A stretch of 64,000 nucleotides of DNA from Escherichia coli (GTDB lineage: Bacteria > Pseudomonadota > Gammaproteobacteria > Enterobacterales > Enterobacteriaceae). The stretch lies in assembly GCA_025544715.1 (NCBI GenBank), contig GCA_025544715.1_4109.2; one strand, 5' to 3'. The position numbers were made by a program, and so were the translations under genes. The notes below the pieces were generated by a model. The model did no database searches, was not told the origin of the DNA, and worked only from the letters and a program-made list of their open reading frames with translations. Positions 1 to 64,000 of this stretch are shown here, one piece after another; positions within the stretch are counted from its first letter, which is position 1, and each line of letters starts with the position of its first letter.

Positions 1-51
1 GTACTATATATATGTACAGAAGTATTTAATACTATAGAGGTATTTTGACTG

Positions 52-378
52 TTACATCTTATTCGTGAACTTGAATTTGATAATATCAATCCAAATTTTA
101 ACATTTCCTGCAAATAGTGCTTTGATTAGCCACATAATTGCAACAAAGTTCTCAACCAAATCCAAAGTTTTAACTACTGCACCGAGTGGGAAGATAAAAC
201 TCAAAACCCATACAATTACTGAAACCACAACAACTGTATAGAAAATACGTACAATTGGTGAATCAAGCATAAACAACTCAGAGAACTCTTTTTTATCATT
301 ATCATCAGTAATAAAGCATTCGTAAACCAGAAGCCAAATCAGAATTAAAGACGGAATTGAAATTAGTACTGATAGCAT
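52..378 (-). CDS. hypothetical membrane protein (108 aa)
   Basis: ORF track; several hydrophobic segments; tiles with neighbours. Confidence 0.45.
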   Translation of the reverse strand: MLSVLISIPSLILIWLLVYECFITDDNDKKEFSELFMLDSPIVRIFYTVVVVSVIVWVLSFIFPLGAVVKTLDLVENFVAIMWLIKALFAGNVKIWIDIIKFKFTNKM

Positions 379-438
379 ATTTTTTACCTCAAGTTTAAGT
401 GTTAAGTTTCAGACTACAGGAACCATTATACAGCACTA

Positions 439-678
439 CTAATGGTTGTCAACTGGTTTTTCTTCAATAAGCATAAGATAACTGATTACGAAGAGTAATA
501 CAGACACAATATCAATAACAGTAAAGCTCACGGGAATGATAATAGAAACCAGTACTAATGCCACGTTTAGCAAGAATACAGTAGTGATATCTACAATCTG
601 TCGTTTAGTGGCTAATGCCACTAGTGTAGGATAAAACATAAACAATAGTGCAACAACAAAACTTAGTACTAGATACAT
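439..678 (-). CDS. hypothetical membrane protein (79 aa)
   Basis: ORF track; hydrophobic throughout. Confidence 0.4.
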   Translation of the reverse strand: MYLVLSFVVALLFMFYPTLVALATKRQIVDITTVFLLNVALVLVSIIIPVSFTVIDIVSVLLFVISYLMLIEEKPVDNH

Positions 679-1349
679 TTCTTTTTCACCTTAATAAAAT
701 TATAACACAAAACCACATCAACATCTGGTTCATCATACAAGTACTCAAAACGTTCTTTACTTCGTTTAGTACCAATATAATCACCATTCTTATGCCAACG
801 CCATCCACCATCCTTTGGTTGTTCAGACTTCAGTACTGGGTGATAGCACAGGACAATTTCTTCTGGACCTTCAATTAGGTTCTTGTACTTCTTCATAATC
901 TGTTCAAGCGTATCTGCTACACCATAAGATGTATACATAAGATAAGACTCAGGACGTGGACGTCCACTTGGTAGAATATCATCAGTACTATTAAAGATAG
1001 CACGGAAGTCTTCAGATGTGTATAGACTTCCATCTTTATGGATCATTGGGTATTCATCCACTACATCGTAATCAGTGAAGTGTTCAATTGCATGTTCAGG
1101 TCGATAACCTGCAAGGATACCTGCATGTTTAGTCTGGACAATAGTCATAACAGATGTATTGTTGTTTACAGTTGGATCATGAATTTCAGCCCAGAACGGA
1201 TGATTTGGGTCAAAAGTTGCATTTACCAATGTACACTCACCAATGTAATCAAACATAGTTTCCTTGAAGTTTAAAGAAACCCCACGTAATGCCCAGTCAG
1301 GTGAAGTGATGAAATTAAGATTAACTAACATAAGTATCCTCAGATGCAA
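669..1349 (-). CDS. hypothetical protein (226 aa)
   Basis: ORF track; no motif recognised. Confidence 0.55.
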   Translation of the reverse strand: MHLRILMLVNLNFITSPDWALRGVSLNFKETMFDYIGECTLVNATFDPNHPFWAEIHDPTVNNNTSVMTIVQTKHAGILAGYRPEHAIEHFTDYDVVDEYPMIHKDGSLYTSEDFRAIFNSTDDILPSGRPRPESYLMYTSYGVADTLEQIMKKYKNLIEGPEEIVLCYHPVLKSEQPKDGGWRWHKNGDYIGTKRSKERFEYLYDEPDVDVVLCYNFIKVKKKCI

Positions 1350-1362
1350 TTTTTTGATGTGG

Positions 1363-1578
1363 TTATTGTATCAAAGATGTATCGATTTGTACAACATTTA
1401 TTGTAACTATTTCGTACATATAGTCAGGTGCATTGAACTCAGCATACCACTCAATGATCTCACAGGCAGCATCAACTTGGTTGTTCGCATTAACACGTCT
1501 TGCATAGGTACTAGACATTTTATATCTACCATTTACATACACGTTATATACACCATGACACCACCACATCTTAGTCAT
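1363..1578 (-). CDS. hypothetical protein (71 aa)
   Basis: ORF track; tiles with neighbours. Confidence 0.35.
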   Translation of the reverse strand: MTKMWWCHGVYNVYVNGRYKMSSTYARRVNANNQVDAACEIIEWYAEFNAPDYMYEIVTINVVQIDTSLIQ

Positions 1579-1789
1579 TTATACTAGGCCATACTTTGTA
1601 TTGTAAGTTCTGGTATTGAAATTTACCAATTTCATTTTTCTTACGGAATGATTCATCTACTTGAATTTCCGCATCGTACTGACCATCAGCCTGTACAACG
1701 TACTTAAATTCTTCTACGTGTGAAAAACGTTGACCTTCACCTTCTGGTTTATAGACTTGTACTAAACCTTCAACTAGATATAAATTCAT
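1571..1789 (-). CDS. hypothetical protein (72 aa)
   Basis: ORF track. Confidence 0.35.
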   Translation of the reverse strand: MNLYLVEGLVQVYKPEGEGQRFSHVEEFKYVVQADGQYDAEIQVDESFRKKNEIGKFQYQNLQYKVWPSIND

Positions 1790-1792
1790 TTA

Positions 1793-2014
1793 TCATTCCT
1801 CATCACTTTCAGTTAGCATAATGCTATGTACAGTTTCCACATAGCGGTGTGTTTTGGGTGTGTTATACTTTGTAATTTCATCAAACAATTTAAACAGTGC
1901 ATCTACTTCACTAAGAGCACGAATGAATACATCCATCTTGGTGACTACTCTGGAAAACCCGCGTATGTTATTAAATTCAGAGACGTGTTCATACACAACA
2001 TAGTATCTATTCAT
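1793..2014 (-). CDS. hypothetical protein (73 aa)
   Basis: ORF track; 4-nt overlap with next gene. Confidence 0.35.
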   Translation of the reverse strand: MNRYYVVYEHVSEFNNIRGFSRVVTKMDVFIRALSEVDALFKLFDEITKYNTPKTHRYVETVHSIMLTESDEE

Positions 2015-2529
2015 ATATTAAAAAGTTCCATGAATTCATTGAATAAAGAAGTTCTAATGCACATAACAAATTCAAAATCAACATCTATGGTGTCAAGTAG
2101 TTTGAACAACTTTGGTACTAATGGATCATTCACCTCAAAGTTATGAATCAAACTTTGTTGAAACACATTTTCTTCAGTACTATAATCAATAACAAAATAT
2201 TCAGCAATACCAGGTGGTGTGTAAACATCATATAAAATATGGCGGTGATGATTTGTTTTAGAACTAGGGGAATATATAAGTTCTATTTCATAAGATTTAT
2301 CAGCACTGCGTGCGTAACAAATAATATCAGTACTCGTTATTTCTGAACCATCACTTCTCTCTGAAAAACAAACATCAGCATAGCGTTTTCCAGAGAGATT
2401 CAAAAGGTCATGAGTTGTTTTACCATAACAGAAATCAGTTTCAATGCGTATCACATCTTGATATTCAATTGGTCTTGTATCGCGGCGTTCACGATTAAAC
2501 ACTAATTTCAACAACTCATTAATATCCAT
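2011..2529 (-). CDS. EE-x-FFQ-x-S motif paralogue family protein (172 aa)
   Basis: contains STEENVFQQSLIHNFEV, matching the family motif. Confidence 0.6.
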   Translation of the reverse strand: MDINELLKLVFNRERRDTRPIEYQDVIRIETDFCYGKTTHDLLNLSGKRYADVCFSERSDGSEITSTDIICYARSADKSYEIELIYSPSSKTNHHRHILYDVYTPPGIAEYFVIDYSTEENVFQQSLIHNFEVNDPLVPKLFKLLDTIDVDFEFVMCIRTSLFNEFMELFNI

Positions 2530-2729
2530 TACTTAGTCTCAATAACCTTTAGATTTACAAAGTCACCTTTAACCTTCATACATTTGTATTCAGTGCGAGA
2601 TTCATCACCAGCATCACGAGGCCAATGAGTTGCAGAGTAACACTGATCAGGTGTTTTATATACACCTTCACCAACGGTGCGAGTGATTTCACCATTAGTT
2701 AGTACTACTGCAAGATATAAAGTAAACAT
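2529..2729 (-). CDS. hypothetical protein (66 aa)
   Basis: ORF track. Confidence 0.3.
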   Translation of the reverse strand: MFTLYLAVVLTNGEITRTVGEGVYKTPDQCYSATHWPRDAGDESRTEYKCMKVKGDFVNLKVIETK

Positions 2730-2880
2730 ATTAGTCCTTACAATAATTTATTAATAATAATAGCACCCAAACCAAGTACTGCAATAATTGCAGATACCCA
2801 CATTATCCCGTTCACTGCACCTGTGAGTTCTTTATCAAACTCTCGGCACTTCTTGCGGTAATCTTCCCACTCTTTGTTAT

Positions 2881-3096
2881 TCACACTGCCACTCCTAATA
2901 GGTCGGTAGCTTTCTTGAGTACTACATCAATCGTTTCCAGTACTGCACCTTTGTGTTCGATTGATACAATATTATTATAAGTATCAAGATCCAAGTACTC
3001 CATATATTCAGTTTTGAATACACGAACATCAGTACTAGTGATTTTAATATCACAACCTTTATCCCAAATAACCTGCATCATTTCATTGGTAGTCAT
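2881..3096 (-). CDS. hypothetical protein (71 aa)
   Basis: ORF track. Confidence 0.35.
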   Translation of the reverse strand: MTTNEMMQVIWDKGCDIKITSTDVRVFKTEYMEYLDLDTYNNIVSIEHKGAVLETIDVVLKKATDLLGVAV

Positions 3097-3371
3097 TATT
3101 CAACCTTATCATAAACAAGTTTGTGTGTGCTTAGTACTTTGTTGTGATGTCCAGGGCATTCATATACATACAATCGCTCCTGACGTTTTTCCCAACCACC
3201 ACAGATACGACCTGATTGTGTACATATTTCATACTCGTTAATAAAAGACTTGCCTGTGAATGTACAATCCTGACGAACTAAGTCTTTTGCACTAAACCTG
3301 CCGTCATCATTACATGCTGTAAGAAACATTGTACAGAATACAACAAACACAGTCAATAGTTTTTTAATCAT
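3096..3371 (-). CDS. putative lipoprotein (91 aa)
   Basis: N-terminal signal peptide ending in lipobox-like LTAC. Confidence 0.5.
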   Translation of the reverse strand: MIKKLLTVFVVFCTMFLTACNDDGRFSAKDLVRQDCTFTGKSFINEYEICTQSGRICGGWEKRQERLYVYECPGHHNKVLSTHKLVYDKVE

Positions 3372-3736
3372 TTAAGATCTCCCCAACGGCAACCCTTCAT
3401 ATGATTCAAATTCACCTCAACTATTTCATGTGTGTCAGTGCACAATATCGACAGTTTTTTTGTAAAATCACCTGGTGAACTTTCATATTTCACACAATAG
3501 CCCTCGATACGGAGAACCGAATGGGTCCATGATTCCCACTCAATCCAAATTTCATTTGGGTGATATACAATATCTTCGTTTAGCTTGTGATATTCATCTA
3601 GTGGAAGCTGTGTAGTGATATCAACATATTTTACATTTCGAATGAGTTTTTCAAGCTGATATTTTGCATTAGCAAGATATTCTTCATCATTCAAACGTTC
3701 TAAGATATTTGCTGCACGAGTAGTATCAATACTCAT
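3368..3736 (-). CDS. hypothetical protein (122 aa)
   Basis: ORF track; 4-nt overlap coupling. Confidence 0.45.
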   Translation of the reverse strand: MSIDTTRAANILERLNDEEYLANAKYQLEKLIRNVKYVDITTQLPLDEYHKLNEDIVYHPNEIWIEWESWTHSVLRIEGYCVKYESSPGDFTKKLSILCTDTHEIVEVNLNHMKGCRWGDLK

Positions 3737-3738
3737 TG

Positions 3739-3984
3739 TTATTCTCCATGAACCACTGATGTATGCATACGAATTTTCCCACTCGTATGCGACGAAGAAG
3801 TGTTTGCATTAGGACAGTACACAGTGTATAAAGTCGCACCAGCACCATCTTGTTGCATACGATAAATCTTACACCCTGCTTCTTTTAATTCAGCAGGTAG
3901 AACAAAATCACTTGTACGTTCTTTGGTAGAAGCATCACATGCAGTGAGAAGGAAAGCGACGAGTACTGCTACGATATATTTCAT
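3739..3984 (-). CDS. putative lipoprotein (81 aa)
   Basis: signal peptide MKYIVAVLVAFLLTAC with lipobox-like LTAC. Confidence 0.5.
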   Translation of the reverse strand: MKYIVAVLVAFLLTACDASTKERTSDFVLPAELKEAGCKIYRMQQDGAGATLYTVYCPNANTSSSHTSGKIRMHTSVVHGE

Positions 3985-4292
3985 TAACGAACCTCCACTT
4001 CTTGAGAAAGAGCATGAGTCAGTGCATTTGAATTCGAACCATTCATTTCACGCTGACATACAAACATAATGGCATCTTGTACTGAACCTGCGATTTCATA
4101 CTCACGACCTTCTGGATCAGTTACCAGATGTTCAACGATACAACCACCACGCAGTACTGATGCACCAGTACTTACACTAATTCTGTAACCTAAGAAATCA
4201 AACTGCATACATGCGTCAGTAGGTTTCATCCAATAACCGCTGTTTTGATTCAAATCGATGATTACAAAACCTTGAGTGTTAGTTTGAAACAT
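3984..4292 (-). CDS. hypothetical protein (102 aa)
   Basis: ORF track; GAGGAA-like RBS upstream. Confidence 0.45.
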   Translation of the reverse strand: MFQTNTQGFVIIDLNQNSGYWMKPTDACMQFDFLGYRISVSTGASVLRGGCIVEHLVTDPEGREYEIAGSVQDAIMFVCQREMNGSNSNALTHALSQEVEVR

Positions 4293-4310
4293 AGTTAATT
4301 CCTCATTTAA

Positions 4311-4378
4311 TTTAAAAGGGCGGGAACGCAGTGACGAGTACGATTATGCTGTCTTTCCTTTCACTGCATTCCCTTTTA
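4311..4378 (-). terminator. long imperfect hairpin followed by UUUU; terminator or 5-prime leader structure
   Basis: inverted repeat aaaagggcgggaacgcagtga / tcactgcattccctttt with ~25-nt loop. Confidence 0.35.
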
Positions 4379-4386
4379 TATAAAAC

Positions 4387-4415
4387 ATAATACTGCTATT
4401 ATTCAGTACTGTCAA
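4387..4415 (-). promoter_or_regulatory. sigma70-like promoter (TTGACA-17-TATTAT)
   Basis: read on minus strand; upstream of ORF 3984-4292. Confidence 0.45.
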
Positions 4416-4705
4416 TCGATATAAGTACCTTTTTTAACATCACAGACTTCTTCCATCCAATGTGGATTTTCGTTTTTATCAGTGAAGATTTGTTCTGCTT
4501 CTTCTTTTGTTTCAGCTAGGACAATACGATCCCCTTCATCCAAATCACGGATACGATACACTTTCAGTTCTTGTTTCTTCTCAAGGATATTACACAGTTC
4601 ACGTGCTTTTTCTTCATCGCACTTCCCTTCATTAGCATAAAACCAAATTGCTTTTTTAATAAGGTCACGTTCTTCTTTAGAAAAAGACATAATATTTCCT
4701 ATCAT
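4412..4705 (-). CDS. hypothetical protein (97 aa)
   Basis: ORF track. Confidence 0.45.
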   Translation of the reverse strand: MIGNIMSFSKEERDLIKKAIWFYANEGKCDEEKARELCNILEKKQELKVYRIRDLDEGDRIVLAETKEEAEQIFTDKNENPHWMEEVCDVKKGTYID

Positions 4706-4744
4706 TTGTTAAAGTGGATTTCGTTTGATATAAACATTATACAG

Positions 4745-4772
4745 TACTGATATCTTATGTCAAGTATTAATC
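4745..4772 (-). promoter_or_regulatory. sigma70-like promoter (TTGACA-16-TATAAT)
   Basis: minus-strand reading; CAGTACTG in spacer. Confidence 0.5.
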
Positions 4773-4859
4773 ACCACAAATCATCAGATACCCAAACCAA
4801 CCAACGCAGATGACTAAACTGACAATACCAACGATAGCCTCTAACATCATTTTGTATCC

Positions 4860-5078
4860 TTAATTGATAATTTGATATTCACGATGACCATAGAAGCCAG
4901 CTTCAAGGATGCGATTACCATCAACATCTTCCAAGTCCCAACCACGGGATGTTTCGGCAATAATAGTCATGATGTGTCCTTTGGTAAAGGTTCCACTCAT
5001 AGTGGATACATCTTCAAGTAATTGAACTTTCTTTCCAACATTGGAATTCGGTTTAAACATTTTATGGCCCTTATTCAT
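4860..5078 (-). CDS. hypothetical protein (72 aa)
   Basis: ORF track. Confidence 0.35.
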   Translation of the reverse strand: MNKGHKMFKPNSNVGKKVQLLEDVSTMSGTFTKGHIMTIIAETSRGWDLEDVDGNRILEAGFYGHREYQIIN

Positions 5079-5253
5079 TGATCACATCAAGTACTTTATC
5101 CAGCTTTTTACCAATGCTTTCCTTTGGTTTCTCACCATTCTGGAATACATTAGAACTGCAATACTCAGGACGCGTATTAGGAAACTTCTCGTTCATCCAG
5201 GAGTGACCGTAAACACCCAGCATGATGCCAACGATAAGAATGATAATTTGCAT
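5071..5253 (-). CDS. hypothetical small membrane protein (60 aa)
   Basis: ORF track; hydrophobic N-terminus. Confidence 0.3.
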   Translation of the reverse strand: MQIIILIVGIMLGVYGHSWMNEKFPNTRPEYCSSNVFQNGEKPKESIGKKLDKVLDVINE

Positions 5254-5268
5254 GATAATTTCCTCTGA

Positions 5269-6057
5269 TTAAATGTTAGTAGTATAGTACTTGATTTCGT
5301 TTTGAATTGCAAGTTCTATTTGTTTATTGAAAAGAATTCCAAACTCTTTGATTGATTCACAATCGAATTCAATAGAAAAAGTATACTCTGGTACACGTAC
5401 ATTGTCAATACCCAAATACTCTTTTATGTAAATTTTAATGAGTTCACATAGTGCAGTACTAAGACATTGAATTTCAAAATGTTTTGCACCTTTGTCAAAA
5501 TACTTGAATGCATCAATATCACCTACAATAAAACTATTCTTTAATGTAGTGAATAGGTTCTCAGGAAACACGGTAATAGGTGACATTGATTTAAGAATGT
5601 ATGTATCTTTTGCATTCTTAATGTACTCAATGAAGCAGTAGTTAACGTCAGGCTCGATTGAACGATCCGCGTTATGATACCAGTGTTTAAACTCACTGTA
5701 TTCAGCAAACTTATGCTGGCGTAATGCGTTACAATCTTCACACAGTGCAGTCATGTTCTCTTTATCATTACCGCCCTGAAGACAGTCCAGTACGTTATGG
5801 TCTAACGTCATGCGTACAAGACGTTTCCCTTTAAGTACATAAGGTCTGAATTTATAACGTTCTTTAGTACTGTGCTTGTGTAAAGTGAATACTACATTGG
5901 ATTCACCACAACAATCACATTTAAAGCCATCACGTGACATTACATGAATAAGTTTGCGTGTGTTCGGTCCAAACTCAGATTTAGTAATTTTATCCACAAT
6001 TTCTGATGGTTGGTAATATTTTGAATTCCGTTGAATCAGTTCATCGATAGTGCTCAT
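5269..6057 (-). CDS. HNH endonuclease domain protein (262 aa)
   Basis: Cys-x2-Cys pair plus DHNVLDCLQGGNDKENMTALCEDCN, an HNH-type motif. Confidence 0.55.
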   Translation of the reverse strand: MSTIDELIQRNSKYYQPSEIVDKITKSEFGPNTRKLIHVMSRDGFKCDCCGESNVVFTLHKHSTKERYKFRPYVLKGKRLVRMTLDHNVLDCLQGGNDKENMTALCEDCNALRQHKFAEYSEFKHWYHNADRSIEPDVNYCFIEYIKNAKDTYILKSMSPITVFPENLFTTLKNSFIVGDIDAFKYFDKGAKHFEIQCLSTALCELIKIYIKEYLGIDNVRVPEYTFSIEFDCESIKEFGILFNKQIELAIQNEIKYYTTNI

Positions 6058-6288
6058 TTACATTATTCCTTCTATGCAACAACCAAGAATTACTTTTTTA
6101 ACTTCAACAACTCGTACCAAATAGAATCCATTTGAAAAGTTAAAACTATACATTTGTACTAAGGCATCTGCTTCAGATTTCGCACGTATACATGATAGAT
6201 AAATTTCACGTATATCACCATCTAACGATACTTGTTTCTCTGCATCGATGACAATAGAACGAATCTCAAAACGAACACCATAACTCAT
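6058..6288 (-). CDS. hypothetical protein (76 aa)
   Basis: ORF track. Confidence 0.35.
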   Translation of the reverse strand: MSYGVRFEIRSIVIDAEKQVSLDGDIREIYLSCIRAKSEADALVQMYSFNFSNGFYLVRVVEVKKVILGCCIEGIM

Positions 6289-6494
6289 TGAGTTTGTCCT
6301 ACAATAAGCTTTGTGTTAGTATTGCTATTGTAACACCACATACTTTCTTTACTAACTGTCATAAGTGACATGTGGTTTACTTGATCATAAGTACTGTCAC
6401 GTACAGAAAAACATTGGTTCATTGAGTTCATTGGGGTTATTTGTACACCGGAATTAACAGAGAAAGCGACTACTAAAAAGATTACTGAATTCAT
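6285..6494 (-). CDS. hypothetical protein (69 aa)
   Basis: ORF track; AAGGAA RBS and promoter upstream. Confidence 0.35.
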   Translation of the reverse strand: MNSVIFLVVAFSVNSGVQITPMNSMNQCFSVRDSTYDQVNHMSLMTVSKESMWCYNSNTNTKLIVGQTQ

Positions 6495-6558
6495 TGGATA
6501 TTCCTTAATGGTTAATCATCCATCTCTTCGAGATGTCTGTTCGCTTCTAATACTACGT

Positions 6559-6587
6559 ATTCTACGCGAATGATTAATAAATGTCAA
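6559..6587 (-). promoter_or_regulatory. sigma70-like promoter (TTGACA-17-TAGAAT)
   Basis: minus-strand reading; leader contains hairpin CATCTCgaaGAGATG. Confidence 0.45.
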
Positions 6588-7110
6588 GGACTTTTAATAT
6601 TGACGGGATTTGAGGAAGGGATTTTTCTTCCCCCCCACAAGGAGGGAAATTTGACGCTGATGGTATCAGAGCTATTGCATTGAAGATTACTCATAACGAG
6701 TGCGAAAGCGGGTCATCCTGTTTCTCTCTACTTCAGTTTCATATGACGGTCTACACTTTTAAACATAGTGTATCTTCATTAAGTATCTATGCAATCAAAT
6801 ACTTAATGTGAGTACTCAAATTCTGGACGCAACTTTCCTGTACAAAATTTGATAACTCTCCCTTAGATAATTCGTAAGGTGTTATCCTTATATGTCTATC
6901 AAGGAACCACCAGCTATCCTAACGTGGTTCTTTATACAGCCGCATTGCCGTGAGGGGTTCAAACTATGCCCACATCTAACGGGTTTCTTTTGCTGTTCGC
7001 ACTGTCGGACTGCTCAACTGCCCTCTACGTTTTCGAGTGGATCAGGTACATGAATATCATGCCAACAGAATTGTACAAGATAATTATATCACAAACTTTT
7101 ACTTCATCCC

Positions 7111-7145
7111 ATAAAAAAAGGTTGGCATAAGCCAACCCTTTTTCT
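7111..7145 (-). terminator. intrinsic terminator
   Basis: GGTTGGC-ataa-GCCAACC hairpin followed by U7 on minus strand, directly after the sigma gene stop. Confidence 0.6.
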
Positions 7146-8111
7146 TTAGAAATCTTCGTATTCGTACCCTTTTGCAAGTACTAGCTTCTTAAGCTTTTGC
7201 ATAGCTTCACTGTACTTTCGATGTATTGATGAACGGGATTTAACATATTTTCCATTATCATCAACAAAACCATTATCAGCAATCTCACGAAGCGTTTCAG
7301 GTTCATATTCACCTAGACCATGAACACGCTGGATAATCTCACGTTCTTTAGTACTCAATTCGTTAGTCAGTTCATTGATAGCATAACGTAAAGGTGCACG
7401 AATACTATCAACATTGAGGTTAAAATCAGAAGCAGGTGAATGAATAATGTCACCTAGTGTACCATCTGTAACACCGTCTAATGGTGCATCCAGTGAAGTG
7501 TATTCGCTTTGAAATAACAAACAATTATTAACATGCTGAATCTCAATCCCAGTACCCTCTGAGATTATTTCAGGAGTTGGGCGAACACCATGTTTACGCA
7601 TATATTCTTGGCAGAATCTTTTTACTTTGATCTTATGAACACTCATATAACGTGGGAAGTGTACCATATAGTTAGCGTCAGAACTTTCGTTATAAACTGT
7701 CATGTAAATACTAGAAGAAGCATAGGTAATGAACTTCACATTCTTATTAAGATCAAAGGTTTTTAGTGCTCTCATGAACCCCTCAACACCATATGAAATC
7801 TTATCTTCAAATGGGATATAACAAGTACATTTACTTGCTACATCAATAATAAGTCCATAATTGTAACGAACTAACAGTTCAGTGTTTTTCTTTACATTGA
7901 TACCAGCTTGAATATCACGAATTAGATCTTCATTGGTAACATTTTGTGGTCGCTTAAGTGTAATATTATATTTGAAACTGCTTTGTACTTTACCTTCATT
8001 TTCATCTTTATCTTCAACGAAATCTAAGGCTTCTAGTGTGTTGACTTCTTCATTAGCAAAACATTCATCCAGAACTTCTTCGGCAATTGTATTTAAATCA
8101 AGCTTTTTCAC
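7146..8111 (-). CDS. RNA polymerase sigma factor, sigma-70 family (321 aa)
   Basis: region 2-like GFMRALKTFDLNKNVKFITYASSSI and region 4-like LSTKEREIIQRVHGLGEYEPETLREIAD. Confidence 0.6.
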   Translation of the reverse strand: MKKLDLNTIAEEVLDECFANEEVNTLEALDFVEDKDENEGKVQSSFKYNITLKRPQNVTNEDLIRDIQAGINVKKNTELLVRYNYGLIIDVASKCTCYIPFEDKISYGVEGFMRALKTFDLNKNVKFITYASSSIYMTVYNESSDANYMVHFPRYMSVHKIKVKRFCQEYMRKHGVRPTPEIISEGTGIEIQHVNNCLLFQSEYTSLDAPLDGVTDGTLGDIIHSPASDFNLNVDSIRAPLRYAINELTNELSTKEREIIQRVHGLGEYEPETLREIADNGFVDDNGKYVKSRSSIHRKYSEAMQKLKKLVLAKGYEYEDF

Positions 8112-8132
8112 TTACATCTCCTAATGACGAAA

Positions 8133-8630
8133 TCAAAATCGATATACATTAATATTATCATCTGTGAAGCAATCATGGTTATGCACATCCATGAAAGTAC
8201 TAAACACTTTATCATATAAAGTTGTATGTTCTTCATGAATAGCAGCATCTACCATGTATTCTCCACCACTTCCCATAAAGAAAGTGTAGTCTTCATGTAG
8301 ATATTCAAGTTTTTTAATAAACTTTCCTTTAGTTAAAATCATATGAATAACATAATCTTTAGAAAGAAGCACACAATGGCAACTTAACTTTCTGTCAGGT
8401 ATAACTGGTACTTTATTAATTAACCAATCCAGTACTTTATCAATTTCACTTACTGACCCACTAGCACTGAATAAACGGTCATGTACATATAAAGTTTTTT
8501 GATTAACAACTCCATATTGATATTTTGGTCTTAGTGGGAAAAAACCAAATAAGTTTCTTGGTATAGTTGACGTAACTCTAGAATCGGTAATCAATAAATT
8601 TAATCGTTTATCAATATAAACAGTTGTCAT
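8133..8630 (-). CDS. HslV-like / proteasome-type Ntn-hydrolase peptidase homologue (165 aa)
   Basis: N-terminal MTTV (Thr after Met) and FFMGSGGEYMVDAAIH resembling HslV IAIGSGGPYA region, by recall. Confidence 0.45.
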   Translation of the reverse strand: MTTVYIDKRLNLLITDSRVTSTIPRNLFGFFPLRPKYQYGVVNQKTLYVHDRLFSASGSVSEIDKVLDWLINKVPVIPDRKLSCHCVLLSKDYVIHMILTKGKFIKKLEYLHEDYTFFMGSGGEYMVDAAIHEEHTTLYDKVFSTFMDVHNHDCFTDDNINVYRF

Positions 8631-8631
8631 A

Positions 8632-9051
8632 TTAAACCTTATCTAAGAATTTATCGTATATATAAAATTCTTTATCGGTGAATACAGTAAATCTAGGATC
8701 GAATCTTTGCATTGTGTTCGTATACAATGAACTTTTTAAATAAAAATACAAAGCAACAAATTCTGATATATGCATATTCTTTTTATTGTTACATAAATTC
8801 TTTAGCATTTTGATGCTATCAAATTCTTCTTTATCAAATCTGTACTGGTAAAAATTGTATCTATTGGATCGGCACTCATAGATACGAAGTGCCATTATAT
8901 CAATACATTCTTTAGATTTACAGTACTTATTCAATACGTCATAATCACCCGTACATAATGCTACAAAGATTTTATGTGCAAGCGTAGCTTTGCCCTCAAT
9001 CGTATAATAGCCAAAAAATTTAATGATTAAGTACTGAATGAATGTAATCAT
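8632..9051 (-). CDS. hypothetical protein (139 aa)
   Basis: ORF track. Confidence 0.45.
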   Translation of the reverse strand: MITFIQYLIIKFFGYYTIEGKATLAHKIFVALCTGDYDVLNKYCKSKECIDIMALRIYECRSNRYNFYQYRFDKEEFDSIKMLKNLCNNKKNMHISEFVALYFYLKSSLYTNTMQRFDPRFTVFTDKEFYIYDKFLDKV

Positions 9052-9056
9052 TTGAT

Positions 9057-9317
9057 TTAGAATTTCTCCGAAATTACTAGAGTGTCATCATAATCTTCTG
9101 CAATCTCATGAAGAACTTTTAAGTTACTTTCACCAGAAACGCTTTGTACTTCGTTCAAAAGATAGTTTAGATCAACTTTAGTTACTTTTTCTGAATCAAA
9201 TACACAGAAAGTCAATTCGGCGTTTGGACAGATCTTCTTCAGATTATCAGCAACAACTTGTTTGAAGTTGAAAGATGGGGAAGCAACCAGGTTAACTGCA
9301 ACGAGAATAGATTTCAT
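9057..9317 (-). CDS. hypothetical protein (86 aa)
   Basis: ORF track. Confidence 0.4.
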   Translation of the reverse strand: MKSILVAVNLVASPSFNFKQVVADNLKKICPNAELTFCVFDSEKVTKVDLNYLLNEVQSVSGESNLKVLHEIAEDYDDTLVISEKF

Positions 9318-9356
9318 AATGTTTTCCTTTTTAGCTGATAATTAAATTAGGAGCAC

Positions 9357-9385
9357 ATTGTACTCCATATTATTTGTTATGTCAA
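9357..9385 (-). promoter_or_regulatory. sigma70-like promoter (TTGACA-17-TACAAT)
   Basis: minus-strand reading, upstream of 9057-9317. Confidence 0.45.
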
Positions 9386-9391
9386 ATACTT

Positions 9392-9643
9392 TTAGATACC
9401 AAGTGCAGTAGATAACTCTTTACGTTTGTTATATGAATCAGATTCAATCTTACTTTTCTTGTTGAAAAGGGATTCGATATCCTTATAGATTGCTTCGATA
9501 GATTTAGTTACTACCCATTCTGATTCTTGAAGCATACCTTGGAGTCGTGCGTACTCAACTTTGATAGTACTGCGAAGTTCTTCACAAACTTCTTCATTCT
9601 TAATTAGTGCAGCACTAAGTTCTTTGACCTTATCGATGTTCAT
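9392..9643 (-). CDS. hypothetical protein (83 aa)
   Basis: ORF track. Confidence 0.4.
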   Translation of the reverse strand: MNIDKVKELSAALIKNEEVCEELRSTIKVEYARLQGMLQESEWVVTKSIEAIYKDIESLFNKKSKIESDSYNKRKELSTALGI

Positions 9644-9677
9644 AAGTTCCTTACTCTAATTTGTTTTTAACAAAATA

Positions 9678-9706
9678 ATTATATATAACATACTAAATTA
9701 TGTCAA
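9678..9706 (-). promoter_or_regulatory. sigma70-like promoter (TTGACA-17-TATAAT)
   Basis: consensus hexamers on minus strand. Confidence 0.55.
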
Positions 9707-10128
9707 GTATTTTTAGTACCTTCTTCTGCCATTTTTGTGATATACCAATTAAGTACTGATTTGTGTACCATAAAAAATGTGAATGCAAATATAACAATAG
9801 CTGCTGATGTAACACTATTAGATAATGACCCAAGTTGGATGTTAGTACCTAAAATAACAATAAATGGATACAACACAATCAATCTACTGTAAGGTTCGTC
9901 TCCAGTATCACGGAGAAATCCAAGCCTTTCATGATCAGTATCCATAGTGACAATTGGACAGAACATAAGTGCAGACATAAGAGCAATACCAATTTGTGCT
10001 ACATTGGAAATTGTAAACCACAAAGGATTTAAACCATATGAAATATTATTTTCTGTACAGTAGTAACCAAACGAATTGAATGCACAAACTAAAAATACAA
10101 AAATACAAATCTTATTATAACCTCTCAT
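9703..10128 (-). CDS. hypothetical membrane protein (141 aa)
   Basis: multiple hydrophobic helices. Confidence 0.45.
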   Translation of the reverse strand: MRGYNKICIFVFLVCAFNSFGYYCTENNISYGLNPLWFTISNVAQIGIALMSALMFCPIVTMDTDHERLGFLRDTGDEPYSRLIVLYPFIVILGTNIQLGSLSNSVTSAAIVIFAFTFFMVHKSVLNWYITKMAEEGTKNT

Positions 10129-10547
10129 TTGTTTAGCTCCGTTAATTTTCGTTTAACTTCTAGATCATGAAATTCATCGGCATATGAGTTTTGAACAGTT
10201 CTGATGTATTCCAACATAACAAACATAGTTCCACATACCCATAGATATGTATAGTAATCAAATACAAATGCATATAACATACACGGTACTAAAATGAAAG
10301 TGTAAACAAAACTATATCGTGTAGTTCCAAATACTTTCAGATATAACAAACGTCGATAATCACGGGCAAATGTATTGATGCACACTGAAAATGTAATTAA
10401 TGTATACCATGAAATACCCTGAATTAAACCTGAAACATTTACAAGTTTATGTTCATCGGAAAACCCCAGTGCATTTAGCACTGGAGCCATAACCCAACCA
10501 ATAATACTAATAAGAAAAAGATATTTTGCATTACTTAGTGTGAACAT
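10125..10547 (-). CDS. hypothetical membrane protein (140 aa)
   Basis: multiple hydrophobic helices; 4-nt overlap with downstream gene. Confidence 0.45.
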   Translation of the reverse strand: MFTLSNAKYLFLISIIGWVMAPVLNALGFSDEHKLVNVSGLIQGISWYTLITFSVCINTFARDYRRLLYLKVFGTTRYSFVYTFILVPCMLYAFVFDYYTYLWVCGTMFVMLEYIRTVQNSYADEFHDLEVKRKLTELNK

Positions 10548-10548
10548 A

Positions 10549-11007
10549 TTACTTTAGTCCCCATGCTTTTTTGATTGCATCAACAGAGTTTTGGTCCACT
10601 ACTTCCTTTTTTTCTGATGTAGTTTGAAGTTTATTAATTACATATTCCTTTGCATCTTTTTCTATCATAAATTTACCATCAACCAACACACCAAAAACTT
10701 TAGAATTTCGGGCTGGATATGGATTAATTTCATCAAGAGTACGGACTTTCTTATCAACTATAATGGCTTTGATGTAACCAGTTTCAAGTACTGTTGTAAT
10801 CACAGTCATTTCAATTGCAACTGGTGAATCCTCCCAATATGCAATCCATTTAGTAAAGCTACGATCAGGTGAATCCTTTGTGCATTTTAATTTAATTGCA
10901 CTATTAAAAATGTATTGTTTAAAATTGTCATCGACAACTTCACTAATACTCAAATAACCTTCACGATCTTCTGTGTTACGTTTGAAATTTGTAGCTAATA
11001 CATCCAT
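10549..11007 (-). CDS. hypothetical protein (152 aa)
   Basis: ORF track. Confidence 0.5.
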   Translation of the reverse strand: MDVLATNFKRNTEDREGYLSISEVVDDNFKQYIFNSAIKLKCTKDSPDRSFTKWIAYWEDSPVAIEMTVITTVLETGYIKAIIVDKKVRTLDEINPYPARNSKVFGVLVDGKFMIEKDAKEYVINKLQTTSEKKEVVDQNSVDAIKKAWGLK

Positions 11008-11048
11008 TTTCCATCCCCCTTGGGTTACTTGGTGTGTTAATTATAATA

Positions 11049-11525
11049 CTAAGAATCTTTGTTGTCAAACTTTTCCCTCAAGTATTTTTCTATTAATCTA
11101 ATTTGTGTTGGTGGTAAGATAAAATAATCGTACATAGATTTACTACCATGTATCGAACAACCTACACTAATACTATAATCATATGGATATAAGTATATTG
11201 GGTCTTGTATATCAGGTATGAAAACTATTCTTGATATATTACCATTTCCTATTCTTACTTGGACGTTATCATTATTATTAATATAATTTCTTATACAGTA
11301 CTCAATTATACCATTTACTTTAGAATCATAACCATAATTTTTATATTCAGGAAAAATGAAATAGCGTTCATGGTATAGATATGAGCATAGTAATGCTGGG
11401 AAAAAATTCCAAAAACCTTCATGCTTTGCAATTGTTTGTGCATATTTAAAATGATTAGCATTACTAAAAATATTATACAGTACAAAATACACAAATGGAC
11501 TTACCAACAACACTATTGTTAACAT
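11049..11525 (-). CDS. hypothetical protein (158 aa)
   Basis: ORF track; hydrophobic N-terminus. Confidence 0.5.
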   Translation of the reverse strand: MLTIVLLVSPFVYFVLYNIFSNANHFKYAQTIAKHEGFWNFFPALLCSYLYHERYFIFPEYKNYGYDSKVNGIIEYCIRNYINNNDNVQVRIGNGNISRIVFIPDIQDPIYLYPYDYSISVGCSIHGSKSMYDYFILPPTQIRLIEKYLREKFDNKDS

Positions 11526-11986
11526 CAGAAGCCTCTGTATTTTTCATACACTTCAACGCATTCCATGATTTTGTCGTCGTCCATCATATCATAGCCTTGT
11601 AGAAATTCTTCTTTATCAACCTTCCCTGCCATCATATCTGTGTCAGAAATTCTGGAGTCATAGAAGGAATACATATCTTTATAGTACTGGTTTTTGTGTT
11701 GCTCAATTTTTACTTTAGCATATCCAGCACAAAATGAAGGAGATTTAACAACTTCCCATTTATGCTTCTTGATGGGTTTATCATTAGCATGTTTTTCCCT
11801 GTATGTCTGACGATAACGTTCACGCATTTCAGGCATGTATTCTTCAGCAGTACGTTTAGGGGGAGTTTTACCAGTCCCAATAGTTTTAATAGTTTGACGT
11901 TGTTCTTCTGCGTGTACTGGGGAAATGAAACATGATGTACCAAACAGTACTGCTACGATAACCATAAAATTCTTAAACATAATCAA
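11525..11986 (-). CDS. hypothetical secreted protein (153 aa)
   Basis: signal peptide-like MIMFKNFMVIVAVLFGTSCFISPVHA. Confidence 0.5.
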   Translation of the reverse strand: MIMFKNFMVIVAVLFGTSCFISPVHAEEQRQTIKTIGTGKTPPKRTAEEYMPEMRERYRQTYREKHANDKPIKKHKWEVVKSPSFCAGYAKVKIEQHKNQYYKDMYSFYDSRISDTDMMAGKVDKEEFLQGYDMMDDDKIMECVEVYEKYRGF

Positions 11987-12210
11987 ACCTCTTTTACAAT
12001 AATATCGATTGATACTGGAATTGCAATTTCACTATTACATGAATATACATCAGCACAGTACTCAATATCTAGTACTTTATAATATTTCTCAAAACCACAA
12101 ATGGTAAGATTCAACGTTGACCCAACTGCTGGGAGTACAGGAAATGATAAGAACGCAATTTTAGAATGAAACTCTTCATTGATATCTTGATATACAGTTG
12201 CATTAATCAC
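11983..12210 (-). CDS. hypothetical protein (75 aa)
   Basis: ORF track; ATGA overlaps both sides. Confidence 0.4.
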   Translation of the reverse strand: MINATVYQDINEEFHSKIAFLSFPVLPAVGSTLNLTICGFEKYYKVLDIEYCADVYSCNSEIAIPVSIDIIVKEV

Positions 12211-12791
12211 AATGGTAACTCCTGTAGTGGTTTCATAATACCGAGTACTGGGTGATTTTCAATCATTGGTCGCCCTGGTACACCAGTTAGGATAACTGGG
12301 ATAGAACTAATATCTTTTACATAGTTGAATCCCTCAAACGTGAACTCTTGTTTTTTCTCATTATACAATACCCATAGTATTACGTCAGCTTTTTTCTGGA
12401 TATTTTTTAACTGTCGAGTACTAACACATGGTCCAAAGTCAGTCCATGATTTATACTTGATACCTTTTACTTCAATACGAAGGTTGTTTACCTTAATATC
12501 ACATTCACCGTCACGTGCTTCATTTTGGAATGCTGGATCGATATTAAGTTTAATACCAGTATTGTTCTCAATTTCATTAAAAAGTACTAAAGATGCGTGC
12601 TCACATACCATACCAACAAAATGACTATGTGCATGATTAAAACCATATGGCGATTTACTGGCTGGAGCCAAAAGTTTATATCGTTCTGATTTTTCAATCG
12701 CTTTTGCCATAAAAGAATCAGCTTCATCTTTATATAACTTAACAGTCATTTTTCCATTTTTCAGTACTAATCTATTATCAATAACATTCAT
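12207..12791 (-). CDS. hypothetical protein (194 aa)
   Basis: ORF track; weak PD-(D/E)xK-like pattern GECD...IEVKG, not sufficient to call. Confidence 0.5.
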   Translation of the reverse strand: MNVIDNRLVLKNGKMTVKLYKDEADSFMAKAIEKSERYKLLAPASKSPYGFNHAHSHFVGMVCEHASLVLFNEIENNTGIKLNIDPAFQNEARDGECDIKVNNLRIEVKGIKYKSWTDFGPCVSTRQLKNIQKKADVILWVLYNEKKQEFTFEGFNYVKDISSIPVILTGVPGRPMIENHPVLGIMKPLQELPL

Positions 12792-12818
12792 AAAAACACC
12801 TCATTATTCATTCACTAC

Positions 12819-12847
12819 ATGATAACACCAAATCATACACCAGTCAA
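12819..12847 (-). promoter_or_regulatory. sigma70-like promoter (TTGACT-17-TATCAT)
   Basis: divergent intergenic region, minus strand. Confidence 0.35.
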
Positions 12848-12856
12848 GCTCATTTT

Positions 12857-12885
12857 TTGGATATGCATAATAAATACGTTATAAT
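12857..12885 (+). promoter_or_regulatory. sigma70-like promoter (TTGGAT-17-TATAAT) for plus-strand gene
   Basis: plus strand; followed by GGAGGG RBS and ATG at 12908. Confidence 0.45.
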
Positions 12886-12907
12886 AATTATACCAATGGA
12901 GGGATAA

Positions 12908-14062
12908 ATGTCAAGGTCAATTGCTGCGGCTGGACGCTATAAGTTTGGTGAATGTGGTTATGTTGTTGATGGTGCAATCCTCAACGATGGAACTAGACTA
13001 AAAAATATTAGAATCTATCGCCAAAGAAGCCATAGATTATATGATTTAGTTGATCCCAGAACTAATATAATATATCGTAAAGTACAAATAACAACTAAAG
13101 ATAATAAAGGTTATCTATTAAATTACAATAAAACTAATGACCAACTATTAAGTGAAATTAATAAAAATTGTTTCTTTGTTCGTGGATATTCCGAAGAGCC
13201 ACAAGAAACTGATACTGGATTTGTATATAAATTCATGCTACATAAAACAATTTTAGGTAGTTCACAAACCTTGTATCATATGTATACACCTGAATGTGGT
13301 ATTATAGATCGTGATATAGATAATATTCTCATTTCACCAGTATTTGTTGGTAATGACTCAATTAGTGGTAAATTATTCAATACTGGTTCAGAAATTGATA
13401 CTAATGGTATGGTAATAACAATCGTATTACCAGACGGAACAGAATACTTTACTACCCAATTTGTTAATGATGCATTTACAATTCCAGTTGATGTTATCAC
13501 ACAATCAGGGAAAGGTACTGCTACACTCACTTCTCCATATTATAACACTAAAGTGGTGGAATTTGATGTACTTGAAAGTGGAGAAGATATTGATTTTGTT
13601 ACATCAGTTCTTCTATCCCAATTTGAACCTGTTTCGGAAGGTGTATTTTCTGCGGTTGTTCCATTTGATGTTCATGATCGTGGACAGTACTTAGCACTTC
13701 AAGCATACAGTGGTGACTTATATCAAGTTGGTGTAGATCTTTCTGTAGACGCAGAAGGTAATATTACTGTTTATCAAACTGATAATTTACCTGTTTCTTT
13801 GAGTATAATCGGAAAAACACTGCATACTACTCCTTTCCATAAAGAATATACTTTAAGTGAGTGGGTTCTCGGTGAAGACTCTATGTACTCTATCTCAGTT
13901 CCTGTAACTGAACATGGTAAAGCACTACCACAAGTTCAATTATATTCTTCAGACAATCACGTAGTTCATAGCGAAATACAAGTTGATGAAGATGATAATG
14001 TGATTTTAAAAGTAGTAGAACCACTAGACTGTTCAGTCGTAATAGTTGGTTACAACGCATAA
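12908..14062 (+). CDS. hypothetical protein (384 aa); only clear plus-strand gene
   Basis: long ORF with strong RBS, own promoter and downstream terminator. Confidence 0.6.
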   Translation: MSRSIAAAGRYKFGECGYVVDGAILNDGTRLKNIRIYRQRSHRLYDLVDPRTNIIYRKVQITTKDNKGYLLNYNKTNDQLLSEINKNCFFVRGYSEEPQETDTGFVYKFMLHKTILGSSQTLYHMYTPECGIIDRDIDNILISPVFVGNDSISGKLFNTGSEIDTNGMVITIVLPDGTEYFTTQFVNDAFTIPVDVITQSGKGTATLTSPYYNTKVVEFDVLESGEDIDFVTSVLLSQFEPVSEGVFSAVVPFDVHDRGQYLALQAYSGDLYQVGVDLSVDAEGNITVYQTDNLPVSLSIIGKTLHTTPFHKEYTLSEWVLGEDSMYSISVPVTEHGKALPQVQLYSSDNHVVHSEIQVDEDDNVILKVVEPLDCSVVIVGYNA

Positions 14063-14068
14063 TAAAAA

Positions 14069-14097
14069 AGCCACTACAATGTAGTGGCTTTAATTTT
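14069..14097. terminator. bidirectional intrinsic terminator
   Basis: AGCCACTAC-aat-GTAGTGGCT hairpin flanked by A-run and T-run between convergent genes. Confidence 0.6.
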
Positions 14098-14103
14098 ATC
14101 TAA

Positions 14104-14916
14104 TTATTTGAAATTATCACGTAGAACTTCTTCAAGTGTTTTATCTGGATTGTTAATAGCTACATTATAAATCAATTCTTTAAATGCAGTTAGTGCTTGC
14201 TCAGTTGCTTCTGGACTAAAGTTTTCACTAATGCTTTTAAACATACTTTGTGCACGTTCTGTTTGGATACAACTAGTTACAAACTTGTCAATTTCATTAC
14301 GAAGCTGCTTAGTTGTCATGTCACCAATGAGCATCTCACTAATTTCTTTTGGTTCATCTGCACTTGTTCGGACATTCGTAAAGCCAAACACATCATCACC
14401 TGAACCAAAGCTACGTTTTTCTTTTTTGGTTTCTTTTACTGGTTCTTCTTCAACTTCTTGTTCGTATTCTTTAGTAAAGAGATGGGATAGTACATCATCA
14501 AGATTTTTAACCATACCATCAATACGAGATTCAGCATTCTTGGATACATGTTTGAATGCTTGCTCTAGTGCTTTTTCTTGAATCTGGTCACGAACATTAT
14601 TAACTACATTACGAAGTTTTTCATTACAGTTGTCTAAAATTTCTAATACTTCACCAGTTTTGATTTTTTCCAAAAGTACATCTAAATCAGATTTTACATT
14701 TTGTTTTTGACTTACTTCACCATTAAGAATTGAATTCAATTCTTTAGCACCTTCAACTGCTTCTTCATGTGTTTTAAATTCAACTGGTACATCAACACCA
14801 TCCAGTACAATATTAAGCACTTTACCATCAACGTAGGCGTAGGAGTAAGATGCTTTTTTGAAAGAAATAGTTTTGAAGAAAATGTTGCTCATATTGATAT
14901 ACTCCTTAGTGCCCAC
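14104..14916 (-). CDS. hypothetical protein (270 aa)
   Basis: ORF track; acidic, helical-looking. Confidence 0.55.
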   Translation of the reverse strand: MGTKEYINMSNIFFKTISFKKASYSYAYVDGKVLNIVLDGVDVPVEFKTHEEAVEGAKELNSILNGEVSQKQNVKSDLDVLLEKIKTGEVLEILDNCNEKLRNVVNNVRDQIQEKALEQAFKHVSKNAESRIDGMVKNLDDVLSHLFTKEYEQEVEEEPVKETKKEKRSFGSGDDVFGFTNVRTSADEPKEISEMLIGDMTTKQLRNEIDKFVTSCIQTERAQSMFKSISENFSPEATEQALTAFKELIYNVAINNPDKTLEEVLRDNFK

Positions 14917-15247
14917 TAGCTGGGAAGGTTTTAAACATATAGTGACATTGTACTAAATCATCGAACTTCAATCCGAAATCTTTAGTACCCATCAGTGTGT
15001 GGTAAAAATAATGCGAAATTGTATTAGTTTCAGCGTCTTTAACATAGATACCAAATTCGGTACAGCAAAACTGAACAACTTCATTATAACTTTCTAACTT
15101 GGAAATTACAAGTACTTGATCATAAGAATTTTTATCAAATCCAATGATGTACATTTCCTCTGTTTCTGGGTGTACAATCATCCCACCGCGAGAAATAATT
15201 TTCTCGAAGTTACTGCTCAAGTACTGAATTGTTGAACTTAAGTTCAT
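14906..15247 (-). CDS. hypothetical protein (113 aa)
   Basis: ORF track. Confidence 0.45.
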   Translation of the reverse strand: MNLSSTIQYLSSNFEKIISRGGMIVHPETEEMYIIGFDKNSYDQVLVISKLESYNEVVQFCCTEFGIYVKDAETNTISHYFYHTLMGTKDFGLKFDDLVQCHYMFKTFPASGH

Positions 15248-15457
15248 TTACAACTCCTTACGTATTACTCGTCCGGTAAGATGTTCATCTGTACAGAACT
15301 TCATTATAAATGCTTTTAGATGGAAGTCTTCTAAAATTCTATATGCTTGCTTTTTCATAACGACTTCCTTCTTCTCCACATCAACAATTATATCATGTTT
15401 CTCGTGAAGTTCCTGGATCATTTGATATGAATTCAAACTTAGTACGCTCATAACCAC
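15248..15457 (-). CDS. hypothetical protein (69 aa)
   Basis: ORF track. Confidence 0.35.
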   Translation of the reverse strand: MVMSVLSLNSYQMIQELHEKHDIIVDVEKKEVVMKKQAYRILEDFHLKAFIMKFCTDEHLTGRVIRKEL

Positions 15458-15767
15458 CTATGTCCTCCATCTCCCACAAAATTTGAACTGCCACTTCTAA
15501 TTCGTGGTGAATTTGAAAATAACCATTACTTGCAGTGTAGATGTAGCCATTTTTAGTAATTGCATAACCCCACTTTTTACTTTGAGAATGCATCTCACGT
15601 TTCAACCCATAAGGGGAAGGTGGCTTCTTGACTGGTTCTGGTTCTCGGTTTTCGTTGTAAATCTCTTGTTCGATTCGCAACGCTTTATGATATGAGTATA
15701 CATGAATCAGGCGACAAAGTACAATAGTAATGCAACAAATAATTGTAAATGTGATCAAGCTCATCAA
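15393..15767 (-). CDS. hypothetical protein with N-terminal TM segment (124 aa)
   Basis: ORF track; true start may be a downstream Met because of overlap. Confidence 0.4.
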   Translation of the reverse strand: MMSLITFTIICCITIVLCRLIHVYSYHKALRIEQEIYNENREPEPVKKPPSPYGLKREMHSQSKKWGYAITKNGYIYTASNGYFQIHHELEVAVQILWEMEDIGGYERTKFEFISNDPGTSRET

Positions 15768-16183
15768 TTTGCCCTCTGCCTAGATACATATTCATTAATT
15801 GCATCTTCCAAATCATACCCTGACATTTTTACATTATCAATAGAAACATGATATTTTTTCAGCACTTTTTGTCCAGCAGTGTTCTCCCATATCGACCCAT
15901 CAGGTTCAATATGAACTTTATGGTTCAGGATGAAATCGAACATTTCTTCTTTTGATAAGTTTGCTTTACGGGTTTCAATGTGATTAGTATTAAGTAATTC
16001 ACGAGTATGTTTAATGCCATATTCAGTGTGCTCACCAACACTACGATGCAAAACTTTTAACTGCTCGGCAGCAGTTTCTTCATCATAAACATGAATAGTT
16101 TCAGTACTATATAAAATATCCTGAATATTACCAGTACTTACTTCTGTCCAAGTGTCTTTGAAATGAATTTTGATTGTTTTCAT
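15764..16183 (-). CDS. hypothetical protein (139 aa)
   Basis: ORF track. Confidence 0.45.
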   Translation of the reverse strand: MKTIKIHFKDTWTEVSTGNIQDILYSTETIHVYDEETAAEQLKVLHRSVGEHTEYGIKHTRELLNTNHIETRKANLSKEEMFDFILNHKVHIEPDGSIWENTAGQKVLKKYHVSIDNVKMSGYDLEDAINEYVSRQRAN

Positions 16184-16194
16184 AGAAGCTCGTA

Positions 16195-16641
16195 TTAGTT
16201 ATATGCTGTGAATAGATCAATGTTTTTATCATCTACACTGATTAATTTGCCAGTTGAACTAACAAACACAATATTTCCACCTGGCGTTAGTTGAACACGC
16301 TGGTTTACTGAATATTGCCCATTAAGGTTGTAATCAGCCCATTCGACTACATAACGTTGAATAACACCGTTAGTATCATAAAGATAAACGTGTGTCACGT
16401 CACGCATTTTCAAACGTTCCAACAATGTAGAGTTATCCATGAAATCAGATGGTGTATTGCTGCGTAAAGCAATACCAAACTCACCGATACCAGTACTAAT
16501 TGTCAGTCCGTTTGAAAAACGGCTACAAAGAGTCTTCTCATCAGCAATATGCATCCATAAAACATTCTTTACATCAATATCAACAAATTCACAGTTTTCA
16601 AAAACCAAACCTACTTTGGAAACTTTACCATTAAATTGCAT
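16195..16641 (-). CDS. hypothetical protein (148 aa)
   Basis: ORF track. Confidence 0.45.
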   Translation of the reverse strand: MQFNGKVSKVGLVFENCEFVDIDVKNVLWMHIADEKTLCSRFSNGLTISTGIGEFGIALRSNTPSDFMDNSTLLERLKMRDVTHVYLYDTNGVIQRYVVEWADYNLNGQYSVNQRVQLTPGGNIVFVSSTGKLISVDDKNIDLFTAYN

Positions 16642-17086
16642 TAGTAACTCCTATTTTTTTATATTTTAAAATTAAATCACTCACGGCTTTCATTAGATTA
16701 TATGGAATAGCTAACTCTTTAACAGTACTATCCATAAAATGTTCTTCTTCGGTATCATAAAATGTTGAACTATAGTGTTCACAATCATTTATACTATCAT
16801 AAAAAGAAGACGTAAGTTTATCGACAATGACAGTGATTTGTTTACCAGTTTTGGTATATCCTACCTGAACGGTTAATCCAATATCCTCAGCCTCTACACG
16901 AATTATAAACGAATTATTAGTATAGTTCAGCCAACAATCTTCACCAAAGTATACAACACTGTGTTTCTTCTGAAATGAAGTAGCGGTGTTAAGAACACCA
17001 ATAGCAACATCAACTGTTTTTTCATTTAAAATATTAGACATTTGTGTTCCTGCTTCGTATGTTTCGTGAAATCTCAAAAATACCAT
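16631..17086 (-). CDS. EE-x-FFQ-x-S motif paralogue family protein
   Basis: C-terminal DTEEEHFMDSTVKEL. Confidence 0.55.
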   Translation of the reverse strand: MVFLRFHETYEAGTQMSNILNEKTVDVAIGVLNTATSFQKKHSVVYFGEDCWLNYTNNSFIIRVEAEDIGLTVQVGYTKTGKQITVIVDKLTSSFYDSINDCEHYSSTFYDTEEEHFMDSTVKELAIPYNLMKAVSDLILKYKKIGVTNAI

Positions 17087-17462
17087 TCAACTGTTCAACA
17101 GTTAAACCCTGTAAATCATAAACAGTTGATAGTTGAAAGAAAAGTTCTGAATCTATAGTATCATGTTCAATTGGAAGATTCAAGAGGTCTTTGTTAATAA
17201 AATAATCATATGTTCGAATTGTCAAAGAATCACCAAAGATATCAATGTAAAATTTCGGAACATTATGTAACGAAACATCTATTAATATGTTTTCAGCCTC
17301 TCTACAAGAAATTTTAGAATTATTTTTATAAGATTGGAATGAAAAATTATAAGGTTCATCGACCGATGTGTATGATGAGGTATCACCTTCGGAAAATATT
17401 ACACCACATTCAATAAGATGTGTTAACGACTTAGGTGGAATTTTTAACATTTCACTTCCCAT
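17034..17462 (-). CDS. EE-x-FFQ-x-S motif paralogue family protein
   Basis: C-terminal DSELFFQLSTVYDL; start probably a downstream Met. Confidence 0.55.
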   Translation of the reverse strand: MGSEMLKIPPKSLTHLIECGVIFSEGDTSSYTSVDEPYNFSFQSYKNNSKISCREAENILIDVSLHNVPKFYIDIFGDSLTIRTYDYFINKDLLNLPIEHDTIDSELFFQLSTVYDLQGLTVEQLNGIFEISRNIRSRNTNV

Positions 17463-17880
17463 CCTTACTCATATTACTACGAATCACCCCACTAAGAAAA
17501 CATATTTTCCTTAATGTATCATAACTGATATTTGTAAGATCATGTACAAAATTCAACTGCAAGTACATTTCTTCAGTTAATTGATTAAATGTATCATCAA
17601 CACAAATGTTAGTATGTTCCGTTATGTCTATTTCTATATTATTTTCCCAAATATCAATGCTAACAGCATAGTCTGATGTATGCCTGGATTGAACTGAAAT
17701 AAAAATATTATTACTGTTGTATAATGTCTCGGTGTACCCATTCAAAAATGATCCAACGACAACATCAAAAATGCCATCTCTAATTGGGTTTTTTGTTTCA
17801 AACGTATCACTACAAACTTGACGGTATACAATGTCAACATACTTATCAATTAAAGTAAACAAATAACTCATTACATTCAC
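17452..17880 (-). CDS. EE-x-FFQ-x-S motif paralogue family protein (divergent)
   Basis: C-terminal LTEEMYLQLNFVHDL. Confidence 0.5.
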   Translation of the reverse strand: MNVMSYLFTLIDKYVDIVYRQVCSDTFETKNPIRDGIFDVVVGSFLNGYTETLYNSNNIFISVQSRHTSDYAVSIDIWENNIEIDITEHTNICVDDTFNQLTEEMYLQLNFVHDLTNISYDTLRKICFLSGVIRSNMSKDGK

Positions 17881-17887
17881 CTATATA

Positions 17888-17918
17888 AGAAAAAAGGCCG
17901 ATTCATTGAATCAGCCTT
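17888..17918 (-). terminator. hairpin plus U6; terminator overlapping promoter start region
   Basis: AAGGCTGATTCA / TGAATCGGCCTT inverted repeat followed by UUUUUU on minus strand. Confidence 0.4.
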
Positions 17919-17920
17919 AA

Positions 17921-17949
17921 GTATAACATGTAAGAAGTTAAAATGTCAA
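17921..17949 (-). promoter_or_regulatory. sigma70-like promoter (TTGACA-17-TTATAC)
   Basis: minus-strand reading. Confidence 0.4.
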
Positions 17950-18035
17950 CTTCTAAATTACAGCATCCAAGAGGAATAAAAAGATACTGTTAGAGGGTAA
18001 CGAATATAATGAATTTGAGGGTAATATCATTATAC

Positions 18036-18091
18036 GTAAAAAGTGATAGCTTCTATACATAAGGAGGAATCAGTACTGACTAGAAGCTATC
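18036..18091 (-). terminator. stem-loop (11-bp stem, 25-nt loop) plus ACUUUUUA
   Basis: GATAGCTTCTA ... TAGAAGCTATC inverted repeat just downstream of ORF 18105-18389. Confidence 0.4.
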
Positions 18092-18104
18092 GGGTTAAAC
18101 GATT

Positions 18105-18389
18105 TCAGTACTGAGTGTTTAGTTTAGGATGAGTATTTCCATCTTCGATTTGTTTTAGAATCGAGTCACGAATTTCTACTGCCCCTTGATAACTATATTT
18201 ATCTTTTGGGATCACCCATGTATATTCACCATCAGTGGTTTTAAAATCAATACATGGATTATCCCTGTATTCAGATGCAATGATTGAAATAACATGTAAT
18301 GAATTCAATGAATGATTTGTATAAGGATAATTGTTATTGTCTCTGAACGTGAATGTTTTTAGTTCATCAGGTGCAACAATGAATTCCAT
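18105..18389 (-). CDS. hypothetical protein (94 aa)
   Basis: ORF track. Confidence 0.4.
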   Translation of the reverse strand: MEFIVAPDELKTFTFRDNNNYPYTNHSLNSLHVISIIASEYRDNPCIDFKTTDGEYTWVIPKDKYSYQGAVEIRDSILKQIEDGNTHPKLNTQY

Positions 18390-18580
18390 TATTCATCCTC
18401 GTACTTCTTGAATGGTGGAACATCTACCTTGAAGTCTTTGCACATCTTAGTTGTACGAACTTCAGTATTGTTGTGATAATTTTTCTTAAATTCATAAGAA
18501 ACATAATTACGAATACCAGGTGTATGAATAATAGCAAGAACCAATGTACGACCAAACAAGCATAATAAATTCCAGAACAT
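18389..18580 (-). CDS. hypothetical protein (63 aa)
   Basis: ORF track. Confidence 0.3.
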   Translation of the reverse strand: MFWNLLCLFGRTLVLAIIHTPGIRNYVSYEFKKNYHNNTEVRTTKMCKDFKVDVPPFKKYEDE

Positions 18581-18589
18581 ATGAATCTC

Positions 18590-18955
18590 CTAATTGTGGG
18601 TTTTAACTAAACGTGAGACAGCTAGTATAGCATTAACCTCATCCAATGTCAACCCACCAATGTCATTAATCATTGAGTACTGAAATAGTGATTCTTCAGT
18701 GTAATGGTAATCATGAGAAGCAATAAAGATTGCTGGTTTAGATGCATCCAAAATTATCTTTGTCATTGTACTATATATATCAAATTGATACAATAGATTT
18801 TCACTTGTATATGCTATGTAGATATTATTTGAATAGGCTGGATGTACCATTGTAAAACCATCATAACATAATATTTTTATGTTCGGATCGTCAAAATTGC
18901 CTGTATAAAGGTTATTACAAACATCTTGCATTATACGTACTATTAGACTAGTCAT
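18590..18955 (-). CDS. EE-x-FFQ-x-S motif paralogue family protein
   Basis: C-terminal YTEESLFQYSMINDIGGLTLDEVNAIL. Confidence 0.55.
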   Translation of the reverse strand: MTSLIVRIMQDVCNNLYTGNFDDPNIKILCYDGFTMVHPAYSNNIYIAYTSENLLYQFDIYSTMTKIILDASKPAIFIASHDYHYTEESLFQYSMINDIGGLTLDEVNAILAVSRLVKTHN

Positions 18956-19379
18956 TTAATGGATTTAGTACCTCTTCTGGAATCAACTTTTGAACTTTAA
19001 GTATAGCTTTAATGTCATCAAATGTCAATCCACGTAGGTCGTTTAGGAGGCAGTACTGGAAGAATTTTTCTTCAGTATTTATATCGTCAATATTCATTTG
19101 GATTGATTCGTTATCATCATCATAATCATAATCTTCATTATCACAATAATAACTTCTGAATATAACTCGTTCAAAATACACATCAAATGAATAAAAATGA
19201 TTATCGATTTCATATCCAAGAAAAATATTAAAACATGTATTTAAATCTGTTGTTTCATTTAAATTTGTGTCAAAACAAAAAACTCGCACTTCACCAATAT
19301 CATCTATATATTCATCTTTGAGTGACCATGTGTTGTTTTTTAATACATAGTTCACAAGTTCAACGATGTTGTATTTCAT
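18948..19379 (-). CDS. EE-x-FFQ-x-S motif paralogue family protein
   Basis: C-terminal NTEEKFFQYCLLNDLRGLTFDDIKAIL. Confidence 0.55.
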   Translation of the reverse strand: MKYNIVELVNYVLKNNTWSLKDEYIDDIGEVRVFCFDTNLNETTDLNTCFNIFLGYEIDNHFYSFDVYFERVIFRSYYCDNEDYDYDDDNESIQMNIDDINTEEKFFQYCLLNDLRGLTFDDIKAILKVQKLIPEEVLNPLND

Positions 19380-19391
19380 AGTGTACCTTTA

Positions 19392-19441
<50 letters not shown>

Positions 19442-19498
19442 TAATTGAGAAGTAAGATAACCAACAAGTCTCCATACTCTTTCGCATTGAGGGGAGGC

Positions 19499-19631
<133 letters not shown>

Positions 19632-19691
19632 ATTGGCCTCTTTATGTTAAAAACCCCAGTTTTCTTCTTGAACCATATTACACCTCATTCA

Positions 19692-19772
<81 letters not shown>

Positions 19773-19791
19773 GCATACTCGAAGTACCTCT

Positions 19792-19940
<149 letters not shown>

Positions 19941-19941
19941 G

Positions 19942-20415
<474 letters not shown>

Positions 20416-20427
20416 TTAAATACTCTC

Positions 20428-21107
<680 letters not shown>

Positions 21108-21113
21108 AACTTA

Positions 21114-21653
21114 TTAACGTTCATCATCATGAATCTCACGATGACAATTAGCACAAACCATAATACATTTATCTAGTTCTATTTTGATTTTTTCAAAAGA
21201 ACGAGTTGAACCTTCTTGACTAATTGAAAAATCTTTCTGTGAAGGGTCAATATGGTGAAATTCTAATGCCGCAATGCATTTATTATAACCACACTTTTCG
21301 CAGCAACCACCTTTGTATTCAACAGCTAATATTTTTAATTTTCTACGTCTATCCGAAACACGTTGACTGTCACATTTTGAGCATTTCCATTTACCTTGTG
21401 AATTTAAATCATAATTCTTATTGTGTATTTCACAAAATCTCATTTCATTCGTTGACTTTGGTCGTTTAACACCATGTGATTCAATAATGTTATTGATTCT
21501 TGATCTATTACACTTATATTCTTTGGCTAAACCGTAAATTGGCATACCATTTAAATACTTCTGAATTATTTCATTCTCTGGTAATTTAGAACTTTTCGCC
21601 TTTATTGCTTCGGCTATTTTGTTGCGTGTTTCTTCTGATTGTTTTCGTCCCAT
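21114..21653 (-). CDS. HNH homing endonuclease (179 aa)
   Basis: N-terminal GRKQSEETRNKIAEA (NUMOD-like) and C-terminal LEFHHIDPSQKD...CANCHREIH; adjacent to tRNA cluster. Confidence 0.6.
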   Translation of the reverse strand: MGRKQSEETRNKIAEAIKAKSSKLPENEIIQKYLNGMPIYGLAKEYKCNRSRINNIIESHGVKRPKSTNEMRFCEIHNKNYDLNSQGKWKCSKCDSQRVSDRRRKLKILAVEYKGGCCEKCGYNKCIAALEFHHIDPSQKDFSISQEGSTRSFEKIKIELDKCIMVCANCHREIHDDER

Positions 21654-21718
21654 GAACCTTAGACCTCATAATATCCATTATGATATTATTTATTGTTCCA
21701 AGGTTCATAGTTAATTTG

Positions 21719-21802
21719 CTGGTAGTACTGGAGTCGAACCAGTCTTGTCATTTCTGACACGGATTAACAGTCCGTTGCATAAGGCCGATATGCTAACTAC
21801 CA
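21719..21802 (-). tRNA. tRNA, anticodon GUU as read (Asn), but with a long class-II variable arm; identity uncertain
   Basis: hand fold: 7-bp acceptor, D-arm GCAT/ATGC, anticodon stem ACGGA/TCCGT with loop CTGTTAA, 15-nt variable arm, T-arm ACTGG-TTCGACT-CCAGT. Confidence 0.5.
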
Positions 21803-21814
21803 TTTGTTTTAAAT

Positions 21815-21894
<80 letters not shown>

Positions 21895-21897
21895 GTA

Positions 21898-22391
<494 letters not shown>

Positions 22392-22753
22392 ATCACCAAC
22401 TTTAATTAAAAAAATGGATGGTGACGCGTTTAAACGCCGCTGTTAATTCAGCTTTATAACCACCCGTTTTAACTTACCTTTCGGCTACCTTGACGTGGGG
22501 CGTACAGGCTACTAAAAGCAACTTCTGTAAACATATTTCCACGCCTTACCATTTTAAATAAAAGTCCATCCGGTTTTCCAGTTTGGTGAAGGACTGTCAC
22601 CTCTAGTTTCAACCTGCTAGTCAAGTAATAATTGCCTATCGTCCAATTATCAAACCCGTCTAGGTTAACATTCACCACTTCCTAGAGTACCAGAGATCTT
22701 GTTCTGGATAGCATCGACGTAACTTACACCATATACGTCTGATTGTGGAATTC
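22392..22753 (-). ncRNA. candidate promoter-driven structured RNA or long leader (~360 nt)
   Basis: ORF-free, visibly GC-richer stretch immediately downstream of a consensus promoter. Confidence 0.25.
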
Positions 22754-22778
22754 ATTATATCAGTACTGAACTATTTAG

Positions 22779-22782
<4 letters not shown>
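22754..22782 (-). promoter_or_regulatory. sigma70-consensus promoter (TTGACT-17-TATAAT), cassette copy 2
   Basis: near-identical to the cassette at 21995-22023. Confidence 0.55.
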
Positions 22783-23191
<409 letters not shown>

Positions 23192-23204
23192 GCTTTTTTT
23201 TTAA

Positions 23205-23365
<161 letters not shown>

Positions 23366-23369
<4 letters not shown>

Positions 23370-23526
23370 ATTCGTACCAGTAGTTCAATTAAGTACATTT
23401 CATATGCTGGATCGTTGATAAGTTTATCATACAGATGTGGCTCTGAAATGAATTCCCAATGATACTCTAACCACTTACCAAAACCTGCATATCTAAAATT
23501 AATGTCATTCATCCATTCTTCATGTG

Positions 23527-23530
<4 letters not shown>
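23366..23530 (-). CDS. MTHEEW small-protein family member (54 aa)
   Basis: hand translation MTHEEWMNDINFRYAGFGKWLEYHWEFISEPHLYDKLINDPAYEMYLIELLVRI. Confidence 0.45.
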
Positions 23531-23790
<260 letters not shown>

Positions 23791-23794
23791 TATT

Positions 23795-23910
<116 letters not shown>

Positions 23911-23927
23911 ATGTGATGTCCCATTAT

Positions 23928-24146
23928 TTATGCAAGTGCTTTAGATACACCGACACCAATAATTCCAGTGATAGCGATATGGATATTGACAAGTTGATTA
24001 CTATCATATGGGTTTGTTTCTGTAATAACCAATGTTGTATCATTGACTAAAACCACAGTGCCTTTTACACGATACCCATGTAGTAGTACTTGAACCTCAT
24101 CTTCAGGTTTTAATGATTGAATAACTTCAAATAAAGTTGTTTCCAT
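23928..24146 (-). CDS. hypothetical protein (72 aa)
   Basis: ORF track. Confidence 0.35.
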   Translation of the reverse strand: METTLFEVIQSLKPEDEVQVLLHGYRVKGTVVLVNDTTLVITETNPYDSNQLVNIHIAITGIIGVGVSKALA

Positions 24147-24162
24147 TTTTTATATTCCTTGT

Positions 24163-24345
24163 TTAGTTTTGATTATTTGATTTTCTAAATGCCAGTTCGC
24201 ATATAAACCAAGGTTTTCTGGTATCCAAAACATATGACCTGAAAAGATTTTCATCTCTTAAGATATCATAATGTACCTGACGAATGCCATTTCCAAAGCA
24301 ATCATGTTCTTTATGCTGTTTGGACATCCATTCTTCGTGTGTCAT
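24163..24345 (-). CDS. MTHEEW small-protein family member (60 aa)
   Basis: track ORF 24163-24363 trimmed to the internal MTHEEWMSKQHKEHDCFGNGIR start. Confidence 0.4.
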   Translation of the reverse strand: MTHEEWMSKQHKEHDCFGNGIRQVHYDILRDENLFRSYVLDTRKPWFICELAFRKSNNQN

Positions 24346-24346
24346 T

Positions 24347-24682
<336 letters not shown>

Positions 24683-24687
24683 TCTTA

Positions 24688-24864
24688 CTATTTTTTGTCT
24701 CTAATTGCAAGCTCATAGATGAACCAGTGGTTGCTATCCCCATCCAATACAAATGATTTGAAAAGTTGTTTATCTTTTAACACATCATAATGACCTTGGC
24801 GTATACCAAAACCAAAAGGATTATGTTTGAATTTTAGTTCATCTAACCATTCTTCATGTGTCAT
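24688..24864 (-). CDS. MTHEEW small-protein family member (58 aa)
   Basis: hand translation MTHEEWLDELKFKHNPFGFGIRQGHYDVLKDKQLFKSFVLDGDSNHWFIYELAIRDKK. Confidence 0.4.
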   Translation of the reverse strand: MTHEEWLDELKFKHNPFGFGIRQGHYDVLKDKQLFKSFVLDGDSNHWFIYELAIRDKK

Positions 24865-25035
24865 CTCTTAATATCCATAACGGCTATACTAAAATATGTA
24901 CTAAAATCATCACAGTGAATGATATTGTTATAGTACGATTCGGGATCATTTAACAATAAAAACAACTCCAACTTAAAAAAGTATACATCACCTGCATTTA
25001 TATTGTAATGCATTTGATACCACTCGTCAAATGTT

Positions 25036-25440
25036 TTAGGCTGCACTGTATTTACCTTTATAAAAATCCATAATTTTAGATAACAGTACTGCAATAGTAT
25101 AATCTAAATCTGGATAAAGTAAATTGTACTGAAATTCTTCCTCTACACTGTAGTTAGTGGTGCAGTACTGGTAGTCTTTATAACCTATTGAAAAATAATT
25201 CGGATACAATGTACAACGAAAACGATATGCTTCATCTGTCATATAATCATTGTATTCAACACAGAAGTATAGTGATTTGGCATTTAATTCAATAAGCTCA
25301 ACGAAACCATCTGGTAATGAATGGTTATAAATGACTGAATCTTCATTAAACCATTCATAGTATTTTTCCAAAAAATCACTAATGGACACATCCAGACTTT
25401 GTATAGGTGGAGTTATGATAATTTGAACTTCGTTATTCAT
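25036..25440 (-). CDS. EE-x-FFQ-x-S motif paralogue family protein (divergent)
   Basis: C-terminal SVEEEFQYNLLYPDLDY. Confidence 0.5.
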   Translation of the reverse strand: MNNEVQIIITPPIQSLDVSISDFLEKYYEWFNEDSVIYNHSLPDGFVELIELNAKSLYFCVEYNDYMTDEAYRFRCTLYPNYFSIGYKDYQYCTTNYSVEEEFQYNLLYPDLDYTIAVLLSKIMDFYKGKYSAA

Positions 25441-25985
25441 TTCGACCCCTTACTATATTTCACGTATGGGCTATCATACAGATCATAACTTTTTTGTGCA
25501 CGTTCTTTTCGGCGTTCATACATGATTCTATCATACTCTTTAGCTTTCTGATTTGCTTCATTATACAATTTTAAAATTAGCAAAAATGCATCAAGATCGG
25601 GATAGTTTGCTGGATTGATAGTACTCAGCATAAATCGTTCTTCTTCAGTTCTAGCTAAGTCAAATTCATACTTAATAGTTTTATACCCACTCCATTTATA
25701 TATATGCGTTACTTTATTAGTAAGTACATTATATTCAACGAAGTCAGTACTACCATCAAGTACACGAGTAATCTTAATAGATGTACCAATGACAATCTGT
25801 ACAGAACTCATTTCTGAAGTTTTAAAGTAATAAATGTTATTACGGCGAAGATTAACTTCTCGATCTCCAATGCGAACATGCTTAATAACTTCCATTAATG
25901 GTTCTGGTACACCACGAATTGGCATGTTAATGCTCCTTTTTAATTCTATACATTTTAACAGCACTGGTTTCCCAAAAGTCACCAT
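25437..25985 (-). CDS. EE-x-FFQ-x-S motif paralogue family protein (182 aa)
   Basis: ARTEEERFMLSTINPANYPDLDAFLLIL with longer basic tail. Confidence 0.5.
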   Translation of the reverse strand: MVTFGKPVLLKCIELKRSINMPIRGVPEPLMEVIKHVRIGDREVNLRRNNIYYFKTSEMSSVQIVIGTSIKITRVLDGSTDFVEYNVLTNKVTHIYKWSGYKTIKYEFDLARTEEERFMLSTINPANYPDLDAFLLILKLYNEANQKAKEYDRIMYERRKERAQKSYDLYDSPYVKYSKGSK

Positions 25986-26163
25986 CTAAGTTGCTGAATT
26001 TATATATAGTTTCGAGATTTTCACCATCAAACGAAAACAACACAACATCTTCTTGTACAGTGCCGTTATGTAACATGATATCATAAACTTCATTTCTTAC
26101 AAATAATTCTTTGGCCTTAGAAATATCAAAATCAATAAATTTCATATATCCTCCTATTATCAT
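25927..26163 (-). CDS. hypothetical protein (78 aa)
   Basis: ORF track; overlaps upstream gene end. Confidence 0.3.
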   Translation of the reverse strand: MIIGGYMKFIDFDISKAKELFVRNEVYDIMLHNGTVQEDVVLFSFDGENLETIYKFSNLDGDFWETSAVKMYRIKKEH

Positions 26164-26193
26164 TATTTGTATTATATCAGAGTTTCATTGCAC

Positions 26194-26586
26194 TTACCAG
26201 CATGTTTTCATAACTTCTGTGATGTAAATCATTTTATCTTTTAGTGTGTAAGGGATGCAAATTTCACTAGGGCTTAACGTTGTGTTCTTTTGAAACTCAT
26301 CTTCTTCGGAATCAGCCAGGTAAAATGGGTGCGTCACAAAGTTATCATCAACAGGACGATTATGTGGTTTCATTAATGCATCATGATTTACAAAATAATA
26401 TGCATCAATATCAGGACGGAAATATAAACAATCAACCTTTAAGCACGGGTGTAACCATAAGGACAAAGAATATGTTATTTGGTTACCAATTTGTCTTGGG
26501 CCTGATGCAATTGTATTGATGTTATTTTTATCTTGTACCATTTCATAAATGAAATCTATCATTTCGTGTAGTTCTGATTCAGTCAT
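26194..26586 (-). CDS. EE-x-FFQ-x-S motif paralogue family protein
   Basis: C-terminal ADSEEDEFQKNTTLSPSEI. Confidence 0.5.
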   Translation of the reverse strand: MTESELHEMIDFIYEMVQDKNNINTIASGPRQIGNQITYSLSLWLHPCLKVDCLYFRPDIDAYYFVNHDALMKPHNRPVDDNFVTHPFYLADSEEDEFQKNTTLSPSEICIPYTLKDKMIYITEVMKTCW

Positions 26587-26594
26587 TTTATTTC

Positions 26595-26628
26595 CTTAAA
26601 AAAATACCCAGTACTTGACTGGGTATTT
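26595..26628 (-). terminator. intrinsic terminator
   Basis: 10-bp stem AAATACCCAG / CTGGGTATTT followed by U7 on minus strand. Confidence 0.55.
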
Positions 26629-26640
26629 ACAAAGTAACGT

Positions 26641-26790
26641 TTAATCAGATTTCTTTTCGTAATCTGTAAAAACAGTCAGGATTGTTGCACATAGTGAATC
26701 AACTACTGATGCACGTGTGTTATCAAGGTCTTTAGCTAGTGCTTGAATCTCTTGAAGTTTTACTACTAAGTCGATTTTTTGATTACTCAT
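26641..26790 (-). CDS. possible small ORF (49 aa)
   Basis: hand translation MSNQKIDLVVKLQEIQALAKDLDNTRASVVDS...; below track cutoff. Confidence 0.3.
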   Translation of the reverse strand: MSNQKIDLVVKLQEIQALAKDLDNTRASVVDSLCATILTVFTDYEKKSD

Positions 26791-26812
26791 TACTTCTCCT
26801 ATTGGATGTTTT

Positions 26813-27103
26813 TTAGATATTAATTTTTATACCACTAAGGTCTAGAACTTTTTTATTAGATACTGTTTCTGATTCTAATTTAGTTTCTTTTACCTCAGTG
26901 TTAATATTTACGTCATCTTTGAGAATATCAGGGATAATACCATGTTGAATATCATCGTACATAGAAACAACGGTTTCGGCACAAGATAACATTTCACGAA
27001 CTTTGTACTGATAACCCTGTGGTAACTCATTGATGATTTCCATAATATCTAGTAATTTAGTTTGGACATCAATAAGAATTTTTCTTGATTTTTCTGGTTC
27101 CAT
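26813..27103 (-). CDS. hypothetical protein (96 aa)
   Basis: ORF track. Confidence 0.4.
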   Translation of the reverse strand: MEPEKSRKILIDVQTKLLDIMEIINELPQGYQYKVREMLSCAETVVSMYDDIQHGIIPDILKDDVNINTEVKETKLESETVSNKKVLDLSGIKINI

Positions 27104-27609
27104 TACTCCAACTCCACAACATTACTTTTTTTGGATTTAATCACTGATGGTGGCTCATTAACGCTTGTTTGACCACGAAGTGATTTTTCCAACGCAATGA
27201 TGCGTTTTAAAGTTTTTATTGATGGTCGCTTCTTCGTCAACTCAGCTTTTGCTTCTGAATAATATTTTCTTACATATCCATAGGCATAATATTTTGAACC
27301 AATGAAAATTTCAGCAACTACTGGATTTGAGTATTGTGTATCAATCCCATTCTGTTCTGTCTCTACAGTGTAAAATGAAATATTTGTATCACATGCTGAA
27401 ATTTTAGCCACCAAAAGATTTGCATCGAACTTATCTAAAATTAGAGAAATTGTTTTTTCGGCATCAGCACTATATGGCATAGCAGACATTAAAAGTTGGA
27501 ATGTCTTAAAGTACTTACTTCCACTAATCATGGTATTGAAAATCAATCCAATGGTGATTAATGCAAGTGTACCAATACACACAAACAAAAACCAATATTC
27601 AACACTCAT
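27103..27609 (-). CDS. hypothetical protein with N-terminal TM helix (168 aa)
   Basis: ORF track; hydrophobic N-terminus. Confidence 0.45.
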   Translation of the reverse strand: MSVEYWFLFVCIGTLALITIGLIFNTMISGSKYFKTFQLLMSAMPYSADAEKTISLILDKFDANLLVAKISACDTNISFYTVETEQNGIDTQYSNPVVAEIFIGSKYYAYGYVRKYYSEAKAELTKKRPSIKTLKRIIALEKSLRGQTSVNEPPSVIKSKKSNVVELE

Positions 27610-27674
27610 TTATAAATCCTCTTACTTTATATGATTAAAATGCCCCATCAAAAATGATGAGGCGGTAAGATAAA

Positions 27675-27884
27675 TTACTTACGATTTGCTTTACGCAGTT
27701 CAGATAGTTCTTCTTGAAGACTTTTCTTCCATGCAATCAAGTGAGCAAAACGGATTGGCCTTGCACCAGTACCGTGGAATACTGCTAGAGCTTCTTCTGC
27801 TTGATGAATCTGGAATTGAATGTAGTTCACAGTGCGGTCGAAGTCGGTGATATCTAGTACTTGTGCGTTAGTTTCTTTAGCCAT
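27675..27884 (-). CDS. hypothetical protein (69 aa)
   Basis: ORF track. Confidence 0.35.
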   Translation of the reverse strand: MAKETNAQVLDITDFDRTVNYIQFQIHQAEEALAVFHGTGARPIRFAHLIAWKKSLQEELSELRKANRK

Positions 27885-27999
27885 TTTAATACCCTTTTAT
27901 TTCTTTTTTATGAAAAACCCTCATCATTGAGGAATGGTTTGCATTTTAATATCTGCCGATAACAAACATTATATCACAATATCTGTTCTTGTCCAATTT

Positions 28000-28359
28000 T
28001 TAATTATTAGAAAGAACAATTTTTGAAACTGGTAAATCTGTATTATTTACACGTTGTTCATTATATCCATTCTGTACAAGAATGTCAATAACTTTAGACT
28101 TATCAATTGTAAATGATTCTAACATATCATATCGGTAATAACCAATAGTCTGACTGAACTCATATTTTCCTGGCTGTTGACGACAACACGTATTTGTTTC
28201 AGCCATAATCTTATTGATTAGGTAATATGTTTCAGTACTATCAATATTTGGAATATAGATCTTATCATCAAAATGAATTACTTCATGTTTATTCATAGAG
28301 TGATTCAATCTCCGCTTTAAGAATGGAAATGATCTCTTTCTGAAGGCCAGTAATTTCAC
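28000..28359 (-). CDS. hypothetical protein (119 aa)
   Basis: ORF track. Confidence 0.4.
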   Translation of the reverse strand: MKLLAFRKRSFPFLKRRLNHSMNKHEVIHFDDKIYIPNIDSTETYYLINKIMAETNTCCRQQPGKYEFSQTIGYYRYDMLESFTIDKSKVIDILVQNGYNEQRVNNTDLPVSKIVLSNN

Positions 28360-28558
28360 TGTTCAAAGATGATAGTCGCTTCGATAATGCCATGAATTGC
28401 TTTGCATCTTCTTTAGAACGGTCATTTCGTACTTTATCAGAACTCCAGTTAGCATATGATTGCTCATCTTTCCTGTTAAGGATATCCCAGTCTAAACGTA
28501 CTAGTTTACGTTCTTTCTTCAGTTCGCTTAAGCGAGATTTCATTTCTTCTTTAGTCAT
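28289..28558 (-). CDS. hypothetical protein (89 aa)
   Basis: ORF track; start may be a downstream Met. Confidence 0.4.
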   Translation of the reverse strand: MTKEEMKSRLSELKKERKLVRLDWDILNRKDEQSYANWSSDKVRNDRSKEDAKQFMALSKRLSSLNSEITGLQKEIISILKAEIESLYE

Positions 28559-28848
28559 TAGATTGTTCCTTTCATGAAGTCTGGAATAACGATTACGATA
28601 GGAGGATTATACTCTACATAACCATTTTTTGTCAATAGACTTTTAATATCTGAAATCACATTATCATGCTGTTCAATATCTTTATCACAAAAGATTTCCA
28701 ATTCTTTCTGAAACGGTTTTTTAACCGAGATGTTTTGAGTCAGTGTTTGGATTCTCTGTAACATATCAATTGGATCTGGACTGAACTCATTACCAACATA
28801 AAGAGTACCAGATGCATCTTTTTCTAGCAAGACTTCTAAAATTTTCAT
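28558..28848 (-). CDS. hypothetical protein (96 aa)
   Basis: ORF track. Confidence 0.4.
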   Translation of the reverse strand: MKILEVLLEKDASGTLYVGNEFSPDPIDMLQRIQTLTQNISVKKPFQKELEIFCDKDIEQHDNVISDIKSLLTKNGYVEYNPPIVIVIPDFMKGTI

Positions 28849-29681
28849 TTCTTATCCTTCAATTTACTAAAGTTTTCTCGTGTAAATCCAGGAACTGGAA
28901 AATATACATCACAGTCAACATCAGGATTAATAATTACCATGTCATTACATATTATATCACGAATTTTACTACCGTCCACGATTTTTTGCATTAAATCATT
29001 CCATTTTTTACGAGAAATGACGAATGTACTAATTATACATAAATCATGTCCACGTTTTGAAATATATCCTAATACTTCATTATCGTAAACAACACGTATA
29101 GTAACTTTTCCAATTGTTACCCCTCTTACTGGATTAATACTAGTATCTTCAAAAATTAATTCTAATTTAAGTTTACCATTTGAAATAAGTGATGAAGTAT
29201 ATTTAGAAACCATTTTATCAATTTCTTGAGTCAAATCATCTCTACCTAGATATTCAAATACCGAATAAGTTAATTCGTCTGCACATAACTGTTGGATAGT
29301 TGGAAGCTGGGCAACCATATCTAAAGATACAGGTTCGATATATATTCTTTCAATATCAGACGATTGTACAAATAGACAACCATCAGGTGTCGTATCTCTA
29401 ACAATTTCGGCATAATATGTATAAAGATAAAAAACATTAGACTCTGATGAGTCAGTTTCTACCCAAATCTCAGATTGTTTCATTTCATCTTTATGAAGAA
29501 TTCGTTGAGTAAATCCTATGTAAAAACCAAGATATAAATCATCATCAGTTTCAAACGGATTAAACATCAAATACGGATATTTGTCAAGGTACTCATTGAA
29601 CTTACGCTGCACATCTCTATCACAATCCATGATATACTTTCGGAATTCAGAAATGATTATTTTTTCTAATGACATAATCAA
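28845..29681 (-). CDS. hypothetical protein (278 aa)
   Basis: ORF track. Confidence 0.5.
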   Translation of the reverse strand: MIMSLEKIIISEFRKYIMDCDRDVQRKFNEYLDKYPYLMFNPFETDDDLYLGFYIGFTQRILHKDEMKQSEIWVETDSSESNVFYLYTYYAEIVRDTTPDGCLFVQSSDIERIYIEPVSLDMVAQLPTIQQLCADELTYSVFEYLGRDDLTQEIDKMVSKYTSSLISNGKLKLELIFEDTSINPVRGVTIGKVTIRVVYDNEVLGYISKRGHDLCIISTFVISRKKWNDLMQKIVDGSKIRDIICNDMVIINPDVDCDVYFPVPGFTRENFSKLKDKK

Positions 29682-29875
29682 TCCTCAAGATGCATGTAGT
29701 ACATAAACATCGCCAACCATATAAAAAAGCCGAAACAACGAAGTAAAATATCAATTGTTGGATCTGTCCCACCATTAACTTGGTAAACAATTACTGGGAT
29801 TAAAGCAATAGTAAGAGACACAGCACATAAGATGAATGCAACAAACACCTCAAATATAAACTTAATTGTTTCCAT
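29678..29875 (-). CDS. hypothetical small membrane protein (65 aa)
   Basis: two hydrophobic segments. Confidence 0.35.
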   Translation of the reverse strand: METIKFIFEVFVAFILCAVSLTIALIPVIVYQVNGGTDPTIDILLRCFGFFIWLAMFMYYMHLED

Positions 29876-30434
29876 TATTATCCTTCAGTGTGTAGTGTAG
29901 TACATCTAAAAAGTTATACATTGATTCATTACGCATAACCTTGATTGTTAAATTACGACAACCCAACATACGTTTGAGGCGACGCTTCACCGCAGTTAAA
30001 TCATGTGTACTATTCGTATACAGACCATTAACCTGACCTGGAACAGTTGGCACATGAAGAATGTAATCATAATTCATTAGTAAGCGTTGATTATATTTCT
30101 TTAATGCTTGCTTGTATTCTGAAATATTTTCAAAGAATGTACAATAACGGTCGTAACGATTCATTTTATTCAAAATTGAAATACGAAAAGCGTTACCACT
30201 ATTCCAATCATCTTCAGTTGGGTTTGGGTTGATATGTGCCATGTTAGCTGTACTGTACCCACCACTTGTGAAAACTTCAGAATATCCATTCTCAAAAACA
30301 TACAATGTTGCTTTGTGGCCTCGGAATTCTTTACGGTACTTTGACAGTACTTGAATGTGATTACGCTTGGACTTGTACATCTCGTAACCTTCATAATCTG
30401 AACTGAATTCACAAATTTTATCAACACCAGCCAT
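29862..30434 (-). CDS. hypothetical protein (190 aa)
   Basis: ORF track. Confidence 0.5.
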   Translation of the reverse strand: MAGVDKICEFSSDYEGYEMYKSKRNHIQVLSKYRKEFRGHKATLYVFENGYSEVFTSGGYSTANMAHINPNPTEDDWNSGNAFRISILNKMNRYDRYCTFFENISEYKQALKKYNQRLLMNYDYILHVPTVPGQVNGLYTNSTHDLTAVKRRLKRMLGCRNLTIKVMRNESMYNFLDVLHYTLKDNNGNN

Positions 30435-30491
30435 TTCGTATATCCTCGTTTAATTAATATAGGAGTATTATATATACTCCATTTTCATTTG

Positions 30492-30635
30492 TCAAGCTTT
30501 ATAATACGGAAGACTTTTTACTAAAGATTCAGACGTATTATTTTTTACCCATGTACTACCGTTGTCATTAGATACGTATCCAGTACCATTAATAAATTTA
30601 CGCATAATACCAGTAAAAATGTTAGTGTATACCAT
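30492..30635 (-). CDS. possible small ORF (47 aa)
   Basis: hand translation MVYTNIFTGIMRKF...; start overlaps upstream stop. Confidence 0.25.
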   Translation of the reverse strand: MVYTNIFTGIMRKFINGTGYVSNDNGSTWVKNNTSESLVKSLPYYKA

Positions 30636-30805
30636 TATTCAGAATCCTTCGGTTTAGAATGCAAACCATACTTTTCATCATAACGATCATAGGTAGTGCC
30701 ATTAGTACTGGCTTTGATGCTTTCGGTTCGATTGATTTTTTCAATCTTAACACCACGATAACCAATCTCTTCTTTAAATTGTTCCCATGATTCACGTAGA
30801 CTCAT
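30635..30805 (-). CDS. possible small ORF (~56 aa)
   Basis: hand translation MSLRESWEQFKEEIGYRGVKIEK...; GGGGA-type RBS upstream. Confidence 0.3.
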   Translation of the reverse strand: MSLRESWEQFKEEIGYRGVKIEKINRTESIKASTNGTTYDRYDEKYGLHSKPKDSE

Positions 30806-30822
30806 TTTTAGTCCCCTTTTGT

Positions 30823-30966
30823 TATTTCATACACTCACGTAGGTCAATCTTTTCTACTGACCCACCGAGTACTAGATAGTAAAAATTGGAATCTTTGTTA
30901 GCCATATTCAAAAGATCTGCTTTCTGTTGAAGCGTAAAGCGTGAAGTACTGTTACGTACTGGCATA
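30823..30966 (-). CDS. possible small ORF (47 aa)
   Basis: hand translation MPVRNSTSRFTLQQKADLLNMANK... Confidence 0.25.
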
Positions 30967-30967
30967 G

Positions 30968-31411
30968 TTACTCCTTAAAGTAGATATCACGAATTTGCTT
31001 AATCATCTCTAACTCTTGAAGTCCTATCATACCAAAGTTTTCTTGTACTGTCAACTGTTGGAAGTACATTTCCTCTAAATTATTATAAGGAATATCCACT
31101 AATGATAAAGGAACACTTTCACCACGGTATAGCAGATCTTCAACGAAAAGTTTTAAAATCATGATAGAAAATGAATCTTTTTGGATATGAAATTTGTAAA
31201 ATGTTTGGTTAGTACTGAACATTGTATTTGATGGATTGAAACCCATTTCAACAAATACTGTATCTTTATCATTATGTTTGAAATATGTACATCTTGAATT
31301 CGCAAGAACTTTAGATTTTGGGAAATAAAAATCACCCATCAACTTCTGTCGTTTCCAATCCTCGTATACAACTGGATGCTTAACCTTCTTCAATTGGTGC
31401 AGTACTGTCAT
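30968..31411 (-). CDS. EE-x-FFQ-x-S motif paralogue family protein
   Basis: C-terminal NNLEEMYFQQLTVQENFGMIGLQELEMI. Confidence 0.55.
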   Translation of the reverse strand: MTVLHQLKKVKHPVVYEDWKRQKLMGDFYFPKSKVLANSRCTYFKHNDKDTVFVEMGFNPSNTMFSTNQTFYKFHIQKDSFSIMILKLFVEDLLYRGESVPLSLVDIPYNNLEEMYFQQLTVQENFGMIGLQELEMIKQIRDIYFKE

Positions 31412-31791
31412 AGTTTTTTCCAGTCCAATGAATCGAAATCGATTTGCTCAGGATTATCAACAGCGACAACTCGTGCATTATGAAGAGTTTCAAAGTAGCC
31501 GTTCCACGGTGTTCGTAATGGAACTGTCACATCGCCAACTTTAACCAAGAATGAATATTCTGGTGATATTGGGTCAAACCACTCTTTTTGTTTAGCATTT
31601 TCAACGATAGTTTCGTGTTCTTTAGTATAGCAATTATCTTGCTTCATATAAAACACCCAATGCTCTTTTAGGCACTGTAAAGCAGCAACTGCTTCCTCTT
31701 TAGAAGACCATTGAATATCAATTGTATCAAGAACGTCATAACAATTTTCAGTGTCCCCTGTAGTGTAATGTACTTCAATGCTGTATTTCAT
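31408..31791 (-). CDS. hypothetical protein (127 aa)
   Basis: ORF track; lacks the family motif. Confidence 0.45.
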   Translation of the reverse strand: MKYSIEVHYTTGDTENCYDVLDTIDIQWSSKEEAVAALQCLKEHWVFYMKQDNCYTKEHETIVENAKQKEWFDPISPEYSFLVKVGDVTVPLRTPWNGYFETLHNARVVAVDNPEQIDFDSLDWKKL

Positions 31792-32246
31792 TAATCATCG
31801 CCTTTTAGTAATTTACAAATTTCAATCATATGATAATAACATGTATTCCAAAATTGTCCATTAGTACTTCCAACATCATGCACTGTACTTTGCTGGAACA
31901 CATATTCATCGTTGAACATCATTTTAATATCATCAATGTAAAATTCTGGTTTTGAATCATTATTGTATTCAATACTCGTTTCACCATCTGGATCAAGTGA
32001 AATTGATGATATGTCGTGAATTCCTCTCGGATTTGTTGGATAAATTCTCAACGTAAGAGGATAGAAGTCTGGATCGGTTTCATAAGTATATTCGATTATG
32101 TAATAACCATCACCAGTAATTGATTGATATTTAAATGTAGTTTCAATTGAATTTGAGATGTTAAATCCCAGTTTCTTTATCTCATGTAGATGTGATAATA
32201 TTTTATGTAAAGATCCTAAAACATGAATCAAATTATCAATTTTCAT
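31791..32246 (-). CDS. EE-x-FFQ-x-S motif paralogue family protein
   Basis: C-terminal FNDEYVFQQSTVHDVGS. Confidence 0.55.
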   Translation of the reverse strand: MKIDNLIHVLGSLHKILSHLHEIKKLGFNISNSIETTFKYQSITGDGYYIIEYTYETDPDFYPLTLRIYPTNPRGIHDISSISLDPDGETSIEYNNDSKPEFYIDDIKMMFNDEYVFQQSTVHDVGSTNGQFWNTCYYHMIEICKLLKGDD

Positions 32247-32785
32247 TTACGATCCTTTGAAAAGTTCAGTTTAAAAGTTTTACCAAATTCCATTGTAGCT
32301 TTACCCAGATTGTTAATATTTTCTTTCAACATTTCTTGCATCTTCCTAATACTTTCAATCCAGGTTTCTTCTTCGATACGAAGAATTGGTCGCAATCGTT
32401 CCTGAATATCGTTAAAACGTGTATTGAGTTCAACCAATGATTCATATGTGAAATCTTTCATATCGATAATAGTACTTCTTTGAAAGAATTCTTCTTCAGA
32501 CAAATTACTTAAAATGATTTTATCACGACCAATAGATAATGTCAATTCATCATCTTTATTTTTTTTAATTACAATACTAACAGGTGTTTTTAATGTAATG
32601 CAAATATCATGATTATTAAATGTTTCAGTTTGGTTTGACATTCTGAATTGAAGTTTCCCAGATAAAGCATGTACTGGTGATGGTTGCTTTTTACCAGTAA
32701 TAACATCTTCCCATGAATCGAGAATATTATTAATAATTTTAACATAAGGAATTGGCATATATGCACCTATGAAAAATCCACGCAA
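32243..32785 (-). CDS. EE-x-FFQ-x-S motif paralogue family protein (180 aa)
   Basis: LSEEEFFQRSTIIDMKDF with extended C-terminal tail. Confidence 0.55.
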   Translation of the reverse strand: MRGFFIGAYMPIPYVKIINNILDSWEDVITGKKQPSPVHALSGKLQFRMSNQTETFNNHDICITLKTPVSIVIKKNKDDELTLSIGRDKIILSNLSEEEFFQRSTIIDMKDFTYESLVELNTRFNDIQERLRPILRIEEETWIESIRKMQEMLKENINNLGKATMEFGKTFKLNFSKDRK

Positions 32786-32800
32786 TGCGTGGATTTGTAA

Positions 32801-33331
32801 TTATTCAAGTATAGTAATTTCAATTAAACGAATTTCGATAAACTCGTTTTCAGTTTCCCATGACGTGCCAAATTTCTTTTCAAGTTCAGATTTCACATCA
32901 CTTTTAAATTTTCCCATAGTATTAGGAATAATTTGTTTGGTTAATTTGTCGTAACCACAATAAAACATAGGTTTCTCCCTTCGAGATATTAGCTGAACAA
33001 AATCTTTTGGATATGCAGGTATGTTATGCATCACTTCATGAATACACTCAGTACTTGAATCTTGTACTTTGTAGATTACATTAAGTTTACCTCTGAAATT
33101 TGCGGTCATATCAACAATAGTTCCTTTACCCGATTTAAGTAAAGTTCCATTCTTTGAATGAGAGCAATAAAATACCTCATCACCAATATTAGGATAATAC
33201 AAATTAAATTCTAATTCAGATTTTACAGCCAGCCGTTTGAAACTTTCTGTACGTTTTATATAAGTTTGGTATTTGTTTATGTTCAAAAGAATATCTCTCT
33301 TAGTAAATGTGATATAACTGGCATAGTCCAT
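32801..33331 (-). CDS. hypothetical protein (176 aa)
   Basis: ORF track. Confidence 0.45.
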   Translation of the reverse strand: MDYASYITFTKRDILLNINKYQTYIKRTESFKRLAVKSELEFNLYYPNIGDEVFYCSHSKNGTLLKSGKGTIVDMTANFRGKLNVIYKVQDSSTECIHEVMHNIPAYPKDFVQLISRREKPMFYCGYDKLTKQIIPNTMGKFKSDVKSELEKKFGTSWETENEFIEIRLIEITILE

Positions 33332-34143
33332 CCATTCCCAAGCATTTTGTATGCTTGTGTCTTACTAGACACTTTAAAGAAATCTTCAGGAACACCCTGT
33401 AATTTACAACATTCTACTACACTTAAGTGTCTATAGTCAATATTTCTTTTGCCATTCTCTAATAGATATTGACGATTAATCACTGGATCACGAAACACCA
33501 ATTGTCGTCTGGATTTATTAAAGTACTGGTTACAATCACCACCTTTAAAATAGTTAGCATCTATACAGTACGAAGCGGTTCTGTCAGTGTACCAACCATC
33601 TTCAATAATATCTTGAAGTTTAGGTGCATTGGATAATGCAGGTGGTATAAAAAGCTTATCAGTACTGTACCAGTAATATCTCTGCCTGAAGTGAGGCGTA
33701 TAATGCTGGGAGTTTATCAGTACTGGCGTGATTCCTAAAATACTATTAATGTATTCTTTGAAATCTTCCTTCATTTTGACATTTTCAAACAGAAATTTCA
33801 AGTTAGGATTGAGACTTTTGATATGATCAAAAATTTCAACCATTACTAAAAATAACTGCCCACGTATATCATTTAAACCACCCTGTTTACCTGCAACTGA
33901 CCAGGCTTGGCATGGGAAACCACCCATTAATAAATCTATTTTGTCCCACTCAATATCCCATTCTCTCCACTTAGTTACATCACCCAATTGGATAATATCA
34001 GGAAAGTTAGATTGAGATTCAGCTATTGCGTACTTATCAATTTCGGATGAATAATATTTTTCAACTGGGATACCAGCATCTTGCAATGCCATATATCCCA
34101 CACTCATTCCATTAAAAAGAGAAAGTACTCGGATAGGTTTCAT
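33283..34143 (-). CDS. DNA (cytosine-5)-methyltransferase (286 aa)
   Basis: C5-MTase motifs: LSLFNGMSVG (motif I-like), GGFPCQAWS (PCQ), ENV, HFRQRYYW, MLGNGWTMPV (motif X-like). Confidence 0.75.
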   Translation of the reverse strand: MKPIRVLSLFNGMSVGYMALQDAGIPVEKYYSSEIDKYAIAESQSNFPDIIQLGDVTKWREWDIEWDKIDLLMGGFPCQAWSVAGKQGGLNDIRGQLFLVMVEIFDHIKSLNPNLKFLFENVKMKEDFKEYINSILGITPVLINSQHYTPHFRQRYYWYSTDKLFIPPALSNAPKLQDIIEDGWYTDRTASYCIDANYFKGGDCNQYFNKSRRQLVFRDPVINRQYLLENGKRNIDYRHLSVVECCKLQGVPEDFFKVSSKTQAYKMLGNGWTMPVISHLLREIFF

Positions 34144-34195
34144 ATAAAATCCTTTTTATATTGTTAAGGTACTATAATATATTATAGCATCTTAT

Positions 34196-34486
34196 TTAGA
34201 AATCTTCCAAACTTTTTTCATCACACCATCGTGATGTACAGATGATTGCAGATGCCAGAATTGAAGAACTTGCACGTCCTCCACCGAGTAAGTACTGGCT
34301 AATTACGCCAATCATATTGAACACTTTATCATACTCGGTTAGTTGTTCAAAACCTTTCTTCCAATGCTGATATTCTTCTTCTGTGATATTAAACTCACCA
34401 TCAAGTTCCTTTAAAATCTTTTTAAGCACAGCACTATGTTCACTCATCATCATCTCCATATCGTTCGTCATAAAAATCATCATCAC
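34196..34486 (-). CDS. hypothetical protein (96 aa)
   Basis: ORF track. Confidence 0.4.
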   Translation of the reverse strand: MMMIFMTNDMEMMMSEHSAVLKKILKELDGEFNITEEEYQHWKKGFEQLTEYDKVFNMIGVISQYLLGGGRASSSILASAIICTSRWCDEKSLEDF

Positions 34487-34525
34487 GATCTAATGGTTCT
34501 TTTGGCTTTTCAGACATATATTTCC

Positions 34526-34786
34526 TCACATGGTAAATGTATTATCACCATCCATATCTTCATCAGTTGCTTCAGCTAATGTCTTGATTGTAAGTAATCC
34601 ACGCTTCACGTACAACATGAAGACCTTTTCATAATTACCAAACATAATCTCAGGTGACATGTAATTCTCTGTTACAATGACGATTGGACGGCCCTGTGAA
34701 AGCATACGAAACATAGTACGATATTTGTCAAATGTGCGAAATTCATCCATGTTCATCATGTGGCGTTTACGAACTACTTTAGTCAT
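34526..34786 (-). CDS. hypothetical protein (86 aa)
   Basis: ORF track. Confidence 0.4.
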   Translation of the reverse strand: MTKVVRKRHMMNMDEFRTFDKYRTMFRMLSQGRPIVIVTENYMSPEIMFGNYEKVFMLYVKRGLLTIKTLAEATDEDMDGDNTFTM

Positions 34787-34800
34787 CTTATTACCTTTAG

Positions 34801-35241
34801 TTAATTGAACTCTACTTCTGGATAATGATTATAGAACATCTCACGAACTGCGTCAAGATGTTCTTTAAATTTCTCAATGTCATCGAGTGTTAATATAGTG
34901 TCACATATAGTACTTAACTGAAAGAGTGATTCTTCAGTACTGTTTAACTCCAAATCAAATGTAGATGACGATTCATCTGAGATAATATTACCACATATTT
35001 CAAATGTGTCAATATGAACATCATTCAGTTTATTACCAATATAATCATTATATATGAACACAAAAATGTATGATGATTTTTTAGTATAGGTTTTAACATC
35101 ATATGTTATGTAACATTTAAAGTCAAATGTATCATATTCCAATGATACAATTCCAACATCACGATATTCGTTTGTTTCACTTGTTAAATCCGGTATAGAT
35201 GTAATACCTAATAAATCAAAAAACTTTATTGGATTTAGCAT
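34801..35241 (-). CDS. EE-x-FFQ-x-S motif paralogue family protein
   Basis: C-terminal STEESLFQLSTICDTILTLDDIEKF. Confidence 0.55.
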   Translation of the reverse strand: MLNPIKFFDLLGITSIPDLTSETNEYRDVGIVSLEYDTFDFKCYITYDVKTYTKKSSYIFVFIYNDYIGNKLNDVHIDTFEICGNIISDESSSTFDLELNSTEESLFQLSTICDTILTLDDIEKFKEHLDAVREMFYNHYPEVEFN

Positions 35242-35687
35242 TTGATTACCTTTGGATTTTGTTCGATTATGTCAAATAATGACAAAACCATTTCATTTAT
35301 TTTTTCAAAACTTAAGACTATATAACTTAAATCTTTATAATCATAATTAAAATTTTGAATAAGTGATTCCTGGAAATATCCTTCTTCTGTTATGCATGTA
35401 CTTGCATTATATATAGTTGTACAAGTCACATCAGTATAAGTTGAAATAATTTCAATAATGTCAGATATAGTATTGTATATTAACATAACTGTTGTTGTTC
35501 TGATAAGTGGGTTGTAAAAGGATAACTCAGTACGGTCATAGGTCTTTTCAATATGAACTATACATGAATGTGAATAAGAACTACTAATATGTATATACTC
35601 TTTAGGTGATACTACACTTTTGGTATCGAAATTACAAGATAATGCAATTTCAAAATGTTTTTTTATTTCGTCAACATTCATCCTCAC
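35235..35687 (-). CDS. EE-x-FFQ-x-S motif paralogue family protein
   Basis: C-terminal ITEEGYFQESLIQNF. Confidence 0.55.
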   Translation of the reverse strand: MRMNVDEIKKHFEIALSCNFDTKSVVSPKEYIHISSSYSHSCIVHIEKTYDRTELSFYNPLIRTTTVMLIYNTISDIIEIISTYTDVTCTTIYNASTCITEEGYFQESLIQNFNYDYKDLSYIVLSFEKINEMVLSLFDIIEQNPKVIKC

Positions 35688-36055
35688 TCACCATTAATTT
35701 TTATATTTGTATAGTCTAATGCTTTTTTAACAATATCGATTTCTGTAATTCCTATTACATTTTTCTCAATCACTGACAATTGGAATAGTTCCTCTTCGGA
35801 AATATCAATACTGTGGATTCTTGTACAATAATCGTTGAAGTCATATACATATCGTATTGTATAGTCGTTTATAGAAACTGATACAATTGCAATCCCATCA
35901 TGGATATAAGTTAGTTCATTTGAGTATCTATTAAAAATTAACCTATCTGGTGAACCTAATGGTAGTTGAAATGTATTTCTAGTATCTTGAACAATAACAA
36001 AATCATCATCTATATTTTTACTCAGAACACCCAAAATATCATATATAGTAGTCAT
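35684..36055 (-). CDS. EE-x-FFQ-x-S motif paralogue family protein
   Basis: C-terminal ISEEELFQLSVIEKNVIGITEIDIV. Confidence 0.55.
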   Translation of the reverse strand: MTTIYDILGVLSKNIDDDFVIVQDTRNTFQLPLGSPDRLIFNRYSNELTYIHDGIAIVSVSINDYTIRYVYDFNDYCTRIHSIDISEEELFQLSVIEKNVIGITEIDIVKKALDYTNIKINGE

Positions 36056-36056
36056 G

Positions 36057-36461
36057 TTATTCTTTACCTTCAGCAGTTCTGATAATTTTCATAACTTCTC
36101 TGGATAGTGCATATACTTTTTTATAGTGCTCATACGTTACTGAACCAACATTATTAATAGTACTTTCCATGAAGAAAGTTTCTTCTGTATACAGTTCATT
36201 TGACAATGCAACCAGTTCTTGGTGAAATTTTGAGTCCTTCCAATAACGAAATTCAAAAACAAATTGTCCGTCATGTCCGACTCTACAACATTCAGAACGA
36301 TCACTGTCTACACAGCTAATAACAATATCACTTTCTGAATCATACCAGATATTTCCCATATTTGTTTCAATAACAGCATAATCAATTTTTGTAGAATTGG
36401 GAATTAAACCTTTTTTCACCAGCACTAAACTGGTATTGTCAATATCTAGTAAACTTACCAT
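36057..36461 (-). CDS. EE-x-FFQ-x-S motif paralogue family protein
   Basis: C-terminal YTEETFFMESTINNVGSVTYEHY. Confidence 0.55.
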   Translation of the reverse strand: MVSLLDIDNTSLVLVKKGLIPNSTKIDYAVIETNMGNIWYDSESDIVISCVDSDRSECCRVGHDGQFVFEFRYWKDSKFHQELVALSNELYTEETFFMESTINNVGSVTYEHYKKVYALSREVMKIIRTAEGKE

Positions 36462-36462
36462 A

Positions 36463-36873
36463 TCAATTCCTCATTACTAAAGTGTTTTTAATCTCTAACA
36501 ATTTACTATAAATCTTCTTGAATTGTAATATATCTTCAAAAGTAATACCACCAAGATCATCAACTAATGAACGTTGGAATAAAGATTCACTTGTTTGTAA
36601 TGTATCTAAATCGGTGATTTTTAATAAAGAACTTGGATTAAGTGTTTCGACTAGTAGTATGTTTTTGTATGGTACATATGTAATCTTGATGTTCTTTTTA
36701 TAATTAATCTTATAAAATCGCATAATTGACGATTCATCACTTAGTTGGATAATTGGGTCGTCTTGTTCATTAGACCACCATACAGTACTAGTCATATGAT
36801 TGACGTGGTGGTTCAATTCTGATATGTTCAAATCTAAAAAATATTTTATTTCATTGTGTAAATCTAAACTCAT
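36463..36873 (-). CDS. EE-x-FFQ-x-S motif paralogue family protein
   Basis: C-terminal QTSESLFQRSLVDDLGGITFEDILQF. Confidence 0.55.
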   Translation of the reverse strand: MSLDLHNEIKYFLDLNISELNHHVNHMTSTVWWSNEQDDPIIQLSDESSIMRFYKINYKKNIKITYVPYKNILLVETLNPSSLLKITDLDTLQTSESLFQRSLVDDLGGITFEDILQFKKIYSKLLEIKNTLVMRN

Positions 36874-36928
36874 AAATTTATCCTCAATGCAGCATCATCA
36901 TGTATTGTAGGATAAACCCACAATAATG

Positions 36929-37393
36929 TCAAGATGTAAAATAATTATACCAGTAATATAGTTCTTTTAATTCTTCAGTACTGAATAATACTTCTTCTAT
37001 TGTAGATTGTTGAAAGTGATATTCATCATTAAGATACATAGAAATATTACTATATACTTTCCTATTGTATTGACATAAAAAAGAAGTTTTTTTATTAATG
37101 TATTCAGTAAATGTTAATTTATCTAACTCAATATCGAAAGATAATCTAATAATATTAATATTATCATTTACATACATTAGTTTCTTTGAAAAATGATCAA
37201 TTGTAATATATTCTTTGTGAGAGAACTGAAATATATTATTAAATTTTTTACCATTTGTGCTTCTAAATTTTTCAAGGTAATAAGAAAGTGGTTTAATTAT
37301 TGAAGTTCCAATATTATTTTTCATATATACTCGAATTTTAGATAATAAAAATGCCCCGAAGATCGGGGCAGTACTAAAATGATTTTGTACCAA
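36929..37393 (-). CDS. EE-x-FFQ-x-S motif paralogue family protein
   Basis: C-terminal LNDEYHFQQSTIEEVLFSTEELKEL. Confidence 0.55.
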   Translation of the reverse strand: MVQNHFSTAPIFGAFLLSKIRVYMKNNIGTSIIKPLSYYLEKFRSTNGKKFNNIFQFSHKEYITIDHFSKKLMYVNDNINIIRLSFDIELDKLTFTEYINKKTSFLCQYNRKVYSNISMYLNDEYHFQQSTIEEVLFSTEELKELYYWYNYFTS

Positions 37394-37486
37394 AAGGGGA
37401 ATAAGAACAAAATGAAAATATAATAACGCATCATTATTATGTAAAGGGAGGAAAGTAACATGATATGTTAACCATTTCTGGTATAT

Positions 37487-38038
37487 TTATTTATCATTTA
37501 ATTCTTTAAGTTGGGTTTGTATATCTTTAGTTATATTGCGAATTTTCTTAAAGCAATAAACACTATCATCCAATTCGATTTTAAGTTCATGTGTAAATGC
37601 ATACAGAAGTTCAGCAAATACTAAATCTTGTCGCATCCAGTTTCCATCTTTATATAAAGTCATTACACAATATGGGCATTCACTATTAGAAGTTTGCTTT
37701 CCAATAAAAACACTTTGAATTGATTCATGCTTAAAGCCAATAAAACTTTCATTTATTTTTTTAATTTCAGTACTGATATCGAATTTAGCACTGGTGTTGA
37801 TTGCAAAAATTTTATTCCCACTTTCATCAGTATTGATATTGAGTTCAATATCACTACCTAGTTTACGTACTGCTAGAGTATAAAGAAGTAATTCATACAT
37901 GTCGTAACTTGTTACATTACCATTTGGTGCAATTACATCAACACTAACACCGTGCATTTTTACTTCTGTATTAAATCCATCTTTATCAGAAAGAAAATCA
38001 GTGATTTGCTTTGTAAGGATTTTAATTTGGTCTATCAT
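37487..38038 (-). CDS. hypothetical protein (183 aa)
   Basis: ORF track. Confidence 0.45.
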   Translation of the reverse strand: MIDQIKILTKQITDFLSDKDGFNTEVKMHGVSVDVIAPNGNVTSYDMYELLLYTLAVRKLGSDIELNINTDESGNKIFAINTSAKFDISTEIKKINESFIGFKHESIQSVFIGKQTSNSECPYCVMTLYKDGNWMRQDLVFAELLYAFTHELKIELDDSVYCFKKIRNITKDIQTQLKELNDK

Positions 38039-38091
38039 ATTTCATTTCCTTATGTGATAAAAGCCTCCATTATGGAGGCTTTTGTATTTAC

Positions 38092-38520
38092 TTAGAGAGA
38101 TTCTTCGTATTCAGCAACAATCCCAACCATTTCATTAATGAACTTGATGTGAGAATGTGTCACTGTACGGAAGTCGTAAACAAGTGACTGTTGGAAAAAT
38201 ACATCTTCATCAAGAGAACCATCAAAGTTCAAATCAATGTTTTCATCGTCATTGCTTGGTGCAACTTTAATATTCAGAAGATTTTCATCAACTGCAAGTT
38301 TTACAACACAACCCAGTGCAATGGCAAGAACATATGCTGGTTTCTTAGCTTTTTCATTACGGAATGGTGCACGTAGAGCACAAAAAGTACTGCTAATCTC
38401 ATCATTTGGTTCTTTGTATTTAACATTGACCATTAGTTCTTCGATTTTGACGCTCTCAATAACACGACCAGTTTCTGGAGCGAAGAAAGAATGTTCACGG
38501 ATAGTTTGTTCGATATTCAT
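38092..38520 (-). CDS. EE-x-FFQ-x-S motif paralogue family protein
   Basis: C-terminal SLDEDVFFQQSLVYDFRTVTHSHIKFI. Confidence 0.55.
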   Translation of the reverse strand: MNIEQTIREHSFFAPETGRVIESVKIEELMVNVKYKEPNDEISSTFCALRAPFRNEKAKKPAYVLAIALGCVVKLAVDENLLNIKVAPSNDDENIDLNFDGSLDEDVFFQQSLVYDFRTVTHSHIKFINEMVGIVAEYEESL

Positions 38521-38523
38521 ATA

Positions 38524-38718
38524 TTATTCCTTATTTAGATTGCTAAAAATACGAAGATTGCGGTTTGCTTTAAACTGTTTCAAATCACCAAATCTATCAT
38601 CAACGATGAAAGTTGCTGATTTCTTTGACTGACATATTGTACAAATCAACATACCTTGTATTGTATACTCAGTTGAGCAATTTGTACAGTACTTTTTTTC
38701 ATAAAGTTCAGTACTCAT
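38524..38718 (-). CDS. small zinc-ribbon-like protein (64 aa)
   Basis: CTNC ... CTIC cysteine pairs. Confidence 0.35.
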   Translation of the reverse strand: MSTELYEKKYCTNCSTEYTIQGMLICTICQSKKSATFIVDDRFGDLKQFKANRNLRIFSNLNKE

Positions 38719-39050
38719 AAAACCTTCACATCAGTACGTTTTTCTCTTTGTTCTTTTTTAACCTCATCAGTTCTAGTATCTTCTAATTGTAACACAACTT
38801 CTTTTAGAATGTCAACATCAATTGTTGCTTCTACATATTGATAGTCGTTTACACCAAAAACATACTTTACTGCAACCCATACACGGTTATACCATTTTAA
38901 AAAAGGATTTAAACGCATACTTATCAGACATTGACCAAGTTTATCATCTCCATATTCCTCTGTCAAGTCAAATTGTGCAATGTGAACGCAATGCTCCATT
39001 TTATCGCCACAAGAACAACGTAAAATATACTCTTTACTATCTTCACTCAT
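38715..39050 (-). CDS. hypothetical Cys-containing protein (111 aa)
   Basis: ORF track; CSCGDKMEHCVH. Confidence 0.4.
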   Translation of the reverse strand: MSEDSKEYILRCSCGDKMEHCVHIAQFDLTEEYGDDKLGQCLISMRLNPFLKWYNRVWVAVKYVFGVNDYQYVEATIDVDILKEVVLQLEDTRTDEVKKEQREKRTDVKVL

Positions 39051-39469
39051 ACTGGATAAGCCTTTAAAAATTGTTTAAGAACTCCAAACTTAGATGAATC
39101 GTAATCGTATTGATAGTTAAGCTCTCGCTTATCATTCATACGATACACCATATGAAAATTTGGATAACCAATTCTAACAGGTTTTTTAGGATTAGCAAGT
39201 AAAATTGCCCATTCTTTTACAGGAAATACGTTTTCAGACAGCATTTTGATATTTGTTTCAAAATACTTCATGGCTTGCTTTCCGTGCTTGTAATCTTCTT
39301 CACTAATCTCTTGACAATCAATTCTATGTGTTTCGGTATCTAACACCCATTGTTGATCTTCGGTATATAAATCAATTACATCATCAATAGTATAACTATC
39401 AGGTAAATCATAAAATACCCAATGAGATAAACCAGAACTTACACCAATTCGAATTTTAAAGAACTTCAT
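39047..39469 (-). CDS. hypothetical protein (140 aa)
   Basis: ORF track; ATGA overlaps. Confidence 0.45.
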   Translation of the reverse strand: MKFFKIRIGVSSGLSHWVFYDLPDSYTIDDVIDLYTEDQQWVLDTETHRIDCQEISEEDYKHGKQAMKYFETNIKMLSENVFPVKEWAILLANPKKPVRIGYPNFHMVYRMNDKRELNYQYDYDSSKFGVLKQFLKAYPV

Positions 39470-39627
39470 TCTTTATCACCTTTTACATAATTATAACACA
39501 CGACACAGTGAATTACAAGAAGAATTATTTCCACAATATTAAGAGACAATACATGACTCTGCGGTGTGAAAAGTGCCGATAACAACATTATAGCAGGTAT
39601 TGTGAATATTTTCCAAGTTTTTTTCAT
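39466..39627 (-). CDS. small membrane protein (about 53 aa)
   Basis: track ORF 39466-39771 trimmed to internal Met MKKTWKIFTIPAIMLLSALF to avoid overlap with 39629-39859. Confidence 0.3.
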   Translation of the reverse strand: MKKTWKIFTIPAIMLLSALFTPQSHVLSLNIVEIILLVIHCVVCYNYVKGDKE

Positions 39628-39628
39628 T

Positions 39629-39859
39629 TTATTCCTTTGTATATGCGTATGGTAAAAATAAAACCTCTGCATTAGGAATGCATTGTGCCAATCCTTCAAC
39701 AATAGATTTGTTTTTATTACATTGCCAAACTTTAGTAATTTTATGTCTAAATACTTTTTTATCAACGACAATCCAGTACATGTCCATTTTAACAGTACTG
39801 TTATCAGATGGTGTTAGTAAAGTATCGATGTCATATGTATCAAAGATTTTGTCGTTCAT
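39629..39859 (-). CDS. hypothetical protein (76 aa)
   Basis: ORF track. Confidence 0.35.
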   Translation of the reverse strand: MNDKIFDTYDIDTLLTPSDNSTVKMDMYWIVVDKKVFRHKITKVWQCNKNKSIVEGLAQCIPNAEVLFLPYAYTKE

Positions 39860-40118
39860 ATAATCTCCTAATAAAGTATTCTCGATTCTCTCTTATATAC
39901 CCAGATACACAGTTAGTTGTGGCTTGGTTAGTGAATGAAATCTCACTATTGGACACACCATTTGAATCACACAAAGGACATATTCCCATGTACATGGGGG
40001 TCGGGTAGGTGTCCAATTTGTATTTTTCATTACACACCATGTACTGCTGTGGTAATACATCTAATATTATTTCATATTCTTCATCAAACACCTTGACACA
40101 TACCCAACATTTATTCAT
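39840..40118 (-). CDS. hypothetical Cys-rich protein (92 aa)
   Basis: CWVC ... CPLCD pairs suggest zinc binding. Confidence 0.4.
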   Translation of the reverse strand: MNKCWVCVKVFDEEYEIILDVLPQQYMVCNEKYKLDTYPTPMYMGICPLCDSNGVSNSEISFTNQATTNCVSGYIRENREYFIRRLYERQNL

Positions 40119-40602
40119 TATTGTTTTCCTTTAACACCGTTCTTATGTCTTCGAATGTTTTAACAAACCAATCATGTTCGTCGGATACATCTACAACTTT
40201 ACCACCATATACATAGTAATGGTAAAAAGGCAATTTGCTTTTTCTTAATCTTTCGGCTAACTCTGGATTTTGAATTATCTTAGCACAAATAGCATCTTGG
40301 ATTATTGAGATACAATCATCTGTCATTTCAATTCGATCATGCATATATTTGTTAGCGGCGGCCTTTGCTGCTGCCCCATATACTTTTCTAAGGTCATCAT
40401 GTTTTTGACCAGTTAAAAACCAAAAGTAAAATGTTTCAACTGATGGGAACCATCCATATGGTTCAAGTTTGAAGCTGTGCGAAGAAAAGTTAGATAGATC
40501 TCTACCTAACTTCGTTCTGGCTTTACTATAAATGTTAATATGTCGGTATCCATCATCAGTAGGGTCAATGAAGTTAAATGACTCTTCTGGGAATTCAAAC
40601 AT
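40111..40602 (-). CDS. possible YbiA/NADAR-like domain protein (163 aa)
   Basis: HINIYSKARTKLGRDLSNF...PSVETFYF resembles YbiA INFYS...FSNF region, by recall. Confidence 0.35.
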   Translation of the reverse strand: MFEFPEESFNFIDPTDDGYRHINIYSKARTKLGRDLSNFSSHSFKLEPYGWFPSVETFYFWFLTGQKHDDLRKVYGAAAKAAANKYMHDRIEMTDDCISIIQDAICAKIIQNPELAERLRKSKLPFYHYYVYGGKVVDVSDEHDWFVKTFEDIRTVLKENNNE

Positions 40603-40604
40603 AA

Positions 40605-40958
40605 TTATTCTTCTTCTCCTGAAGGAGTTCCACGTAGTTTATCAAAATCAACCCAAATACCATGCTGGTTTTTAAATCGACATTTCTCATAGTACCAACT
40701 ATAGTCTGTTTCAACACCTTGTGAAATAGAACGTACACTACAATCATACATATTATATAAATGTTCCCTGACAATATATGTATTAATCAGTACAACGAAT
40801 AATACAATAATACCACAGATTTTAGGATGATCCATAATCAAGTCAAGTACTGATCTAGTTTCAGAACTATCAATCTTACTTCTACAAATAGCAACAATTT
40901 TAAGAACAGCGAATGATACCAGTAACGAAATTACAATAACACTTAAATAAATTAGCAT
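40605..40958 (-). CDS. hypothetical membrane protein (117 aa)
   Basis: N-terminal TM helices. Confidence 0.4.
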   Translation of the reverse strand: MLIYLSVIVISLLVSFAVLKIVAICRSKIDSSETRSVLDLIMDHPKICGIIVLFVVLINTYIVREHLYNMYDCSVRSISQGVETDYSWYYEKCRFKNQHGIWVDFDKLRGTPSGEEE

Positions 40959-40961
40959 AAA

Positions 40962-41543
40962 TTACACTCCTACACCAAAACGTAAAATAATATTATTAAC
41001 AAACACTAAATCAAAAGGTGACTTTGGTTCAGATACTGAGTACTGAAATGATTCTGCTGCGAAATTTTCTCTATTATACCATGTTTCAGAATTTATTAGC
41101 ATTTTTTTATCACCAATCGTCACTGAATGTAATGGAACATTTGAAGAAGAATTTATTGAATATGCATTAAGATTTCCGTTTTCATCTAATGTTATACTAA
41201 GATAATATTTTTTCTCAATATCAGGAATAAGTGCTTTTGTATACGAATAGATTGAATCAACCCATTCATCATGTACATTTTCTGCACCAACCAGGTGTCC
41301 GAATGACAAATTACGTTTAACTGGCTTTGTTCCAGGACGAGTTAGAATGAATTGTTTTGTTAAGTAAAAATTATTATGTTTTACTTCAATATTAACATTT
41401 TTAAAATTCACCACTTTATCATATACATTTCGAAAAACTGTTATATCCCAAGTACTAATTTCATCCATAATACTTATCACCAGTTCTTCTAGTTCTTGTA
41501 TAAATGGCAAATCATCTTGATGAAATCTAGTCATGGTTTTCAT
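40962..41543 (-). CDS. hypothetical protein (193 aa)
   Basis: ORF track; weak motif-like AAESFQYSVSE. Confidence 0.45.
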   Translation of the reverse strand: MKTMTRFHQDDLPFIQELEELVISIMDEISTWDITVFRNVYDKVVNFKNVNIEVKHNNFYLTKQFILTRPGTKPVKRNLSFGHLVGAENVHDEWVDSIYSYTKALIPDIEKKYYLSITLDENGNLNAYSINSSSNVPLHSVTIGDKKMLINSETWYNRENFAAESFQYSVSEPKSPFDLVFVNNIILRFGVGV

Positions 41544-42114
41544 ATACCTTTTTAAAATTCATAATTTCAAGAATACTGTATTCTTTATCACCAATCAAAT
41601 CTTCAGTGAATGCTGTGGGGTCGGAATCGCTATACAACTTACCATTGATGATAACACAACCATTACTAAGATACAATGCACTCATGATCTGTTGTCCTTC
41701 TTTCACATTTTGTGATGGACTTGGATTTGTAGTAACAAATCCATTAGATACTACAAATCCATTTCCTGCTAATGATGATGTTAGTTCTGACCATTCTACT
41801 GATATTAAGTCACGATAGTCCTTAGATACTTTTATATTCACAATACAAGCAACTCGTTTAATAGGTGGAGTGCTAATCGTGTACATTTGTGGTGTTTGAA
41901 CAGCAGTTCCTGAATTTTGAGTCGATTTGGTAATTACTGGTTCTACACTGGGAACTGTTGTTCTTAGTGATATAATACGTCCAGTTTCATCCAATTTAAG
42001 GACTAAACGATGAGTTTCATCCTCAGAGTAATAGGGAAACAATCCACCTGAATTCATATTTTGAAGCATTTTAATTAATTCATAAGTATTTTTTAAAAAC
42101 ATAGTACACCCCAT
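41527..42114 (-). CDS. hypothetical protein (195 aa)
   Basis: ORF track. Confidence 0.45.
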   Translation of the reverse strand: MGCTMFLKNTYELIKMLQNMNSGGLFPYYSEDETHRLVLKLDETGRIISLRTTVPSVEPVITKSTQNSGTAVQTPQMYTISTPPIKRVACIVNIKVSKDYRDLISVEWSELTSSLAGNGFVVSNGFVTTNPSPSQNVKEGQQIMSALYLSNGCVIINGKLYSDSDPTAFTEDLIGDKEYSILEIMNFKKVYENHD

Positions 42115-42149
42115 AGAAAAGGGGAGTACAAAGTACTCCCAACATTTAA

Positions 42150-42704
42150 TTATAGTTTAATTGATTCTTGAATACCAGTATCCATTGCTTTCTTGGTACG
42201 TGTATCAGATACTACTGTACAAAGGTGTTCAATATTTTCACTTGGAAACGTATTCGAATCAAGAATTTTGGAATTCCAGAAGCCTTTGCGGAACTTAGCA
42301 TAATCAGTACACTGGTCAATTTTCATTTTCTGAAGATTGTTGAACTTTGTACGTCCTGTTTCAATTGTCACCATCAATTCCTGATAAATTTTAGGATCAA
42401 GATTTGGAACCTGTTGTTGAATCTGTGACATTACAAACTTCTGGTCAACACCTTCACGCCCTTTAAAGTATGATTCAATCGTTTCTTTCAACGCATCTTT
42501 ATACTTATCGGCTACTTGAACCTTATCTTGAATAGTAAGAGTATAATTGCTAAGTTGACTTTCTGATGCATCATAATACTTTTTAATGTTTCCTTCAAAC
42601 TCAACTGCACGATCATGTGCACCAACATACATACTAATAGAACCAAACACCATTAGTACGATAACTACCAAAATACCAATTAACGCAAGGAGTTTACCAT
42701 TCAT
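42150..42704 (-). CDS. membrane-anchored protein, possibly LemA-like (184 aa)
   Basis: single N-terminal TM helix then helical region; architecture recalls LemA. Confidence 0.3.
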   Translation of the reverse strand: MNGKLLALIGILVVIVLMVFGSISMYVGAHDRAVEFEGNIKKYYDASESQLSNYTLTIQDKVQVADKYKDALKETIESYFKGREGVDQKFVMSQIQQQVPNLDPKIYQELMVTIETGRTKFNNLQKMKIDQCTDYAKFRKGFWNSKILDSNTFPSENIEHLCTVVSDTRTKKAMDTGIQESIKL

Positions 42705-43795
42705 AAATCGTTATCCCTCATATAAAGGCCAATAAAAATAGACAGAATCAACAACACAATGGAAGCACCGATAAGAACATCTTTTCTAGGTTCCATTTTA
42801 ACTGACAAGTACTCAAACTCTTTATTAGAGAGTCTCTCAAAATGTTTGTCAATATTATGTACTTCTTTAACTAGTAAGTCAAGAGTTAATTTTTCATTTA
42901 ATGCATCAATACGCATCTTTGCATGTAACTCTTCATTCTTCATTCCTTGTGCAAATGATGTACTGTAAAATTTGACAACGTTACCATCATTGTCAATACC
43001 AAAGAACATAATAACATCATTCTTCTTACCACCACGCCACGATGCAAGGGTAGCATCAACAAAATCAACATCTTTGTAATCATAAACTAGTACTTGGATG
43101 TTTACCTGCTTACGTGCACCCATCGTTTTTAGCTCATTACGAAGGTATTCATCGTAACCATCAACGTTGTAATTTGTAGTGTTAATTACGTGATGTGTTT
43201 TGTAATAATCAACTACACTTGGGTATTCTGGAATAGTACTAAGATACTTTTCATCATACATGTTGTGTAGTTCTTCAGGACTAAACAATGAGTTCTTATC
43301 AGCAAATAGATAGTTGATATATGAACTCTCTGCTGCGGCATAGTCACCAATAATAACTTGCTGCCAACGTGGTGGTGTCATTGTACCTTGACGGTTCACA
43401 CGTTCAATCTCAAACTCACCTACTGTACTTTTCACATACCAATCAACTTCATATGAGTAATCAAAAACCTTATATGATTCACACTCACGATGTGATTTAC
43501 CTTTACTATCATATCGCGTATGGCACTTCTCATGCCATGTATAGTGCTTACATGAACTAGATTGTGTGCAATATTCTTTGTGGCTGTATTTTGAAGTTAC
43601 TTGACCATTCAGAATCTCAACATCATAAAGCTGGCTATAGTTGATTGCGTATGAAATACCAAGAACAAGAGCCGCACCAACTAGACAACAACCAATATGA
43701 ATCAATAGTTCTTTAGTACTGATATGCTTATCGTACATGTATTTCATAACGAATACAACGATAAGAGCAGGTATTAACAGAATAATGAAATTCAT
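42701..43795 (-). CDS. hypothetical membrane protein with Cys-rich central domain (364 aa)
   Basis: TM segments at both ends; central CTQSSSCKHYTWHEKCH. Confidence 0.5.
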   Translation of the reverse strand: MNFIILLIPALIVVFVMKYMYDKHISTKELLIHIGCCLVGAALVLGISYAINYSQLYDVEILNGQVTSKYSHKEYCTQSSSCKHYTWHEKCHTRYDSKGKSHRECESYKVFDYSYEVDWYVKSTVGEFEIERVNRQGTMTPPRWQQVIIGDYAAAESSYINYLFADKNSLFSPEELHNMYDEKYLSTIPEYPSVVDYYKTHHVINTTNYNVDGYDEYLRNELKTMGARKQVNIQVLVYDYKDVDFVDATLASWRGGKKNDVIMFFGIDNDGNVVKFYSTSFAQGMKNEELHAKMRIDALNEKLTLDLLVKEVHNIDKHFERLSNKEFEYLSVKMEPRKDVLIGASIVLLILSIFIGLYMRDNDL

Positions 43796-43798
43796 GTA

Positions 43799-44560
43799 TT
43801 AATCCATTTTAAGCTTGTTTAGACAGAATGAAATCTGGATTGCTTCACGTGCTGCATCAAACAGTGGGTGATGTAACTCCAACCCATTAATCCCACACGT
43901 ATTTGCATATGTGATAAATTTATCCAACTGTACCGAAACGATTTCATCCATTTCAATACGAGCTTCTTCATTCAATAAACGTTTCAATGTGCGTGCATTT
44001 TCAGGTGCATCATACTTCCACAACTCACCAGCGTTCATTAGTTTTAAATGGTTTGCTTGTAAAATACTACAATCGAAGTTACATCCGTTGCCCCAGACTG
44101 AATGAGGAACTTCTTCACCATAATCATTGTAACGTAATTCTTTCCAGAAATCAACAATACTACTGTATGCAAAAAATCGTCGTGATTGACCATTCGGTCC
44201 ATACAGTTCAGGTGCTTTGAGTTTCATAGTACTGGAAACTTCACTATATGCATTAGGATATTCTTTCTGGCAGGTATTCATCCAAAAATCCATTGCACCT
44301 GCGTCTGATTTTAAACCAGCAGCAACTTGATCCTGGTATGGTAATTTAATATATAAGAACTGACGAATGTCATTTTCAGGTTTACTTGGAACTACTACTG
44401 CTGCGTAATTTGGGATAATAATATCATAACCTGAAAGTTCAGGTGTTCCAAGAGCTTCAATATCAACACTAATATGACGACGTTTCATAAGTTCGTTCCT
44501 TATCTGTACATTAAAAAGAGTGCGTTTCAATAATATTATTATATTAAAAAACGCACTCAT
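43799..44560 (-). CDS. 3-prime-to-5-prime exonuclease, DEDDh family (DexA-like) (253 aa)
   Basis: ISVDIEALGT (DxE motif) and LHHPLFDAAREA (H-x4-D motif). Confidence 0.5.
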   Translation of the reverse strand: MSAFFNIIILLKRTLFNVQIRNELMKRRHISVDIEALGTPELSGYDIIIPNYAAVVVPSKPENDIRQFLYIKLPYQDQVAAGLKSDAGAMDFWMNTCQKEYPNAYSEVSSTMKLKAPELYGPNGQSRRFFAYSSIVDFWKELRYNDYGEEVPHSVWGNGCNFDCSILQANHLKLMNAGELWKYDAPENARTLKRLLNEEARIEMDEIVSVQLDKFITYANTCGINGLELHHPLFDAAREAIQISFCLNKLKMD

Positions 44561-44570
44561 ATGTCAACTA

Positions 44571-45707
44571 TTACTTGTTAGCTTTTTCGGCAATTTCACG
44601 AAGAGTGTCTTCCAGTTCATAGGAAAGTTGTGCAATTTCCTGTTTAGCACGTTCACGTTCCAATTTACCTTTTTTCTCTTCCTCAATAACTGCTTCAATA
44701 CTGTCAATCATCGTTTTATGTACATTACGCAAGGTTTTAATATCCACAATACCACGGTTGTTTGCCTTTGCTGCATCCAACATATTTGCTGCAACCATTT
44801 TAGAGTTAGTTTCCAAAAGACGGTTTGTCTCGTTGTCAATAAGATTACCCAGTTCATTATCCTTACGTTGACGCTCGGAAATCAACTGTTCAGCCAATTG
44901 AGACTTCCATGCTGGAATAACAACGGATTTTAAATCTTCAAACTTAGAAACAGTGTTCAAGTTTACTTTTTTCATACTCATCAAGCGTGGACCACTTAGT
45001 TCGCACATCATGATAAGACGACGAATCTTATCTTCTTGTTTAGAAAGTGCTTCACAAATCATCTTTTGCTCTTGAATAGCAAAAGAGTCTACATTTTTGT
45101 CTGCTTGCATTTCTACTAGTAATGCATCTTGTGTTTTAGTTACTTCTTCTAAACCAACTAATGTATCACGTAATTCAAACAAATATTCTTTGTTTTCATT
45201 ATATGCTTTATCAAGCCATTCACATTCTCCGTGCTGGCGATTAATACCAGTTTGAAGAGTTTTCATAATTTCATCAATTTGCTCTTTACTGTTTTTGTAC
45301 TGATCACCGACTTTCTGTTGAGCATTAACAAAGAATTTCTTAATACGACCAACAATTGATTTATCTTCTTGAAGACTGTCAATATCAACTGCACGAGTCA
45401 ACGTAAGAATTGTGGTGATTGATTTACCAAACTCGGTATTGTCATCTGTTACATTAACTTTAGACATAATTTCATCAGCCAGACGCCCAACAGCAGCACC
45501 AGCAGTTGTACCAACAGTATTGATGTTTTGAACTGTTAGAGACATAGTATTTCCCTTAACATCTTTCAGTACTGGTAGTGATTTTGTAGTTTGGTTAAAA
45601 ATATCACTTGCATCAATTGTATGACCTTTAGTCGCAGTTTTAGTAGTACGTTTTGCTGATTTAGCTGCGGTGGATGCTTTTTTAGGATTGATTTCTTTCT
45701 CGGACAT
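44571..45707 (-). CDS. coiled-coil protein, possibly TelA-like (378 aa)
   Basis: size and charged helical composition recall TelA family; unverified. Confidence 0.45.
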   Translation of the reverse strand: MSEKEINPKKASTAAKSAKRTTKTATKGHTIDASDIFNQTTKSLPVLKDVKGNTMSLTVQNINTVGTTAGAAVGRLADEIMSKVNVTDDNTEFGKSITTILTLTRAVDIDSLQEDKSIVGRIKKFFVNAQQKVGDQYKNSKEQIDEIMKTLQTGINRQHGECEWLDKAYNENKEYLFELRDTLVGLEEVTKTQDALLVEMQADKNVDSFAIQEQKMICEALSKQEDKIRRLIMMCELSGPRLMSMKKVNLNTVSKFEDLKSVVIPAWKSQLAEQLISERQRKDNELGNLIDNETNRLLETNSKMVAANMLDAAKANNRGIVDIKTLRNVHKTMIDSIEAVIEEEKKGKLERERAKQEIAQLSYELEDTLREIAEKANK

Positions 45708-45755
45708 TTAGTATTCCTCGTTTAATTTAATATGATGTGCTGCTCTGTGATAAAC

Positions 45756-45784
45756 ATTATACGGGCAGCACGTATGATAGTCAA
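45756..45784 (-). promoter_or_regulatory. sigma70-consensus promoter (TTGACT-17-TATAAT)
   Basis: minus-strand reading upstream of 44571-45707. Confidence 0.55.
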
Positions 45785-45795
45785 GTATTTTTTTT

Positions 45796-46923
45796 TTACT
45801 CTTTGTTACCATATGCCAGATTACGAATAATCTCTACAGTACTCTCATCTACGGCTTTACCTGTCTGTGATTGTAAACGATTGATAATCAAAGGAATAGT
45901 AATAGTTTGAATATCTACCATACGATTCATATCAACTTGATATTGCTTACTTGTTGCAATAATGCTCGTTTCAGTCATGGATGTGGTGATTCCCATTTTC
46001 ATAATACGTTCTAATGTTAATTCATATTCAAACGCATCATCCACACAACGTAGTGCGTATTCACATCCCAACTTCCCATATTCAAGTTCATTTTTGATTT
46101 CATGAACTTCGTTTCTAAGTTCTGAAAACATCGTACTAAGACCACTAAACTTATTAGTATCATACTTAACTGCTTCATTTAGTGCTTTCATCACTTTTGG
46201 CAAATCTGATGGTTGCACTTTGATATCGGTTTTACCAAACAATTTCTGCGTAAAGGTCGGCTTCAATGGGAACAACGTTTCCAACGCAACAGTAAGGTTA
46301 TTCATAAGCATTCTAATATAATCACTATGCTGTTGTAATGCTGAGTTAAGATCCAATTGACGTTCTGAAATTTGTTGAATCTTAGTTCCAATTTCTTGTG
46401 CACAAACTGGTAAGTTTACAAACCAGTCTAGTACTTTTACTGAATTCTTTTCAATAGTACTAGGGAATTCAACCCATCTTTCAATGTCATCAATTCTGCT
46501 ATCGTCTGGGTTGATAGGTTTTTTCTTAAGAACAATAGGTGCAGGTACATCTGGTGATGTTTGTACCAAGTCTAAACGTGGTTTAGCACGACCTTCTTTC
46601 CATTCACGATATTCACGCTCTAATGGCGGTACTGGCATGTTAGGATCAATTCTAATATTACTAAAATGAATTTTATCCTTCATTAAATCAAGAACTTTCA
46701 GACGTTTATTATCAAAATAGATTTCATCCAATGACAGAGTTTTTACATCAAATAACGGATTACCCAATGAGTCATAGGTGCGGCGAACAATTACATTATA
46801 AATGTATTTTTTGTTTGATGAACGGTCATATTGTTTCAATAAAGAGTTCAGTACATAATTATAGTTAAATTCTTGAATCTCAACTTCTTTGCCATTTTCA
46901 ATGAAAAAATATTTACCTTTCAT
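45796..46923 (-). CDS. hypothetical protein (375 aa)
   Basis: ORF track. Confidence 0.55.
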   Translation of the reverse strand: MKGKYFFIENGKEVEIQEFNYNYVLNSLLKQYDRSSNKKYIYNVIVRRTYDSLGNPLFDVKTLSLDEIYFDNKRLKVLDLMKDKIHFSNIRIDPNMPVPPLEREYREWKEGRAKPRLDLVQTSPDVPAPIVLKKKPINPDDSRIDDIERWVEFPSTIEKNSVKVLDWFVNLPVCAQEIGTKIQQISERQLDLNSALQQHSDYIRMLMNNLTVALETLFPLKPTFTQKLFGKTDIKVQPSDLPKVMKALNEAVKYDTNKFSGLSTMFSELRNEVHEIKNELEYGKLGCEYALRCVDDAFEYELTLERIMKMGITTSMTETSIIATSKQYQVDMNRMVDIQTITIPLIINRLQSQTGKAVDESTVEIIRNLAYGNKE

Positions 46924-47019
46924 TATAAAACCTCATAATCAATTAAAATTTACGCGATGGTGATATTGTACATACTTCGACTACACATGTCAACACCTGA
47001 AAAGAAAAAAGGACGCACC

Positions 47020-47838
47020 TTAGTGCATCCTTTTGTTACTTTTATCCTTGTACCATACAAATGTCTTGACAGGTGGATATTTTTCATTCTTTGGTGGTTC
47101 AGGCATGTCGTATACAGTTGCATTTCTAAACTTAAGAATGTATGTGTCCATCAAACGGATTATACAATAGTTTAAACATTTTTGTGCTCTTTCTTTCCAA
47201 AAATGTTTATATGGTTCTGGACAACCAAGATAATCAAGTTTATACATACTCATTGCAACTTGCATAAATCTTTGGGCCGAGAATTTACGCTTGTCGATTT
47301 TACTTGCCCTATGTTGATCACAGGTCCAGCTTGATACTCCAGGTAAATGACAAAACAAATCAAAACTAACCATACTATCAAAGTATTTGTTATGACCATG
47401 TAACTCACCATAAAATACTGCTTCAGATACTGTATCATATAATGAGAAATTTGAATGTATATGCTCATTATCAAAAATACTTTTTAAATCTTTATAAGTT
47501 TCTGGAACTGGTGGTTCAGGTAATACTTCACCAAATACTTCAACACACCATATCTTCCATAAACCTTTTGTAAATTTATTTTCTAAATCTCTATCACTAT
47601 CTATATAAAAAGTTTTTTCATTTATGAAAACTTTTCTTGCCATGTATGCTTTAAAAATTGCATCTGGATCAATGTCTTCACGATTTACATCATCCCAGCC
47701 TTTACCAATTCTTGAAATTTCAAATCTACGCATATACATGCGACATGCTAAATCTTTAGTAAGGCTGCGACGATACTTTTCATCCTGATGTAATTTGGTT
47801 GTTTCATGAAGAGATTTAAGCATATTTAAAATTCTCAT
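47020..47838 (-). CDS. hypothetical protein (272 aa)
   Basis: ORF track. Confidence 0.5.
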   Translation of the reverse strand: MRILNMLKSLHETTKLHQDEKYRRSLTKDLACRMYMRRFEISRIGKGWDDVNREDIDPDAIFKAYMARKVFINEKTFYIDSDRDLENKFTKGLWKIWCVEVFGEVLPEPPVPETYKDLKSIFDNEHIHSNFSLYDTVSEAVFYGELHGHNKYFDSMVSFDLFCHLPGVSSWTCDQHRASKIDKRKFSAQRFMQVAMSMYKLDYLGCPEPYKHFWKERAQKCLNYCIIRLMDTYILKFRNATVYDMPEPPKNEKYPPVKTFVWYKDKSNKRMH

Positions 47839-48515
47839 CGCAACACCAAATACTTCCCGTTTCTTCCAATTACATATTGATCACCACTTCGTAGTACTGT
47901 ATAGCTTTCCCCTAGTATGGAACTAAGACGCGAAGTGTCTAATTGTGTATCATTCTTTAATAACTTTTTCACATATGTTTCTGAAACAAAACCGCTTCCA
48001 GTACTGTAGTGTAATTTACCATATGCTGTTTTTAATGTCAACATGTTTCCTTCTTTGATTACTGAAACACCAGCATAATCAAGGAACTCACTAATTGAAC
48101 TAGGAATGCCCAAATCAATTCTCTGCTGTATTTCTTCAAAATCAACATCGATTGGGTCATTAACACCATATAGTTGTATTTTCCAACCTGGGTCTGGACA
48201 AATATTTTCAATAGTTTTAATTAAACGTAAAAGTTTTTCAGGGAATTCGGCATTTCGTTCCATTTCCACATAAACTTGATATCGACCATCTAAATTTGGT
48301 GTTTCTGCTGCTTCTGTATCAACTACATCAATAGGTGATTTTTCAATAAAAGAAGATAAATCATATGCTGCATCAAAATTGTTAAGAACCTGAAACATAA
48401 TAACAATATTACTATCTTCAATTTTAGGAGTATATTCATCAACACTAATTATAGGATGAATCAAATCTTTGAGAACTTGCGGACGTAAGCCTTGTTCATT
48501 TAATTTCTTTTTCAT
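47835..48515 (-). CDS. hypothetical protein (226 aa)
   Basis: ORF track; size and position compatible with a divergent sliding clamp, sequence not recognisable. Confidence 0.5.
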   Translation of the reverse strand: MKKKLNEQGLRPQVLKDLIHPIISVDEYTPKIEDSNIVIMFQVLNNFDAAYDLSSFIEKSPIDVVDTEAAETPNLDGRYQVYVEMERNAEFPEKLLRLIKTIENICPDPGWKIQLYGVNDPIDVDFEEIQQRIDLGIPSSISEFLDYAGVSVIKEGNMLTLKTAYGKLHYSTGSGFVSETYVKKLLKNDTQLDTSRLSSILGESYTVLRSGDQYVIGRNGKYLVLR

Positions 48516-49078
48516 TACATTCCACCTTCTTGTGTCTCATCCGTTACTTCCACATCCAAATCTACATCATCACCAGTTACAGGTTCTTCAAAATTTTCTG
48601 GTGAATTCATTGGATTACTATTGAATTCTGCTGCCATTAGTTTATATTCATCAAAACTTTCTGGATTAATTAAGTTTCGTGGAATCTGCACTCTAACCAA
48701 TAGTACTGGGATTCTTTCATTTTTTGGTATACGTACCGACCCTGATTGTGTAGCAACACTTTTCATATCAGCTTGTCGATTAGGATCTTTGATAGGAGTT
48801 ATTTCATAATCAGCTTTAACATACACTTTAGTACCATGCTTCTCCAAAATAGAGAATGCTGTAGGATCAGGGAAATTTTCACGATAGTATTTGAATGTTA
48901 CAGTACACCAATACTTACTTACAATTGGTCCCTCTACCAACTCACCCTCAATAATTCCTTTATACGCATACAAATCATTATCATCGAAATATTTTTCTAC
49001 AGCAAGAAGTATATCTAACATACCACTGTTATCATACAACTGCTGAATAGCATTATCTGTATAATCTAAATCGTCCAT
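48515..49078 (-). CDS. hypothetical acidic protein (187 aa)
   Basis: ORF track; position downstream of clamp loader. Confidence 0.5.
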   Translation of the reverse strand: MDDLDYTDNAIQQLYDNSGMLDILLAVEKYFDDNDLYAYKGIIEGELVEGPIVSKYWCTVTFKYYRENFPDPTAFSILEKHGTKVYVKADYEITPIKDPNRQADMKSVATQSGSVRIPKNERIPVLLVRVQIPRNLINPESFDEYKLMAAEFNSNPMNSPENFEEPVTGDDVDLDVEVTDETQEGGM

Positions 49079-49176
49079 ATTTTATATTATCCTTAAAAAC
49101 TAGCACATATAATACTATTTACTACTTTTAAAAAACAACAAAAGGGGTTTGAATCAAACCCCCCAATTTAAAAGTT

Positions 49177-49821
49177 TTATTTGTAATATTTACCTAGTAC
49201 TGAATAAATTTTCAATCTAAGATCTGTCCAATTCTCAATGTATTCAAAATTACCAGTGTTCTTATACATTGAATTATGAGAACATCCCATCATAACTGAC
49301 GGAATACCAAGTCCCATTGCAGTTTCAATATTATTGATATAATCATCAATCATAAGTTTTACATCATATCTAGACTGTAAATCCTCTAGTGCTTGTTTCT
49401 TTGATTCGTTCATTTCGATAATAATAATCTCATCAAAACAGTTTTCACCAAATTCACGCATTAGGTTTACATTACGTAAAACTTCTCCATAACCTTTTTT
49501 GCCACATTTTGTTAGTACTACAAATTTTTCTTTATGAAAACGATCACGTAGCTCTTGTACAATATCAACTGTATTAGGTTCGACTGGTTTTAACAACCCA
49601 AACAAATATGATTGTTGGTTGAATTGTTCAAGAATTTTTTTAACTTCTTGTTGGGGGACACCCAACCAATCGGATAAATCATATTCTAATGGGTATGGTG
49701 TTGATGGTGTGATATTATAAGTTTGTTTTACGAACTCAGAAAGCATACCCATATGGTCCAATAGAACTTCATCACAATCAAAAACTATACAACGTGGTTT
49801 CATTACATGTTCCCCGAACAA
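49177..49821 (-). CDS. HAD-superfamily hydrolase, possible nucleotidase (214 aa)
   Basis: motif I CIVFDCDEVL and C-terminal LMIDDY. Confidence 0.45.
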   Translation of the reverse strand: MFGEHVMKPRCIVFDCDEVLLDHMGMLSEFVKQTYNITPSTPYPLEYDLSDWLGVPQQEVKKILEQFNQQSYLFGLLKPVEPNTVDIVQELRDRFHKEKFVVLTKCGKKGYGEVLRNVNLMREFGENCFDEIIIIEMNESKKQALEDLQSRYDVKLMIDDYINNIETAMGLGIPSVMMGCSHNSMYKNTGNFEYIENWTDLRLKIYSVLGKYYK

Positions 49822-50792
49822 ATTAGGTCAATCTCGCACAGAAGTGCACTGAGATTCATTTCACGGTCAGATACAGTTGCTTGTTTTACAACAGCATCAC
49901 GAATCTTAACCTTGATTTTCATAAGAGTAATTTCATCAGTACTGAACATTTCAGCATTACGATACAGATAAGAAAAGAATGCATCCATCTCATCATCAGG
50001 GATATTTTGTACAATTTGTTCACGCATTTGGCGAATGTTTCCTGCCTTTAATGCTTCAACAATTGCAGTACGATACCCTGCTGAATTTTCAATACTATCT
50101 TCAAGTTTTACTAGCTTACCATCAACAACTGAACTTTGCAATACGTTTAGTGTTTTACGGAAATCAGGATAGGAAGCATTGATATACTTTTGAACTTGTT
50201 CAACACTATCATCACTACTCAAATCAACACCTTCTGCTAGAAGAATATTATAAATTCGAGTCATGAATTGTTCCATATCATGCTTTTCAATTGTAATAAC
50301 TTGAACACGAGAAATGATAGGTTTTTGAATTTTATGTGGTTCGTTACTTGTTAAAATAAAGCGAGCGTTTTCATGGTAGTCTTCCATTACACGTTTCAAA
50401 CTACCTTGTGCTTTATGGTTCATCTGCTCCATTTCTTCAAGAACAAAGATACGATACCTACCAAAACATGATAACTTTGCTGCGGCATCGATTTTATCAC
50501 GAACTGCATCAATACCCTCATCTGACATGTTAAGTGTAGTTACATCACTTGGGTCAAGGTGTCCATTCTGTACCAATCCATTAATGAGAACTTTGATCGC
50601 AGATGTTTTACCAGTTCCTGCTGGGCCAAAAAACCCAATATGTGGAATGTCACCAGTTTTAATCCATTCTTCCATTTTCTGGCGTAGTGCATCATTTTTT
50701 GATACATAATCTTCCATTGATTGTGGGCGATATTTTTCAGTCCATAGTGTGGTCATTTTTATTTCCTTATGTGTACGTGTTATAGAATCCAA
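49803..50792 (-). CDS. clamp loader ATPase subunit, T4 gp44-like (329 aa)
   Basis: LWTEKYRP, Walker A GPAGTGKTS, Walker B-like IFVLEEME, ISRVQVI. Confidence 0.8.
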   Translation of the reverse strand: MDSITRTHKEIKMTTLWTEKYRPQSMEDYVSKNDALRQKMEEWIKTGDIPHIGFFGPAGTGKTSAIKVLINGLVQNGHLDPSDVTTLNMSDEGIDAVRDKIDAAAKLSCFGRYRIFVLEEMEQMNHKAQGSLKRVMEDYHENARFILTSNEPHKIQKPIISRVQVITIEKHDMEQFMTRIYNILLAEGVDLSSDDSVEQVQKYINASYPDFRKTLNVLQSSVVDGKLVKLEDSIENSAGYRTAIVEALKAGNIRQMREQIVQNIPDDEMDAFFSYLYRNAEMFSTDEITLMKIKVKIRDAVVKQATVSDREMNLSALLCEIDLICSGNM

Positions 50793-51052
50793 TCGGCTGA
50801 ATTATATAATAAAGCCGTGAAAAGTTCTTCTGTCATTTCCAATTGATTTAATAAAAAATTAAAAGAATTTGCCTTATTTTTAATCCCAGTACTTTCAGCT
50901 TGGGCCGATGCAACTAATAAAACTTTAAACATATCATGTGAAACTTCATATACATATTTTGTATTTTTTCTATCTTCAAACATGAATCTTCCGTTTTTTG
51001 ATACTAATGTTACATCTTTGAAACTAAATTTTCCATCATCCGTTATCATCAA
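50780..51052 (-). CDS. hypothetical protein (90 aa)
   Basis: ORF track. Confidence 0.35.
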   Translation of the reverse strand: MMITDDGKFSFKDVTLVSKNGRFMFEDRKNTKYVYEVSHDMFKVLLVASAQAESTGIKNKANSFNFLLNQLEMTEELFTALLYNSADWIL

Positions 51053-51105
51053 AATGTGTCCAAATAAAAAGCCCAGATATTAATCCGAGCTTTAATTATA
51101 TTTTA

Positions 51106-51432
51106 TCAACGTCCAAAGGTTAGCATTTTAGTGCGTGGGTCTTCATCAGATACTAAACTAACAGCGGCAGGGTAATCAACTAGGTTTAGTTCAATACCAT
51201 CAACCTCAATCGTTCTTGACCAACGACCATGATCAATTAAAATCCATTGACCTTCTTTAATATCAGTAATGTCTTCGCCTACTGAATATACTTTAGCCCA
51301 GCGAGAACGAATACCTCTAATTTTACCGTCATCGTTTGTTAAAACGATTCCACCTGCTGTTTTGCGTTCACCATGTTCCAGTTCAGTGACTAGTACTTTA
51401 CCTTTACATGCAGTCATTACTTTATTAGACAT
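51106..51432 (-). CDS. co-chaperonin GroES-like (Cpn10; functional analogue of T4 gp31) (108 aa)
   Basis: GKVLVTELEHGERKTAGGIVLT matches GroES mobile-loop region. Confidence 0.6.
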   Translation of the reverse strand: MSNKVMTACKGKVLVTELEHGERKTAGGIVLTNDDGKIRGIRSRWAKVYSVGEDITDIKEGQWILIDHGRWSRTIEVDGIELNLVDYPAAVSLVSDEDPRTKMLTFGR

Positions 51433-51440
51433 TTAATACA

Positions 51441-51785
51441 TTACTCCTGATCTTTAGTTTTTGCTCGACGTGGGGCTTTCTTCTCTTCAGAAACCTCAGC
51501 TTCTTGTGATTCGGGCTTAACTTCAAAACTTTCATCATCCCATACTTCCTCAGAACTATGTTCAGTACTATGAAGTTGGTGTTCAGGGATATAATCAGGA
51601 ATTTGCATTTCTCTTTCTTTTTCTTGTATCAACTCTTCACGAGTTTTGATAATTGTTCCACCTGAACCAATTTTATCACCACGTGCGTTTAGATTAGCAT
51701 TACCCAATGCTACCTGATGTTGATTTTGGTACTTGAGCATATCCATGTCAATTGTTGTACCACGATAAGTTGTATGTTTAGACAT
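51441..51785 (-). CDS. hypothetical protein (114 aa)
   Basis: ORF track. Confidence 0.4.
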   Translation of the reverse strand: MSKHTTYRGTTIDMDMLKYQNQHQVALGNANLNARGDKIGSGGTIIKTREELIQEKEREMQIPDYIPEHQLHSTEHSSEEVWDDESFEVKPESQEAEVSEEKKAPRRAKTKDQE

Positions 51786-51848
51786 ATCAAAATCCTTTTA
51801 TTGTATGTGTGATATAAGCCTACAATAAACATTATATCACATGTTTTG

Positions 51849-52391
51849 CTACCATTTCAAAAATTCATTAACATCGAGTTCGTATTTCAATGAATCTACC
51901 ATGTGTAGACCAATCAAAAACAAACAGTATGATGCAACCGAGCTTCCACGCCCTAGACCCCAAAAGATCTCATTTTCTTCCATATAATCAACAAGCCATA
52001 TCATACATCTTAATAGCTTTGTCATATTATAATATTCATATAAATCTAGTTCATACTCAACACGCTTTCGTGCTTCATCTGATGTACATTTTTGTAAGAA
52101 AAAGTCACGTAGATTTATATTGTCGTATACTGGATCATAACGCCAAAGTTCATGATTTTTATCATGCTCGATAGTATAATCCAGCATACGTTGTTCTAAG
52201 CCAAATTTTTTACAGTTATCATTGAATTTCAACCTTTCAGGTTCATCAATTTCCTGCAATTGTAAGTACTGGATATCCGCACCGCAATTGATTGCATAAA
52301 CTACTGCGTTAAGATTACATTTTACATCACCATTGGGACTTATAAATCTGTTTCCTTGTACTTTCATTTTTCTTTTTCTGGGCCTCTTCAT
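51849..52391 (-). CDS. hypothetical protein (180 aa)
   Basis: ORF track. Confidence 0.45.
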   Translation of the reverse strand: MKRPRKRKMKVQGNRFISPNGDVKCNLNAVVYAINCGADIQYLQLQEIDEPERLKFNDNCKKFGLEQRMLDYTIEHDKNHELWRYDPVYDNINLRDFFLQKCTSDEARKRVEYELDLYEYYNMTKLLRCMIWLVDYMEENEIFWGLGRGSSVASYCLFLIGLHMVDSLKYELDVNEFLKW

Positions 52392-52638
52392 TGTCAGTTA
52401 GATAAGAATCCATGTCGAAGATACATGAGTCTTCTTCATCATAAACAGATTTTTCTTTTTGTCCTTGACGAAGTTCTAGTTCAGCATAACATTGATTTAA
52501 CACAGTTTGCATATTACCAATAATCATATCACTCATACCAGCGGCACGGGCTGAAGTTATACGCATTGACTGTTCATTAATTTTCAACTGTAGTTCTTTC
52601 TCCGTCATCCCAGACGGGTCAAAAAACGGATTAAACAT
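52327..52638 (-). CDS. hypothetical protein (103 aa)
   Basis: ORF track; overlaps downstream ORF, start uncertain. Confidence 0.35.
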   Translation of the reverse strand: MFNPFFDPSGMTEKELQLKINEQSMRITSARAAGMSDMIIGNMQTVLNQCYAELELRQGQKEKSVYDEEDSCIFDMDSYLTDNEEAQKKKNESTRKQIYKSQW

Positions 52639-52639
52639 A

Positions 52640-55060
52640 TTAACCTCCTATGTTATTGTTTTGCAATGTAATCACAAATGTATCTGGTACATAATTTACT
52701 GATTCATGTGAAAAGTACCCGAATTCGACAGATGTGATTTCAAACTCTAGACCTACCATTGTACCATGTTCATTATTCTGAAGTAAAGTGTTGAAAAATG
52801 CTTCACCTTTACCTGGCTGACAAAATGCGACTGGGATAATAGGCATGAATTTTTTCTGTATACCATCTTCAATGTATGGGTGATTCATAAATCTTGGAAC
52901 GGTATCAAGCATTTCATCGCTGATACTTGGTATAGCATCAACGTATAGACCACGATTTTGTAAATCAGTTGGATCTTTTACCAAGTTTGTTGTGTCTTCA
53001 CCAATAGCTTGAAAGATATTTTGACGTAGACCAAACAGTTCACCAAGCTGACCATTATCTATTTGAGTATACATACGAGGATTTTTGGATACAGATACTA
53101 AAGAACCTTCAGGTAAAACTTCTCTATATAATAAATCATATTGCAAATTGCCTTGATTGTCAAGTGCTGATATCAATTTATAATTACCCATTACCATTTT
53201 AAATTTTCCATTTGGTATAGTAGAGCCATTTGGATTAATGATACTATTTCGTAATACTTTTTTGATATCCGAAAGATTAGTATATGGGTACGTTTGACTT
53301 AGAAAGTTTTCTTTCAATAACATCCTAGGAACTTTCTGAAGACCATACCTATTATCAGATTGACGGAAAAAAAGTTGATTAGTAAATGATGAAGTACTGA
53401 TACATTTAAACCACTCTCGCTCAAATGCAACAGACGGTAGTACATGTGCACTCAAATAATTCTGACCGAACCCTCTTACAATCTTAAGGTTAAATATTTT
53501 CCTTGCTTCGCCACCTTCAGTACTAAATGCTTTAACATAAAACGATAGTTTAATGTCATCGTTTTCACTAAAGTCAATACTTTTGGCATATGCAGTTCCA
53601 ACAAGATATCCGTCAGGTGTCAAATCTATTCCATACTTCCTAATATCATCACCACCATCTAAAACATACGAAACCTGATTTGAACTATCAGTTTCTATTC
53701 TAGGATAGGTACTGTCTCCAAAATATTCACCAACATGTATAGTTCCTAAATCACTATCAGTAACAAAGTTTATATTATTACCTTCTTCAGCGTTAATCAA
53801 AACCCTGAACATTTTCTGCATACCAATGATATTATCACCAAGAGTAGAGTCATAATATCCCAAATCAATCCAATCACTACTATCATAAACTGGTTTAATT
53901 GACCCATTGTCGTACTCACCACTAATCACATAGGGATATACAACGTTATCTTTTAATTGATATAAATGATTCGGTAGTGGTTTGTCTGCTATAGAATATA
54001 TAGTGTCAATATCTTCAGGACAAACCCACATTTGATATGCCTTATATCTTTGATTGATAGCAAACCTTTCGCTTTCTTCTGTGTATGTACTTAATATATC
54101 AACAATTTCAACTTTGAAATATGCATCACACGCATCTGAATCATATAAAAATGTTTGTAGTAATTGTCCATTAGGGTTAAAAACCATACCTGAATCAATT
54201 AAATTACCATTTCTATTTTGAATATTAACTTTTACTTCTTTGTTTATGCCAGAAATAGGCCATGTTGGTTGTGCTGGTTTAAATACGGCATAATCATTAG
54301 TAATATGTTTATCTGGAACTTCAGATATATCCATGTCAATCAAACGATATGCAGGAAAGAATACACGAGGGGTAATATCGGTAGTCATGTCAGTACCGAG
54401 TATAAAAGGTCTTCTTCTCCCAAACCCTTGAACAAACAATGTACTGTTCGAACCATACTCAACATCACCAATACAATAAAGTTTTTTGTCATCACCAATC
54501 TCAACTCCAGGTGTAACCCAAACTTCCTGACTATCATATGTTATTGAAGTATCTGTTAATCCTAAAACTCCACTTGGTGAAATATTCCCAAAATACATAA
54601 CATTTACTGCTTGTAAATAAAAATTTATATTTTCAGTATTATTATATGTTCCGTCATTTTTACAATGAATTTTTATAAAATAAACATCTTCAGTATTAGT
54701 ACTTGAGGATAAGTTAAATTCTGTTTTGCTAATCTTACACTTATGCTTACCATTTACTAGTTTATTTCCAGTTGTTCCATCTGAAATAGGAATAAAACTA
54801 TTTTCGTCATTACCAACATAAAAAGTATAATGTGGTTCTGGATCAAATACAGCACCTGAACTATCCAAGCATTGTATATTAAGAATCATCTCTAAGTATT
54901 CATCTTCGTTTAATACATAGCTATCATCCGTTGTGCTTTCTTTATTGATACTCAAACGCACAAGAATGTCTTGTCCTTCTTGTATATATCGAGCATCGGC
55001 TTTTATATCCCAACGTGGGGTAAAAGTTGTCATTATAATTCTCCATAGCCAAGCTGCCAT
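52640..55060 (-). CDS. large hypothetical protein, possibly structural (806 aa)
   Basis: long uninterrupted ORF rich in N, G, T, Y, D. Confidence 0.6.
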   Translation of the reverse strand: MAAWLWRIIMTTFTPRWDIKADARYIQEGQDILVRLSINKESTTDDSYVLNEDEYLEMILNIQCLDSSGAVFDPEPHYTFYVGNDENSFIPISDGTTGNKLVNGKHKCKISKTEFNLSSSTNTEDVYFIKIHCKNDGTYNNTENINFYLQAVNVMYFGNISPSGVLGLTDTSITYDSQEVWVTPGVEIGDDKKLYCIGDVEYGSNSTLFVQGFGRRRPFILGTDMTTDITPRVFFPAYRLIDMDISEVPDKHITNDYAVFKPAQPTWPISGINKEVKVNIQNRNGNLIDSGMVFNPNGQLLQTFLYDSDACDAYFKVEIVDILSTYTEESERFAINQRYKAYQMWVCPEDIDTIYSIADKPLPNHLYQLKDNVVYPYVISGEYDNGSIKPVYDSSDWIDLGYYDSTLGDNIIGMQKMFRVLINAEEGNNINFVTDSDLGTIHVGEYFGDSTYPRIETDSSNQVSYVLDGGDDIRKYGIDLTPDGYLVGTAYAKSIDFSENDDIKLSFYVKAFSTEGGEARKIFNLKIVRGFGQNYLSAHVLPSVAFEREWFKCISTSSFTNQLFFRQSDNRYGLQKVPRMLLKENFLSQTYPYTNLSDIKKVLRNSIINPNGSTIPNGKFKMVMGNYKLISALDNQGNLQYDLLYREVLPEGSLVSVSKNPRMYTQIDNGQLGELFGLRQNIFQAIGEDTTNLVKDPTDLQNRGLYVDAIPSISDEMLDTVPRFMNHPYIEDGIQKKFMPIIPVAFCQPGKGEAFFNTLLQNNEHGTMVGLEFEITSVEFGYFSHESVNYVPDTFVITLQNNNIGG

Positions 55061-55121
55061 TATCTATAGATTATTTATATAAAGGACAAGGAAGACCCAG
55101 TAAGGTCTTCCATAAAATATA

Positions 55122-56534
55122 TCAATTGTCTGATTTAGGAGTAAAATCAATCTTTCTTAGTTCTTTAAGTTCAGATTTATAAATGTCCCAAATTAGGTCA
55201 TGATTAGATAATAGTTCATTATACTTATCCATCAAATCAAGATTATCTTGAATATCTTGTAGTACTGATTGATAATTATCTTGTGTCCAGCGATATGATG
55301 GGAAGTTTACAATGCTTTGAATATTCTCGTCAGTTGCTTCAATTTCTGCATTTAATGATTTAACAAATTCCACCATTTCTGCACGGTTTGCAAACCCTTT
55401 CACCTTAGCAATCATATCATTATCAAAGCATTCCTTGATTAGAATTTTGTATCGAACCTCAGCGGCACAATCATCAAGTTTCTTTTCATAACGCTTGATG
55501 TAATACTTGAAACGAAAATCAACGAAGTCTTTAATCAAATCCATTGTTGTATCGTAAACTTTTACTTTACCATTTTCACCAAGAACCGTTAAATGTTGAG
55601 TCATTTTTTTGTTAATACCAAAATACTCAATAACATCCATTTCTGACCATTTAGCTGATGTACCACGAGGAAGTTTAATGGTGATATCAATTATATCAGT
55701 ACTGTCATTGTCATAGTCACGAATCTCACCATCATCACTCATTTTAATGAGTTTTTCGATGAATTTCTCAATACTATAATTAGGTGGTAAACCTGTCACC
55801 TTAACCGTACTTGCATCGATTACTTCAGCTTTACCATAAAACTCATACTTATTTTCATCCAGTTTTGTTACTACATCACTTGCCCCACATGATACATAAT
55901 ATGGTGTCATTTCTTTTAGTGGTTTTTTATCAATAGCACGAATACAATTATCAATAATATCTTCAATTTTATGTGGTAGAATTGTACTCTTATACCCTAC
56001 TGACATACTATCATTACCAAATAATGACAGTGGGATAATAGGTAAAAAGTGAACAGGTTCAAATGTGGTCCCGTCATAGTTCTCTTTCATTGGGATAATG
56101 TCAGCATCACGTAAAACGAGCATTTCAGTACTCTTATTCTTTTTAACATAAGTGTAACGAGCAGATGCTGGGGTACTGTTTACTTGTGTACCAAAACCAC
56201 CACGTTTTCCAATAAGAGGATAGTTGTTGGCTACTGGAGATGCTAGATTCTGAAGTGTTCCAGATGCTGACGTGTCCCCATGAAGATAGATACCATCACT
56301 AATCATTTTTCCAGCACATGATACTGTTTTAATTTCCCCACTAATTTTAGATAATGTGAAGATTGCTTTACGTTGTGAACTCTTTAGACCATCAATTCCA
56401 GGAATAGCACGGTCTAGTGTATACATCGAATATTCTAGTGATGTTGTATTCACATAATCAGAACTGTTATAATCTAGTAGAGTTAGTGTTTGGTTATCGA
56501 TATTATGATTTTCTGTTTTTTTACTTTTAGCCAT
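55122..56534 (-). CDS. DNA topoisomerase II medium subunit, T4 gp52-like (470 aa)
   Basis: YTLDRAIPGIDGLKSSQRK ... NYPLIGKRGGFGTQ matches recalled gp52/GyrA-type N-terminal region. Confidence 0.8.
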   Translation of the reverse strand: MAKSKKTENHNIDNQTLTLLDYNSSDYVNTTSLEYSMYTLDRAIPGIDGLKSSQRKAIFTLSKISGEIKTVSCAGKMISDGIYLHGDTSASGTLQNLASPVANNYPLIGKRGGFGTQVNSTPASARYTYVKKNKSTEMLVLRDADIIPMKENYDGTTFEPVHFLPIIPLSLFGNDSMSVGYKSTILPHKIEDIIDNCIRAIDKKPLKEMTPYYVSCGASDVVTKLDENKYEFYGKAEVIDASTVKVTGLPPNYSIEKFIEKLIKMSDDGEIRDYDNDSTDIIDITIKLPRGTSAKWSEMDVIEYFGINKKMTQHLTVLGENGKVKVYDTTMDLIKDFVDFRFKYYIKRYEKKLDDCAAEVRYKILIKECFDNDMIAKVKGFANRAEMVEFVKSLNAEIEATDENIQSIVNFPSYRWTQDNYQSVLQDIQDNLDLMDKYNELLSNHDLIWDIYKSELKELRKIDFTPKSDN

Positions 56535-56584
56535 TCCATTGTCTCTTGGTAAAAGGGGAACACCATGTTCCCCATTAGTCTATA

Positions 56585-58549
56585 TTATTCCATCCAGTTC
56601 TTACGATCATCTGCACGTTTCTTGTTGAAAATCAAATCAAGAGTTTCACCAAGACGTCCATCATCGGTGATCGCTACTGCAACACTGTTAGTGAATGCAT
56701 CACGGAAGTTTGCTTTTTCTAACGTACCCAATCCTTTAGCACGGGTTGCTTTCCAGCCTTTCCAATCATCTGGGTTATATTCATGCACATTATGACCATA
56801 GTAGTATTTTGATTCTTTACCTTTCTCAAGAATGATAAATGGTGTTTTGAATACATACACAAATGGATTTTCTGGGTCTTGAAACAATTCAGGCCAGAAT
56901 TTAAATAAGAAGTTACACACTAGAGCACCAATGTTCTTCCCATCTTCATCTTCATCAGCACAGATGTAAAGCTTACCATAGTTTAGTTCTGAACGTTCTG
57001 CTTTAACACCTGGAACTAAGTTGATACTAGCCATTATATCATGCAACGCCATTGAATCCATTAATTCTTTGGTTTTCTCAGTACCACTGACGTTCATAAT
57101 TTTCCCACGCAATGGTAGAATACCATGAATACTTGGTATACGAGCACTAGCCATGTTGGAAATTGCAGAGTCACCTTCTGCAATCAATAGAATACACTGT
57201 GAACGGTCTGTTCCAGTACTATCCAATAGTTTTGCAACTTTACCTTTCAGTAGTTTCTTTGCTAGACGGCGGTCTTCTTCTGCATCTTTCTTATTTGTAC
57301 GGGCAGCACAACGTTCAAAGATTTCATCAACCCATTCCTTGTTCTTCTTAACTAATTCATCAAACCATTCGGTATTCATAGCTTGTTGAATAGGACGGAT
57401 TACGTTTTCATTAGTTAGTTTAGATTTAATCTGTGAGTTGAATGAAGGTGCTTTCATAGTTGTGACATTATAAATCAACAAACCTTCTTCAATATCAGAA
57501 CGATTAGGTTTCATCCTACGTTTCTTAGATTCTTTCTCTAGTGCAGTTCCTACACCGAGTGAGAAGAATTTCTTGAATGTATCAAGATGTGTACCACCAT
57601 CAAATGCAGGAGCATTGTTAACCAACCCATGCATATGGAAATTTGTGTTCATGCCAGCTACTGCATTAGGAACAATATAAAAAGTACTGTTAAAATTGAA
57701 TGAATCATCTTTAACATTCAACTGCATTAATTTAGATGCATTGAAGAGTGCTTTTTCAGTGTTCCCTTTAATAGCAATACGTTTCCCGTTCAGAAAGATT
57801 TTATAAGTTGGGTTAGCTGCTGCCATTTCTTTAAGAATACTATAAAGTAATTCGGTTGGTAGTTTTCTGTTTGGAAAAACTTCTTTACTCAAAGTAAAAC
57901 GAATTGTTGTTCCAGTTTTATCGGTTTGTACCTTTCTAATAGTAGGTTCATGTACATGAAGCTCAGGGAACATAATAGTTCCTTCCTCAAACTTCTGATT
58001 GAACTTATAAAACCCATCATAACCATCATTACTACTTTGTGTTTTATACGGACGACCTTGGCGATGAATTTCCAACTCTGCCTTAGAACTGACAATCATT
58101 GCAACAGAACCACCTAAACCATTCTGACCAATCGTTTCATCACGTTTTGAATCGTCAAAGTTACGGCCTGTTTTTGTTTCAGTCATTACCATAGTACACA
58201 AGTTTTTCTGATACTCTGGAACATAATCAATTGGAATACCACGTCCATTGTCACTAATTTCAAATGATAGTTCTTCTTCATTGAAATCAACTTTCAAAAC
58301 AGGTTCTTTGGTTCCAGCTTTTTTAAATTCATCTAAGCTGTTATCAATAATTTCACGTGTAGCAGTAAGAATTGCAGGAACCCATTCTACGTTCTTAACC
58401 TCATATCCTGATTCGCCAAAAATCAGTACTTGACTTTCATGTACTGAACGAGAACCAAGGTACATCTCGGTACGTAAACGAGCATGTTGATAATCATTTA
58501 GTCGTTGAACATCATGTTCCTGTAGAACAGCACTTTCTTTTTTAGCCAT
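56585..58549 (-). CDS. DNA topoisomerase II large (ATPase) subunit, continuous gp39/gp60-like (654 aa)
   Basis: GHKL ATPase motifs EIIDNSLDEF and DNGRGIP, Toprim ILLIAEGDSA; single uninterrupted ORF. Confidence 0.85.
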   Translation of the reverse strand: MAKKESAVLQEHDVQRLNDYQHARLRTEMYLGSRSVHESQVLIFGESGYEVKNVEWVPAILTATREIIDNSLDEFKKAGTKEPVLKVDFNEEELSFEISDNGRGIPIDYVPEYQKNLCTMVMTETKTGRNFDDSKRDETIGQNGLGGSVAMIVSSKAELEIHRQGRPYKTQSSNDGYDGFYKFNQKFEEGTIMFPELHVHEPTIRKVQTDKTGTTIRFTLSKEVFPNRKLPTELLYSILKEMAAANPTYKIFLNGKRIAIKGNTEKALFNASKLMQLNVKDDSFNFNSTFYIVPNAVAGMNTNFHMHGLVNNAPAFDGGTHLDTFKKFFSLGVGTALEKESKKRRMKPNRSDIEEGLLIYNVTTMKAPSFNSQIKSKLTNENVIRPIQQAMNTEWFDELVKKNKEWVDEIFERCAARTNKKDAEEDRRLAKKLLKGKVAKLLDSTGTDRSQCILLIAEGDSAISNMASARIPSIHGILPLRGKIMNVSGTEKTKELMDSMALHDIMASINLVPGVKAERSELNYGKLYICADEDEDGKNIGALVCNFLFKFWPELFQDPENPFVYVFKTPFIILEKGKESKYYYGHNVHEYNPDDWKGWKATRAKGLGTLEKANFRDAFTNSVAVAITDDGRLGETLDLIFNKKRADDRKNWME

Positions 58550-58648
58550 TTGAATTCCTTATCATGTCTCTTTGTCATAAAACATTGTATCACCAATGTT
58601 TTGTTTGTCTCAAAAAAAAATATCGGAACGATTTGTCCCGATATATTA

Positions 58649-59439
58649 TTATTTTACTAACATAAGTTGAAGTTCAGCACTCGGACTTGATTCATCATCA
58701 CTCCAGTACTTATGAACTTTATCTGGACTCGCCTTAGCAAGAACTTCACCACCACCAACAATATAAACTTGGTGTGAACCAATTAAACGGGTCCAGAATT
58801 TAATTGCATCATCAGTATGAAGACTATCACTAAGCACTTTAATACCATGTGATACCATATCCATAAAGATATTATAAATTATACCTTTAGTGCCTGTTTT
58901 AGAGGCAGTAGCAGCAATCTCGAAGACGTTTTGAACTCCAAGTACTGCATCATTAGATAAATGCCCACTGACGATAGCAAGCTGTTTACCAGCCTTATCG
59001 TAAGCAATAAAACCAGTACCATTTTTATTCATATACACATCATAATCTTTGTGTTCAGCGAACTTAACCATATTGTGTTTACCAGTCATTTCAGCAGTTT
59101 TATCAACAAACTCATCTCTATTTTGACCTTGAAAACTATCGAAACGTTGTGGCATTTCATTCAATTTATCTTTATCGTCTTCACATGAATCCATTATATC
59201 ACAAGTTCGGTCTTCAGTATCAGCTAATTCTGCATCTTGAACAATATCAACTAAACTACGCATACTTGCTTCTTTTACTTTATTAGGAAGTTTAGAACTT
59301 TTTTTAAGATTACCTTCCTTTTCATCAGCGGCATTCCACTCTTTCGCTGCACTTTGGGAAATTCCAGCTTTTTTTGCAAATTCTGGATTATGTGCTGCTG
59401 CGGCAAAGAATTTGGCTTGACTTTTACTTTTACTTGGCA

Positions 59440-59440
<1 letters not shown>
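58649..59440 (-). CDS. hypothetical protein (263 aa)
   Basis: ORF track. Confidence 0.5.
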
Positions 59441-61583
<2,143 letters not shown>

Positions 61584-61617
61584 ATATATCTAATCTTGGA
61601 GTTTTTAAGTCTATATT

Positions 61618-62680
<1,063 letters not shown>

Positions 62681-62749
62681 GTAATAAAAGCTCCAATATG
62701 ATTTTAATGTTTTGTTCGATAGTAATTATAGGATAGAACATTAGTTCTG

Positions 62750-62944
62750 TCAAGCACTATCATTGTGTTTTTTAATTGCTTCACAGATTGCTTGAACTTG
62801 AACAAGATAAGTTTTTGCAAATTCTGCTTGGGTTCGCACACGTGGATTTGGTGCGTCTTTGATCATAAGTTCTAGGTCATAAACTACCTTATCAAAAACT
62901 CCCTTGTCTTCAATAATACGATCATAAAATGTTTTGTCAGTCAT
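62750..62944 (-). CDS. hypothetical protein (64 aa)
   Basis: ORF track. Confidence 0.35.
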   Translation of the reverse strand: MTDKTFYDRIIEDKGVFDKVVYDLELMIKDAPNPRVRTQAEFAKTYLVQVQAICEAIKKHNDSA

Positions 62945-62967
62945 GTCAAGAACTCCATGTTATAAAA

Positions 62968-63558
62968 TTATAATTTAACGTAAGATACTACTGATGCATC
63001 AGTAACTGAAGGAACATTAAGATACACGTTCTCATATTCAATAAAATCAACAGTACTTGTAGTAAGTGCGTTCTTGATTCTCTGAATGGTTTTTTGTACA
63101 GTTATTTCTTCATTTACGATAGCATTAGTACCGTCACCTTTCAATGAATCATTGATTAGTTTTTGAATTATTTCAGCAGCTTTTGCAGTTTTCATATCTT
63201 CAGTAGTTAGTGCAGCTTGGTCAGCAACACTCAAAGTACTAAGAAAAGGTTGATAACTAATATATCCAACGGTGATTGTTGCACCAGTTGGAATCGTTTT
63301 TGCAGTTCCTGGTGTAGCAAATTCAACATTGCTATAAACTGGTACTGAATAAGTTGAAAGCAAACGAGAAAGTTGTAGGTAACGCAAAAGTGCAATTGAC
63401 TTATCAATAGTTTGCTGGTCAGTCGGTGCGGTTGTTGGGGAAGATGAATCATAATCACCATACATATAATATGGGATATTATCTAGGTTCGTCCCTGCAA
63501 CTTCAATTTTAAATACTTGTAGTAGATTGTTCATTGTATATTCTTCTCCATAATACAA
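62968..63558 (-). CDS. hypothetical protein (196 aa)
   Basis: ORF track; Thr/Ser-rich. Confidence 0.45.
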   Translation of the reverse strand: MYYGEEYTMNNLLQVFKIEVAGTNLDNIPYYMYGDYDSSSPTTAPTDQQTIDKSIALLRYLQLSRLLSTYSVPVYSNVEFATPGTAKTIPTGATITVGYISYQPFLSTLSVADQAALTTEDMKTAKAAEIIQKLINDSLKGDGTNAIVNEEITVQKTIQRIKNALTTSTVDFIEYENVYLNVPSVTDASVVSYVKL

Positions 63559-63617
63559 AACACTTTTGATTATTTATTATTAAAAATCAAAAATATTTAC
63601 GTATAACATTTAGTCTT

Positions 63618-64000
63618 TTAGAATCGTGCATTTTGCCTCAACATAACACTATAGCGTGGGCGTGTCATGGCAGTGTATAAAATTCTACACTTAGTATCAT
63701 TTGTACCAATACGTTCAATAAAATCAGTATCAAACCAAATGTTATCAAAAGTACTTCCTTGTGATTTATGAACAGTGGTTGCATAAGGATAATTGATGAT
63801 ATGTAATTTGTTCTTAATTACATAGTAATCCTGCCACATATATGGTTTCTTTGTCAATGGATTTATTTCTTTTTTCTCAATATCCTTAACAAGTTTATCA
63901 AGTTTTTCGTCCATTGCAATTCTTGTTTCTGGTCCTACACCTAAAATATAACTACCATTAGGTAAACGGAATTGCCAACAATCTATTCCCATGAAACTTT
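63618..64000 (-). CDS. Dda/RecD-like DNA helicase, C-terminal part (gene continues beyond window)
   Basis: ATTVHKSQGSTFDNIW and LYTAMTRPRYSV are typical SF1 helicase C-terminal motifs. Confidence 0.55.
   Translation of the reverse strand, partial: SFMGIDCWQFRLPNGSYILGVGPETRIAMDEKLDKLVKDIEKKEINPLTKKPYMWQDYYVIKNKLHIINYPYATTVHKSQGSTFDNIWFDTDFIERIGTNDTKCRILYTAMTRPRYSVMLRQNARF

What the first reader, a model, noticed from the sequence alone, without database searches (positions are those of the whole stretch)
8133..8630. HslV-like Ntn-hydrolase peptidase homologue without an adjacent HslU
The ORF starts MTT (Thr exposed after Met removal, as in HslV) and has a GSGG...AA segment like the HslV active-site region. 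No AAA+ partner is adjacent. It could hijack host HslU, act as an inactive decoy, or be a phage maturation protease of the same fold.
Basis: partly seen in the sequence, partly recalled or inferred. Interest (0 to 1): 0.55.

Follow-up and report, generated by a model that had tools for sequence, protein, structure and literature searches.

The report
Divergent phage proteasome-like (HslV-type) peptidase
This early gene of a 121Q-type jumbo coliphage encodes a small, highly diverged relative of the bacterial HslV/proteasome threonine protease that keeps the full catalytic residue set; the phage has no HslU partner, and what the protein does is unknown.

Summary

It is not a canonical HslV. Helix H2 is missing, as in the phage proteasome homologue PPH. 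A 13-residue extension lengthens the S3/S4 hairpin. HslV and Pfam Proteasome models do not recognise it.

No HslU is encoded in the window or in the near-identical phAPEC6 genome. That genome does encode ClpA, ClpP, a T4-type prohead protease and a second, more conventional HslV-family paralogue elsewhere. The gene lies in a sigma70-promoter-rich early region, in an apparent operon with the phage sigma factor, and its product is absent from the phAPEC6 virion proteome.

I read it as an active, early-expressed N-terminal-threonine hydrolase. It is a new member of the known phage proteasome-like proteins, and its substrate is unknown.

The parts
8133..8630 (-). Gene for the 165-aa proteasome-like (HslV-type) Ntn hydrolase. 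It equals 121Q gp166 and phAPEC6 gp067c, and belongs to PHROG 24804.
8622..8630 (-). Codons for M1-T2-T3. T2 becomes the N-terminal nucleophile (Thr1 equivalent) once the initiator Met is removed. There is no propeptide.
   Evidence: Sequence read directly. M1, T2 and T3 are invariant in all 34 family members. E. coli HslV also starts (M)TTIV. Met removal before Thr is established methionine-aminopeptidase specificity and is inferred here.
8583..8585 (-). Codon for D16, the Asp17 equivalent, within the T-D-S-R-V-T motif.
   Evidence: Invariant in A3. Aligned to HslV Asp17 in the global hhalign.
8523..8561 (-). Approximate position (residues about 24-36) of the 13-residue extension of the S3/S4 beta hairpin between the Asp17 and Lys33 equivalents.
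   Evidence: The D16-K45 spacing is 29 residues, against 16 in HslV/20S. An 11-residue gap appears in the global alignment to HslV. The model has long strands at 18-27 and 31-41. S3/S4 is the insertion site that gives connectase its specificity (PMC8665760).
8496..8498 (-). Codon for K45, the Lys33 equivalent.
   Evidence: At least 90% conserved in A2/A3. The A2 profile aligns 'vnqKalyihdrlf..aG' to human beta1 'VTDKLTPIHDRIFCCRSG'.
8457..8459 (-). Codon for G58, the Gly47 oxyanion-hole equivalent.
   Evidence: Invariant. Aligned to S-G47-S of beta1.
8265..8273 (-). Codons for G120-S121-G122, the Gly128-Ser129-Gly130 equivalent.
   Evidence: Invariant. Aligned to the HslV GSGG and the beta1/beta5 GSG.
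8172..8174 (-). Codon for D153, the probable Asp166 equivalent at the end of helix H4.
   Evidence: Invariant. The equivalence rests on order and spacing only: S121 to D153 is 32 residues, against 37 from Ser129 to Asp166.
9357..9385 (-). Sigma70-type promoter (TTGACA-17-TACAAT) that probably drives the four-gene unit containing the target.
   Evidence: An 11/12 consensus match lying in an intergenic gap. It is one of 33 such sites on the coding strand of the window, against 2 on the other strand and 5.9 +/- 2.5 in shuffles. Promoter function is inferred.
9057..9317 (-). First gene of the apparent operon: 86 aa, unknown function, phrog_26969.
8632..9051 (-). Second gene of the apparent operon: 139 aa, unknown function, phrog_37211. 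Its stop lies one base before the target's ATG.
7146..8111 (-). Phage sigma70-family sigma factor (321 aa), starting 21 nt downstream of the target on the same strand.
   Evidence: Pfam Sigma70_r2/r3/r4 and phrog_351 at 8.3e-61. The gene order target then sigma is conserved in fEgEco12 and in Klebsiella phage K64-1.
7110..7137 (-). Intrinsic terminator (GGGTTGGC-TTAT-GCCAACC followed by T7) directly after the sigma factor stop. It marks the probable 3' end of the unit.

Best explanation
The gene encodes a catalytically competent N-terminal-threonine (peptidase family T1-type) hydrolase. It is a compact, strongly diverged offshoot of the HslV/proteasome-beta lineage that is restricted to 121Q/RaK2-type jumbo phages and a few relatives.

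Proposed mechanism:
- The protein is made without a propeptide.
- Host methionine aminopeptidase removes Met1 and exposes Thr2.
- The Thr2 hydroxyl is the nucleophile and its free amine is the base.
- K45 and D16 complete the triad, G58 forms the oxyanion hole, and G120-S121-G122 and D153 support the site.

The gene is transcribed early by host sigma70-RNA polymerase, from a consensus promoter, as part of a four-gene unit that ends with the phage sigma factor. The protein therefore acts inside the infected cell during takeover, not in the virion.

Three features suggest how it works. It lacks helix H2, half of the surface HslV uses to receive HslU tails. It carries an extended S3/S4 hairpin beside the active site. 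The phage encodes no HslU. From these I infer that it most likely works without HslU as a self-contained, substrate-selective protease, probably after assembling into a ring like its relatives.

Status of each step:
- Shown: fold, residue conservation, genomic context, and absence from the phAPEC6 virion proteome.
- Inferred: Met removal, catalytic activity, oligomerisation, early timing, independence from HslU.
- Unknown: the substrate.
For: - Sequence: phrog_1040 'peptidase HslV family' at E 4.9e-6 for the query. 14 of 23 relatives hit it (best 6e-14), and 3 of 23 hit Pfam Proteasome (best 1.3e-3). The family profile aligns its K45..G58 and GSG blocks to human beta1 and beta5.
- Catalytic residues: M1, T2, T3, D16, T20, G58, G120, S121, G122 and D153 are invariant, and K45 is at least 90% conserved, in 34 sequences down to about 18% identity.
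- No propeptide is possible, because the ATG is the first start after an in-frame stop.
- Early, non-structural role: 33 near-consensus sigma70 promoters lie on the coding strand, against 2 on the other strand and 5.9 +/- 2.5 in shuffles. One promoter is at 9385-9357 and a terminator at 7137-7110. phAPEC6 gp067c is absent from the virion proteome (PMC7247149). The prohead protease is a different gene.
- No HslU in the window or in 350 kb of phAPEC6.
- H2 loss and S3/S4 extension: secondary structure of the model and spacing against HslV. HslU tails contact HslV F54, F57, Q114 and A79/K80, the last two in H2 (PMC6429459). PPH and RPC also lack H2, and S3/S4 is the connectase specificity site (PMC8665760).
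Against: - No biochemical data exist for this or any phage proteasome homologue that I could find.
- The query itself gets no hit from Pfam, NCBIfam or PDB sequence searches. Profile-profile comparisons with HslV or with the paralogue family align only the GSG region with confidence.
- The fold assignment rests on a predicted model. A first model from a shallower alignment (pLDDT 80) pointed to PP2C phosphatases instead.
- Isolated proteasome-type subunits are normally inactive until assembled. Oligomerisation could not be tested.
- Independence from HslU is argued only from the missing helix and the missing gene. The E. coli host does supply HslU.
- The promoter and terminator are consensus matches, not measured transcripts.
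Confidence: 0.55

Rival explanations
1. Host-HslU-dependent peptidase. The phage protein forms hexameric rings that dock onto E. coli HslU, replacing or competing with host HslV. This would redirect ATP-dependent degradation during infection.
For: - The protein has the same propeptide-free M-T-T start as E. coli HslV.
- The phage encodes no HslU, while the host does.
- Orphan HslV genes without HslU have been noted in another jumbo phage (PMC7823757).
Against: - Helix H2 is absent. The segment between the Gly47 equivalent and the next strand is about 23 residues shorter than in HslV, and HslV A79/K80 in H2 help hold the HslU tail.
- HslV-specific models do not recognise the protein.
- Other diverged proteasome homologues (BPH, Anbu, PPH) have no known unfoldase (PMC8665760).
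Confidence: 0.15
2. Non-proteolytic Ntn enzyme. It would be a sequence-specific transpeptidase or ligase (like connectase) or an amidase acting on a non-protein substrate, using the same Thr1 chemistry.
For: - The only insertion in the protein lies at S3/S4, the site of the element that gives connectase its specificity.
- The protein is compact and lacks H2, a member of the H1/H2 helix pair that connectase lacks entirely.
Against: - HslV and the catalytic 20S beta subunits score higher than connectase.
- The insertion here is a beta-hairpin extension, not the two-helix lid of connectase.
- Nothing in the gene neighbourhood suggests a ligase substrate or a small-molecule pathway.
Confidence: 0.12
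3. Proteolytic core for the phage's own ClpA homologue. This would be a six-fold-symmetric alternative to ClpP, forming a hybrid ClpA/HslV-like machine.
For: - 121Q-type phages encode a full-length ClpA: phAPEC6 gp246c, E 2.4e-180 and 43% identity to E. coli ClpA.
- ClpA is conserved across RaK2-like jumbo phages, including the genera that carry the target.
Against: - The same genome encodes a ClpP (gp353c, PF00574 at 3.8e-41).
- The phage ClpA keeps a ClpP-docking-type loop (IGL changed to IGM), so ClpP is the obvious partner.
- The ClpA gene lies about 135 kb from the target.
- ClpA is found in many phages where tblastn finds no target homologue, such as PA5oct, GAP32 and Atu_ph07.
- No ClpA-proteasome-type pairing is known.
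Confidence: 0.06
4. Inactive decoy or poison subunit. It would titrate host HslU, or co-assemble with host HslV, to shut down host proteolysis.
For: - Phages are known to inhibit host proteases; T4 PinA against Lon is an example from general knowledge.
- The protein has an HslV-like fold but an altered docking face.
Against: - Every catalytic residue, including the N-terminal Thr, is invariant across a family that has otherwise diverged to about 18% identity. Selection on binding alone would not predict this.
- Loss of H2 would also weaken HslU binding.
Confidence: 0.05
5. Capsid (prohead) maturation protease built on an Ntn fold.
For: Large phages do need a maturation protease.
Against: - A Peptidase_S77 (T4 gp21-type) prohead protease is encoded beside the scaffold, major capsid and portal genes.
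- phAPEC6 gp067c is not among the 62 virion proteins, while the S77 protease is.
- The target sits in an early region with the sigma factor, far from the structural genes.
Confidence: 0.02
6. PP2C-type phosphatase-like alpha-beta-beta-alpha protein. This was the reading suggested by the first structure model.
Against: - The invariant residues match the Thr protease set, not the PP2C metal-binding aspartates.
- Sequence profiles point to HslV/Proteasome families.
Confidence: 0.01

Closest known systems
HslV (ClpQ), the peptidase of the bacterial HslUV protease (e.g. T. maritima 1m4y, E. coli b3932)
   Same: - Propeptide-free M-T-T N-terminus.
- Thr1/Asp17/Lys33/Gly/GSG(G) residues in the same order.
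- Similar size (165 aa against 176 aa).
   Different: - No HslU gene next to it or anywhere in the phage genome.
- Helix H2 is missing, and the H1-H2 segment is about 23 residues shorter.
- A 13-residue extension lengthens the S3/S4 hairpin.
- It is not recognised by NCBIfam or Pfam models, by tblastn, or by phmmer against PDB HslV sequences.
[quoted passage not shown]
   Same: - Phage-encoded, compact, group I (HslV/BPH-like) proteasome homologue.
- No propeptide.
- Lacks helix H2, the defining structural peculiarity of PPH and RPC.
- No known unfoldase partner and no known function.
   Different: - PPH is about 140 residues and was described as lacking insertions. This protein has 165 residues and an S3/S4 hairpin extension.
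- An exhaustive profile search of 1.84 billion representative proteins found only 17 relatives, whereas PPH has 219 members at 70% redundancy. The family is therefore not within HMMER reach of PPH.
- A direct comparison was not possible because no PPH sequence was available to me.
Phage 'peptidase HslV family' (PHROG 1040), including the paralogue in the same phage (phAPEC6 gp345c / 121Q gp475) and the homologues in T5-like Epseptimavirus, Vibrio, Aeromonas and Geobacillus phages
   Same: - Orphan phage proteasome-like proteins with an M-T-(C/A) start, an A-G-D Asp17 motif, a P-K-(V/I)-F Lys33 motif and a G-(S/C)-G motif.
- The query matches the PHROG 1040 profile at 4.9e-6, and a relative matches at 6e-14.
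- Function uncharacterised.
   Different: - Those proteins are 176-208 aa, and their sequence leaves room for both H1 and H2 (my reading).
- They are widespread (198 records), whereas the target family is narrow (52 records) and forms its own PHROG, 24804.
- The two families do not strictly co-occur: 10 Klebsiella records carry the target type but only 2 carry the gp345c type.
- Direct profile-profile alignment is weak.
BPH and Anbu (bacterial proteasome homologues without a known unfoldase)
   Same: - N-terminal Thr with no propeptide.
- Stand-alone genes with no cognate AAA+ partner.
   Different: - They have both H1 and H2, and different ring and pore features.
- They are bacterial, not phage-encoded.
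- They show no detectable sequence similarity to the target.
Connectase (archaeal proteasome-like protein ligase, 6zw0/8jtu)
   Same: - Thr1 chemistry.
- Its distinguishing insertion is at the S3/S4 site.
   Different: - Connectase lacks both H1 and H2.
- Its S3/S4 insertion is a two-helix lid, not a beta hairpin.
- It has a C-terminal domain, is monomeric, and is archaeal.

Membership tests
Proteasome-beta/HslV-type Ntn hydrolases (MEROPS family T1 superfamily) | Four-layer alpha-beta-beta-alpha Ntn-hydrolase fold with the proteasome-subunit topology | tested here: met
   [not shown]
Proteasome-beta/HslV-type Ntn hydrolases (MEROPS family T1 superfamily) | Thr (or Ser) nucleophile at the mature N-terminus | tested here: met
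   M1-T2-T3 is invariant in 34 sequences. The ORF cannot extend upstream. Removal of Met1 by methionine aminopeptidase is inferred from that enzyme's known specificity and was not shown.
Proteasome-beta/HslV-type Ntn hydrolases (MEROPS family T1 superfamily) | Asp17, Lys33, Gly47, Gly128-Ser129-Gly130 and Asp166 equivalents | tested here: met
   D16, G58, G120-S121-G122 and D153 are invariant, and K45 is at least 90% conserved. K45/G58 and GSG align to human beta1 and beta5, and D16 and GSG align to HslV. The D153-Asp166 equivalence rests on order and spacing only. The three-dimensional arrangement could not be inspected because no coordinates were available.
Proteasome-beta/HslV-type Ntn hydrolases (MEROPS family T1 superfamily) | Match to Pfam PF00227 (Proteasome) above the gathering threshold | tested here: not met
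   The query has no Pfam hit at E <= 1. Only 3 of 23 relatives give sub-threshold hits, best E 1.3e-3. Membership is therefore at the superfamily/fold level, not within the curated sequence family.
Proteasome-beta/HslV-type Ntn hydrolases (MEROPS family T1 superfamily) | Assembly into stacked six- or seven-membered rings, and peptidase activity | not testable with these tools
   No multimer prediction or biochemistry was available.
HslV proper (partner of HslU) | Recognised by HslV-specific sequence models or by direct sequence similarity | tested here: not met
   - NCBIfam: no family at E <= 10.
- phmmer against the PDB: none.
- tblastn of E. coli HslV against the window: none at E <= 10.
- hhalign aligns only the GSGG block with confidence.
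HslV proper (partner of HslU) | Co-encoded (normally adjacent) HslU AAA+ ATPase | tested here: not met
   - Window: best HslU tblastn hit is E 1.5.
- 350 kb of phAPEC6: only a Walker-A match inside ClpA.
- Distant homologues: no unfoldase neighbour.
HslV proper (partner of HslU) | H1 and H2 helices forming the inter-subunit pocket for the HslU C-terminal tail (F54, F57, A79/K80, Q114) | tested here: not met
   The model has a single 13-residue helix (residues 60-72) followed by a loop. The segment is about 23 residues shorter than in HslV. The pocket residues are taken from PMC6429459.
HslV proper (partner of HslU) | Propeptide-free M-T-T N-terminus | tested here: met
PPH (phage/host proteasome homologue, PMC8665760) | Encoded by tailed phages or prophage regions | tested here: met
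   52 phage records, all jumbo phages of enterobacteria among those inspected. A distant homologue is in the 147-kb Klebsiella phage 05F01.
PPH (phage/host proteasome homologue, PMC8665760) | Lacks helix H2 | tested here: met
   Secondary structure of the high-confidence model, compared with the description.
PPH (phage/host proteasome homologue, PMC8665760) | About 140 residues, with no insertions in the core | tested here: not met
   The protein has 165 residues and a 13-residue S3/S4 extension.
PPH (phage/host proteasome homologue, PMC8665760) | Falls in the PPH sequence cluster | not testable with these tools
   No PPH sequence (e.g. WP_042125023.1) could be retrieved. Indirect evidence argues against membership: the exhaustive profile search returned only 17 proteins.
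PHROG 1040 'peptidase HslV family' | Significant match to the family profile | tested here: inconclusive
   The query matches at E 4.9e-6 over residues 1-128, and 14 of 23 relatives match (best 6e-14). Its own family, however, is PHROG 24804 (1.3e-103). Profile-profile alignment to seven PHROG-1040-type sequences covers only the GSG-to-H4 region.
PP2C/PPM phosphatases | PP2C fold and conserved metal-binding aspartates | tested here: not met
   PP2C matches appeared only with the low-quality first model and are absent from the top 60 with the good model. The conserved residues do not fit.

The most novel reading that the evidence does not exclude
The protein would be an unfoldase-independent, substrate-specific threonine protease (or transpeptidase) that the phage deploys in the first minutes of infection together with its own sigma factor. 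Its extended S3/S4 hairpin would select a particular host target. Candidates are a host sigma factor or RNA polymerase-associated protein, whose removal would favour the phage sigma factor, or an anti-phage defence protein. This would be the first demonstrated function for any viral proteasome homologue and a new host-takeover mechanism. The evidence allows this reading (early operon with the sigma factor, intact active site, altered docking face, insertion next to the active site) but does not demonstrate it.
Probability: 0.15. Interest if true: 0.75.

Novelty: new member of a known kind. Interest (0 to 1): 0.4.

Why it matters
Proteasome-type threonine proteases are normally cellular machines gated by an ATPase. 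Viral copies have been noticed only in silico: PPH and AAH in 2021, and automatic 'HslV family' labels in phage annotation. None has a known substrate, partner or role.

This gene adds a distinct, very narrow family (17 representatives among 1.84 billion proteins) with three notable features:
- It keeps the complete catalytic set.
- It has lost the helix that helps HslV bind HslU.
- It has gained a hairpin beside the active site.

The phage that carries it also encodes ClpA, ClpP, GroES and a second proteasome-like paralogue, so it has an unusually rich proteostasis toolkit of its own.

The protein is small and propeptide-free, is expressed from an E. coli-type promoter, and comes from a cultivable coliphage. 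That makes it a tractable entry point for asking what viral proteasome homologues do. For annotation, 121Q gp166 and its homologues can be renamed from 'hypothetical protein' to 'proteasome-like (HslV-type) Ntn hydrolase'. They should not be called 'ATP-dependent protease subunit HslV', as a few records now do.

Tried and rejected
1. Direct sequence searches with the query found nothing: Pfam, NCBIfam, PADLOC, phmmer against the PDB, and tblastn with E. coli HslV. Only PHROGs gave a lead.

3. Profile-profile comparisons aligned only the GSG region with confidence: hhalign against single HslV, against the paralogue, and against a 7-sequence PHROG-1040-type alignment. They are not used as support, except that the global alignment is used for spacing.

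4. I first inferred 'no AAA+ unfoldase in the phage' because the HslU tblastn found only 4 Escherichia phage records. That inference was wrong in its general form. Reading the phAPEC6 annotation revealed a full ClpA homologue that HslU does not detect at E <= 1e-3. The statement is now restricted to HslU.

5. Gene neighbourhoods of distant homologues showed no conserved partner: no sigma factor and no unfoldase. The adjacent AAA_28 protein in L003 is a NadR-like kinase domain next to an NMN transporter, and I read it as unrelated.

6. Literature searches found no experimental work on phage HslV-like proteins, only annotation remarks and the 2021 bioinformatic survey.

7. Canonical HslV 'hits' in the phage collection are almost all bacterial contamination or misassigned contigs.
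Full report
**What is at the locus**

The window is a 121Q-type (Asteriusvirus) jumbo coliphage. Bases 7000-10000 are 99.4% identical to Escherichia phage 121Q and 99.3% identical to phAPEC6. The flagged ORF lies on the minus strand, with its ATG at 8630 and its stop at 8133, and encodes 165 aa. It is 100% identical to 121Q gp166 (AIT14056.1), which is annotated 'hypothetical protein'.

The ATG is the first start codon after an in-frame stop. It follows the stop of the upstream gene by one base and is preceded by an AAGG motif. The protein starts M-T-T and contains G120-S121-G122-G123 ...

**Is it an HslV/proteasome-type protein?**

Direct searches with the single sequence fail: Pfam, NCBIfam, PADLOC and PDB sequences give nothing. 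PHROGs place it in its own family of unknown function (phrog_24804, 1.3e-103). PHROGs also give a secondary match to phrog_1040, 'peptidase HslV family', at 4.9e-6.

The family is very small:
- 16 clusters at 90% identity in 5.8 billion proteins.
- 17 representatives in an exhaustive profile search of 1.84 billion proteins.
- 52 phage records by tblastn, from Escherichia, Klebsiella, Salmonella and Erwinia phages, all jumbo phages among those inspected.
- One distant relative in the 147-kb Klebsiella phage 05F01.

When relatives are scanned individually, 14 of 23 match phrog_1040 (best 6e-14) and 3 of 23 match Pfam Proteasome (best 1.3e-3). The family profile aligns its K45...G58 block and its GSG block to human proteasome beta1 and beta5.

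**Conserved residues**

I aligned 34 sequences reaching down to about 18% identity. The invariant positions are M1, T2, T3, D16, T20, G58, G120, S121, G122 and D153. T15, K45 and G102 are at least 90% conserved.

In order and spacing this is the proteasome-beta catalytic set: Thr1, Asp17, Lys33, Gly47 (oxyanion hole), Gly128-Ser129-Gly130 and Asp166. The local motifs T-D-S-R-V-T and Q-K-x-x-Y-x-H-D-R-L-F-x-x-x-G resemble 20S beta subunits as much as HslV. Strict conservation of an N-terminal Thr that Met removal would expose argues for catalytic function and against a decoy.

**Structure**

**How it differs from HslV**

The model has strands at 3-7, 12-16, 18-27, 31-41, 46-49 and 52-58. One helix follows at 60-72, then a loop at 73-83. 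Next come strands at 84-89, 93-100, 103-110 and 116-120, helices at 123-130 and 135-151, and a final strand at 160-164. Two differences from HslV stand out:

1. There is a single short helix where HslV and 20S subunits have H1 and H2. The segment between the Gly47 equivalent and the next strand is about 23 residues shorter.
2. The D16-K45 spacing is 29 residues instead of 16. This 13-residue extension lengthens the S3/S4 hairpin.

[quoted passage not shown] They identify S3/S4 as the insertion site carrying the specificity element of connectase. In HslV, the HslU C-terminal tails bind a pocket formed by F54 and F57 (H1), A79/K80 (H2) and Q114 (PMC6429459). Losing H2 therefore removes part of the canonical HslU docking site.

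**Partners and paralogues**

There is no HslU in the window (best tblastn E 1.5). To test the whole genome I fetched 350 kb of phAPEC6, where window position w corresponds to phAPEC6 position w + 33,558. HslU matches only a 46-residue Walker-A stretch inside another gene, and the family HMM finds a single copy of the target.

The annotation and follow-up searches showed that this phage type carries a substantial proteostasis set outside the window:
- A full-length ClpA homologue, gp246c: 762 aa, E 2.4e-180 and 43% identity to E. coli ClpA, with the ClpP-docking IGL loop present as IGM.
- A ClpP, gp353c (PF00574 at 3.8e-41).
- A GroES.
- A MoxR-type ATPase.
- A T4-type Peptidase_S77 prohead protease beside the capsid genes.
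- A second proteasome-like protein, gp345c, equal to 121Q gp475: 197 aa, M-T-C start, phrog_1040 at 4e-24.

That second family is widespread. It occurs in 198 phage records, including T5-like Epseptimavirus, Vibrio, Aeromonas and Geobacillus phages. It looks more conventional than the target.

The two families do not strictly co-occur: Klebsiella RaK2-type phages usually have the target type but not the gp345c type. ClpA is conserved far beyond the phages in which tblastn finds the target. ClpA therefore has an obvious partner in ClpP, and the target remains an orphan.

**Expression context**

The window carries 33 near-consensus (at least 11/12) sigma70 promoters on the minus (coding) strand, against 2 on the plus strand. 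Block shuffles give 5.9 +/- 2.5 for both strands together. This marks a host-RNA-polymerase-driven early region.

One of these promoters (TTGACA-17-TACAAT, 9385-9357) precedes a tight run of four minus-strand genes:
- 9317-9057 (86 aa)
- 9051-8632 (139 aa)
- 8630-8133 (the target)
- 8111-7146 (the phage sigma70-family sigma factor)

A clear intrinsic terminator follows at 7137-7110. The order target then sigma factor is kept in fEgEco12 (74.5% identity) and in Klebsiella phage K64-1 (46%; a different genus). It is not kept near the most distant homologues.

In phAPEC6 the 99.4%-identical gp067c is absent from the 62-protein virion proteome, whereas the S77 protease is present (PMC7247149). The protein is therefore an early intracellular factor, not a capsid protease.

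**Most likely mechanism**

These points are shown:
- A proteasome/HslV-type Ntn fold, in a predicted structure.
- A complete and invariant catalytic residue set.
- No room for a propeptide.
- An early-region context.
- Absence from the phAPEC6 virion proteome.
- No HslU gene in the phage.

These points are inferred:
- Host methionine aminopeptidase exposes Thr2.
- The protein assembles, probably into rings, because isolated subunits of this family are usually inactive.
- It hydrolyses peptide bonds.
- It probably does so without HslU, given the missing H2.
- Its selectivity is shaped by the extended S3/S4 hairpin next to the active site.

The substrate is unknown. My confidence in the fold and the intact active site is about 0.9. 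My confidence in the whole statement is about 0.55.

The rivals, in order of plausibility, are dependence on host HslU (0.15), a connectase-like ligase or other non-proteolytic Ntn activity (0.12), coupling to the phage ClpA (0.06), a decoy or poison subunit (0.05), a maturation protease (0.02) and a PP2C-like protein (0.01).

**Comparison with what is known, and novelty**

Phage-encoded proteasome homologues are a recognised but uncharacterised kind. Examples are PPH, AAH and CPH (PMC8665760), the PHROG 1040 'HslV family', and orphan HslV genes noted in phage pSal-SNUABM-04 (PMC7823757). Two GenBank records already label homologues of this gene 'ATP-dependent protease (subunit HslV)' through automatic annotation. 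Most records, including 121Q, call it hypothetical.

The family fails the tests for HslV proper: HslV-specific models do not recognise it, there is no HslU, and H2 is missing. It shares the H2 loss with PPH but differs in size and in the hairpin insertion, and by HMMER it is not within reach of any large family.

I file it as a new member of the known kind 'phage proteasome-like Ntn hydrolases'. Interest is moderate (0.4).

Noticed in passing
window 1-64000, minus strand (e.g. 11068-11040, 9706-9678, 12914, 28088, 30495, 44567, 62753): There are 33 near-consensus (at least 11/12) sigma70 promoters (TTGACA-16/18-TATAAT) on the coding strand, against 2 on the other strand and 5.9 +/- 2.5 in shuffles. 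Ten are perfect 12/12 matches. The whole window looks like a host-polymerase-driven early region with a promoter every 1-2 kb.
   Followed up: partly
window 7146-8111 (-): A phage-encoded sigma70-family sigma factor (Sigma70 regions 2, 3 and 4; phrog_351) lies immediately downstream of the target. phAPEC6 also annotates a separate late sigma factor (gp237c) elsewhere in the genome.
   Followed up: partly
window 7110-7137: A palindromic GC-rich hairpin is flanked by A-runs and T-runs on both sides. It reads as an intrinsic terminator on both strands, so it may be bidirectional.
   Followed up: partly
window 21718-24660 (-): A cluster of six tRNA genes: Asn-GTT, Met-CAT, Ser-GCT, Arg-TCT, Ser-TGA and Gly-TCC.
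   Followed up: no
window 5269-6057 (-): A 262-aa HNH endonuclease (phrog_35175), probably a mobile homing-type gene in the early region. The fEgEco12 paper lists an HNH gene near the sigma factor as variable between related phages.
   Followed up: no
L015:8935-9528 (-) (phAPEC6 gp345c; 121Q gp475), outside the window: A second, more conventional proteasome/HslV-like paralogue in the same phage: 197 aa, M-T-C start, phrog_1040 at 4e-24. Its family occurs in 198 phage records, including T5-like Epseptimavirus. Its function is also unknown.
   Followed up: partly
L011:26659-28947 (-) and L015:13744-14439 (-) (phAPEC6 gp246c and gp353c), outside the window: The phage encodes its own full-length ClpA (43% identical to E. 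coli ClpA, with the IGL docking loop changed to IGM) and a ClpP. The two genes are about 85 kb apart. ClpA is conserved across RaK2-like jumbo phages, PA5oct and Atu_ph07. What a phage-encoded ClpAP does is not explained here.
   Followed up: partly
L003:8557-10560 and 11313-12005: Next to a distant homologue of the target, on a 144-kb metagenomic phage contig, lie a 667-aa AAA_28 (NadR-like) protein and an NMN transporter. This suggests an NAD-salvage module, probably unrelated to the protease.
   Followed up: no
[not shown]
   Followed up: yes
phages collection: Many short 'phage' records carry canonical bacterial hslV, hslU or clpA/B/C genes and look like host contamination. Examples are Listeria phage LM 4-11-1/4-14-1, Enterococcus phage IME_EF3 and Salmonella phage S.Kent 1-2-1. 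They inflate the apparent phage distribution of these genes.
   Followed up: no

What the first reader, a model, noticed from the sequence alone, without database searches (positions are those of the whole stretch)
16631..19379. Paralogue array A: five motif-bearing genes next to the truncated tRNA-like element
Three contiguous members (16631-17880) and two more (18590-19379) are separated by a terminator/promoter pair and two non-member ORFs. The array ends at the tRNA-like fragment, suggesting the family expanded into or rearranged the tRNA region.
Basis: seen in the sequence. Interest (0 to 1): 0.6.

Follow-up and report, generated by a model that had tools for sequence, protein, structure and literature searches.

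The report
Jumbo-phage early-gene family beside broken tRNA
The five genes really are old, diverged copies of one another, part of an uncharacterised family of at least 18 small early proteins found only in RaK2-like giant phages, but they did not break the neighbouring tRNA gene, which lost 27 bases through a separate small deletion.

Summary

**Source.** The window comes from an Asteriusvirus jumbo coliphage, about 95-96% identical to 121Q and phAPEC6 over 16000-20000.

**The five genes.** All five minus-strand ORFs share a C-terminal signature, [S/T]-E-E-(E)-x-F-[Q/M]-x-S-[T/L]-[V/I]-x-D. They belong to a family with at least 18 copies in the window.
- An exhaustive search of 1.84 billion proteins found only 115 clusters, all small proteins carrying the motif.
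- Named relatives are RaK2-like jumbo phages (Asteriusvirus, RaK2, GAP32, CBB).
- AlphaFold gives a confident helix / beta-meander / two-helix fold with no significant match to any solved structure.
- No Pfam, NCBIfam or PADLOC hit. The PHROG families hit are all of unknown function.

**Expression and evolution.** The genes sit in a region dense with host sigma-70 promoters. Two of these promoters are embedded in homologous codons of A5 and A4. The family evolves faster than its neighbours, and copy number differs between lineages.

**The tRNA-like fragment.** It is tRNA-Thr(UGU) with a 27-nt internal deletion, probably between short direct repeats (inferred). Every relative examined has the intact tRNA at the same place next to A5, so the array did not invade or rearrange it.

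**Function.** Unknown. My best guess is early host-takeover or counter-defence binders.

The parts
16631..17041 (-). A1, family member (136 aa from ATG 17041; the ORF runs up to 17086). Orthologue of 121Q gp148.
   Evidence: Leave-one-out HMM E=2.2e-6. PHROG 24027. AF2 model pLDDT 76, with N-terminal helix, beta-strands and two C-terminal helices. AGGA ribosome-binding site before 17041. 99% identical to 121Q gp148.
17034..17450 (-). A2, family member (138 aa; the ORF runs up to 17462). Overlaps A1 by 8 nt. Orthologue of 121Q gp147.
   Evidence: Leave-one-out E=1.1e-6. PHROG 17453. BLAST to A4 2e-7 and to A5 3e-5.
17452..17880 (-). A3, family member. The likely true start is ATG 17871 (139 aa), preceded by AGGTGA. 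Orthologue of 121Q gp146.
   Evidence: Leave-one-out E=3.1e-6. PHROG 35192. Start check. The G17 annotation uses the shorter form.
17884..17918 (-). Intrinsic-terminator-like hairpin (11 bp, loop 3) plus U-tract, just upstream of A3.
   Evidence: Annotated as a terminator in the G17 record at the homologous position.
17920..17949 (-). Sigma-70-like promoter (TTGACA-18-TG-TATACT, 11/12) abutting the terminator. The inferred start site falls inside the 5' arm of the hairpin.
   Evidence: The position of the start site relative to the hairpin is inference.
18105..18389 (-). Non-member ORF (94 aa, PHROG 30132, unknown function).
   Evidence: dN/dS 0.07 against WPEC3.
18389..18580 (-). Non-member ORF (63 aa, hydrophobic N-terminus, PHROG 28948).
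18590..18955 (-). A4, family member (121 aa). Orthologue of 121Q gp142.
   Evidence: Leave-one-out E=8e-12. AF2 model pLDDT 85.8, pTM 0.75. Closest paralogue is A5 at 29% identity, E=2e-12.
18624..18652 (-). Sigma-70-like promoter embedded in A4 codons G-L-T...A-I-L, 44 nt upstream of the next gene.
18948..19379 (-). A5, family member (143 aa). Overlaps A4 by 8 nt. Orthologue of 121Q gp141, but only 80% identical to it.
   Evidence: Leave-one-out E=7e-10..
19000..19028 (-). Sigma-70-like promoter embedded in the homologous A5 codons G-L-T...A-I-L, 45 nt upstream of A4.
19396..19441 (-). tRNA-Thr(UGU) pseudogene. The acceptor stem, the 5' part of the D arm and the T arm are kept. 27 nt are deleted (3' D arm, anticodon arm, most of the variable loop).
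   Evidence: Alignment with G17 and 121Q. Not called by ARAGORN or Rfam. Comparison with JNE01, WPEC3 and host thrU.

Best explanation
Shown:
- The five genes are ancient, strongly diverged tandem paralogues (22-29% pairwise identity among A2-A5; A1 is more distant).
- The family is restricted, as far as I can see, to RaK2-like jumbo phages. It has at least 18 copies between window positions 2.0 and 38.5 kb.
- Members are small (about 115-180 aa) and mostly acidic, with no signal peptide or membrane segment apparent on inspection (not tested with a predictor).
- The predicted fold is N-terminal helix, antiparallel beta-meander, two C-terminal helices.
- Almost the only conserved residues lie on helix 2 and the following loop: T86 E87 E88 F91 Q92 S94 D98 in A4 numbering. 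The beta-sheet is hypervariable.
- The array lies in a region packed with near-consensus host sigma-70 promoters. Two of them are written into homologous codons of A5 and A4: TTG-ACA (Leu-Thr) forms the -35 element and GC-T-ATA-CT forms the -10 element.
- Family genes accumulate amino-acid changes 2 to 10 times faster than their neighbours, and copy number differs between lineages.

Inferred:
- The genes are transcribed early by host RNA polymerase.
- A tandem duplication carries along the promoter for the next gene downstream.
- A terminator overlapped by a promoter insulates the A3-A2-A1 unit.
- The proteins are host-takeover or counter-defence binders. The conserved acidic/polar stripe of helix 2 would be a common docking or active surface, and the variable sheet would give target specificity.

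The adjacent tRNA-like element is an unrelated accident: a 27-nt deletion in tRNA-Thr(UGU), probably by slippage between short direct repeats.
For: Family reality:
-.
- The profile search of 1.84e9 representatives returned 115 small proteins, and the tails inspected carry the motif.

Taxonomic range:
- RaK2-length contig with 7 copies in 13 kb.
- GAP32 with 7 copies in 30 kb.
- BFVD structural hits only to UB, CBB, GAP32, RaK2 and fHe-Yen9-04 proteins.

Fold and novelty:
- for the two models.

Other properties:
- Acidity. Conservation map.
- The motif is selected at the protein level, because its synonymous codons vary.
- Promoters: 31 sites with >=11/12 matches on the coding strand, 2 on the other strand, 2.8 expected, mostly 30-50 nt before start codons.
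- Embedded promoters are conserved in orthologues. TTG-ACA is kept in 7 of 8 despite six Leu codons in an AT-rich genome.
- Rates: family dN 0.17-0.47 and dN/dS 0.22-0.45; neighbours dN 0.02-0.14 and dN/dS 0.06-0.22.
- Copy-number change in JNE01.

tRNA deletion.
Against: - No experiment or homology links any member to a function. The takeover/counter-defence role rests on early-promoter context, acidity, diversification and analogy.
- dN/dS stays below 1, so relaxed constraint cannot be separated from diversifying selection.
- T-E-E-E is also a textbook helix N-capping box and F91 is probably buried, so part of the motif may be purely structural.
- The promoters are consensus matches, not mapped start sites.
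- The AF2 models are predictions, and residues 24-41 of the A1 model are low-confidence.
Confidence: 0.6

Rival explanations
1. The motif is only a fold-stabilising element: a helix N-cap (T-x-x-E) plus a buried Phe. The paralogues then share no common partner or activity. They would be a scaffold that has drifted into unrelated roles, or into none.
For: T/S-E-E-E matches the classical capping-box pattern, and F91 is 99% conserved. The rest of each protein is hypervariable. dN/dS is below 1 but elevated.
Against: A polar stripe beyond what capping needs is 72-94% conserved (E87, E88, Q92, S94, D98) across sequences that otherwise share about 10-20% identity. At least 18 copies are retained per genome in several genera.
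Confidence: 0.25
2. The family has a tRNA- or translation-linked role. For example, its members could be acidic decoys or inhibitors of host anticodon nucleases, or factors acting on the phage tRNAs. That would explain why its genes sit among tRNA genes.
For: Members are interleaved with tRNA genes in this window (19.4-25.9 kb), in GAP32 and in two uncultured relatives. [quoted passage not shown]
Against: - The RaK2-type array of 7 members has no tRNA within 13 kb.
- Most window members (31-38.5 kb) are far from tRNAs.
- In GAP32 only 2 of 7 members directly abut a tRNA, and by eye this looks no different from the many other small genes there; I ran no statistical test.
- The proteins are acidic, so direct RNA binding is unlikely.
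Confidence: 0.1
3. One reading: expansion or rearrangement of the paralogue array damaged the tRNA gene.
For: The remnant is 17 nt from A5. The break in identity to 121Q begins inside A5.
Against: - The tRNA-Thr/A5 junction and its flanks are collinear in 121Q, G17, WPEC3 and JNE01, all with intact tRNAs.
- The lesion is a clean internal 27-nt deletion, flanked in WPEC3 and JNE01 by an AGGT direct repeat (GT only in 121Q and G17).
- The identical remnant exists in a lambdoid prophage that has no such array.
Confidence: 0.03
4. The proteins are virion-packaged internal proteins injected with the DNA.
For: They are small acidic proteins. A structural Ig-domain protein gene lies nearby at 12908-14062.
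Against: 121Q labels a number of genes, including neighbouring gp155, as structural proteins. None of gp141, 142 or 146-148 carries that label. I did not establish what evidence that label rests on. Sigma-70 early-type promoters rather than late context.
Confidence: 0.04

Closest known systems
PHROG families 17453 (A2, A4, A5), 24027 (A1) and 35192 (A3)
   Same: These are direct sequence matches, E 1e-11 to 1e-97. The genes are already catalogued and annotated as hypothetical proteins in 121Q, G17 and other records.
   Different: PHROGs splits them into several families, all of unknown function. The unifying helix-2 signature and the family size are not recorded in any source I could search.
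[quoted passage not shown]
   Same: The general phenomenon is the same: tandem duplication of small genes of unknown function that enlarges a jumbo-phage genome.
   Different: The 121Q array reported by Hua et al. as 'very similar genes' is probably a different family. Candidates are the roughly 60-aa genes gp249-265 or the RCC1-like genes gp234-248 at 117-135 kb. No members of this family are found there. The family here is far more diverged and is dispersed in several sub-arrays.
p32 / MAM33 / gC1qR-type acidic proteins
   Different: The scores are in the noise: Foldseek probability 0.04-0.06 and TM 0.2-0.3. There are fewer strands, no sequence similarity, and the trimeric ring is untested. 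This is a lead, not a relationship.
Pseudo-tRNA genes and homing-endonuclease-rich tRNA islands of RaK2-like and T4-like phages
   Same: RaK2 carries two pseudo-tRNAs (PMC3622015). CBB has an HNH gene at the end of a tRNA gene (PMC5259590). This window has an HNH ORF at 21114-21653 beside tRNA-Asn, and relatives carry an HNH gene next to tRNA-Thr.
   Different: Here the pseudogene is specific to this genome among the 38 Asteriusvirus records that matched this stretch. It has a defined 27-nt deletion.

Membership tests
TEEEFFQxS small-protein family of RaK2-like jumbo phages (defined here) | C-terminal signature [S/T]-E-E-x-x-F-[Q/M]-x-S-[T/L]-[V/I]-x-D in a protein of about 115-180 aa | tested here: met
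   A1, A4 and A5 show it clearly. A2 (DSELFFQLS) and A3 (TEEMYLQLN) show it in degenerate form. Each passes the leave-one-out HMM.
TEEEFFQxS small-protein family of RaK2-like jumbo phages (defined here) | Fold: N-terminal helix, antiparallel beta-meander, two C-terminal helices, with the motif on helix 2 | tested here: met
   AF2 models of A4 (pLDDT 85.8) and A1 (pLDDT 76.1) have the same element order. A2, A3 and A5 were not modelled.
PHROG 17453 / 24027 / 35192 | Significant profile match over the full length | tested here: met
   E 1.9e-11 to 1.7e-97. All three are of unknown function.
Any Pfam, NCBIfam or PADLOC family | Profile match above the curated threshold | tested here: not met
   There were no hits, or only sub-threshold noise.
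p32 / MAM33 fold | Significant structural superposition on solved members | tested here: not met
p32 / MAM33 fold | Homotrimeric doughnut assembly | not testable with these tools
   Only monomer prediction is available.
tRNA (for the fragment 19396-19441) | Complete cloverleaf with an anticodon arm | tested here: not met
   Not called by ARAGORN or Rfam at E<=1. The alignment shows that the 27 nt holding the anticodon arm are missing.
tRNA (for the fragment 19396-19441) | Descent from tRNA-Thr(UGU): acceptor stem and T arm identical to the intact gene in relatives | tested here: met
Homing endonuclease or mobile-element ORFs typical of phage tRNA clusters | HNH, GIY-YIG or LAGLIDADG nuclease domain | tested here: not met
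   There are no such domains in the five proteins, and the fold is unrelated.
Acidic anti-restriction / DNA-mimic proteins (Ocr, ArdA, Arn type) | Strongly acidic surface mimicking DNA, and structural similarity to known mimics | tested here: inconclusive

The most novel reading that the evidence does not exclude
The family is a modular early-effector arsenal peculiar to RaK2-like jumbo phages. One conserved acidic helix would dock every paralogue onto a single hub, either a host machine or a phage partner. The hypervariable sheet of each copy would capture a different host or defence target. The arrays would renew themselves by tandem duplication of self-promoting gene units (promoter embedded in the coding sequence). 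They would sit beside tRNA cassettes because both are exchangeable counter-defence cargo.
Probability: 0.2. Interest if true: 0.65.

Novelty: new member of a known kind. Interest (0 to 1): 0.38.

Why it matters
Most of the roughly 600 genes in a phage of this group are of unknown function (83% in phAPEC6). About 18 of them can now be treated as one family with a defined signature, a confident fold model, a likely expression class and clear mutagenesis targets. That makes them tractable for interaction screens and defence-library assays. The promoters written into conserved codons show how a tandem array can stay expressed as it grows. The tRNA result is a caution: a tRNA fragment beside a gene array does not mean the array caused the damage.

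Tried and rejected
- A degenerate DNA pattern for TEEEFFQ found only 6 viral contigs, and 3 of those had no family member.
- A second homologous-protein search with the broad alignment returned only close relatives.
- The afdb50 fold library was unavailable.
- Literature searches found only general remarks on paralogues and nothing on this family.
- I considered equating this family with the '>30 very similar genes' array reported for 121Q. I rejected this because that part of 121Q holds other repeated genes and no family members.
- I considered that the tRNA remnant might be a stable functional minihelix. Its predicted fold keeps the acceptor stem but is not significantly more stable than shuffled sequences, z = -1.7.
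- I searched for the deletion junction elsewhere. There were 0 hits in viral contigs and 0 in species-representative genomes. The single metagenome hit is the same E. coli prophage. I found no sequenced jumbo phage that shares the deletion, so a sequencing or assembly error in the source cannot be excluded.
Full report
**Source and setting**

The window is from an Asteriusvirus jumbo coliphage. Positions 16000-20000 match 121Q, phAPEC6, PBECO4 and about 30 other genomes of roughly 350 kb at 93-96% identity. Nearly all genes are on the minus strand.

ARAGORN finds six tRNA genes between 21.7 and 24.7 kb: Asn, Met, Ser, Arg, Ser and Gly. The relative Sharanji is reported to have seven, the extra one being Thr (PMC11895373).

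The window also carries several recognisable genes:
- a phage sigma-70-family factor at 7146-8111;
- a C5 cytosine methylase at 33283-34143;
- a clamp-loader subunit and topoisomerase II subunits.

**Checking the observation**

The five ORFs exist as described. Their C-termini visibly share a motif:
- A1 DTEEEHFMDS
- A2 DSELFFQLS
- A3 TEEMYLQLN
- A4 TEESLFQYS
- A5 TEEKFFQYC

BLAST within the window links A2 to A5 to one another. A4-A5 is 29% identical at E=2e-12, and A2-A4 gives E=2e-7. A1 is left at the margin.

An iterated HMM search started from A2-A5 converged on 17 ORFs, with a gap from E=1e-19 to 2e-3. In leave-one-out tests every one of the five is recovered at E=1e-6 to 1e-12. With a broader profile, 18 window ORFs score.

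The strict pattern EE..F[QM].S occurs 10 times in minus-strand frames and never in plus-strand frames. The expectation is 0.01. Synonymous codons vary within the motif (Ser AGT/TCA/TCT, Phe TTT/TTC, Gln CAA/CAG), so selection acts on the protein and not on the DNA.

The intervening features are also as stated.
- An 11-bp hairpin with a U-tract lies at 17884-17918, and a TTGACA-18-TATACT site at 17920-17949. G17's record annotates a terminator at the homologous spot.
- ORFs 18105-18389 and 18389-18580 are not members.
- Ribosome-binding sites and the published annotations favour starts at 17041 (A1), 17450 (A2) and 17871 (A3).

**What the family is**

A full HMMER search of 1.84 billion representative proteins found only 115 clusters at E<=1e-3. 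All are 62-192 aa. The C-terminal tails I inspected carry the same signature.

Where a source is known, the proteins lie on contigs of roughly 350 kb or in E. coli assemblies that contain such contigs. The family is arrayed in other genera as well.
- A RaK2-length contig has 7 members in 13 kb.
- GAP32 has 7 members in 30 kb.
- Two uncultured relatives of GAP32 and of Erwinia phages have 3 and 5 members.

The 121Q segment flanking the window on one side (97-147 kb) has none.

No Pfam, NCBIfam or PADLOC family matches. PHROGs places the five in three families of unknown function.

AlphaFold2, run with a 103-sequence alignment, gives A4 a confident model (pLDDT 85.8, pTM 0.75). Its elements are helix 4-15, five antiparallel strands, helix 87-96 and helix 104-120. 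A1 gives the same order of elements at pLDDT 76.

Comparison with known structures found nothing convincing.
- Foldseek against the PDB finds nothing below E=0.2.
- A profile search of PDB sequences finds nothing below E=1.
- Foldseek against predicted viral structures finds only uncharacterised proteins of UB, CBB, GAP32, RaK2 and fHe-Yen9-04.

Across the 103 sequences, only a few positions are conserved (A4 numbering):
- T86 64%
- E87 92%
- E88 94%
- F91 99%
- Q92 83%
- S94 92%
- D98 72%
- more weakly, Y49 and E105

These form two adjacent stripes on helix 2. Mean column identity elsewhere is about 9%. Thirteen of the 17 core members are acidic, and the five here have pI 4.05-5.0.

**How the array is organised and evolves**

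On the coding strand of the window there are 31 sites matching TTGACA-N16-18-TATAAT at 11 or 12 of 12 positions. The other strand has 2, and a first-order Markov model expects 2.8. Most lie 30-50 nt before a start codon. I infer that the whole region is transcribed early by host RNA polymerase.

Three of these sites serve the array.
- One lies before A3.
- One lies inside the 3' end of A5, 45 nt before A4.
- One lies inside the 3' end of A4, 44 nt before the next gene.

The last two occupy homologous codons. G-L-T-(F/L)-D-(D/E)-x-x-A-I-L is encoded as GGx TTG ACA ... GCT ATA CTx. Leu-Thr therefore spells the -35 element and Ala-Ile-Leu spells the -10 element. TTG-ACA is retained in 7 of 8 orthologues examined.

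I infer that the duplication which produced A4 and A5 copied a gene together with the promoter for whatever lies downstream. I also infer that the promoter at 17920-17949 starts inside the 5' arm of the adjacent hairpin. Read-through from upstream would then terminate there, while transcripts from this promoter would not.

Genes within each sub-array overlap by 8 nt or abut, which suggests translational coupling.

Each of the five has a syntenic orthologue in 121Q (80-99% amino-acid identity), in G17 (by synteny and record annotation, not aligned) and in WPEC3 (44-74%). The duplications therefore predate these lineages.

Against WPEC3, the rates differ between family genes and their nine neighbours:

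| Genes | dN | dN/dS |
|---|---|---|
| Family (A1-A5) | 0.17-0.47 | 0.22-0.45 |
| Nine neighbouring genes | 0.02-0.14 | 0.06-0.22 |

In JNE01 only A5 is clearly conserved (63%). Six members with at most 33% identity stand where A1-A3 are. A4 and ORF 18105-18389 are absent. The flanking genes are 44-86% identical.

**The tRNA-like fragment**

Aligned with G17 and 121Q, positions 19396-19441 are tRNA-Thr(UGU) minus 27 internal bases, GTAGAGCGTTCCTCTTGTAAGGGAAAT. Both ends and both flanks are intact.

In WPEC3 and JNE01 the deleted block is bounded by AGGT direct repeats. In the host's own thrU the repeat is 9 nt, TCAGTAGGT, and deletion between its copies gives exactly the same 46-nt product.

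That same 46-mer occurs in a lambdoid prophage of E. coli A10, between the Q antiterminator and the lysis genes, and in a metagenome contig identical to that prophage. Two origins are possible: a recurrent slippage deletion, or a short-patch conversion from such a prophage copy. I cannot distinguish them.

None of the 38 Asteriusvirus records that matched this stretch, and no IMG/VR contig, carries the deletion. It is therefore private to this genome, or it is an error in the source sequence.

The predicted fold of the remnant keeps the acceptor stem but is not unusually stable.

**Is there a tRNA association?**

At regional level, yes. Family genes and tRNA genes share the same stretch here, in GAP32 and in its uncultured relatives.

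It is not specific, however.
- The RaK2-type array has no tRNA nearby.
- Most window members are 6-14 kb from any tRNA.
- In GAP32 only 2 of 7 members abut a tRNA, and by eye this looks no different from the other small genes there; I ran no statistical test.

The tRNA neighbourhood is separately a mosaic hot spot.
- Identity to 121Q is 98-100% from 13000 to about 19000, and 84-94% from 19000 to 19900.
- Identity collapses at 20000-20400 and at 21100-21900.
- In the second collapsed stretch the window has an HNH-type ORF and an Asn-Met-Ser tRNA cassette unrelated in sequence to those of 121Q and G17.

**Interpretation**

The descriptive account is well supported. It covers the paralogue family, its fold, its restricted range, its early-type promoters, its faster evolution and the independent tRNA deletion.

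The function is not known. I commit, at roughly 30% for that step, to early host-takeover or counter-defence binders with a conserved docking helix and a variable target-binding sheet. The basis is early context, acidity, diversification, copy-number flux, and co-residence with a methylase and exchangeable tRNA cassettes.

The main rival is that the motif is merely a capping box plus core residue with no common partner.

The general existence of paralogues in these phages has been noted (PMC3622015, PMC5646251). I found no description of this family. It is a new, uncharacterised member of a familiar kind of thing, and of moderate interest.

Noticed in passing
window 19632-19977: A 345-nt non-coding stretch upstream of the tRNA-Thr remnant holds the palindrome (T)ATTCAGTACTGAAT(A) at 19823-19838 and 19944-19959, plus a degenerate copy at 19709-19724. 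Spacing is 115-121 nt. A 1-mismatch copy lies at 36972-36987. The chance expectation is 0.06. In vB_Ec-M-J and WPEC5 an HNH endonuclease gene lies within the region matching window 19300-19700.
   Followed up: partly
whole window, minus strand: There are 31 near-consensus sigma-70 promoters (>=11/12 matches) on the coding strand, 2 on the other strand and 2.8 expected. Most lie 30-50 nt before start codons. The phage also encodes its own sigma-70-family protein at 7146-8111.
   Followed up: partly
L012 (E. coli A10, NZ_CP028764) 2501-2546; L015: The identical 46-nt truncated tRNA-Thr sits next to a tRNA-Glu in a lambdoid prophage, between the antiterminator and the holin genes. It is unannotated. 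Host thrU has a 9-nt direct repeat that predicts this deletion.
   Followed up: yes
window 21114-21988: The window has an HNH-type ORF (179 aa with Cys/His motifs; no Pfam hit at E<=1e-3) beside tRNA-Asn. Its Asn-Met-Ser tRNA cassette is unrelated in sequence to those of 121Q and G17, which also differ from each other. The window has tRNA-Ser(GCU) where 121Q and G17 have tRNA-Ser(ACU). The window's tRNA-Asn is 85 nt with about 10 extra bases after the anticodon arm.
   Followed up: partly
window 19978-20415: This 145-aa gene has no counterpart at this position in 121Q or G17. It is 81% identical to the WPEC3 protein and 86% identical to the JNE01 protein. This points to cassette exchange between Asteriusvirus lineages.
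   Followed up: partly
window 33283-34143 and 44571-45707: A C5 cytosine DNA methylase is embedded between family members 32243-32785 and 34801-35241. A TelA-like protein lies further on.
   Followed up: no
L013 (121Q 117-135 kb): 121Q has two other repeated gene sets: about 13 RCC1-like 'DNA condensation' genes (gp234-248) and a run of about 17 genes of roughly 60 aa (gp249-265). These are probably the '>30 very similar genes' of Hua et al. 2017.
   Followed up: no
window 35684-36055 and 22020-22391: These are two borderline extra family members. The first scores E=2e-5 with the broad profile and carries SEEELFQLS. The second scores about E=0.01 in the iterated window-only search and E=2e-5 to 5e-3 in three leave-one-out runs, but does not reach E<=0.01 with the broad 103-sequence profile.
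   Followed up: partly

What the first reader, a model, noticed from the sequence alone, without database searches (positions are those of the whole stretch)
21719..21802. tRNA with GUU anticodon but a long class-II variable arm
My hand fold gives a clean cloverleaf with anticodon loop CTGTTAA (anticodon GUU, Asn) plus a 15-nt variable stem-loop typical of Ser, Leu or Tyr tRNAs. A class-II body with an Asn anticodon is unusual; it could be a Tyr-derived (GUA to GUU) tRNA, with possible consequences for decoding.
Basis: seen in the sequence. Interest (0 to 1): 0.5.

Follow-up and report, generated by a model that had tools for sequence, protein, structure and literature searches.

The report
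Phage asparagine tRNA with extra arm
This is a real, conserved phage tRNA for asparagine with a short extra hairpin; it is not a tyrosine-derived recoding tRNA, the same design recurs in about one in six phage asparagine tRNAs but almost never in cells, and here it arrived next to a mobile HNH nuclease gene.

Summary
Window 21719-21802 (- strand) is a tRNA with anticodon GUU and a 15-nt variable region that forms a 4-bp stem capped by GAAA (ARAGORN, Rfam 47.5 bits, cloverleaf MFE).

The Tyr-derived/recoding reading is not supported. The tRNA has the full E. coli Asn identity set (G34 U35 U36 plus G73) and U1-A72. Its T arm matches host tRNA-Asn at 17/17 positions and its anticodon stem at 9/10. 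It lacks A73 and G1-C72, which Tyr needs.

It is one member of a phage-wide class:
- about 70 distinct long-arm tRNA-Asn sequences were collected, with covarying 3-4 bp stems and mostly GNRA loops;
- 11 of 72 phage tRNA-Asn carry the arm in samples not selected on Asn, against 19 of 803 for other class-I tRNAs;
- cellular genomes gave only 19 pattern matches in 185,579 species, and the confirmed tRNAs among them sit mostly in large tRNA arrays.

In this jumbo phage (Asteriusvirus-like) the gene lies in an HNH-endonuclease cassette. That cassette replaces the 73-nt class-I tRNA-Asn found in relatives.

It most likely decodes AAU/AAC as Asn. What the arm does is unproven. My leading inference, about 0.3, is that it shields the tRNA from tRNA-cutting defence nucleases such as PARIS AriB.

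The parts
21719..21802 (-). tRNA-Asn(GUU), 84 nt to the discriminator G73 at 21719. ARAGORN adds base 21718. CCA is not encoded.
   Evidence: ARAGORN, Rfam tRNA 47.5 bits, cloverleaf MFE. The sequence is identical in phage WPEC5 while the flanks differ by about 9%.
21766..21768 (-). Anticodon GUU. The anticodon arm ACGGA-CUGUUAA-UCCGU spans 21775-21759.
   Evidence: The arm matches E. coli tRNA-Asn at 16 of 17 positions.
21744..21758 (-). Extra (variable) arm, 15 nt: stem GUCA/UGAC (21758-21755 and 21750-21747), GAAA tetraloop (21754-21751), and unpaired AAG (21746-21744).
   Evidence: The homologous helix in 19 phage sequences shows changes on both sides in 3 of its 4 pairs.
21727..21743 (-). 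T arm ACUGG-UUCGACU-CCAGU.
   Evidence: It matches an E. coli tRNA-Asn gene copy (L007) at 17 of 17 positions.
21114..21653 (-). HNH homing-endonuclease gene (179 aa), starting 65 nt downstream of the tRNA-Asn. An AAGG ribosome-binding-like motif precedes the ATG.
   Evidence: PHROG 2255 'HNH endonuclease', E = 3e-33. Weak NUMOD3 match. 94% identical to the annotated HNH endonuclease of WPEC5. For its 6 closest relatives among the fetched loci, the nearest tRNA gene is tRNA-Asn in 5.
21816..21894 (-). tRNA-Met(CAU), 79 nt. It is part of the same replaced segment.
   Evidence: It has no similarity to the 90-nt tRNA-Met at this place in phage G17.
21899..21988 (-). tRNA-Ser(GCU), 90 nt, the first gene of the Ser-Met-Asn cluster.
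   Evidence: It is only 78.6% identical to the G17 counterpart, which reads as Ser(ACU).
21995..22023 (-). Promoter-like site TTGACT-17-TATAAT with a TG extension (11 of 12 matches), just upstream of tRNA-Ser.
   Evidence: Consensus scan only. Function is not shown.
21108..21909 (.). Segment with no detectable similarity to the same locus of Asteriusvirus G17, covering HNH, tRNA-Asn and tRNA-Met. Similarity is 97% to its left, 78.6% over 21910-22393, and 95% from 22717.
   Evidence: blastn of window 20000-25000 against L001.

Best explanation
The feature is a functional phage tRNA-Asn(GUU). It is probably transcribed with tRNA-Ser(GCU) and tRNA-Met(CAU) from a promoter upstream of Ser. The host CCA-adding enzyme would complete its 3' end, and host AsnRS would charge it through G34 U35 U36 and G73. 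It would then read AAU and AAC as asparagine in an AT-rich jumbo phage whose genes use Asn codons heavily.

It differs from every host tRNA-Asn by a 10-nt insertion that turns the 5-nt variable loop into a 4-bp, GAAA-capped extra arm. This is not a one-off. It is the local copy of a recurrent design found in phages and tRNA arrays, and the hairpin is kept by compensatory changes.

In this phage the gene was brought in as part of an HNH homing-endonuclease cassette. The cassette overwrote the 73-nt class-I tRNA-Asn, and the neighbouring tRNA-Met, that other Asteriusviruses carry.

Inferred, not shown: the extra arm changes the outline of the tRNA next to the 3' strand of the anticodon stem without touching the AsnRS determinants. 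The phage copy would then remain usable when host tRNA-Asn is attacked by tRNA-targeting defence nucleases. The documented example is PARIS AriB, which cuts E. coli tRNA-Asn at C40|C41.

My own probabilities: a real Asn-accepting tRNA, about 0.85-0.9; arrival with the HNH cassette, about 0.75; the arm as a nuclease shield, about 0.3.
For: - **Real tRNA:**
- **Purifying selection:** there are 0 differences in the 85-nt gene, and 0 in all 254 nt of the three tRNAs, between the window and WPEC5. The flanks show 78 differences in 837 nt. The chance of 85 unchanged bases at that divergence is about 2.5e-4.
- **Asn identity:** the tRNA has GUU plus G73, the E. coli Asn determinants (PMC9976931 citing Li et al. 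1993), and U1-A72 as in E. coli. Its anticodon arm and T arm are host-like.
- **Demand:** Asn codons make up 6.1% of the codons in 45 long ORFs, 70% of them AAU, at 33% GC.
- **A class, not an accident:**
  - 57 viral contigs match a long-arm pattern, and 234 isolate phage records give BLAST matches, annotated tRNA-Asn where the records carry annotation; many of these alignments span the extra arm.
  - I collected about 70 distinct sequences: median variable region 15 nt, stems of 3-4 bp, GNRA loops in 39 of 69, and G73 in 65 of 70.
  - The extra-arm helix shows double changes in 3 of its 4 pairs and is 89.5% paired, and the structure as a whole (14 pairs) exceeded all 500 shuffles.
  - In contigs sampled on tRNA-Asp or tRNA-Lys, 11 of 72 tRNA-Asn are long-arm against 19 of 803 other class-I tRNAs (odds ratio 7.4, p = 8.5e-6).
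  - Only 19 matches occur in 185,579 cellular genomes. About 12 of these are long-arm tRNA-Asn confirmed by ARAGORN, most of them inside arrays of 7-36 tRNAs.
- **Cassette:** similarity to G17 is lost over 21108-21909. The neighbouring ORF is an HNH endonuclease. Relatives of this HNH sit next to tRNA-Asn genes in other phages. T4 SegB is a documented precedent for homing of tRNA gene blocks, and its preferred site lies in a tRNA-Asn gene (PMC2330249).
- **Shield idea:**
  - AriB cuts E. coli tRNA-Asn(GUU) at U36AAUC|C41, and T5 escapes with substituted tRNAs (PMC12409363).
  - The three class-I phage tRNA-Asn of enterobacterial phages that I read (T5, T2, G17) all differ from the host at positions 39-41.
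  - Every long-arm tRNA-Asn from enterobacterial phages keeps the host U39 C40 C41.
Against: - No expression, charging or cleavage data exist for this tRNA or any member of the class.
- The contrast between long-arm copies with a host-like stem and class-I copies with a diverged stem is biased. My BLAST and pattern searches found long-arm copies through that same stem.
- In the unbiased sample only 3 of 11 long-arm tRNA-Asn have the GGACUGUUAAUCC stem.
- The window encodes no tRNA-Lys(UUU) or tRNA-Thr(UGU), which are AriB's main targets. Escape from PARIS specifically would therefore be incomplete.
- Class II synthetases of the AspRS/AsnRS type approach tRNA from the variable-loop side (textbook knowledge, not tested here). 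An extra arm could therefore hinder charging.
- Extra arms also occur sporadically on Trp, Glu, Gly and other phage tRNAs, so the cause may be more general than one nuclease.
- The donor of the cassette was not found. The exact allele is absent from IMG/VR and from the JGI metagenomes.
Confidence: 0.55

Rival explanations
1. The extra arm has no function of its own at the RNA level. It is a tolerated insertion at the one place where a tRNA accepts extra bases. It is kept as a tight GNRA hairpin only so that the tRNA still folds, and it spreads because the gene travels with mobile endonuclease genes and recombining tRNA arrays.
For: Extra arms appear sporadically on many class-I isoacceptors in phage arrays, including Trp, Lys, Thr, Glu, Pro and Gly. 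Phage tRNA regions are recombination hot spots full of HNH genes (T5; JP4; window). Stem covariation and GNRA caps are what folding constraints alone would produce.
Against: The arm is strongly enriched on Asn: 11 of 72 against 19 of 803 for other class-I tRNAs, p = 8.5e-6, and 0 of 127 for Asp, although the tRNA-Asp anchor pattern itself selected class-I copies. It is retained across several genera of T4-like phages and across unrelated phage families. Long-arm copies show co-variation of G9 with a class-II-like D arm, with U8G9 in 34 of 70 against 5 of about 130 class-I tRNA-Asn. Several body types carry the arm, which suggests repeated origin or long maintenance.
Confidence: 0.25
2. The insertion protects the gene at the DNA level. 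It interrupts the recognition site of a homing endonuclease that targets tRNA-Asn genes. The allele would then be immune to cleavage by the neighbouring HNH enzyme or by enzymes of co-infecting phages.
For: An HNH gene lies 65 nt from the tRNA. For 5 of the 6 closest relatives of this HNH, the nearest tRNA gene is tRNA-Asn. The tRNA-Asn gene of T2L is the preferred target of T4 SegB (PMC2330249).
Against: Relatives of the HNH sit beside class-I tRNA-Asn genes as often as beside long-arm ones, 3 against 2 among the closest relatives. SegB's 27-bp site starts at GGTTCRANTCC and runs 3' to CCAR, so a variable-loop insertion would not touch it. Most T4-like phages with the long-arm gene have no endonuclease annotated next to it. 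Selection at the DNA level alone would not require a base-paired, covarying hairpin.
Confidence: 0.1
3. The tRNA would have a class-II body, derived from Tyr or Ser, whose anticodon mutated to GUU. TyrRS or SerRS would charge it, so Asn codons would be partly read as Tyr or Ser.
For: The arm has Tyr-like size and geometry. The D loop contains CGGCC, as in E. coli tRNA-Tyr. A T4-like phage tRNA-Tyr shares 79.5% of the 44 core positions I compared. G73, G2-C71 and C11-G24 are also present in tRNA-Ser. The precedents are nev-tRNAs, class-II bodies that carry class-I anticodons (PMC4033280).
Against: G73 in place of the essential A73 rules against TyrRS and LeuRS. The first pair is U1-A72, whereas G1-C72 is required in bacterial Tyr and conserved in bacterial Ser. 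The arm has 4 bp and a (0,3) unpaired pattern, against a median of 5 bp and a (1,1) pattern for phage tRNA-Ser. The full AsnRS determinant set is present. The T arm and anticodon arm match host tRNA-Asn. The design is conserved in hundreds of phages that also carry normal Tyr and Ser tRNAs.
Confidence: 0.05
4. The gene is a decaying or non-functional tRNA pseudogene carried along with the endonuclease.
For: CCA is not encoded. WPEC5's annotators did not call the tRNA. The Rfam score, 47.5 bits, is the second lowest of the six tRNAs in the window.
Against: All four canonical stems are fully paired, and U8, G18G19, U33, A37 and the UUCGA T loop are intact. There are no substitutions relative to WPEC5 although the flanks have diverged by about 9%.
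Confidence: 0.03

Closest known systems
Canonical bacterial tRNA-Asn(GUU), for example the E. coli asn genes
   Same: It shares the GUU anticodon, the discriminator G73, the U1-A72 pair and the anticodon loop CUGUUAA. The anticodon stem matches at 9 of 10 positions and the T arm at 17 of 17. These features include the whole published identity set for E. coli AsnRS.
   Different: The variable region is 15 nt and forms a 4-bp GAAA-capped hairpin, instead of the 5-nt loop AUGUC. The acceptor stem (apart from 1-72) and the D arm are different. CCA is not encoded.
Bacterial class-II tRNA-Tyr(GUA)
   Same: It has an extra arm of similar length (15 nt against a median of 14) with about 3 unpaired bases on the 3' side. 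It shares G34 and U35, and a CGGCC motif in the D loop.
   Different: It has G73 instead of A73, U1-A72 instead of G1-C72, and U36 instead of A36. The T arm matches E. coli tRNA-Tyr at only 10 of 17 positions. Phages with the homologous tRNA-Asn keep a separate tRNA-Tyr.
nev-tRNAs of nematodes and bacterial allo-tRNAs (class-II-type bodies carrying anticodons of class-I amino acids)
   Same: A long variable arm is combined with an anticodon that normally belongs to a class-I tRNA (PMC4033280; PMC5389517 is listed, which I did not read).
   Different: Those tRNAs keep Leu or Ser identity because LeuRS and SerRS ignore the anticodon, so they can miscode. Here the anticodon and G73 are themselves the determinants of the cognate enzyme, so no recoding is expected. 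The arm is also shorter and set differently from Ser arms.
Phage T5 tRNA-Lys, tRNA-Thr and tRNA-Asn variants that escape the PARIS nuclease AriB
   Same: These are phage-encoded copies of a tRNA that a host defence nuclease targets. They are thought to keep translation running after host tRNA is cleaved (PMC12409363).
   Different: The T5 tRNAs are class I (its tRNA-Asn is 78 nt) and escape through base substitutions around positions 39-41. The window's tRNA keeps the host sequence at that site and differs by the added arm. Whether it resists any nuclease has not been tested.
T4 segB and the T5 heg genes: free-standing homing endonucleases inside phage tRNA clusters
   Same: An endonuclease gene lies among tRNA genes. 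The locus is mosaic between related phages, and neighbouring tRNA genes are replaced together with the endonuclease.
   Different: SegB is a GIY-YIG enzyme, whereas this one is an HNH enzyme with a NUMOD3-like N terminus. Its cleavage site and its homing have not been shown.

Membership tests
tRNA (Rfam RF00005) | Cloverleaf with acceptor, D, anticodon and T arms, scoring above the family's gathering score | tested here: met
   47.5 bits against a gathering score of 29, model positions 1-71. ARAGORN calls it. The MFE fold is a cloverleaf.
tRNA-Asn (substrate of bacterial AsnRS) | Anticodon G34 U35 U36 | tested here: met
   Anticodon GUU at window 21768-21766. The determinant is taken from PMC9976931.
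tRNA-Asn (substrate of bacterial AsnRS) | Discriminator G73 | tested here: met
   G at window 21719. G73 is present in 65 of 70 long-arm relatives.
tRNA-Asn (substrate of bacterial AsnRS) | Class-I architecture with a 4-5 nt variable loop | tested here: not met
   The variable region is 15 nt with a 4-bp stem. This is a structural habit of the family rather than a known AsnRS determinant.
tRNA-Asn (substrate of bacterial AsnRS) | Actual aminoacylation with asparagine | not testable with these tools
   This needs in vitro charging or analysis of the aminoacyl-tRNA from infected cells.
Bacterial tRNA-Tyr (class II) | Discriminator A73 | tested here: not met
   The tRNA has G73. A73 is critical for Tyr, and G73 is listed as an antideterminant for TyrRS. 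77 of 84 phage tRNA-Tyr have A73.
Bacterial tRNA-Tyr (class II) | G1-C72 first pair and anticodon GUA | tested here: not met
   The tRNA has U1-A72 and anticodon GUU.
Bacterial tRNA-Tyr (class II) | Extra arm of about 13-15 nt with about 3 unpaired bases on its 3' side | tested here: met
   The arm is 15 nt with a (0,3) unpaired pattern. Phage tRNA-Tyr has a median of 14 nt, and 47 of 61 show a (1,3) pattern.
Bacterial tRNA-Ser (class II) | Long extra arm with Ser-type length and orientation | tested here: not met
   The arm has 4 bp, 15 nt and a (0,3) pattern. Phage tRNA-Ser has a median of 5 bp and 18 nt, and 80 of 143 show a (1,1) pattern. The window's own Ser(UGA) arm is 18 nt.
Bacterial tRNA-Ser (class II) | G1-C72 and G2-C71 conserved, plus G73 | tested here: inconclusive
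   G2-C71 and G73 are present, but the first pair is U1-A72. Some T4-like relatives do have G1-C72, G2-C71, C11-G24 and G73, so weak serylation of those cannot be excluded by sequence alone.
Phage long-arm tRNA-Asn class (defined here) | GUU anticodon, G73, and a variable region of 11-23 nt forming a short hairpin that is usually GNRA-capped | tested here: met
   The window's arm GUCA-GAAA-UGAC-AAG fits the modal pattern of 15 nt, ((((....)))).... The helix covaries across 19 members.
Free-standing homing-endonuclease cassette (SegB-like behaviour) | An endonuclease gene next to its target gene, with presence/absence polymorphism and co-replaced flanks among relatives | tested here: met
   The neighbouring ORF is an HNH endonuclease. 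It is absent from G17, where the adjacent tRNA-Asn and tRNA-Met have different sequences. It is present in WPEC5.
Free-standing homing-endonuclease cassette (SegB-like behaviour) | Site-specific cleavage of the endonuclease-free allele and preferential inheritance in co-infection | not testable with these tools
   This needs the purified enzyme and phage crosses.
Nuclease-evading phage tRNAs (T5-type escape from PARIS) | Resistance to the defence nuclease that cuts the host isoacceptor | not testable with these tools
   Only circumstantial evidence is available. The host-identical U36AAUCC41 is retained next to the added arm.

The most novel reading that the evidence does not exclude
The extra arm could be a structural disguise. 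It would be a second route, needing no base substitutions, by which phage tRNAs escape tRNA-cutting immune nucleases. A short GNRA-capped hairpin grafted at positions 44-48, directly after the 3' strand of the anticodon stem, would block nucleases that dock on the anticodon stem and D-loop face, such as PARIS AriB cutting at 40|41. Anticodon, G73 and stem sequence would stay host-identical for AsnRS and the ribosome. This would explain three observations: the arm is concentrated on tRNA-Asn; it also appears on Lys(UUU), Thr(UGU) and Pro(UGG) in some phages (L062); and it is confined to phages and mobile tRNA arrays.
Probability: 0.25. Interest if true: 0.8.

Novelty: new variant of a known kind. 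Interest (0 to 1): 0.55.

Why it matters
Phage tRNAs are now seen as counter-measures against tRNA-cutting immune systems such as PARIS, retron effectors and PrrC. So far the only documented escape route is base substitution near the cut site.

A class of asparagine tRNAs that keeps the host sequence but adds an arm would point to a second, structural escape route. I found about 70 distinct sequences of this class, covering hundreds of isolated Klebsiella, Enterobacter, Escherichia, Serratia, Pseudomonas and Providencia phages. The idea can be tested directly by comparing versions with and without the arm against AriB and other nucleases.

The class also shows that AsnRS, or ND-AspRS with GatCAB, must tolerate a class-II-like arm. 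That bears on tRNA identity rules and on the design of orthogonal tRNAs.

For genome annotation, it shows that a GUU tRNA with a long arm in a phage is normal. It should not be flagged as a Tyr or Ser pseudogene or as a recoding tRNA.

If the arm turns out to be neutral, the finding is still a tidy example of tRNA genes being swapped by HNH cassettes in jumbo phages.

Tried and rejected
- **Tyr-derived tRNA.** Rejected on G73, U1-A72, the host-Asn-like T and anticodon arms, and the presence of separate tRNA-Tyr genes in phages with the homologous gene.
- **Ser mischarging.** Considered unlikely because the arm differs from Ser arms in length and in its unpaired-base pattern, and because the first pair is U1-A72. 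It is not fully excluded for T4-like relatives that have G1-C72.
- **The arm as a disruption of a SegB-type site.** SegB's site runs from GGTTCRANTCC to CCAR, 3' of the variable region, so this specific version fails.
- **Origin of the body.** Similarity over 44 core positions cannot separate Asn from Tyr ancestry cleanly. The best matches are long-arm tRNA-Asn at 82%, but a phage tRNA-Tyr, a Trp and a Gln reach 79.5%. I leave the origin open.
- **Donor of the cassette.** A 47-nt exact search found nothing in IMG/VR or the JGI metagenomes. In the isolate collection only WPEC5 has the allele.
- **E. coli genomes.** BLAST with the 85-nt query gave a single weak hit, to a tRNA-Asn gene. I used it only to fetch the host sequence.
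- **Literature.** Seven full-text searches found no description of long-arm tRNA-Asn in phages. The library lacks most subscription journals, so an older description cannot be excluded.
- **Link to the host-like anticodon stem.** The unbiased sample is too small, and its hosts are unknown, so it could not be tested there.
Full report
**1. The observation**

The window is part of a jumbo E. coli phage of the 121Q/PBECO4/G17 group (Asteriusvirus). A 4.5-kb stretch around the finding matches these phages at 91-94% identity.

ARAGORN finds six tRNA genes on the - strand:

| tRNA | Window coordinates |
|---|---|
| Asn(GUU) | 21718-21802 |
| Met(CAU) | 21816-21894 |
| Ser(GCU) | 21899-21988 |
| Arg(UCU) | 23714-23790 |
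| Ser(UGA) | 23795-23884 |
| Gly(UCC) | 24588-24660 |

- Rfam's tRNA model matches 21719-21802 end to end at 47.5 bits (gathering score 29, E = 4.6e-8). It puts the extra bases in the variable region.
- RNAfold returns a cloverleaf plus a fifth hairpin as both MFE and centroid, with z = -3.4.
- Read 5' to 3', the RNA is: UGGUAGU UA GCAU-AUCGGCCUU-AUGC A ACGGA-CUGUUAA-UCCGU GUCA-GAAA-UGAC-AAG ACUGG-UUCGACU-CCAGU ACUACCA G.
- No tool offers an alternative class-I fold with a different anticodon.

**2. Is it a working gene?**

- The only other phage in the isolate collection with this allele is WPEC5.
- The three tRNAs Ser, Met and Asn (254 nt) show no difference between the window and WPEC5. The ORFs and spacers around them show 78 differences in 837 nt.
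- At that divergence the chance of 85 unchanged bases is about 2.5e-4, and of 254 unchanged bases about 2e-11.
- All stems are fully paired, and the usual invariant bases are in place: U8, G18G19, U33, A37 and the UUCGA T loop.
- A strong promoter-like site (TTGACT-17-TGnTATAAT) lies just upstream of tRNA-Ser. This is a consensus match only.
- CCA is not encoded. I assume the host CCA-adding enzyme supplies it; this was not tested here.

**3. Which amino acid?**

The published E. coli Asn identity set is the three anticodon bases plus G73 (PMC9976931, citing Li et al. 1993). All four are present.

| Feature compared | vs E. coli tRNA-Asn gene (L007) | vs E. coli tRNA-Tyr |
|---|---|---|
| First pair and discriminator | same (U1-A72, G73) | different (G1-C72, A73) |
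| Anticodon stem | 9 of 10 | 6 of 10 |
| Anticodon loop | 7 of 7 | 6 of 7 |
| T arm | 17 of 17 | 10 of 17 |

- Tyr identity needs A73 and, in bacteria, G1-C72. G73 is listed as an antideterminant against TyrRS and LeuRS.
- Ser identity rests on the size and orientation of the arm and on G1-C72 and G2-C71.
- The window's arm has 4 bp, with 0 unpaired bases on the 5' side and 3 on the 3' side. Phage tRNA-Ser arms have a median of 5 bp and 18 nt and a (1,1) pattern.
- The arm is closest in size and geometry to Tyr arms (median 14 nt, (1,3) pattern).
- The identity elements nevertheless say Asn. I conclude, by inference from identity rules, that the tRNA is charged with Asn and reads AAU and AAC.
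- Those codons make up 6.1% of the codons in the window's long ORFs, and 70% of them are AAU.
- The other five tRNAs read AGA, UCA, AGY, GGA and AUG (or possibly AUA). This fits the usual codon-supply pattern of an AT-rich phage (33% GC). That reading rests on general knowledge.

**4. It is one of many**

- BLAST of the 101-nt region against 50,697 phage records gives 234 matches, annotated tRNA-Asn where the records carry annotation. Many of these alignments run through the extra arm.
- The annotated examples are 80-90 nt long and come from unrelated phage groups:
  - T4-like genera: Winklervirus CHI14, Karamvirus CC31, JD18-like Klebsiella phages, Moonvirus Merlin and a Morganella phage;
  - Marfavirus;
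  - Phapecoctavirus of E. coli;
  - a T5-like Providencia phage;
  - the Pseudomonas jumbo phage Psa21.
- The T4-like carriers each also have an ordinary tRNA-Tyr(GUA).
- I scanned IMG/VR with a pattern that demands the Asn anticodon arm, 12-26 extra bases and the T arm. It finds 57 contigs.
- The same pattern finds only 19 stretches in one genome each of 185,579 bacterial and archaeal species. About 12 of these are long-arm tRNA-Asn confirmed by ARAGORN. Most sit in arrays of 7-36 tRNA genes, for example in Micromonospora; the rest are lone genes or pattern matches that are not tRNAs.
- Together these give about 70 distinct long-arm tRNA-Asn sequences:
  - the variable region has a median of 15 nt;
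  - the stems are mostly 3-4 bp;
  - the loop is GNRA in 39 of 69 (GAAA in 30) and UUCG in 3;
  - the discriminator is G in 65 of 70.
- The stem letters differ between lineages (GUCA/UGAC, GAGC/GCUC, GAAC/GUUC, UGC/GCA, GCC/GGC and others).
- In a gap-free alignment of 19 members, 3 of the 4 extra-arm pairs show changes on both sides. This is as strong as in the T stem, and the structure as a whole beats all 500 shuffles and all slid controls.
- Long-arm copies often also have G9 and a class-II-like D arm. U8G9 occurs in 34 of 70, against 5 of about 130 class-I tRNA-Asn.
- Several different body types carry the arm. Some have the host-like GUUC...GAAC D arm and others a CCCGAG...GGG D arm. This suggests either repeated origin or long co-adaptation.

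**5. How common, without selection bias?**

- I sampled viral contigs through unrelated anchors, tRNA-Asp and tRNA-Lys(UUU) patterns, and read every tRNA around them.
- Among distinct sequences, 11 of 72 tRNA-Asn(GUU) are 81 nt or longer. The figure for all other class-I isoacceptors not used as anchors is 19 of 803 (odds ratio 7.4, Fisher p = 8.5e-6).
- tRNA-Asp gave 0 of 127, but its anchor pattern selected class-I copies, so it is not an independent control.
- Only tRNA-Ile(UAU) shows a comparable rate, 7 of 31.
- An extra arm on tRNA-Asn is therefore a marked habit of phages and mobile tRNA arrays.
- Seven full-text searches found no paper that describes it. The closest described cases are the nematode nev-tRNAs and, by title and abstract only, the allo-tRNAs. 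In nev-tRNAs a Leu or Ser body carries a foreign anticodon, which is a different logic.

**6. How it got into this phage**

- In Asteriusvirus G17 the same position holds a 73-nt class-I tRNA-Asn with a different sequence, followed by a 90-nt tRNA-Met and a tRNA read as Ser(ACU).
- Similarity between the window and G17 changes along the locus:

| Window segment | Similarity to G17 |
|---|---|
| up to 21107 | 97% |
| 21108-21909 | none detected |
| 21910-22393 | 78.6% |
| from 22717 | 95% |

- The unmatched segment holds the tRNA-Asn, the tRNA-Met and a 179-aa ORF (21114-21653, - strand) that starts 65 nt after the tRNA.
- That ORF is an HNH endonuclease (PHROG 2255, E = 3e-33) with a weak NUMOD3 N terminus. 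It is 94% identical to the annotated HNH endonuclease of WPEC5.
- Among all the loci I had fetched, the six closest relatives of this protein have tRNA-Asn as their nearest tRNA gene in five cases and tRNA-Asp in one. Of the five, two are long-arm and three are class I.
- Aeromonas phage 4_4572 and Pseudomonas phage Psa21 show the same neighbourhood in their annotation.
- Phage tRNA clusters are known to house homing endonucleases. T5 has four or five heg genes among its tRNAs.
- T4 SegB cuts preferentially inside the tRNA-Asn gene of T2L and drives replacement of a block of tRNA genes (PMC2330249).
- I therefore read the window's locus as the product of such a replacement. Cleavage and homing were not shown.

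**7. What the arm is for**

This is the weak point, and I mark it as inference.

The fact that prompts the leading idea:
- The PARIS effector AriB cuts E. coli tRNA-Asn(GUU), along with Lys(UUU) and Thr(UGU), between positions 40 and 41 (U36AAUC|C41).
- T5 escapes with tRNA variants that carry substitutions around that site (PMC12409363).

What I see in phage tRNA-Asn genes:
- The class-I tRNA-Asn of T5, T2 and G17 all differ from the host at positions 39-41.
- All long-arm copies from enterobacterial phages keep the host sequence at that site and differ instead by a hairpin that starts three bases further on.
[quoted passage not shown] The PARIS paper lists all four among cleaved or probably cleaved tRNAs. 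I noticed this after the fact.

This suggests that the arm is an alternative, structural way of escaping a nuclease.

Against it:
- My searches found long-arm copies through the host-like stem, so the contrast is biased.
- In the unbiased sample only 3 of 11 long-arm copies have that stem.
- The window has no tRNA-Lys or tRNA-Thr.
- Arms also occur on Trp, Glu and Gly.
- An arm on the variable-loop face might hinder a class-II synthetase (textbook knowledge, not tested here).

I give the shield idea about 0.3.

The alternatives:
- The arm is a tolerated insertion that is kept foldable and spread by mobile cassettes (0.25). The strong enrichment on Asn and the deep conservation argue against pure neutrality.
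- The arm protects the gene against a homing endonuclease (0.1). This is weakened because SegB's site lies 3' of the variable region, and because relatives of the HNH sit beside class-I tRNA-Asn genes just as often.

**8. Verdict**

- The Tyr-derived and recoding interpretation is not supported.
- The tRNA is a conserved Asn decoder of a recurrent long-arm design found in phages and mobile tRNA arrays. It entered this genome with an HNH cassette.
- The individual gene is ordinary for its class. The class itself appears undescribed and can be tested against current questions about phage tRNAs and anti-phage nucleases.
- I rate interest at 0.55 and novelty as a new variant of a known kind.

Noticed in passing
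L001 1194-1283 (- strand; phage G17), the counterpart of window 21816-21894: Where the window has a 79-nt tRNA-Met(CAU), G17 has a 90-nt tRNA-Met(CAU) with its own extra arm, GUCA-CAGUUAA-UGAC. That arm uses the same stem letters as the window's Asn arm, and the T stem ACUGG/CCAGU is also the same. The two allele types of the cluster each have one long-arm class-I tRNA, but on different isoacceptors. I have no explanation.
   Followed up: partly
L001 1291-1382 (phage G17), against window 21899-21988: The G17 homologue of the window's tRNA-Ser(GCU) is called tRNA-Ser with anticodon ACU, which is an unusual unmodified A34 anticodon. The two genes are about 79% identical.
   Followed up: no
Viral contigs L018, L022, L059, L080, L095, L135, L183 and L187 (coordinates): Phage tRNA-Ile(UAU) genes of 91-95 nt carry a long extra arm with a conserved CCAGAUUAG-like motif. 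They make up 7 of 31 tRNA-Ile(UAU) in the unbiased sample.
   Followed up: no
L062 (IMG/VR 3300037467_000284): 9623-9710, 10259-10345, 11255-11341 and 11429-11512: One uncultivated phage has extra arms on Lys(UUU), Asn(GUU), Pro(UGG) and Thr(UGU). The PARIS paper lists all four among tRNAs cleaved or probably cleaved by AriB. I noticed this after the fact.
   Followed up: partly
Window 23205-23691, 24163-24363 and 24688-24864 (- strand): A family of small paralogous ORFs (54-66 aa) sharing the motif MTHEEW(M/V/L), most beginning with it, is interleaved with the tRNA genes. Three of them lie in tandem at 23205-23691. Their function is unknown.
   Followed up: no
L073, L074 and L077 (Micromonospora and Verrucosispora chromosomes): These are arrays of 32-36 tRNA genes packed into about 5.4 kb or less. 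Each includes a 90-nt long-arm tRNA-Asn with a 6-bp arm. The arrays share the phage-type design.
   Followed up: partly
L333 (phage JP4) 797-1749: In JP4 the same locus has yet another arrangement. A different HNH endonuclease sits between two tRNA-Ser genes, and no tRNA-Asn is annotated. The locus is therefore a hot spot of cassette exchange in Asteriusviruses.
   Followed up: no
L039 6814-7561: A relative of the window's HNH lies between a long-arm tRNA-Asn (86 nt, 30 bp upstream) and a class-I tRNA-Asn (74 nt, 236 bp downstream) on the same contig.
   Followed up: no

What the first reader, a model, noticed from the sequence alone, without database searches (positions are those of the whole stretch)
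22392..22753. Promoter-driven ORF-free GC-richer segment: candidate small RNA or structured leader
A consensus promoter at 22754-22782 is followed by about 360 nt without a credible ORF (only a GTG-start 69-codon frame) and with visibly higher G+C than the surroundings. In AT-rich phages such islands are often structured RNAs; T4 carries small stable RNAs in its tRNA region.
Basis: partly seen in the sequence, partly recalled or inferred. Interest (0 to 1): 0.5.

Follow-up and report, generated by a model that had tools for sequence, protein, structure and literature searches.

The report
Two unannotated structured RNAs beside phage tRNAs
The ORF-free, GC-richer stretch behind the promoter holds two separate structured non-coding RNA genes in a jumbo coliphage's tRNA region; one is a ~190-nt, triple-pseudoknotted RNA that recurs inside the tRNA clusters of unrelated phages, matches no Rfam family, and has no known function.

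Summary
A near-consensus sigma-70 promoter on the minus strand (TTGACT-17-TATAAT, 22782..22754) is followed by about 360 nt with no conserved ORF. GC is 0.41 against a window mean of 0.33 (top 0.8% of 362-nt windows).

The stretch is two independent RNA modules, not one leader.

Module A (22751..22563, minus) is a ~190-nt RNA with seven hairpins and three pseudoknots. On 18 homologues, 92% of cells pair, against 24-42% when partners are slid. 29 of 53 pairs change on both sides. Homologues lie in the tRNA clusters of Asteriusvirus, Alcyoneusvirus, Bragavirus, Novosibvirus, a Stephanstirmvirinae phage and Aeromonas T4-like phages, on the tRNA strand and often 0-2 nt after a tRNA.

Module B (22550..22408, minus) ends in a conserved 50-nt three-way-junction module plus a U-tract. 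That module recurs after tRNAs elsewhere.

Neither module matches Rfam 15, tRNA/tmRNA finders, T4 rnaC/rnaD, E. coli genomes or 185,579 prokaryotic genomes. Some Asteriusviruses lack A, B or both, so they are accessory.

Best reading: stable, trans-acting RNAs matured with tRNAs, analogous to T4 species 1/2 RNAs and to GOLLD/ROOL. The target is unknown.

The parts
22754..22782 (-). Early sigma-70-type promoter: TTGACT, 17 nt with TG extension, TATAAT. The expected start is about 22747-22746, which is at the 5' pseudoknot strand of module A.
   Evidence: 11/12 match. One search shows a 30-nt identical copy at 22023..21995, whose predicted +1 coincides with the first base of tRNA-Ser. The start site is inferred, not measured.
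22563..22751 (-). Module A: a ~190-nt structured non-coding RNA. Elements in order: 5' CCAC (22748..22745) pairing with the P4 loop (PK1); P2; variable hairpin P3; P4; P5; P6 whose loop pairs downstream (PK2); P7 whose loop pairs with the 3' tail GGACU at 22567..22563 (PK3); P8.
   Evidence: Covariance model R1 scores 214.6 bits at 22751..22559.
22466..22550 (-). Module B, 5' part. It contains the P1 helix GGCGUGG/CCACGUC (22545..22539 with 22498..22492) enclosing two nested hairpins, then a GAAA-tetraloop hairpin (GCC-GAAA-GGU). The 5' domain is shared with Kuravirus phages.
   Evidence: Compensatory changes against Kuravirus XT32 were read by eye: 3 pairs compensated, 1 mismatch. Support is weaker than for module A.
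22416..22465 (-). Module B, 3' module of 50 nt. It has a 7-bp closing stem, UAUAAA, the hairpin NCUG-AAUURA-CAGN', and a 16-nt variable hairpin.
   Evidence: Model R2 scores 74.9 bits. On 10 distinct copies 97.5% of cells pair, against 29-62% when slid. One search gives the parsing.
22408..22414 (-). U7 tract one base after the closing stem of the 3' module. It is the probable transcript end or terminator of the promoter-A-B unit.
   Evidence: Sequence. A U4-U7 tract follows within 1-3 nt in 8 of 10 distinct copies. The simple terminator scan did not call it. Termination is inferred.

Best explanation
The segment encodes two independent, horizontally mobile, non-coding RNA genes belonging to the phage's tRNA island. 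In this phage both are driven by one early promoter.

Module A is a compact ~190-nt RNA in which both ends are tucked into pseudoknots. In other phages it is co-transcribed with tRNAs and would be released by the enzymes that mature its tRNA neighbours. In this phage the promoter starts transcription at or next to its 5' end.

Module B is a ~135-nt RNA capped by a conserved 50-nt three-way-junction module and a U-tract, which probably forms and protects the 3' end.

Shown here: conservation, RNA-level base-pair covariation on the tRNA strand, position in tRNA clusters, absence of coding potential, absence from bacterial genomes, and dispensability within the genus.

Inferred: they accumulate as stable RNAs and act in trans on a host component shared by Enterobacterales and Aeromonas. 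The argument is that near-identical copies work in unrelated phages that share no specific partner gene near them. The most likely mode is that of a protein-binding decoy or sponge, for example for an RNA- or tRNA-directed host nuclease or defence factor. I put that last step at about 0.3. The ncRNA-gene core I put at about 0.9.
For: Structure of A: on 18 homologues, 92.1% of 942 cells are standard pairs, against 24-42% when 3' partners are slid. 29 of 53 pairs change on both sides, against 6-12 slid. The covariation score is 0.397 against at most 0.079. 0 of 500 shuffles reach the observed value for four of the five measures, and 2 of 500 for further pair types (the same pattern appears).

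All three pseudoknots keep pairing through compensatory changes. PK1 shows CG:12 and GC:5. PK2 shows UA:13 and AU:5. PK3 shows UA/CG and GC/AU/GU/UA. Several pairs have 3-5 pair types.

Many G-U pairs (for example GU:14 and UG:17) place the fold on the tRNA-sense strand as RNA.

Context: A starts 0-2 nt after a same-strand tRNA in 11 of 18 loci, and the next tRNA follows within 1-9 nt in 6. One metagenomic contig has two copies flanking a tRNA-Arg.

Transfer: A is 85-91% identical between the jumbo Asteriusvirus and T4-like or T5-like Proteus, Morganella and Shigella phages, with no match to those phages outside the module.

B 3' module: 97.5% of cells paired, four closing-stem variants, all 7/7 paired.

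Modularity: JNE01 has promoter plus B only. EJP2 has A without B. K64-1 has its own promoter between A and B.

Non-coding. Not host-derived. Dispensable: G17 keeps only 37 nt of A.
Against: No expression or processing data exist for any member, so stability and trans action are inferred.

Single-sequence folding energy is not unusual: z = -0.76 for A and -1.34 for B. That calculation ignores pseudoknots.

The homologues fall into few clades. Isolated column pairs can therefore mimic covariation, as one search shows with many spurious pairs, and the shuffle control is optimistic. The slid-partner control and stacked multi-type pairs carry the argument.

P8 and the outer part of P2 are not kept in the Aeromonas clade, and P3 is undercounted because of register shifts.

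In this window the predicted start site may remove one or two bases of PK1.

No promoter separates B from the next ORF, so the RNAs are also physically a 5' UTR here.

Full-length B is known from only two genera, and its 5' domain rests on few compensatory changes.
Confidence: 0.75

Rival explanations
1. The segment is a structured 5' leader that regulates, in cis, the downstream 123-aa ORF (22391..22020). It would act as a riboswitch or attenuator.
For: The segment lies between the promoter and that ORF. No strong promoter is called between B and the ORF. B ends with a stem plus U-tract that could act as an attenuator. JNE01 keeps B directly upstream of the same ORF.
Against: A and B occur apart from this ORF. 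A is followed by tRNA-Asp, -Ser, -Thr, -Glu or -Arg, or by another RNA module. In K64-1, B is followed by an unrelated 47-aa ORF. The 3' module of B also stands alone after tRNAs. G17 expresses a downstream ORF with A and B deleted. No riboswitch family matches.
Confidence: 0.1
2. Module A is a ribozyme, or the catalytic RNA of a small RNP. It could be a processing activity tied to tRNA maturation, or a self-cleaving or ligating RNA. It would not be a passive binder.
For: About 60 invariant positions are concentrated in loops and junctions. There are three pseudoknots in ~190 nt, an architecture typical of ribozymes such as glmS, HDV-like ribozymes, the RNase P catalytic domain or group I introns. 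It abuts tRNAs.
Against: No similarity to any ribozyme family in Rfam, even at E up to 10. No conserved cleavage-site logic was found. Cutting at its own 5' end would leave a damaged tRNA 3' end. Nothing here tests catalysis.
Confidence: 0.1
3. The segment is a highly divergent member of a known RNA family that the models miss. Candidates are tmRNA (the whole segment is ~360 nt), RNase P RNA, a group I intron, 6S RNA, GOLLD/ROOL, or T4 rnaC/rnaD.
For: The size of the whole segment resembles tmRNA or RNase P RNA. The tRNA-island context resembles GOLLD/ROOL and T4 rnaC/rnaD.
Against: Rfam 15 gives no match at the gathering threshold or at E up to 10. ARAGORN finds no tmRNA. The segment is two separable modules. 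Model R1 does not hit the T4 rnaC/rnaD locus. There is no T-arm or acceptor-like end as in rnaC.
Confidence: 0.04
4. The segment is protein-coding (the 69-codon GTG frame or another small ORF), or it is a DNA-level element such as a recombination or homing site or an origin.
For: Some GenBank records annotate hypothetical proteins over it. A homing-endonuclease-like ORF is nearby. The promoter cassettes look recombinogenic, as the JNE01 junction suggests.
Against: The frame is not conserved and has no family match. Substitutions preserve base pairs rather than codons. G-U pairs make the fold strand-specific, which fits RNA and not duplex DNA. There are no tandem repeats.
Confidence: 0.02

Closest known systems
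Bacteriophage T4 species 1 and species 2 stable RNAs (rnaC, rnaD)
   Same: Both are small stable RNAs of unknown function encoded inside a phage tRNA cluster, on the tRNA strand, immediately next to tRNA genes. From my own knowledge of the T4 literature, they are matured from tRNA-type transcripts. Both families are accessory.
   Different: There is no sequence or structural similarity. R1 does not hit the T4 locus. rnaC has a tRNA-like T-arm and acceptor end, and modules A and B do not. A is longer (~190 nt against 119-139 nt) and has three pseudoknots.
ROOL and GOLLD large ornate RNAs
   Same: Both are complex, multi-pseudoknot RNAs of unknown function encoded by phages and prophages, often near tRNA islands, with no known protein partner (10.1101/2024.12.08.627333).
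   Different: ROOL and GOLLD are roughly 3-4 times larger (GOLLD often exceeds 800 nt; ROOL ~580 nt from my own knowledge), occur mainly in other bacterial groups, and assemble into multimeric cages. A and B do not match their Rfam models. Whether A oligomerises is untested.
Phage-encoded RNA decoys such as pseudo-ToxI of phage phiTE
   Same: This is a precedent, from my own knowledge of Blower et al. 2012, for a phage-borne pseudoknotted RNA that neutralises a host abortive-infection ribonuclease. It shows the kind of accessory, horizontally acquired trans-acting role proposed here.
   Different: ToxI-type RNAs are tandem 34-36-nt repeats. There are no tandem repeats here and no Rfam match. 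No target is known for A or B, so the resemblance is a functional hypothesis only.
Exoribonuclease-resistant viral RNAs (flavivirus xrRNA-type folds)
   Same: Both share a topology in which the 5' end pairs into an internal loop and an apical loop pairs with the 3' tail. In xrRNAs, from my own knowledge, this gives nuclease resistance. A has PK1 at its 5' end and PK3 at its 3' tail.
   Different: xrRNAs are ~70 nt, occur in eukaryotic RNA viruses and block Xrn1. There is no sequence relation. The resemblance is topological and untested.

Membership tests
Any Rfam 15 family (including tmRNA, RNase P, group I intron, 6S, riboswitches, self-cleaving ribozymes, ToxI) | A covariance-model score at or above the family's gathering threshold | tested here: not met
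   (whole window) found only five tRNAs. One search (22300-22850, E up to 10) gave only two noise hits, at 13.3 and 12.5 bits against cut-offs of 40 and 33. One search gave the same result for homologous loci.
tRNA / tmRNA | A cloverleaf or tRNA-like domain with acceptor stem and T-arm, plus a tag reading frame for tmRNA | tested here: not met
   ARAGORN finds six tRNAs elsewhere in the window and nothing at 22392-22753. No T-arm sequence is present in A or B.
T4 rnaC / rnaD stable RNAs | Sequence or structure homology to T4 species 1 or species 2 RNA | tested here: not met
   The T4 locus L081 was included in the R1 search and gave no hit. By eye, the sequences share no motif with A or B.
T4 rnaC / rnaD stable RNAs | Encoded within a phage tRNA gene cluster, on the same strand, abutting tRNAs | tested here: met
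   The upstream tRNA ends 0-2 nt before A in 11 of 18 loci.
T4 rnaC / rnaD stable RNAs | Accumulates as a discrete stable RNA processed by tRNA-maturation enzymes | not testable with these tools
   No RNA-seq or northern data are available. This is inferred from position only.
GOLLD / ROOL | A match to the RF01998 or RF03087 consensus, and a size of ~580-800+ nt | tested here: not met
   No match. A is ~190 nt and B is ~135 nt.
Type III toxin-antitoxin antitoxin RNA (ToxI-like) | Tandem array of ~34-36-nt repeats next to an endoribonuclease toxin gene | tested here: not met
   No tandem repeats. No toxin-like neighbour was found in Pfam or PHROGs.
Cis-regulatory leader / riboswitch | A constant association with one downstream gene or gene class | tested here: not met
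   Downstream neighbours differ among homologues: various tRNAs, another RNA module, unrelated ORFs.
Intrinsic terminator (for the 3' end of module B) | A GC-rich stem immediately followed by a U-tract | tested here: inconclusive
   A 7-bp closing stem is followed by A+U7 in the window. A U4-U7 tract lies within 1-3 nt in 8 of 10 distinct copies. However, the stem encloses a conserved three-way junction, two lineages lack the U-tract, and the simple scan does not call it.

The most novel reading that the evidence does not exclude
Module A is the founding member of a previously undescribed class of compact, triple-pseudoknotted phage RNAs that travel with tRNA islands between unrelated phage families. 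It would have an activity of its own. One possibility is a new ribozyme. Another is an RNA-only inhibitor or sponge of a host tRNA-directed immune nuclease or signalling molecule. The recurrent 50-nt module on B would be a new, portable 3'-end capping or termination element.
Probability: 0.3. Interest if true: 0.85.

Novelty: new variant of a known kind. Interest (0 to 1): 0.62.

Why it matters
Phage tRNA islands are now seen as counter-defence loci, yet the non-tRNA RNAs in them (T4 species 1 and 2, GOLLD, ROOL) have had no assigned function for decades.

Module A adds a small, well-defined and experimentally tractable example in E. coli, Klebsiella, Proteus and Aeromonas phages. It is about 190 nt, has a testable fold, has natural deletion variants within one genus, and shows clear evidence of transfer between phage families. 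That makes the question of what tRNA-island RNAs do directly approachable by knock-out, complementation and pull-down in model hosts.

The finding also corrects annotations. Several GenBank records call hypothetical proteins over these RNAs.

Tried and rejected
- Rfam at gathering and at permissive thresholds on the window, the segment and homologous loci found nothing but tRNAs.
- ARAGORN found no tRNA or tmRNA in the segment.
- RNAalifold on a first seven-sequence alignment gave a partly wrong long-range pairing that conflicted with the clearly covarying variable hairpin. I replaced it with a hand-derived structure and tested that.
- Single-sequence MFE z-scores were uninformative.
- IMG/VR pattern scans returned only the known isolates, one Klyazma-like Citrovirus contig (L105) carrying the 50-nt module, and chance matches in coding DNA (checked).
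- The genome-contig scan and the E. coli genome search found nothing, so a host origin is rejected.
- An all-against-all column covariation screen for extra tertiary pairs was dominated by the two-clade phylogeny and is unreliable. It supported only a one-pair extension of P4 (columns 69-97).
- I considered and dropped several ideas: pairing of GUUUG with CAAAC, of the P2 loop with the P5 loop, an anti-Shine-Dalgarno decoy (the GAGGU is largely inside helix P7), a tRNA-like CCA end on B (not conserved), and a resemblance of GAGG..AGUCC to RNase P CR-I (no supporting model hit).
- An apparent second copy of B's 3' module at window ~55170 was a chance match in coding sequence.
- Literature searches found no description of these RNAs.

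Full report
**What is there**

The window is from an Asteriusvirus-type jumbo coliphage. The 551 nt around the finding are 97-99% identical to 121Q, PBECO4 and relatives. Genes here run on the minus strand.

It reads TTGACT, 17 nt with a TG extension, then TATAAT, at 22782..22754, with 11 of 12 matches. A 30-nt identical copy sits at 22023..21995, placed so that its predicted start is the first base of tRNA-Ser at 21988. A third, near-identical copy lies at 23191..23164.

Downstream of the promoter, the only sense-strand ORF is the GTG-start 69-codon frame. GC is 0.406, against 0.332 for the window and 0.30 for both flanking ORFs. That places it in the top 0.8% of 362-nt windows. The segment lies among six phage tRNA genes.

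**It is two modules, not one**

A blastn search against 50,697 phage records splits the segment.

- The whole segment is found at ~97-99% identity in most Asteriusviruses, and at 80-81% in the Klebsiella jumbo phages RaK2 and K64-1, where it is unannotated.
- The first ~188 nt alone occur at 85-91% identity in unrelated phages: T4-like Bragavirus (Proteus PM2 and Pm5461, Shigella SdyM_006), Morganella vB_Mm5 and T5-like Novosibvirus (Proteus phage 1 and 2).
- More distant copies of that first part occur in a Stephanstirmvirinae Klebsiella phage and in Aeromonas T4-like phages.
- The second ~165 nt alone occur in Asteriusvirus JNE01, and part of them occurs in Kuravirus podophages.
- EJP2 has the first part without the second.
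- K64-1 has an extra promoter between the two parts.
- In JNE01 the promoter is fused directly to the second part.

I call the two parts module A (22751..22563) and module B (22550..22408).

**Context of module A**

In every annotated relative, A lies in an unannotated gap inside a tRNA gene cluster, on the tRNA strand.

| Phage | Upstream | Downstream |
|---|---|---|
| PM2, SdyM_006 | tRNA-Gly | tRNA-Asp |
| Proteus phage 1 | tRNA-Leu | tRNA-Ser |
| KP13-16 | tRNA-Leu | tRNA-Ser |
| Aeromonas phages | tRNA-Pro | tRNA-Thr |

Over 18 loci, the model's first base is 0-2 nt after the end of an upstream tRNA in 11. The next tRNA starts 1-9 nt after the model's end in 6. One metagenomic contig carries two copies flanking a tRNA-Arg.

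This is the situation of T4's species 1 and 2 RNAs (rnaC, rnaD). However, A shows no similarity to them.

**Structure of module A**

I derived a structure from the alignment of 14 and then 18 homologues.

- The 5' CCAC pairs with the loop of hairpin P4 (PK1).
- Hairpin P2 has a conserved GGYGU loop.
- Hairpin P3 varies in length.
- Hairpin P4 follows.
- Hairpin P5 has a conserved GACGAUA loop.
- Hairpin P6 has a loop (CUAG) that pairs with a downstream CUAG (PK2, an H-type pseudoknot).
- Hairpin P7 has a loop that pairs with the 3' tail (PK3).
- P8 is a short hairpin.

Results on 18 sequences:

| Measure | Observed | Partners slid 1-3 columns |
|---|---|---|
| Cells forming standard pairs (of 942) | 92.1% | 24-42% |
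| Pairs changed on both sides (of 53) | 29 | 6-12 |
| Covariation score | 0.397 | at most 0.079 |

Zero of 500 shuffles reach the observed value for four of the five measures, and 2 of 500 for further pair types. The 14-sequence alignment gave the same picture.

Each pseudoknot keeps pairing through compensatory change:

- PK1 is CCAC/GUGG in enteric phages, GCAC/GUGC in Aeromonas phages and CCUCA/UGAGG in KP13-16.
- PK2 is CUAG/CUAG, CAAG/CUUG or CUGG/CCAG.
- PK3 is AGUCC/GGACU, ACCC/GGGU, GCCC/GGGC, UAUCC/GGAUA, UCCC/GGGA or AUUCC/GGAAU.

Frequent G-U pairs place the fold on the tRNA-sense strand, as RNA.

There are caveats. The sequences form few clades, so isolated covarying columns are unreliable. 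P8 and the outer part of P2 are not kept in Aeromonas phages. P3 is undercounted because its register shifts. Single-sequence folding energies are unremarkable, but that calculation ignores pseudoknots.

**Module B**

The last 50 nt of B (22465..22416) form a small three-way junction: a 7-bp closing stem, UAUAAA, the hairpin NCUG-AAUURA-CAGN', and a 16-nt hairpin whose sequence varies.

Ten distinct copies all keep 7/7 closing-stem pairs, using four stem variants. 97.5% of cells are paired, against 29-62% when slid.

A model of this module (R2) finds one copy in the window. It finds further copies on a different RNA upstream of A in K64-1 and RaK2. It also finds copies standing alone right after tRNA-Ser in K64-1 and EJP2, after tRNA-Arg in a metagenomic contig, and in the Citrovirus Klyazma.

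In most copies a U4-U7 tract follows within 1-3 nt. In K64-1 a new promoter comes next. I therefore read the module as a conserved 3'-end or terminator module. In the window it is followed by A+U7 (22414..22408).

The 5' part of B has a helix GGCGUGG/CCACGUC enclosing two nested hairpins, then a GAAA-tetraloop hairpin. It is shared with Kuravirus XT32, with three compensated pairs and one mismatch. This support is thinner than for A.

**Not coding, not host-derived, not a known family**

- The 69-codon frame spans the A/B junction and is not kept in homologues. It matches nothing in Pfam or PHROGs.
- There are no tandem repeats.
- Rfam 15 gives no match at the gathering threshold or at E up to 10, here or in homologous loci.
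- There is no match in 5,426 complete E. coli genomes.
- A specific pattern for A is absent from 185,579 prokaryotic species genomes.
- Metagenomes gave only three phage-like contigs, and IMG/VR gave only the known isolates for module A.
- Literature searches found no description. A 2026 Asteriusvirus genome paper lists only tRNAs.

**How it most likely works**

Shown here: two conserved RNA folds on the tRNA strand, embedded in tRNA islands, exchanged between unrelated phage families, and dispensable within Asteriusvirus. G17 keeps only 37 nt of A, JNE01 lacks A, and EJP2 lacks B.

Inferred:

- The RNAs would be released from tRNA-type transcripts by the host enzymes that mature the neighbouring tRNAs.
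- In this phage they are started by the promoter at about 22747.
- Both ends of A are locked in pseudoknots, and B has its 3' cap. This would make them long-lived.
- Because nearly identical copies serve phages that share no obvious partner gene next to them, the target is probably a host component common to Enterobacterales and Aeromonas.

I favour a protein-binding decoy or sponge role linked to the counter-defence function now ascribed to phage tRNA islands, at about 0.3. A ribozyme is the main alternative activity, at about 0.1.

A cis-acting leader for the downstream 123-aa ORF is unlikely, because the downstream neighbours differ in other phages.

**Comparison and novelty**

The closest known things are T4 rnaC and rnaD, which share the genomic situation but not the fold. 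Next are ROOL and GOLLD, which are phage RNAs near tRNA islands with many pseudoknots and unknown function, but are several times larger and do not match.

A and B fail the sequence and structure tests for all of these, so they are new families of a known kind: non-tRNA RNAs of phage tRNA islands.

Interest is moderate to high for RNA and phage specialists. Module A is a compact, well-supported, unannotated fold in tractable model phages, but there is no functional evidence yet.

Noticed in passing
L002:2840-2994 (Klebsiella phage K64-1; same in RaK2, L091): A third unannotated RNA-like element (B-prime) lies between tRNA-Gly and module A. Its 3' end is the same 50-nt module as in B. Its 5' part has blastn relatives in T4-like, T5-like, Erwinia and even Cellulophaga phages. 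It has no Rfam match and is absent from the window.
   Followed up: partly
L002:4594-4643; L093:1758-1807; L096:706-755; L095:702-751: The 50-nt three-way-junction module also stands alone directly after tRNA genes, and once in a Citrovirus podophage. It is usually followed by a U-tract, and in K64-1 by a fresh promoter. It looks like a portable structured 3'-end or terminator element.
   Followed up: partly
window 22754-22782, 21995-22023, 23164-23191 (minus): There are three copies of one early-promoter cassette, two of them identical over 30 nt. The one at 22023..21995 is placed so that the predicted start is the first base of tRNA-Ser. The JNE01 junction suggests that recombination between such cassettes deletes or shuffles the modules.
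   Followed up: partly
window 23205-23691 and 24163-24363 (minus): Three tandem, overlapping 54-aa ORFs and a fourth 66-aa ORF all contain the motif MTHEEW (it opens the three 54-aa ORFs and lies a few residues into the 66-aa one). They are a locally amplified small-protein family between the tRNA genes.
   Followed up: no
window 21114-21653 (minus): An HNH homing-endonuclease-like ORF (PHROG HNH endonuclease, E 3e-33; weak NUMOD3 match) abuts the tRNA-Asn/Met/Ser trio. SdyM_006 has a segD-like endonuclease next to the tRNA that precedes module A. This fits endonuclease-driven exchange of tRNA-island cargo.
   Followed up: no
L094:2100-2607 (metagenomic contig ERZ808232 NODE-1756): Two diverged copies of module A flank a tRNA-Arg(ACG). 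The downstream copy starts at the base after the tRNA's 3' end.
   Followed up: yes
L007:1480-1780 (Kuravirus vB-EcoP-XT32): A long ORF-poor region shares B's 5' domain. A neighbouring ~75-nt piece is 88-98% conserved in many Gamaleyavirus-type podophages and was once annotated 'tRNA-Undet'. ARAGORN finds no tRNA there.
   Followed up: no
L120:600-637 (Asteriusvirus G17; same in phAPEC6, Sharanji): Only the first 37 nt of module A (the P2 hairpin) remain, joined directly to the ribosome-binding site of a different ORF. This is a natural deletion of A and B.
   Followed up: yes
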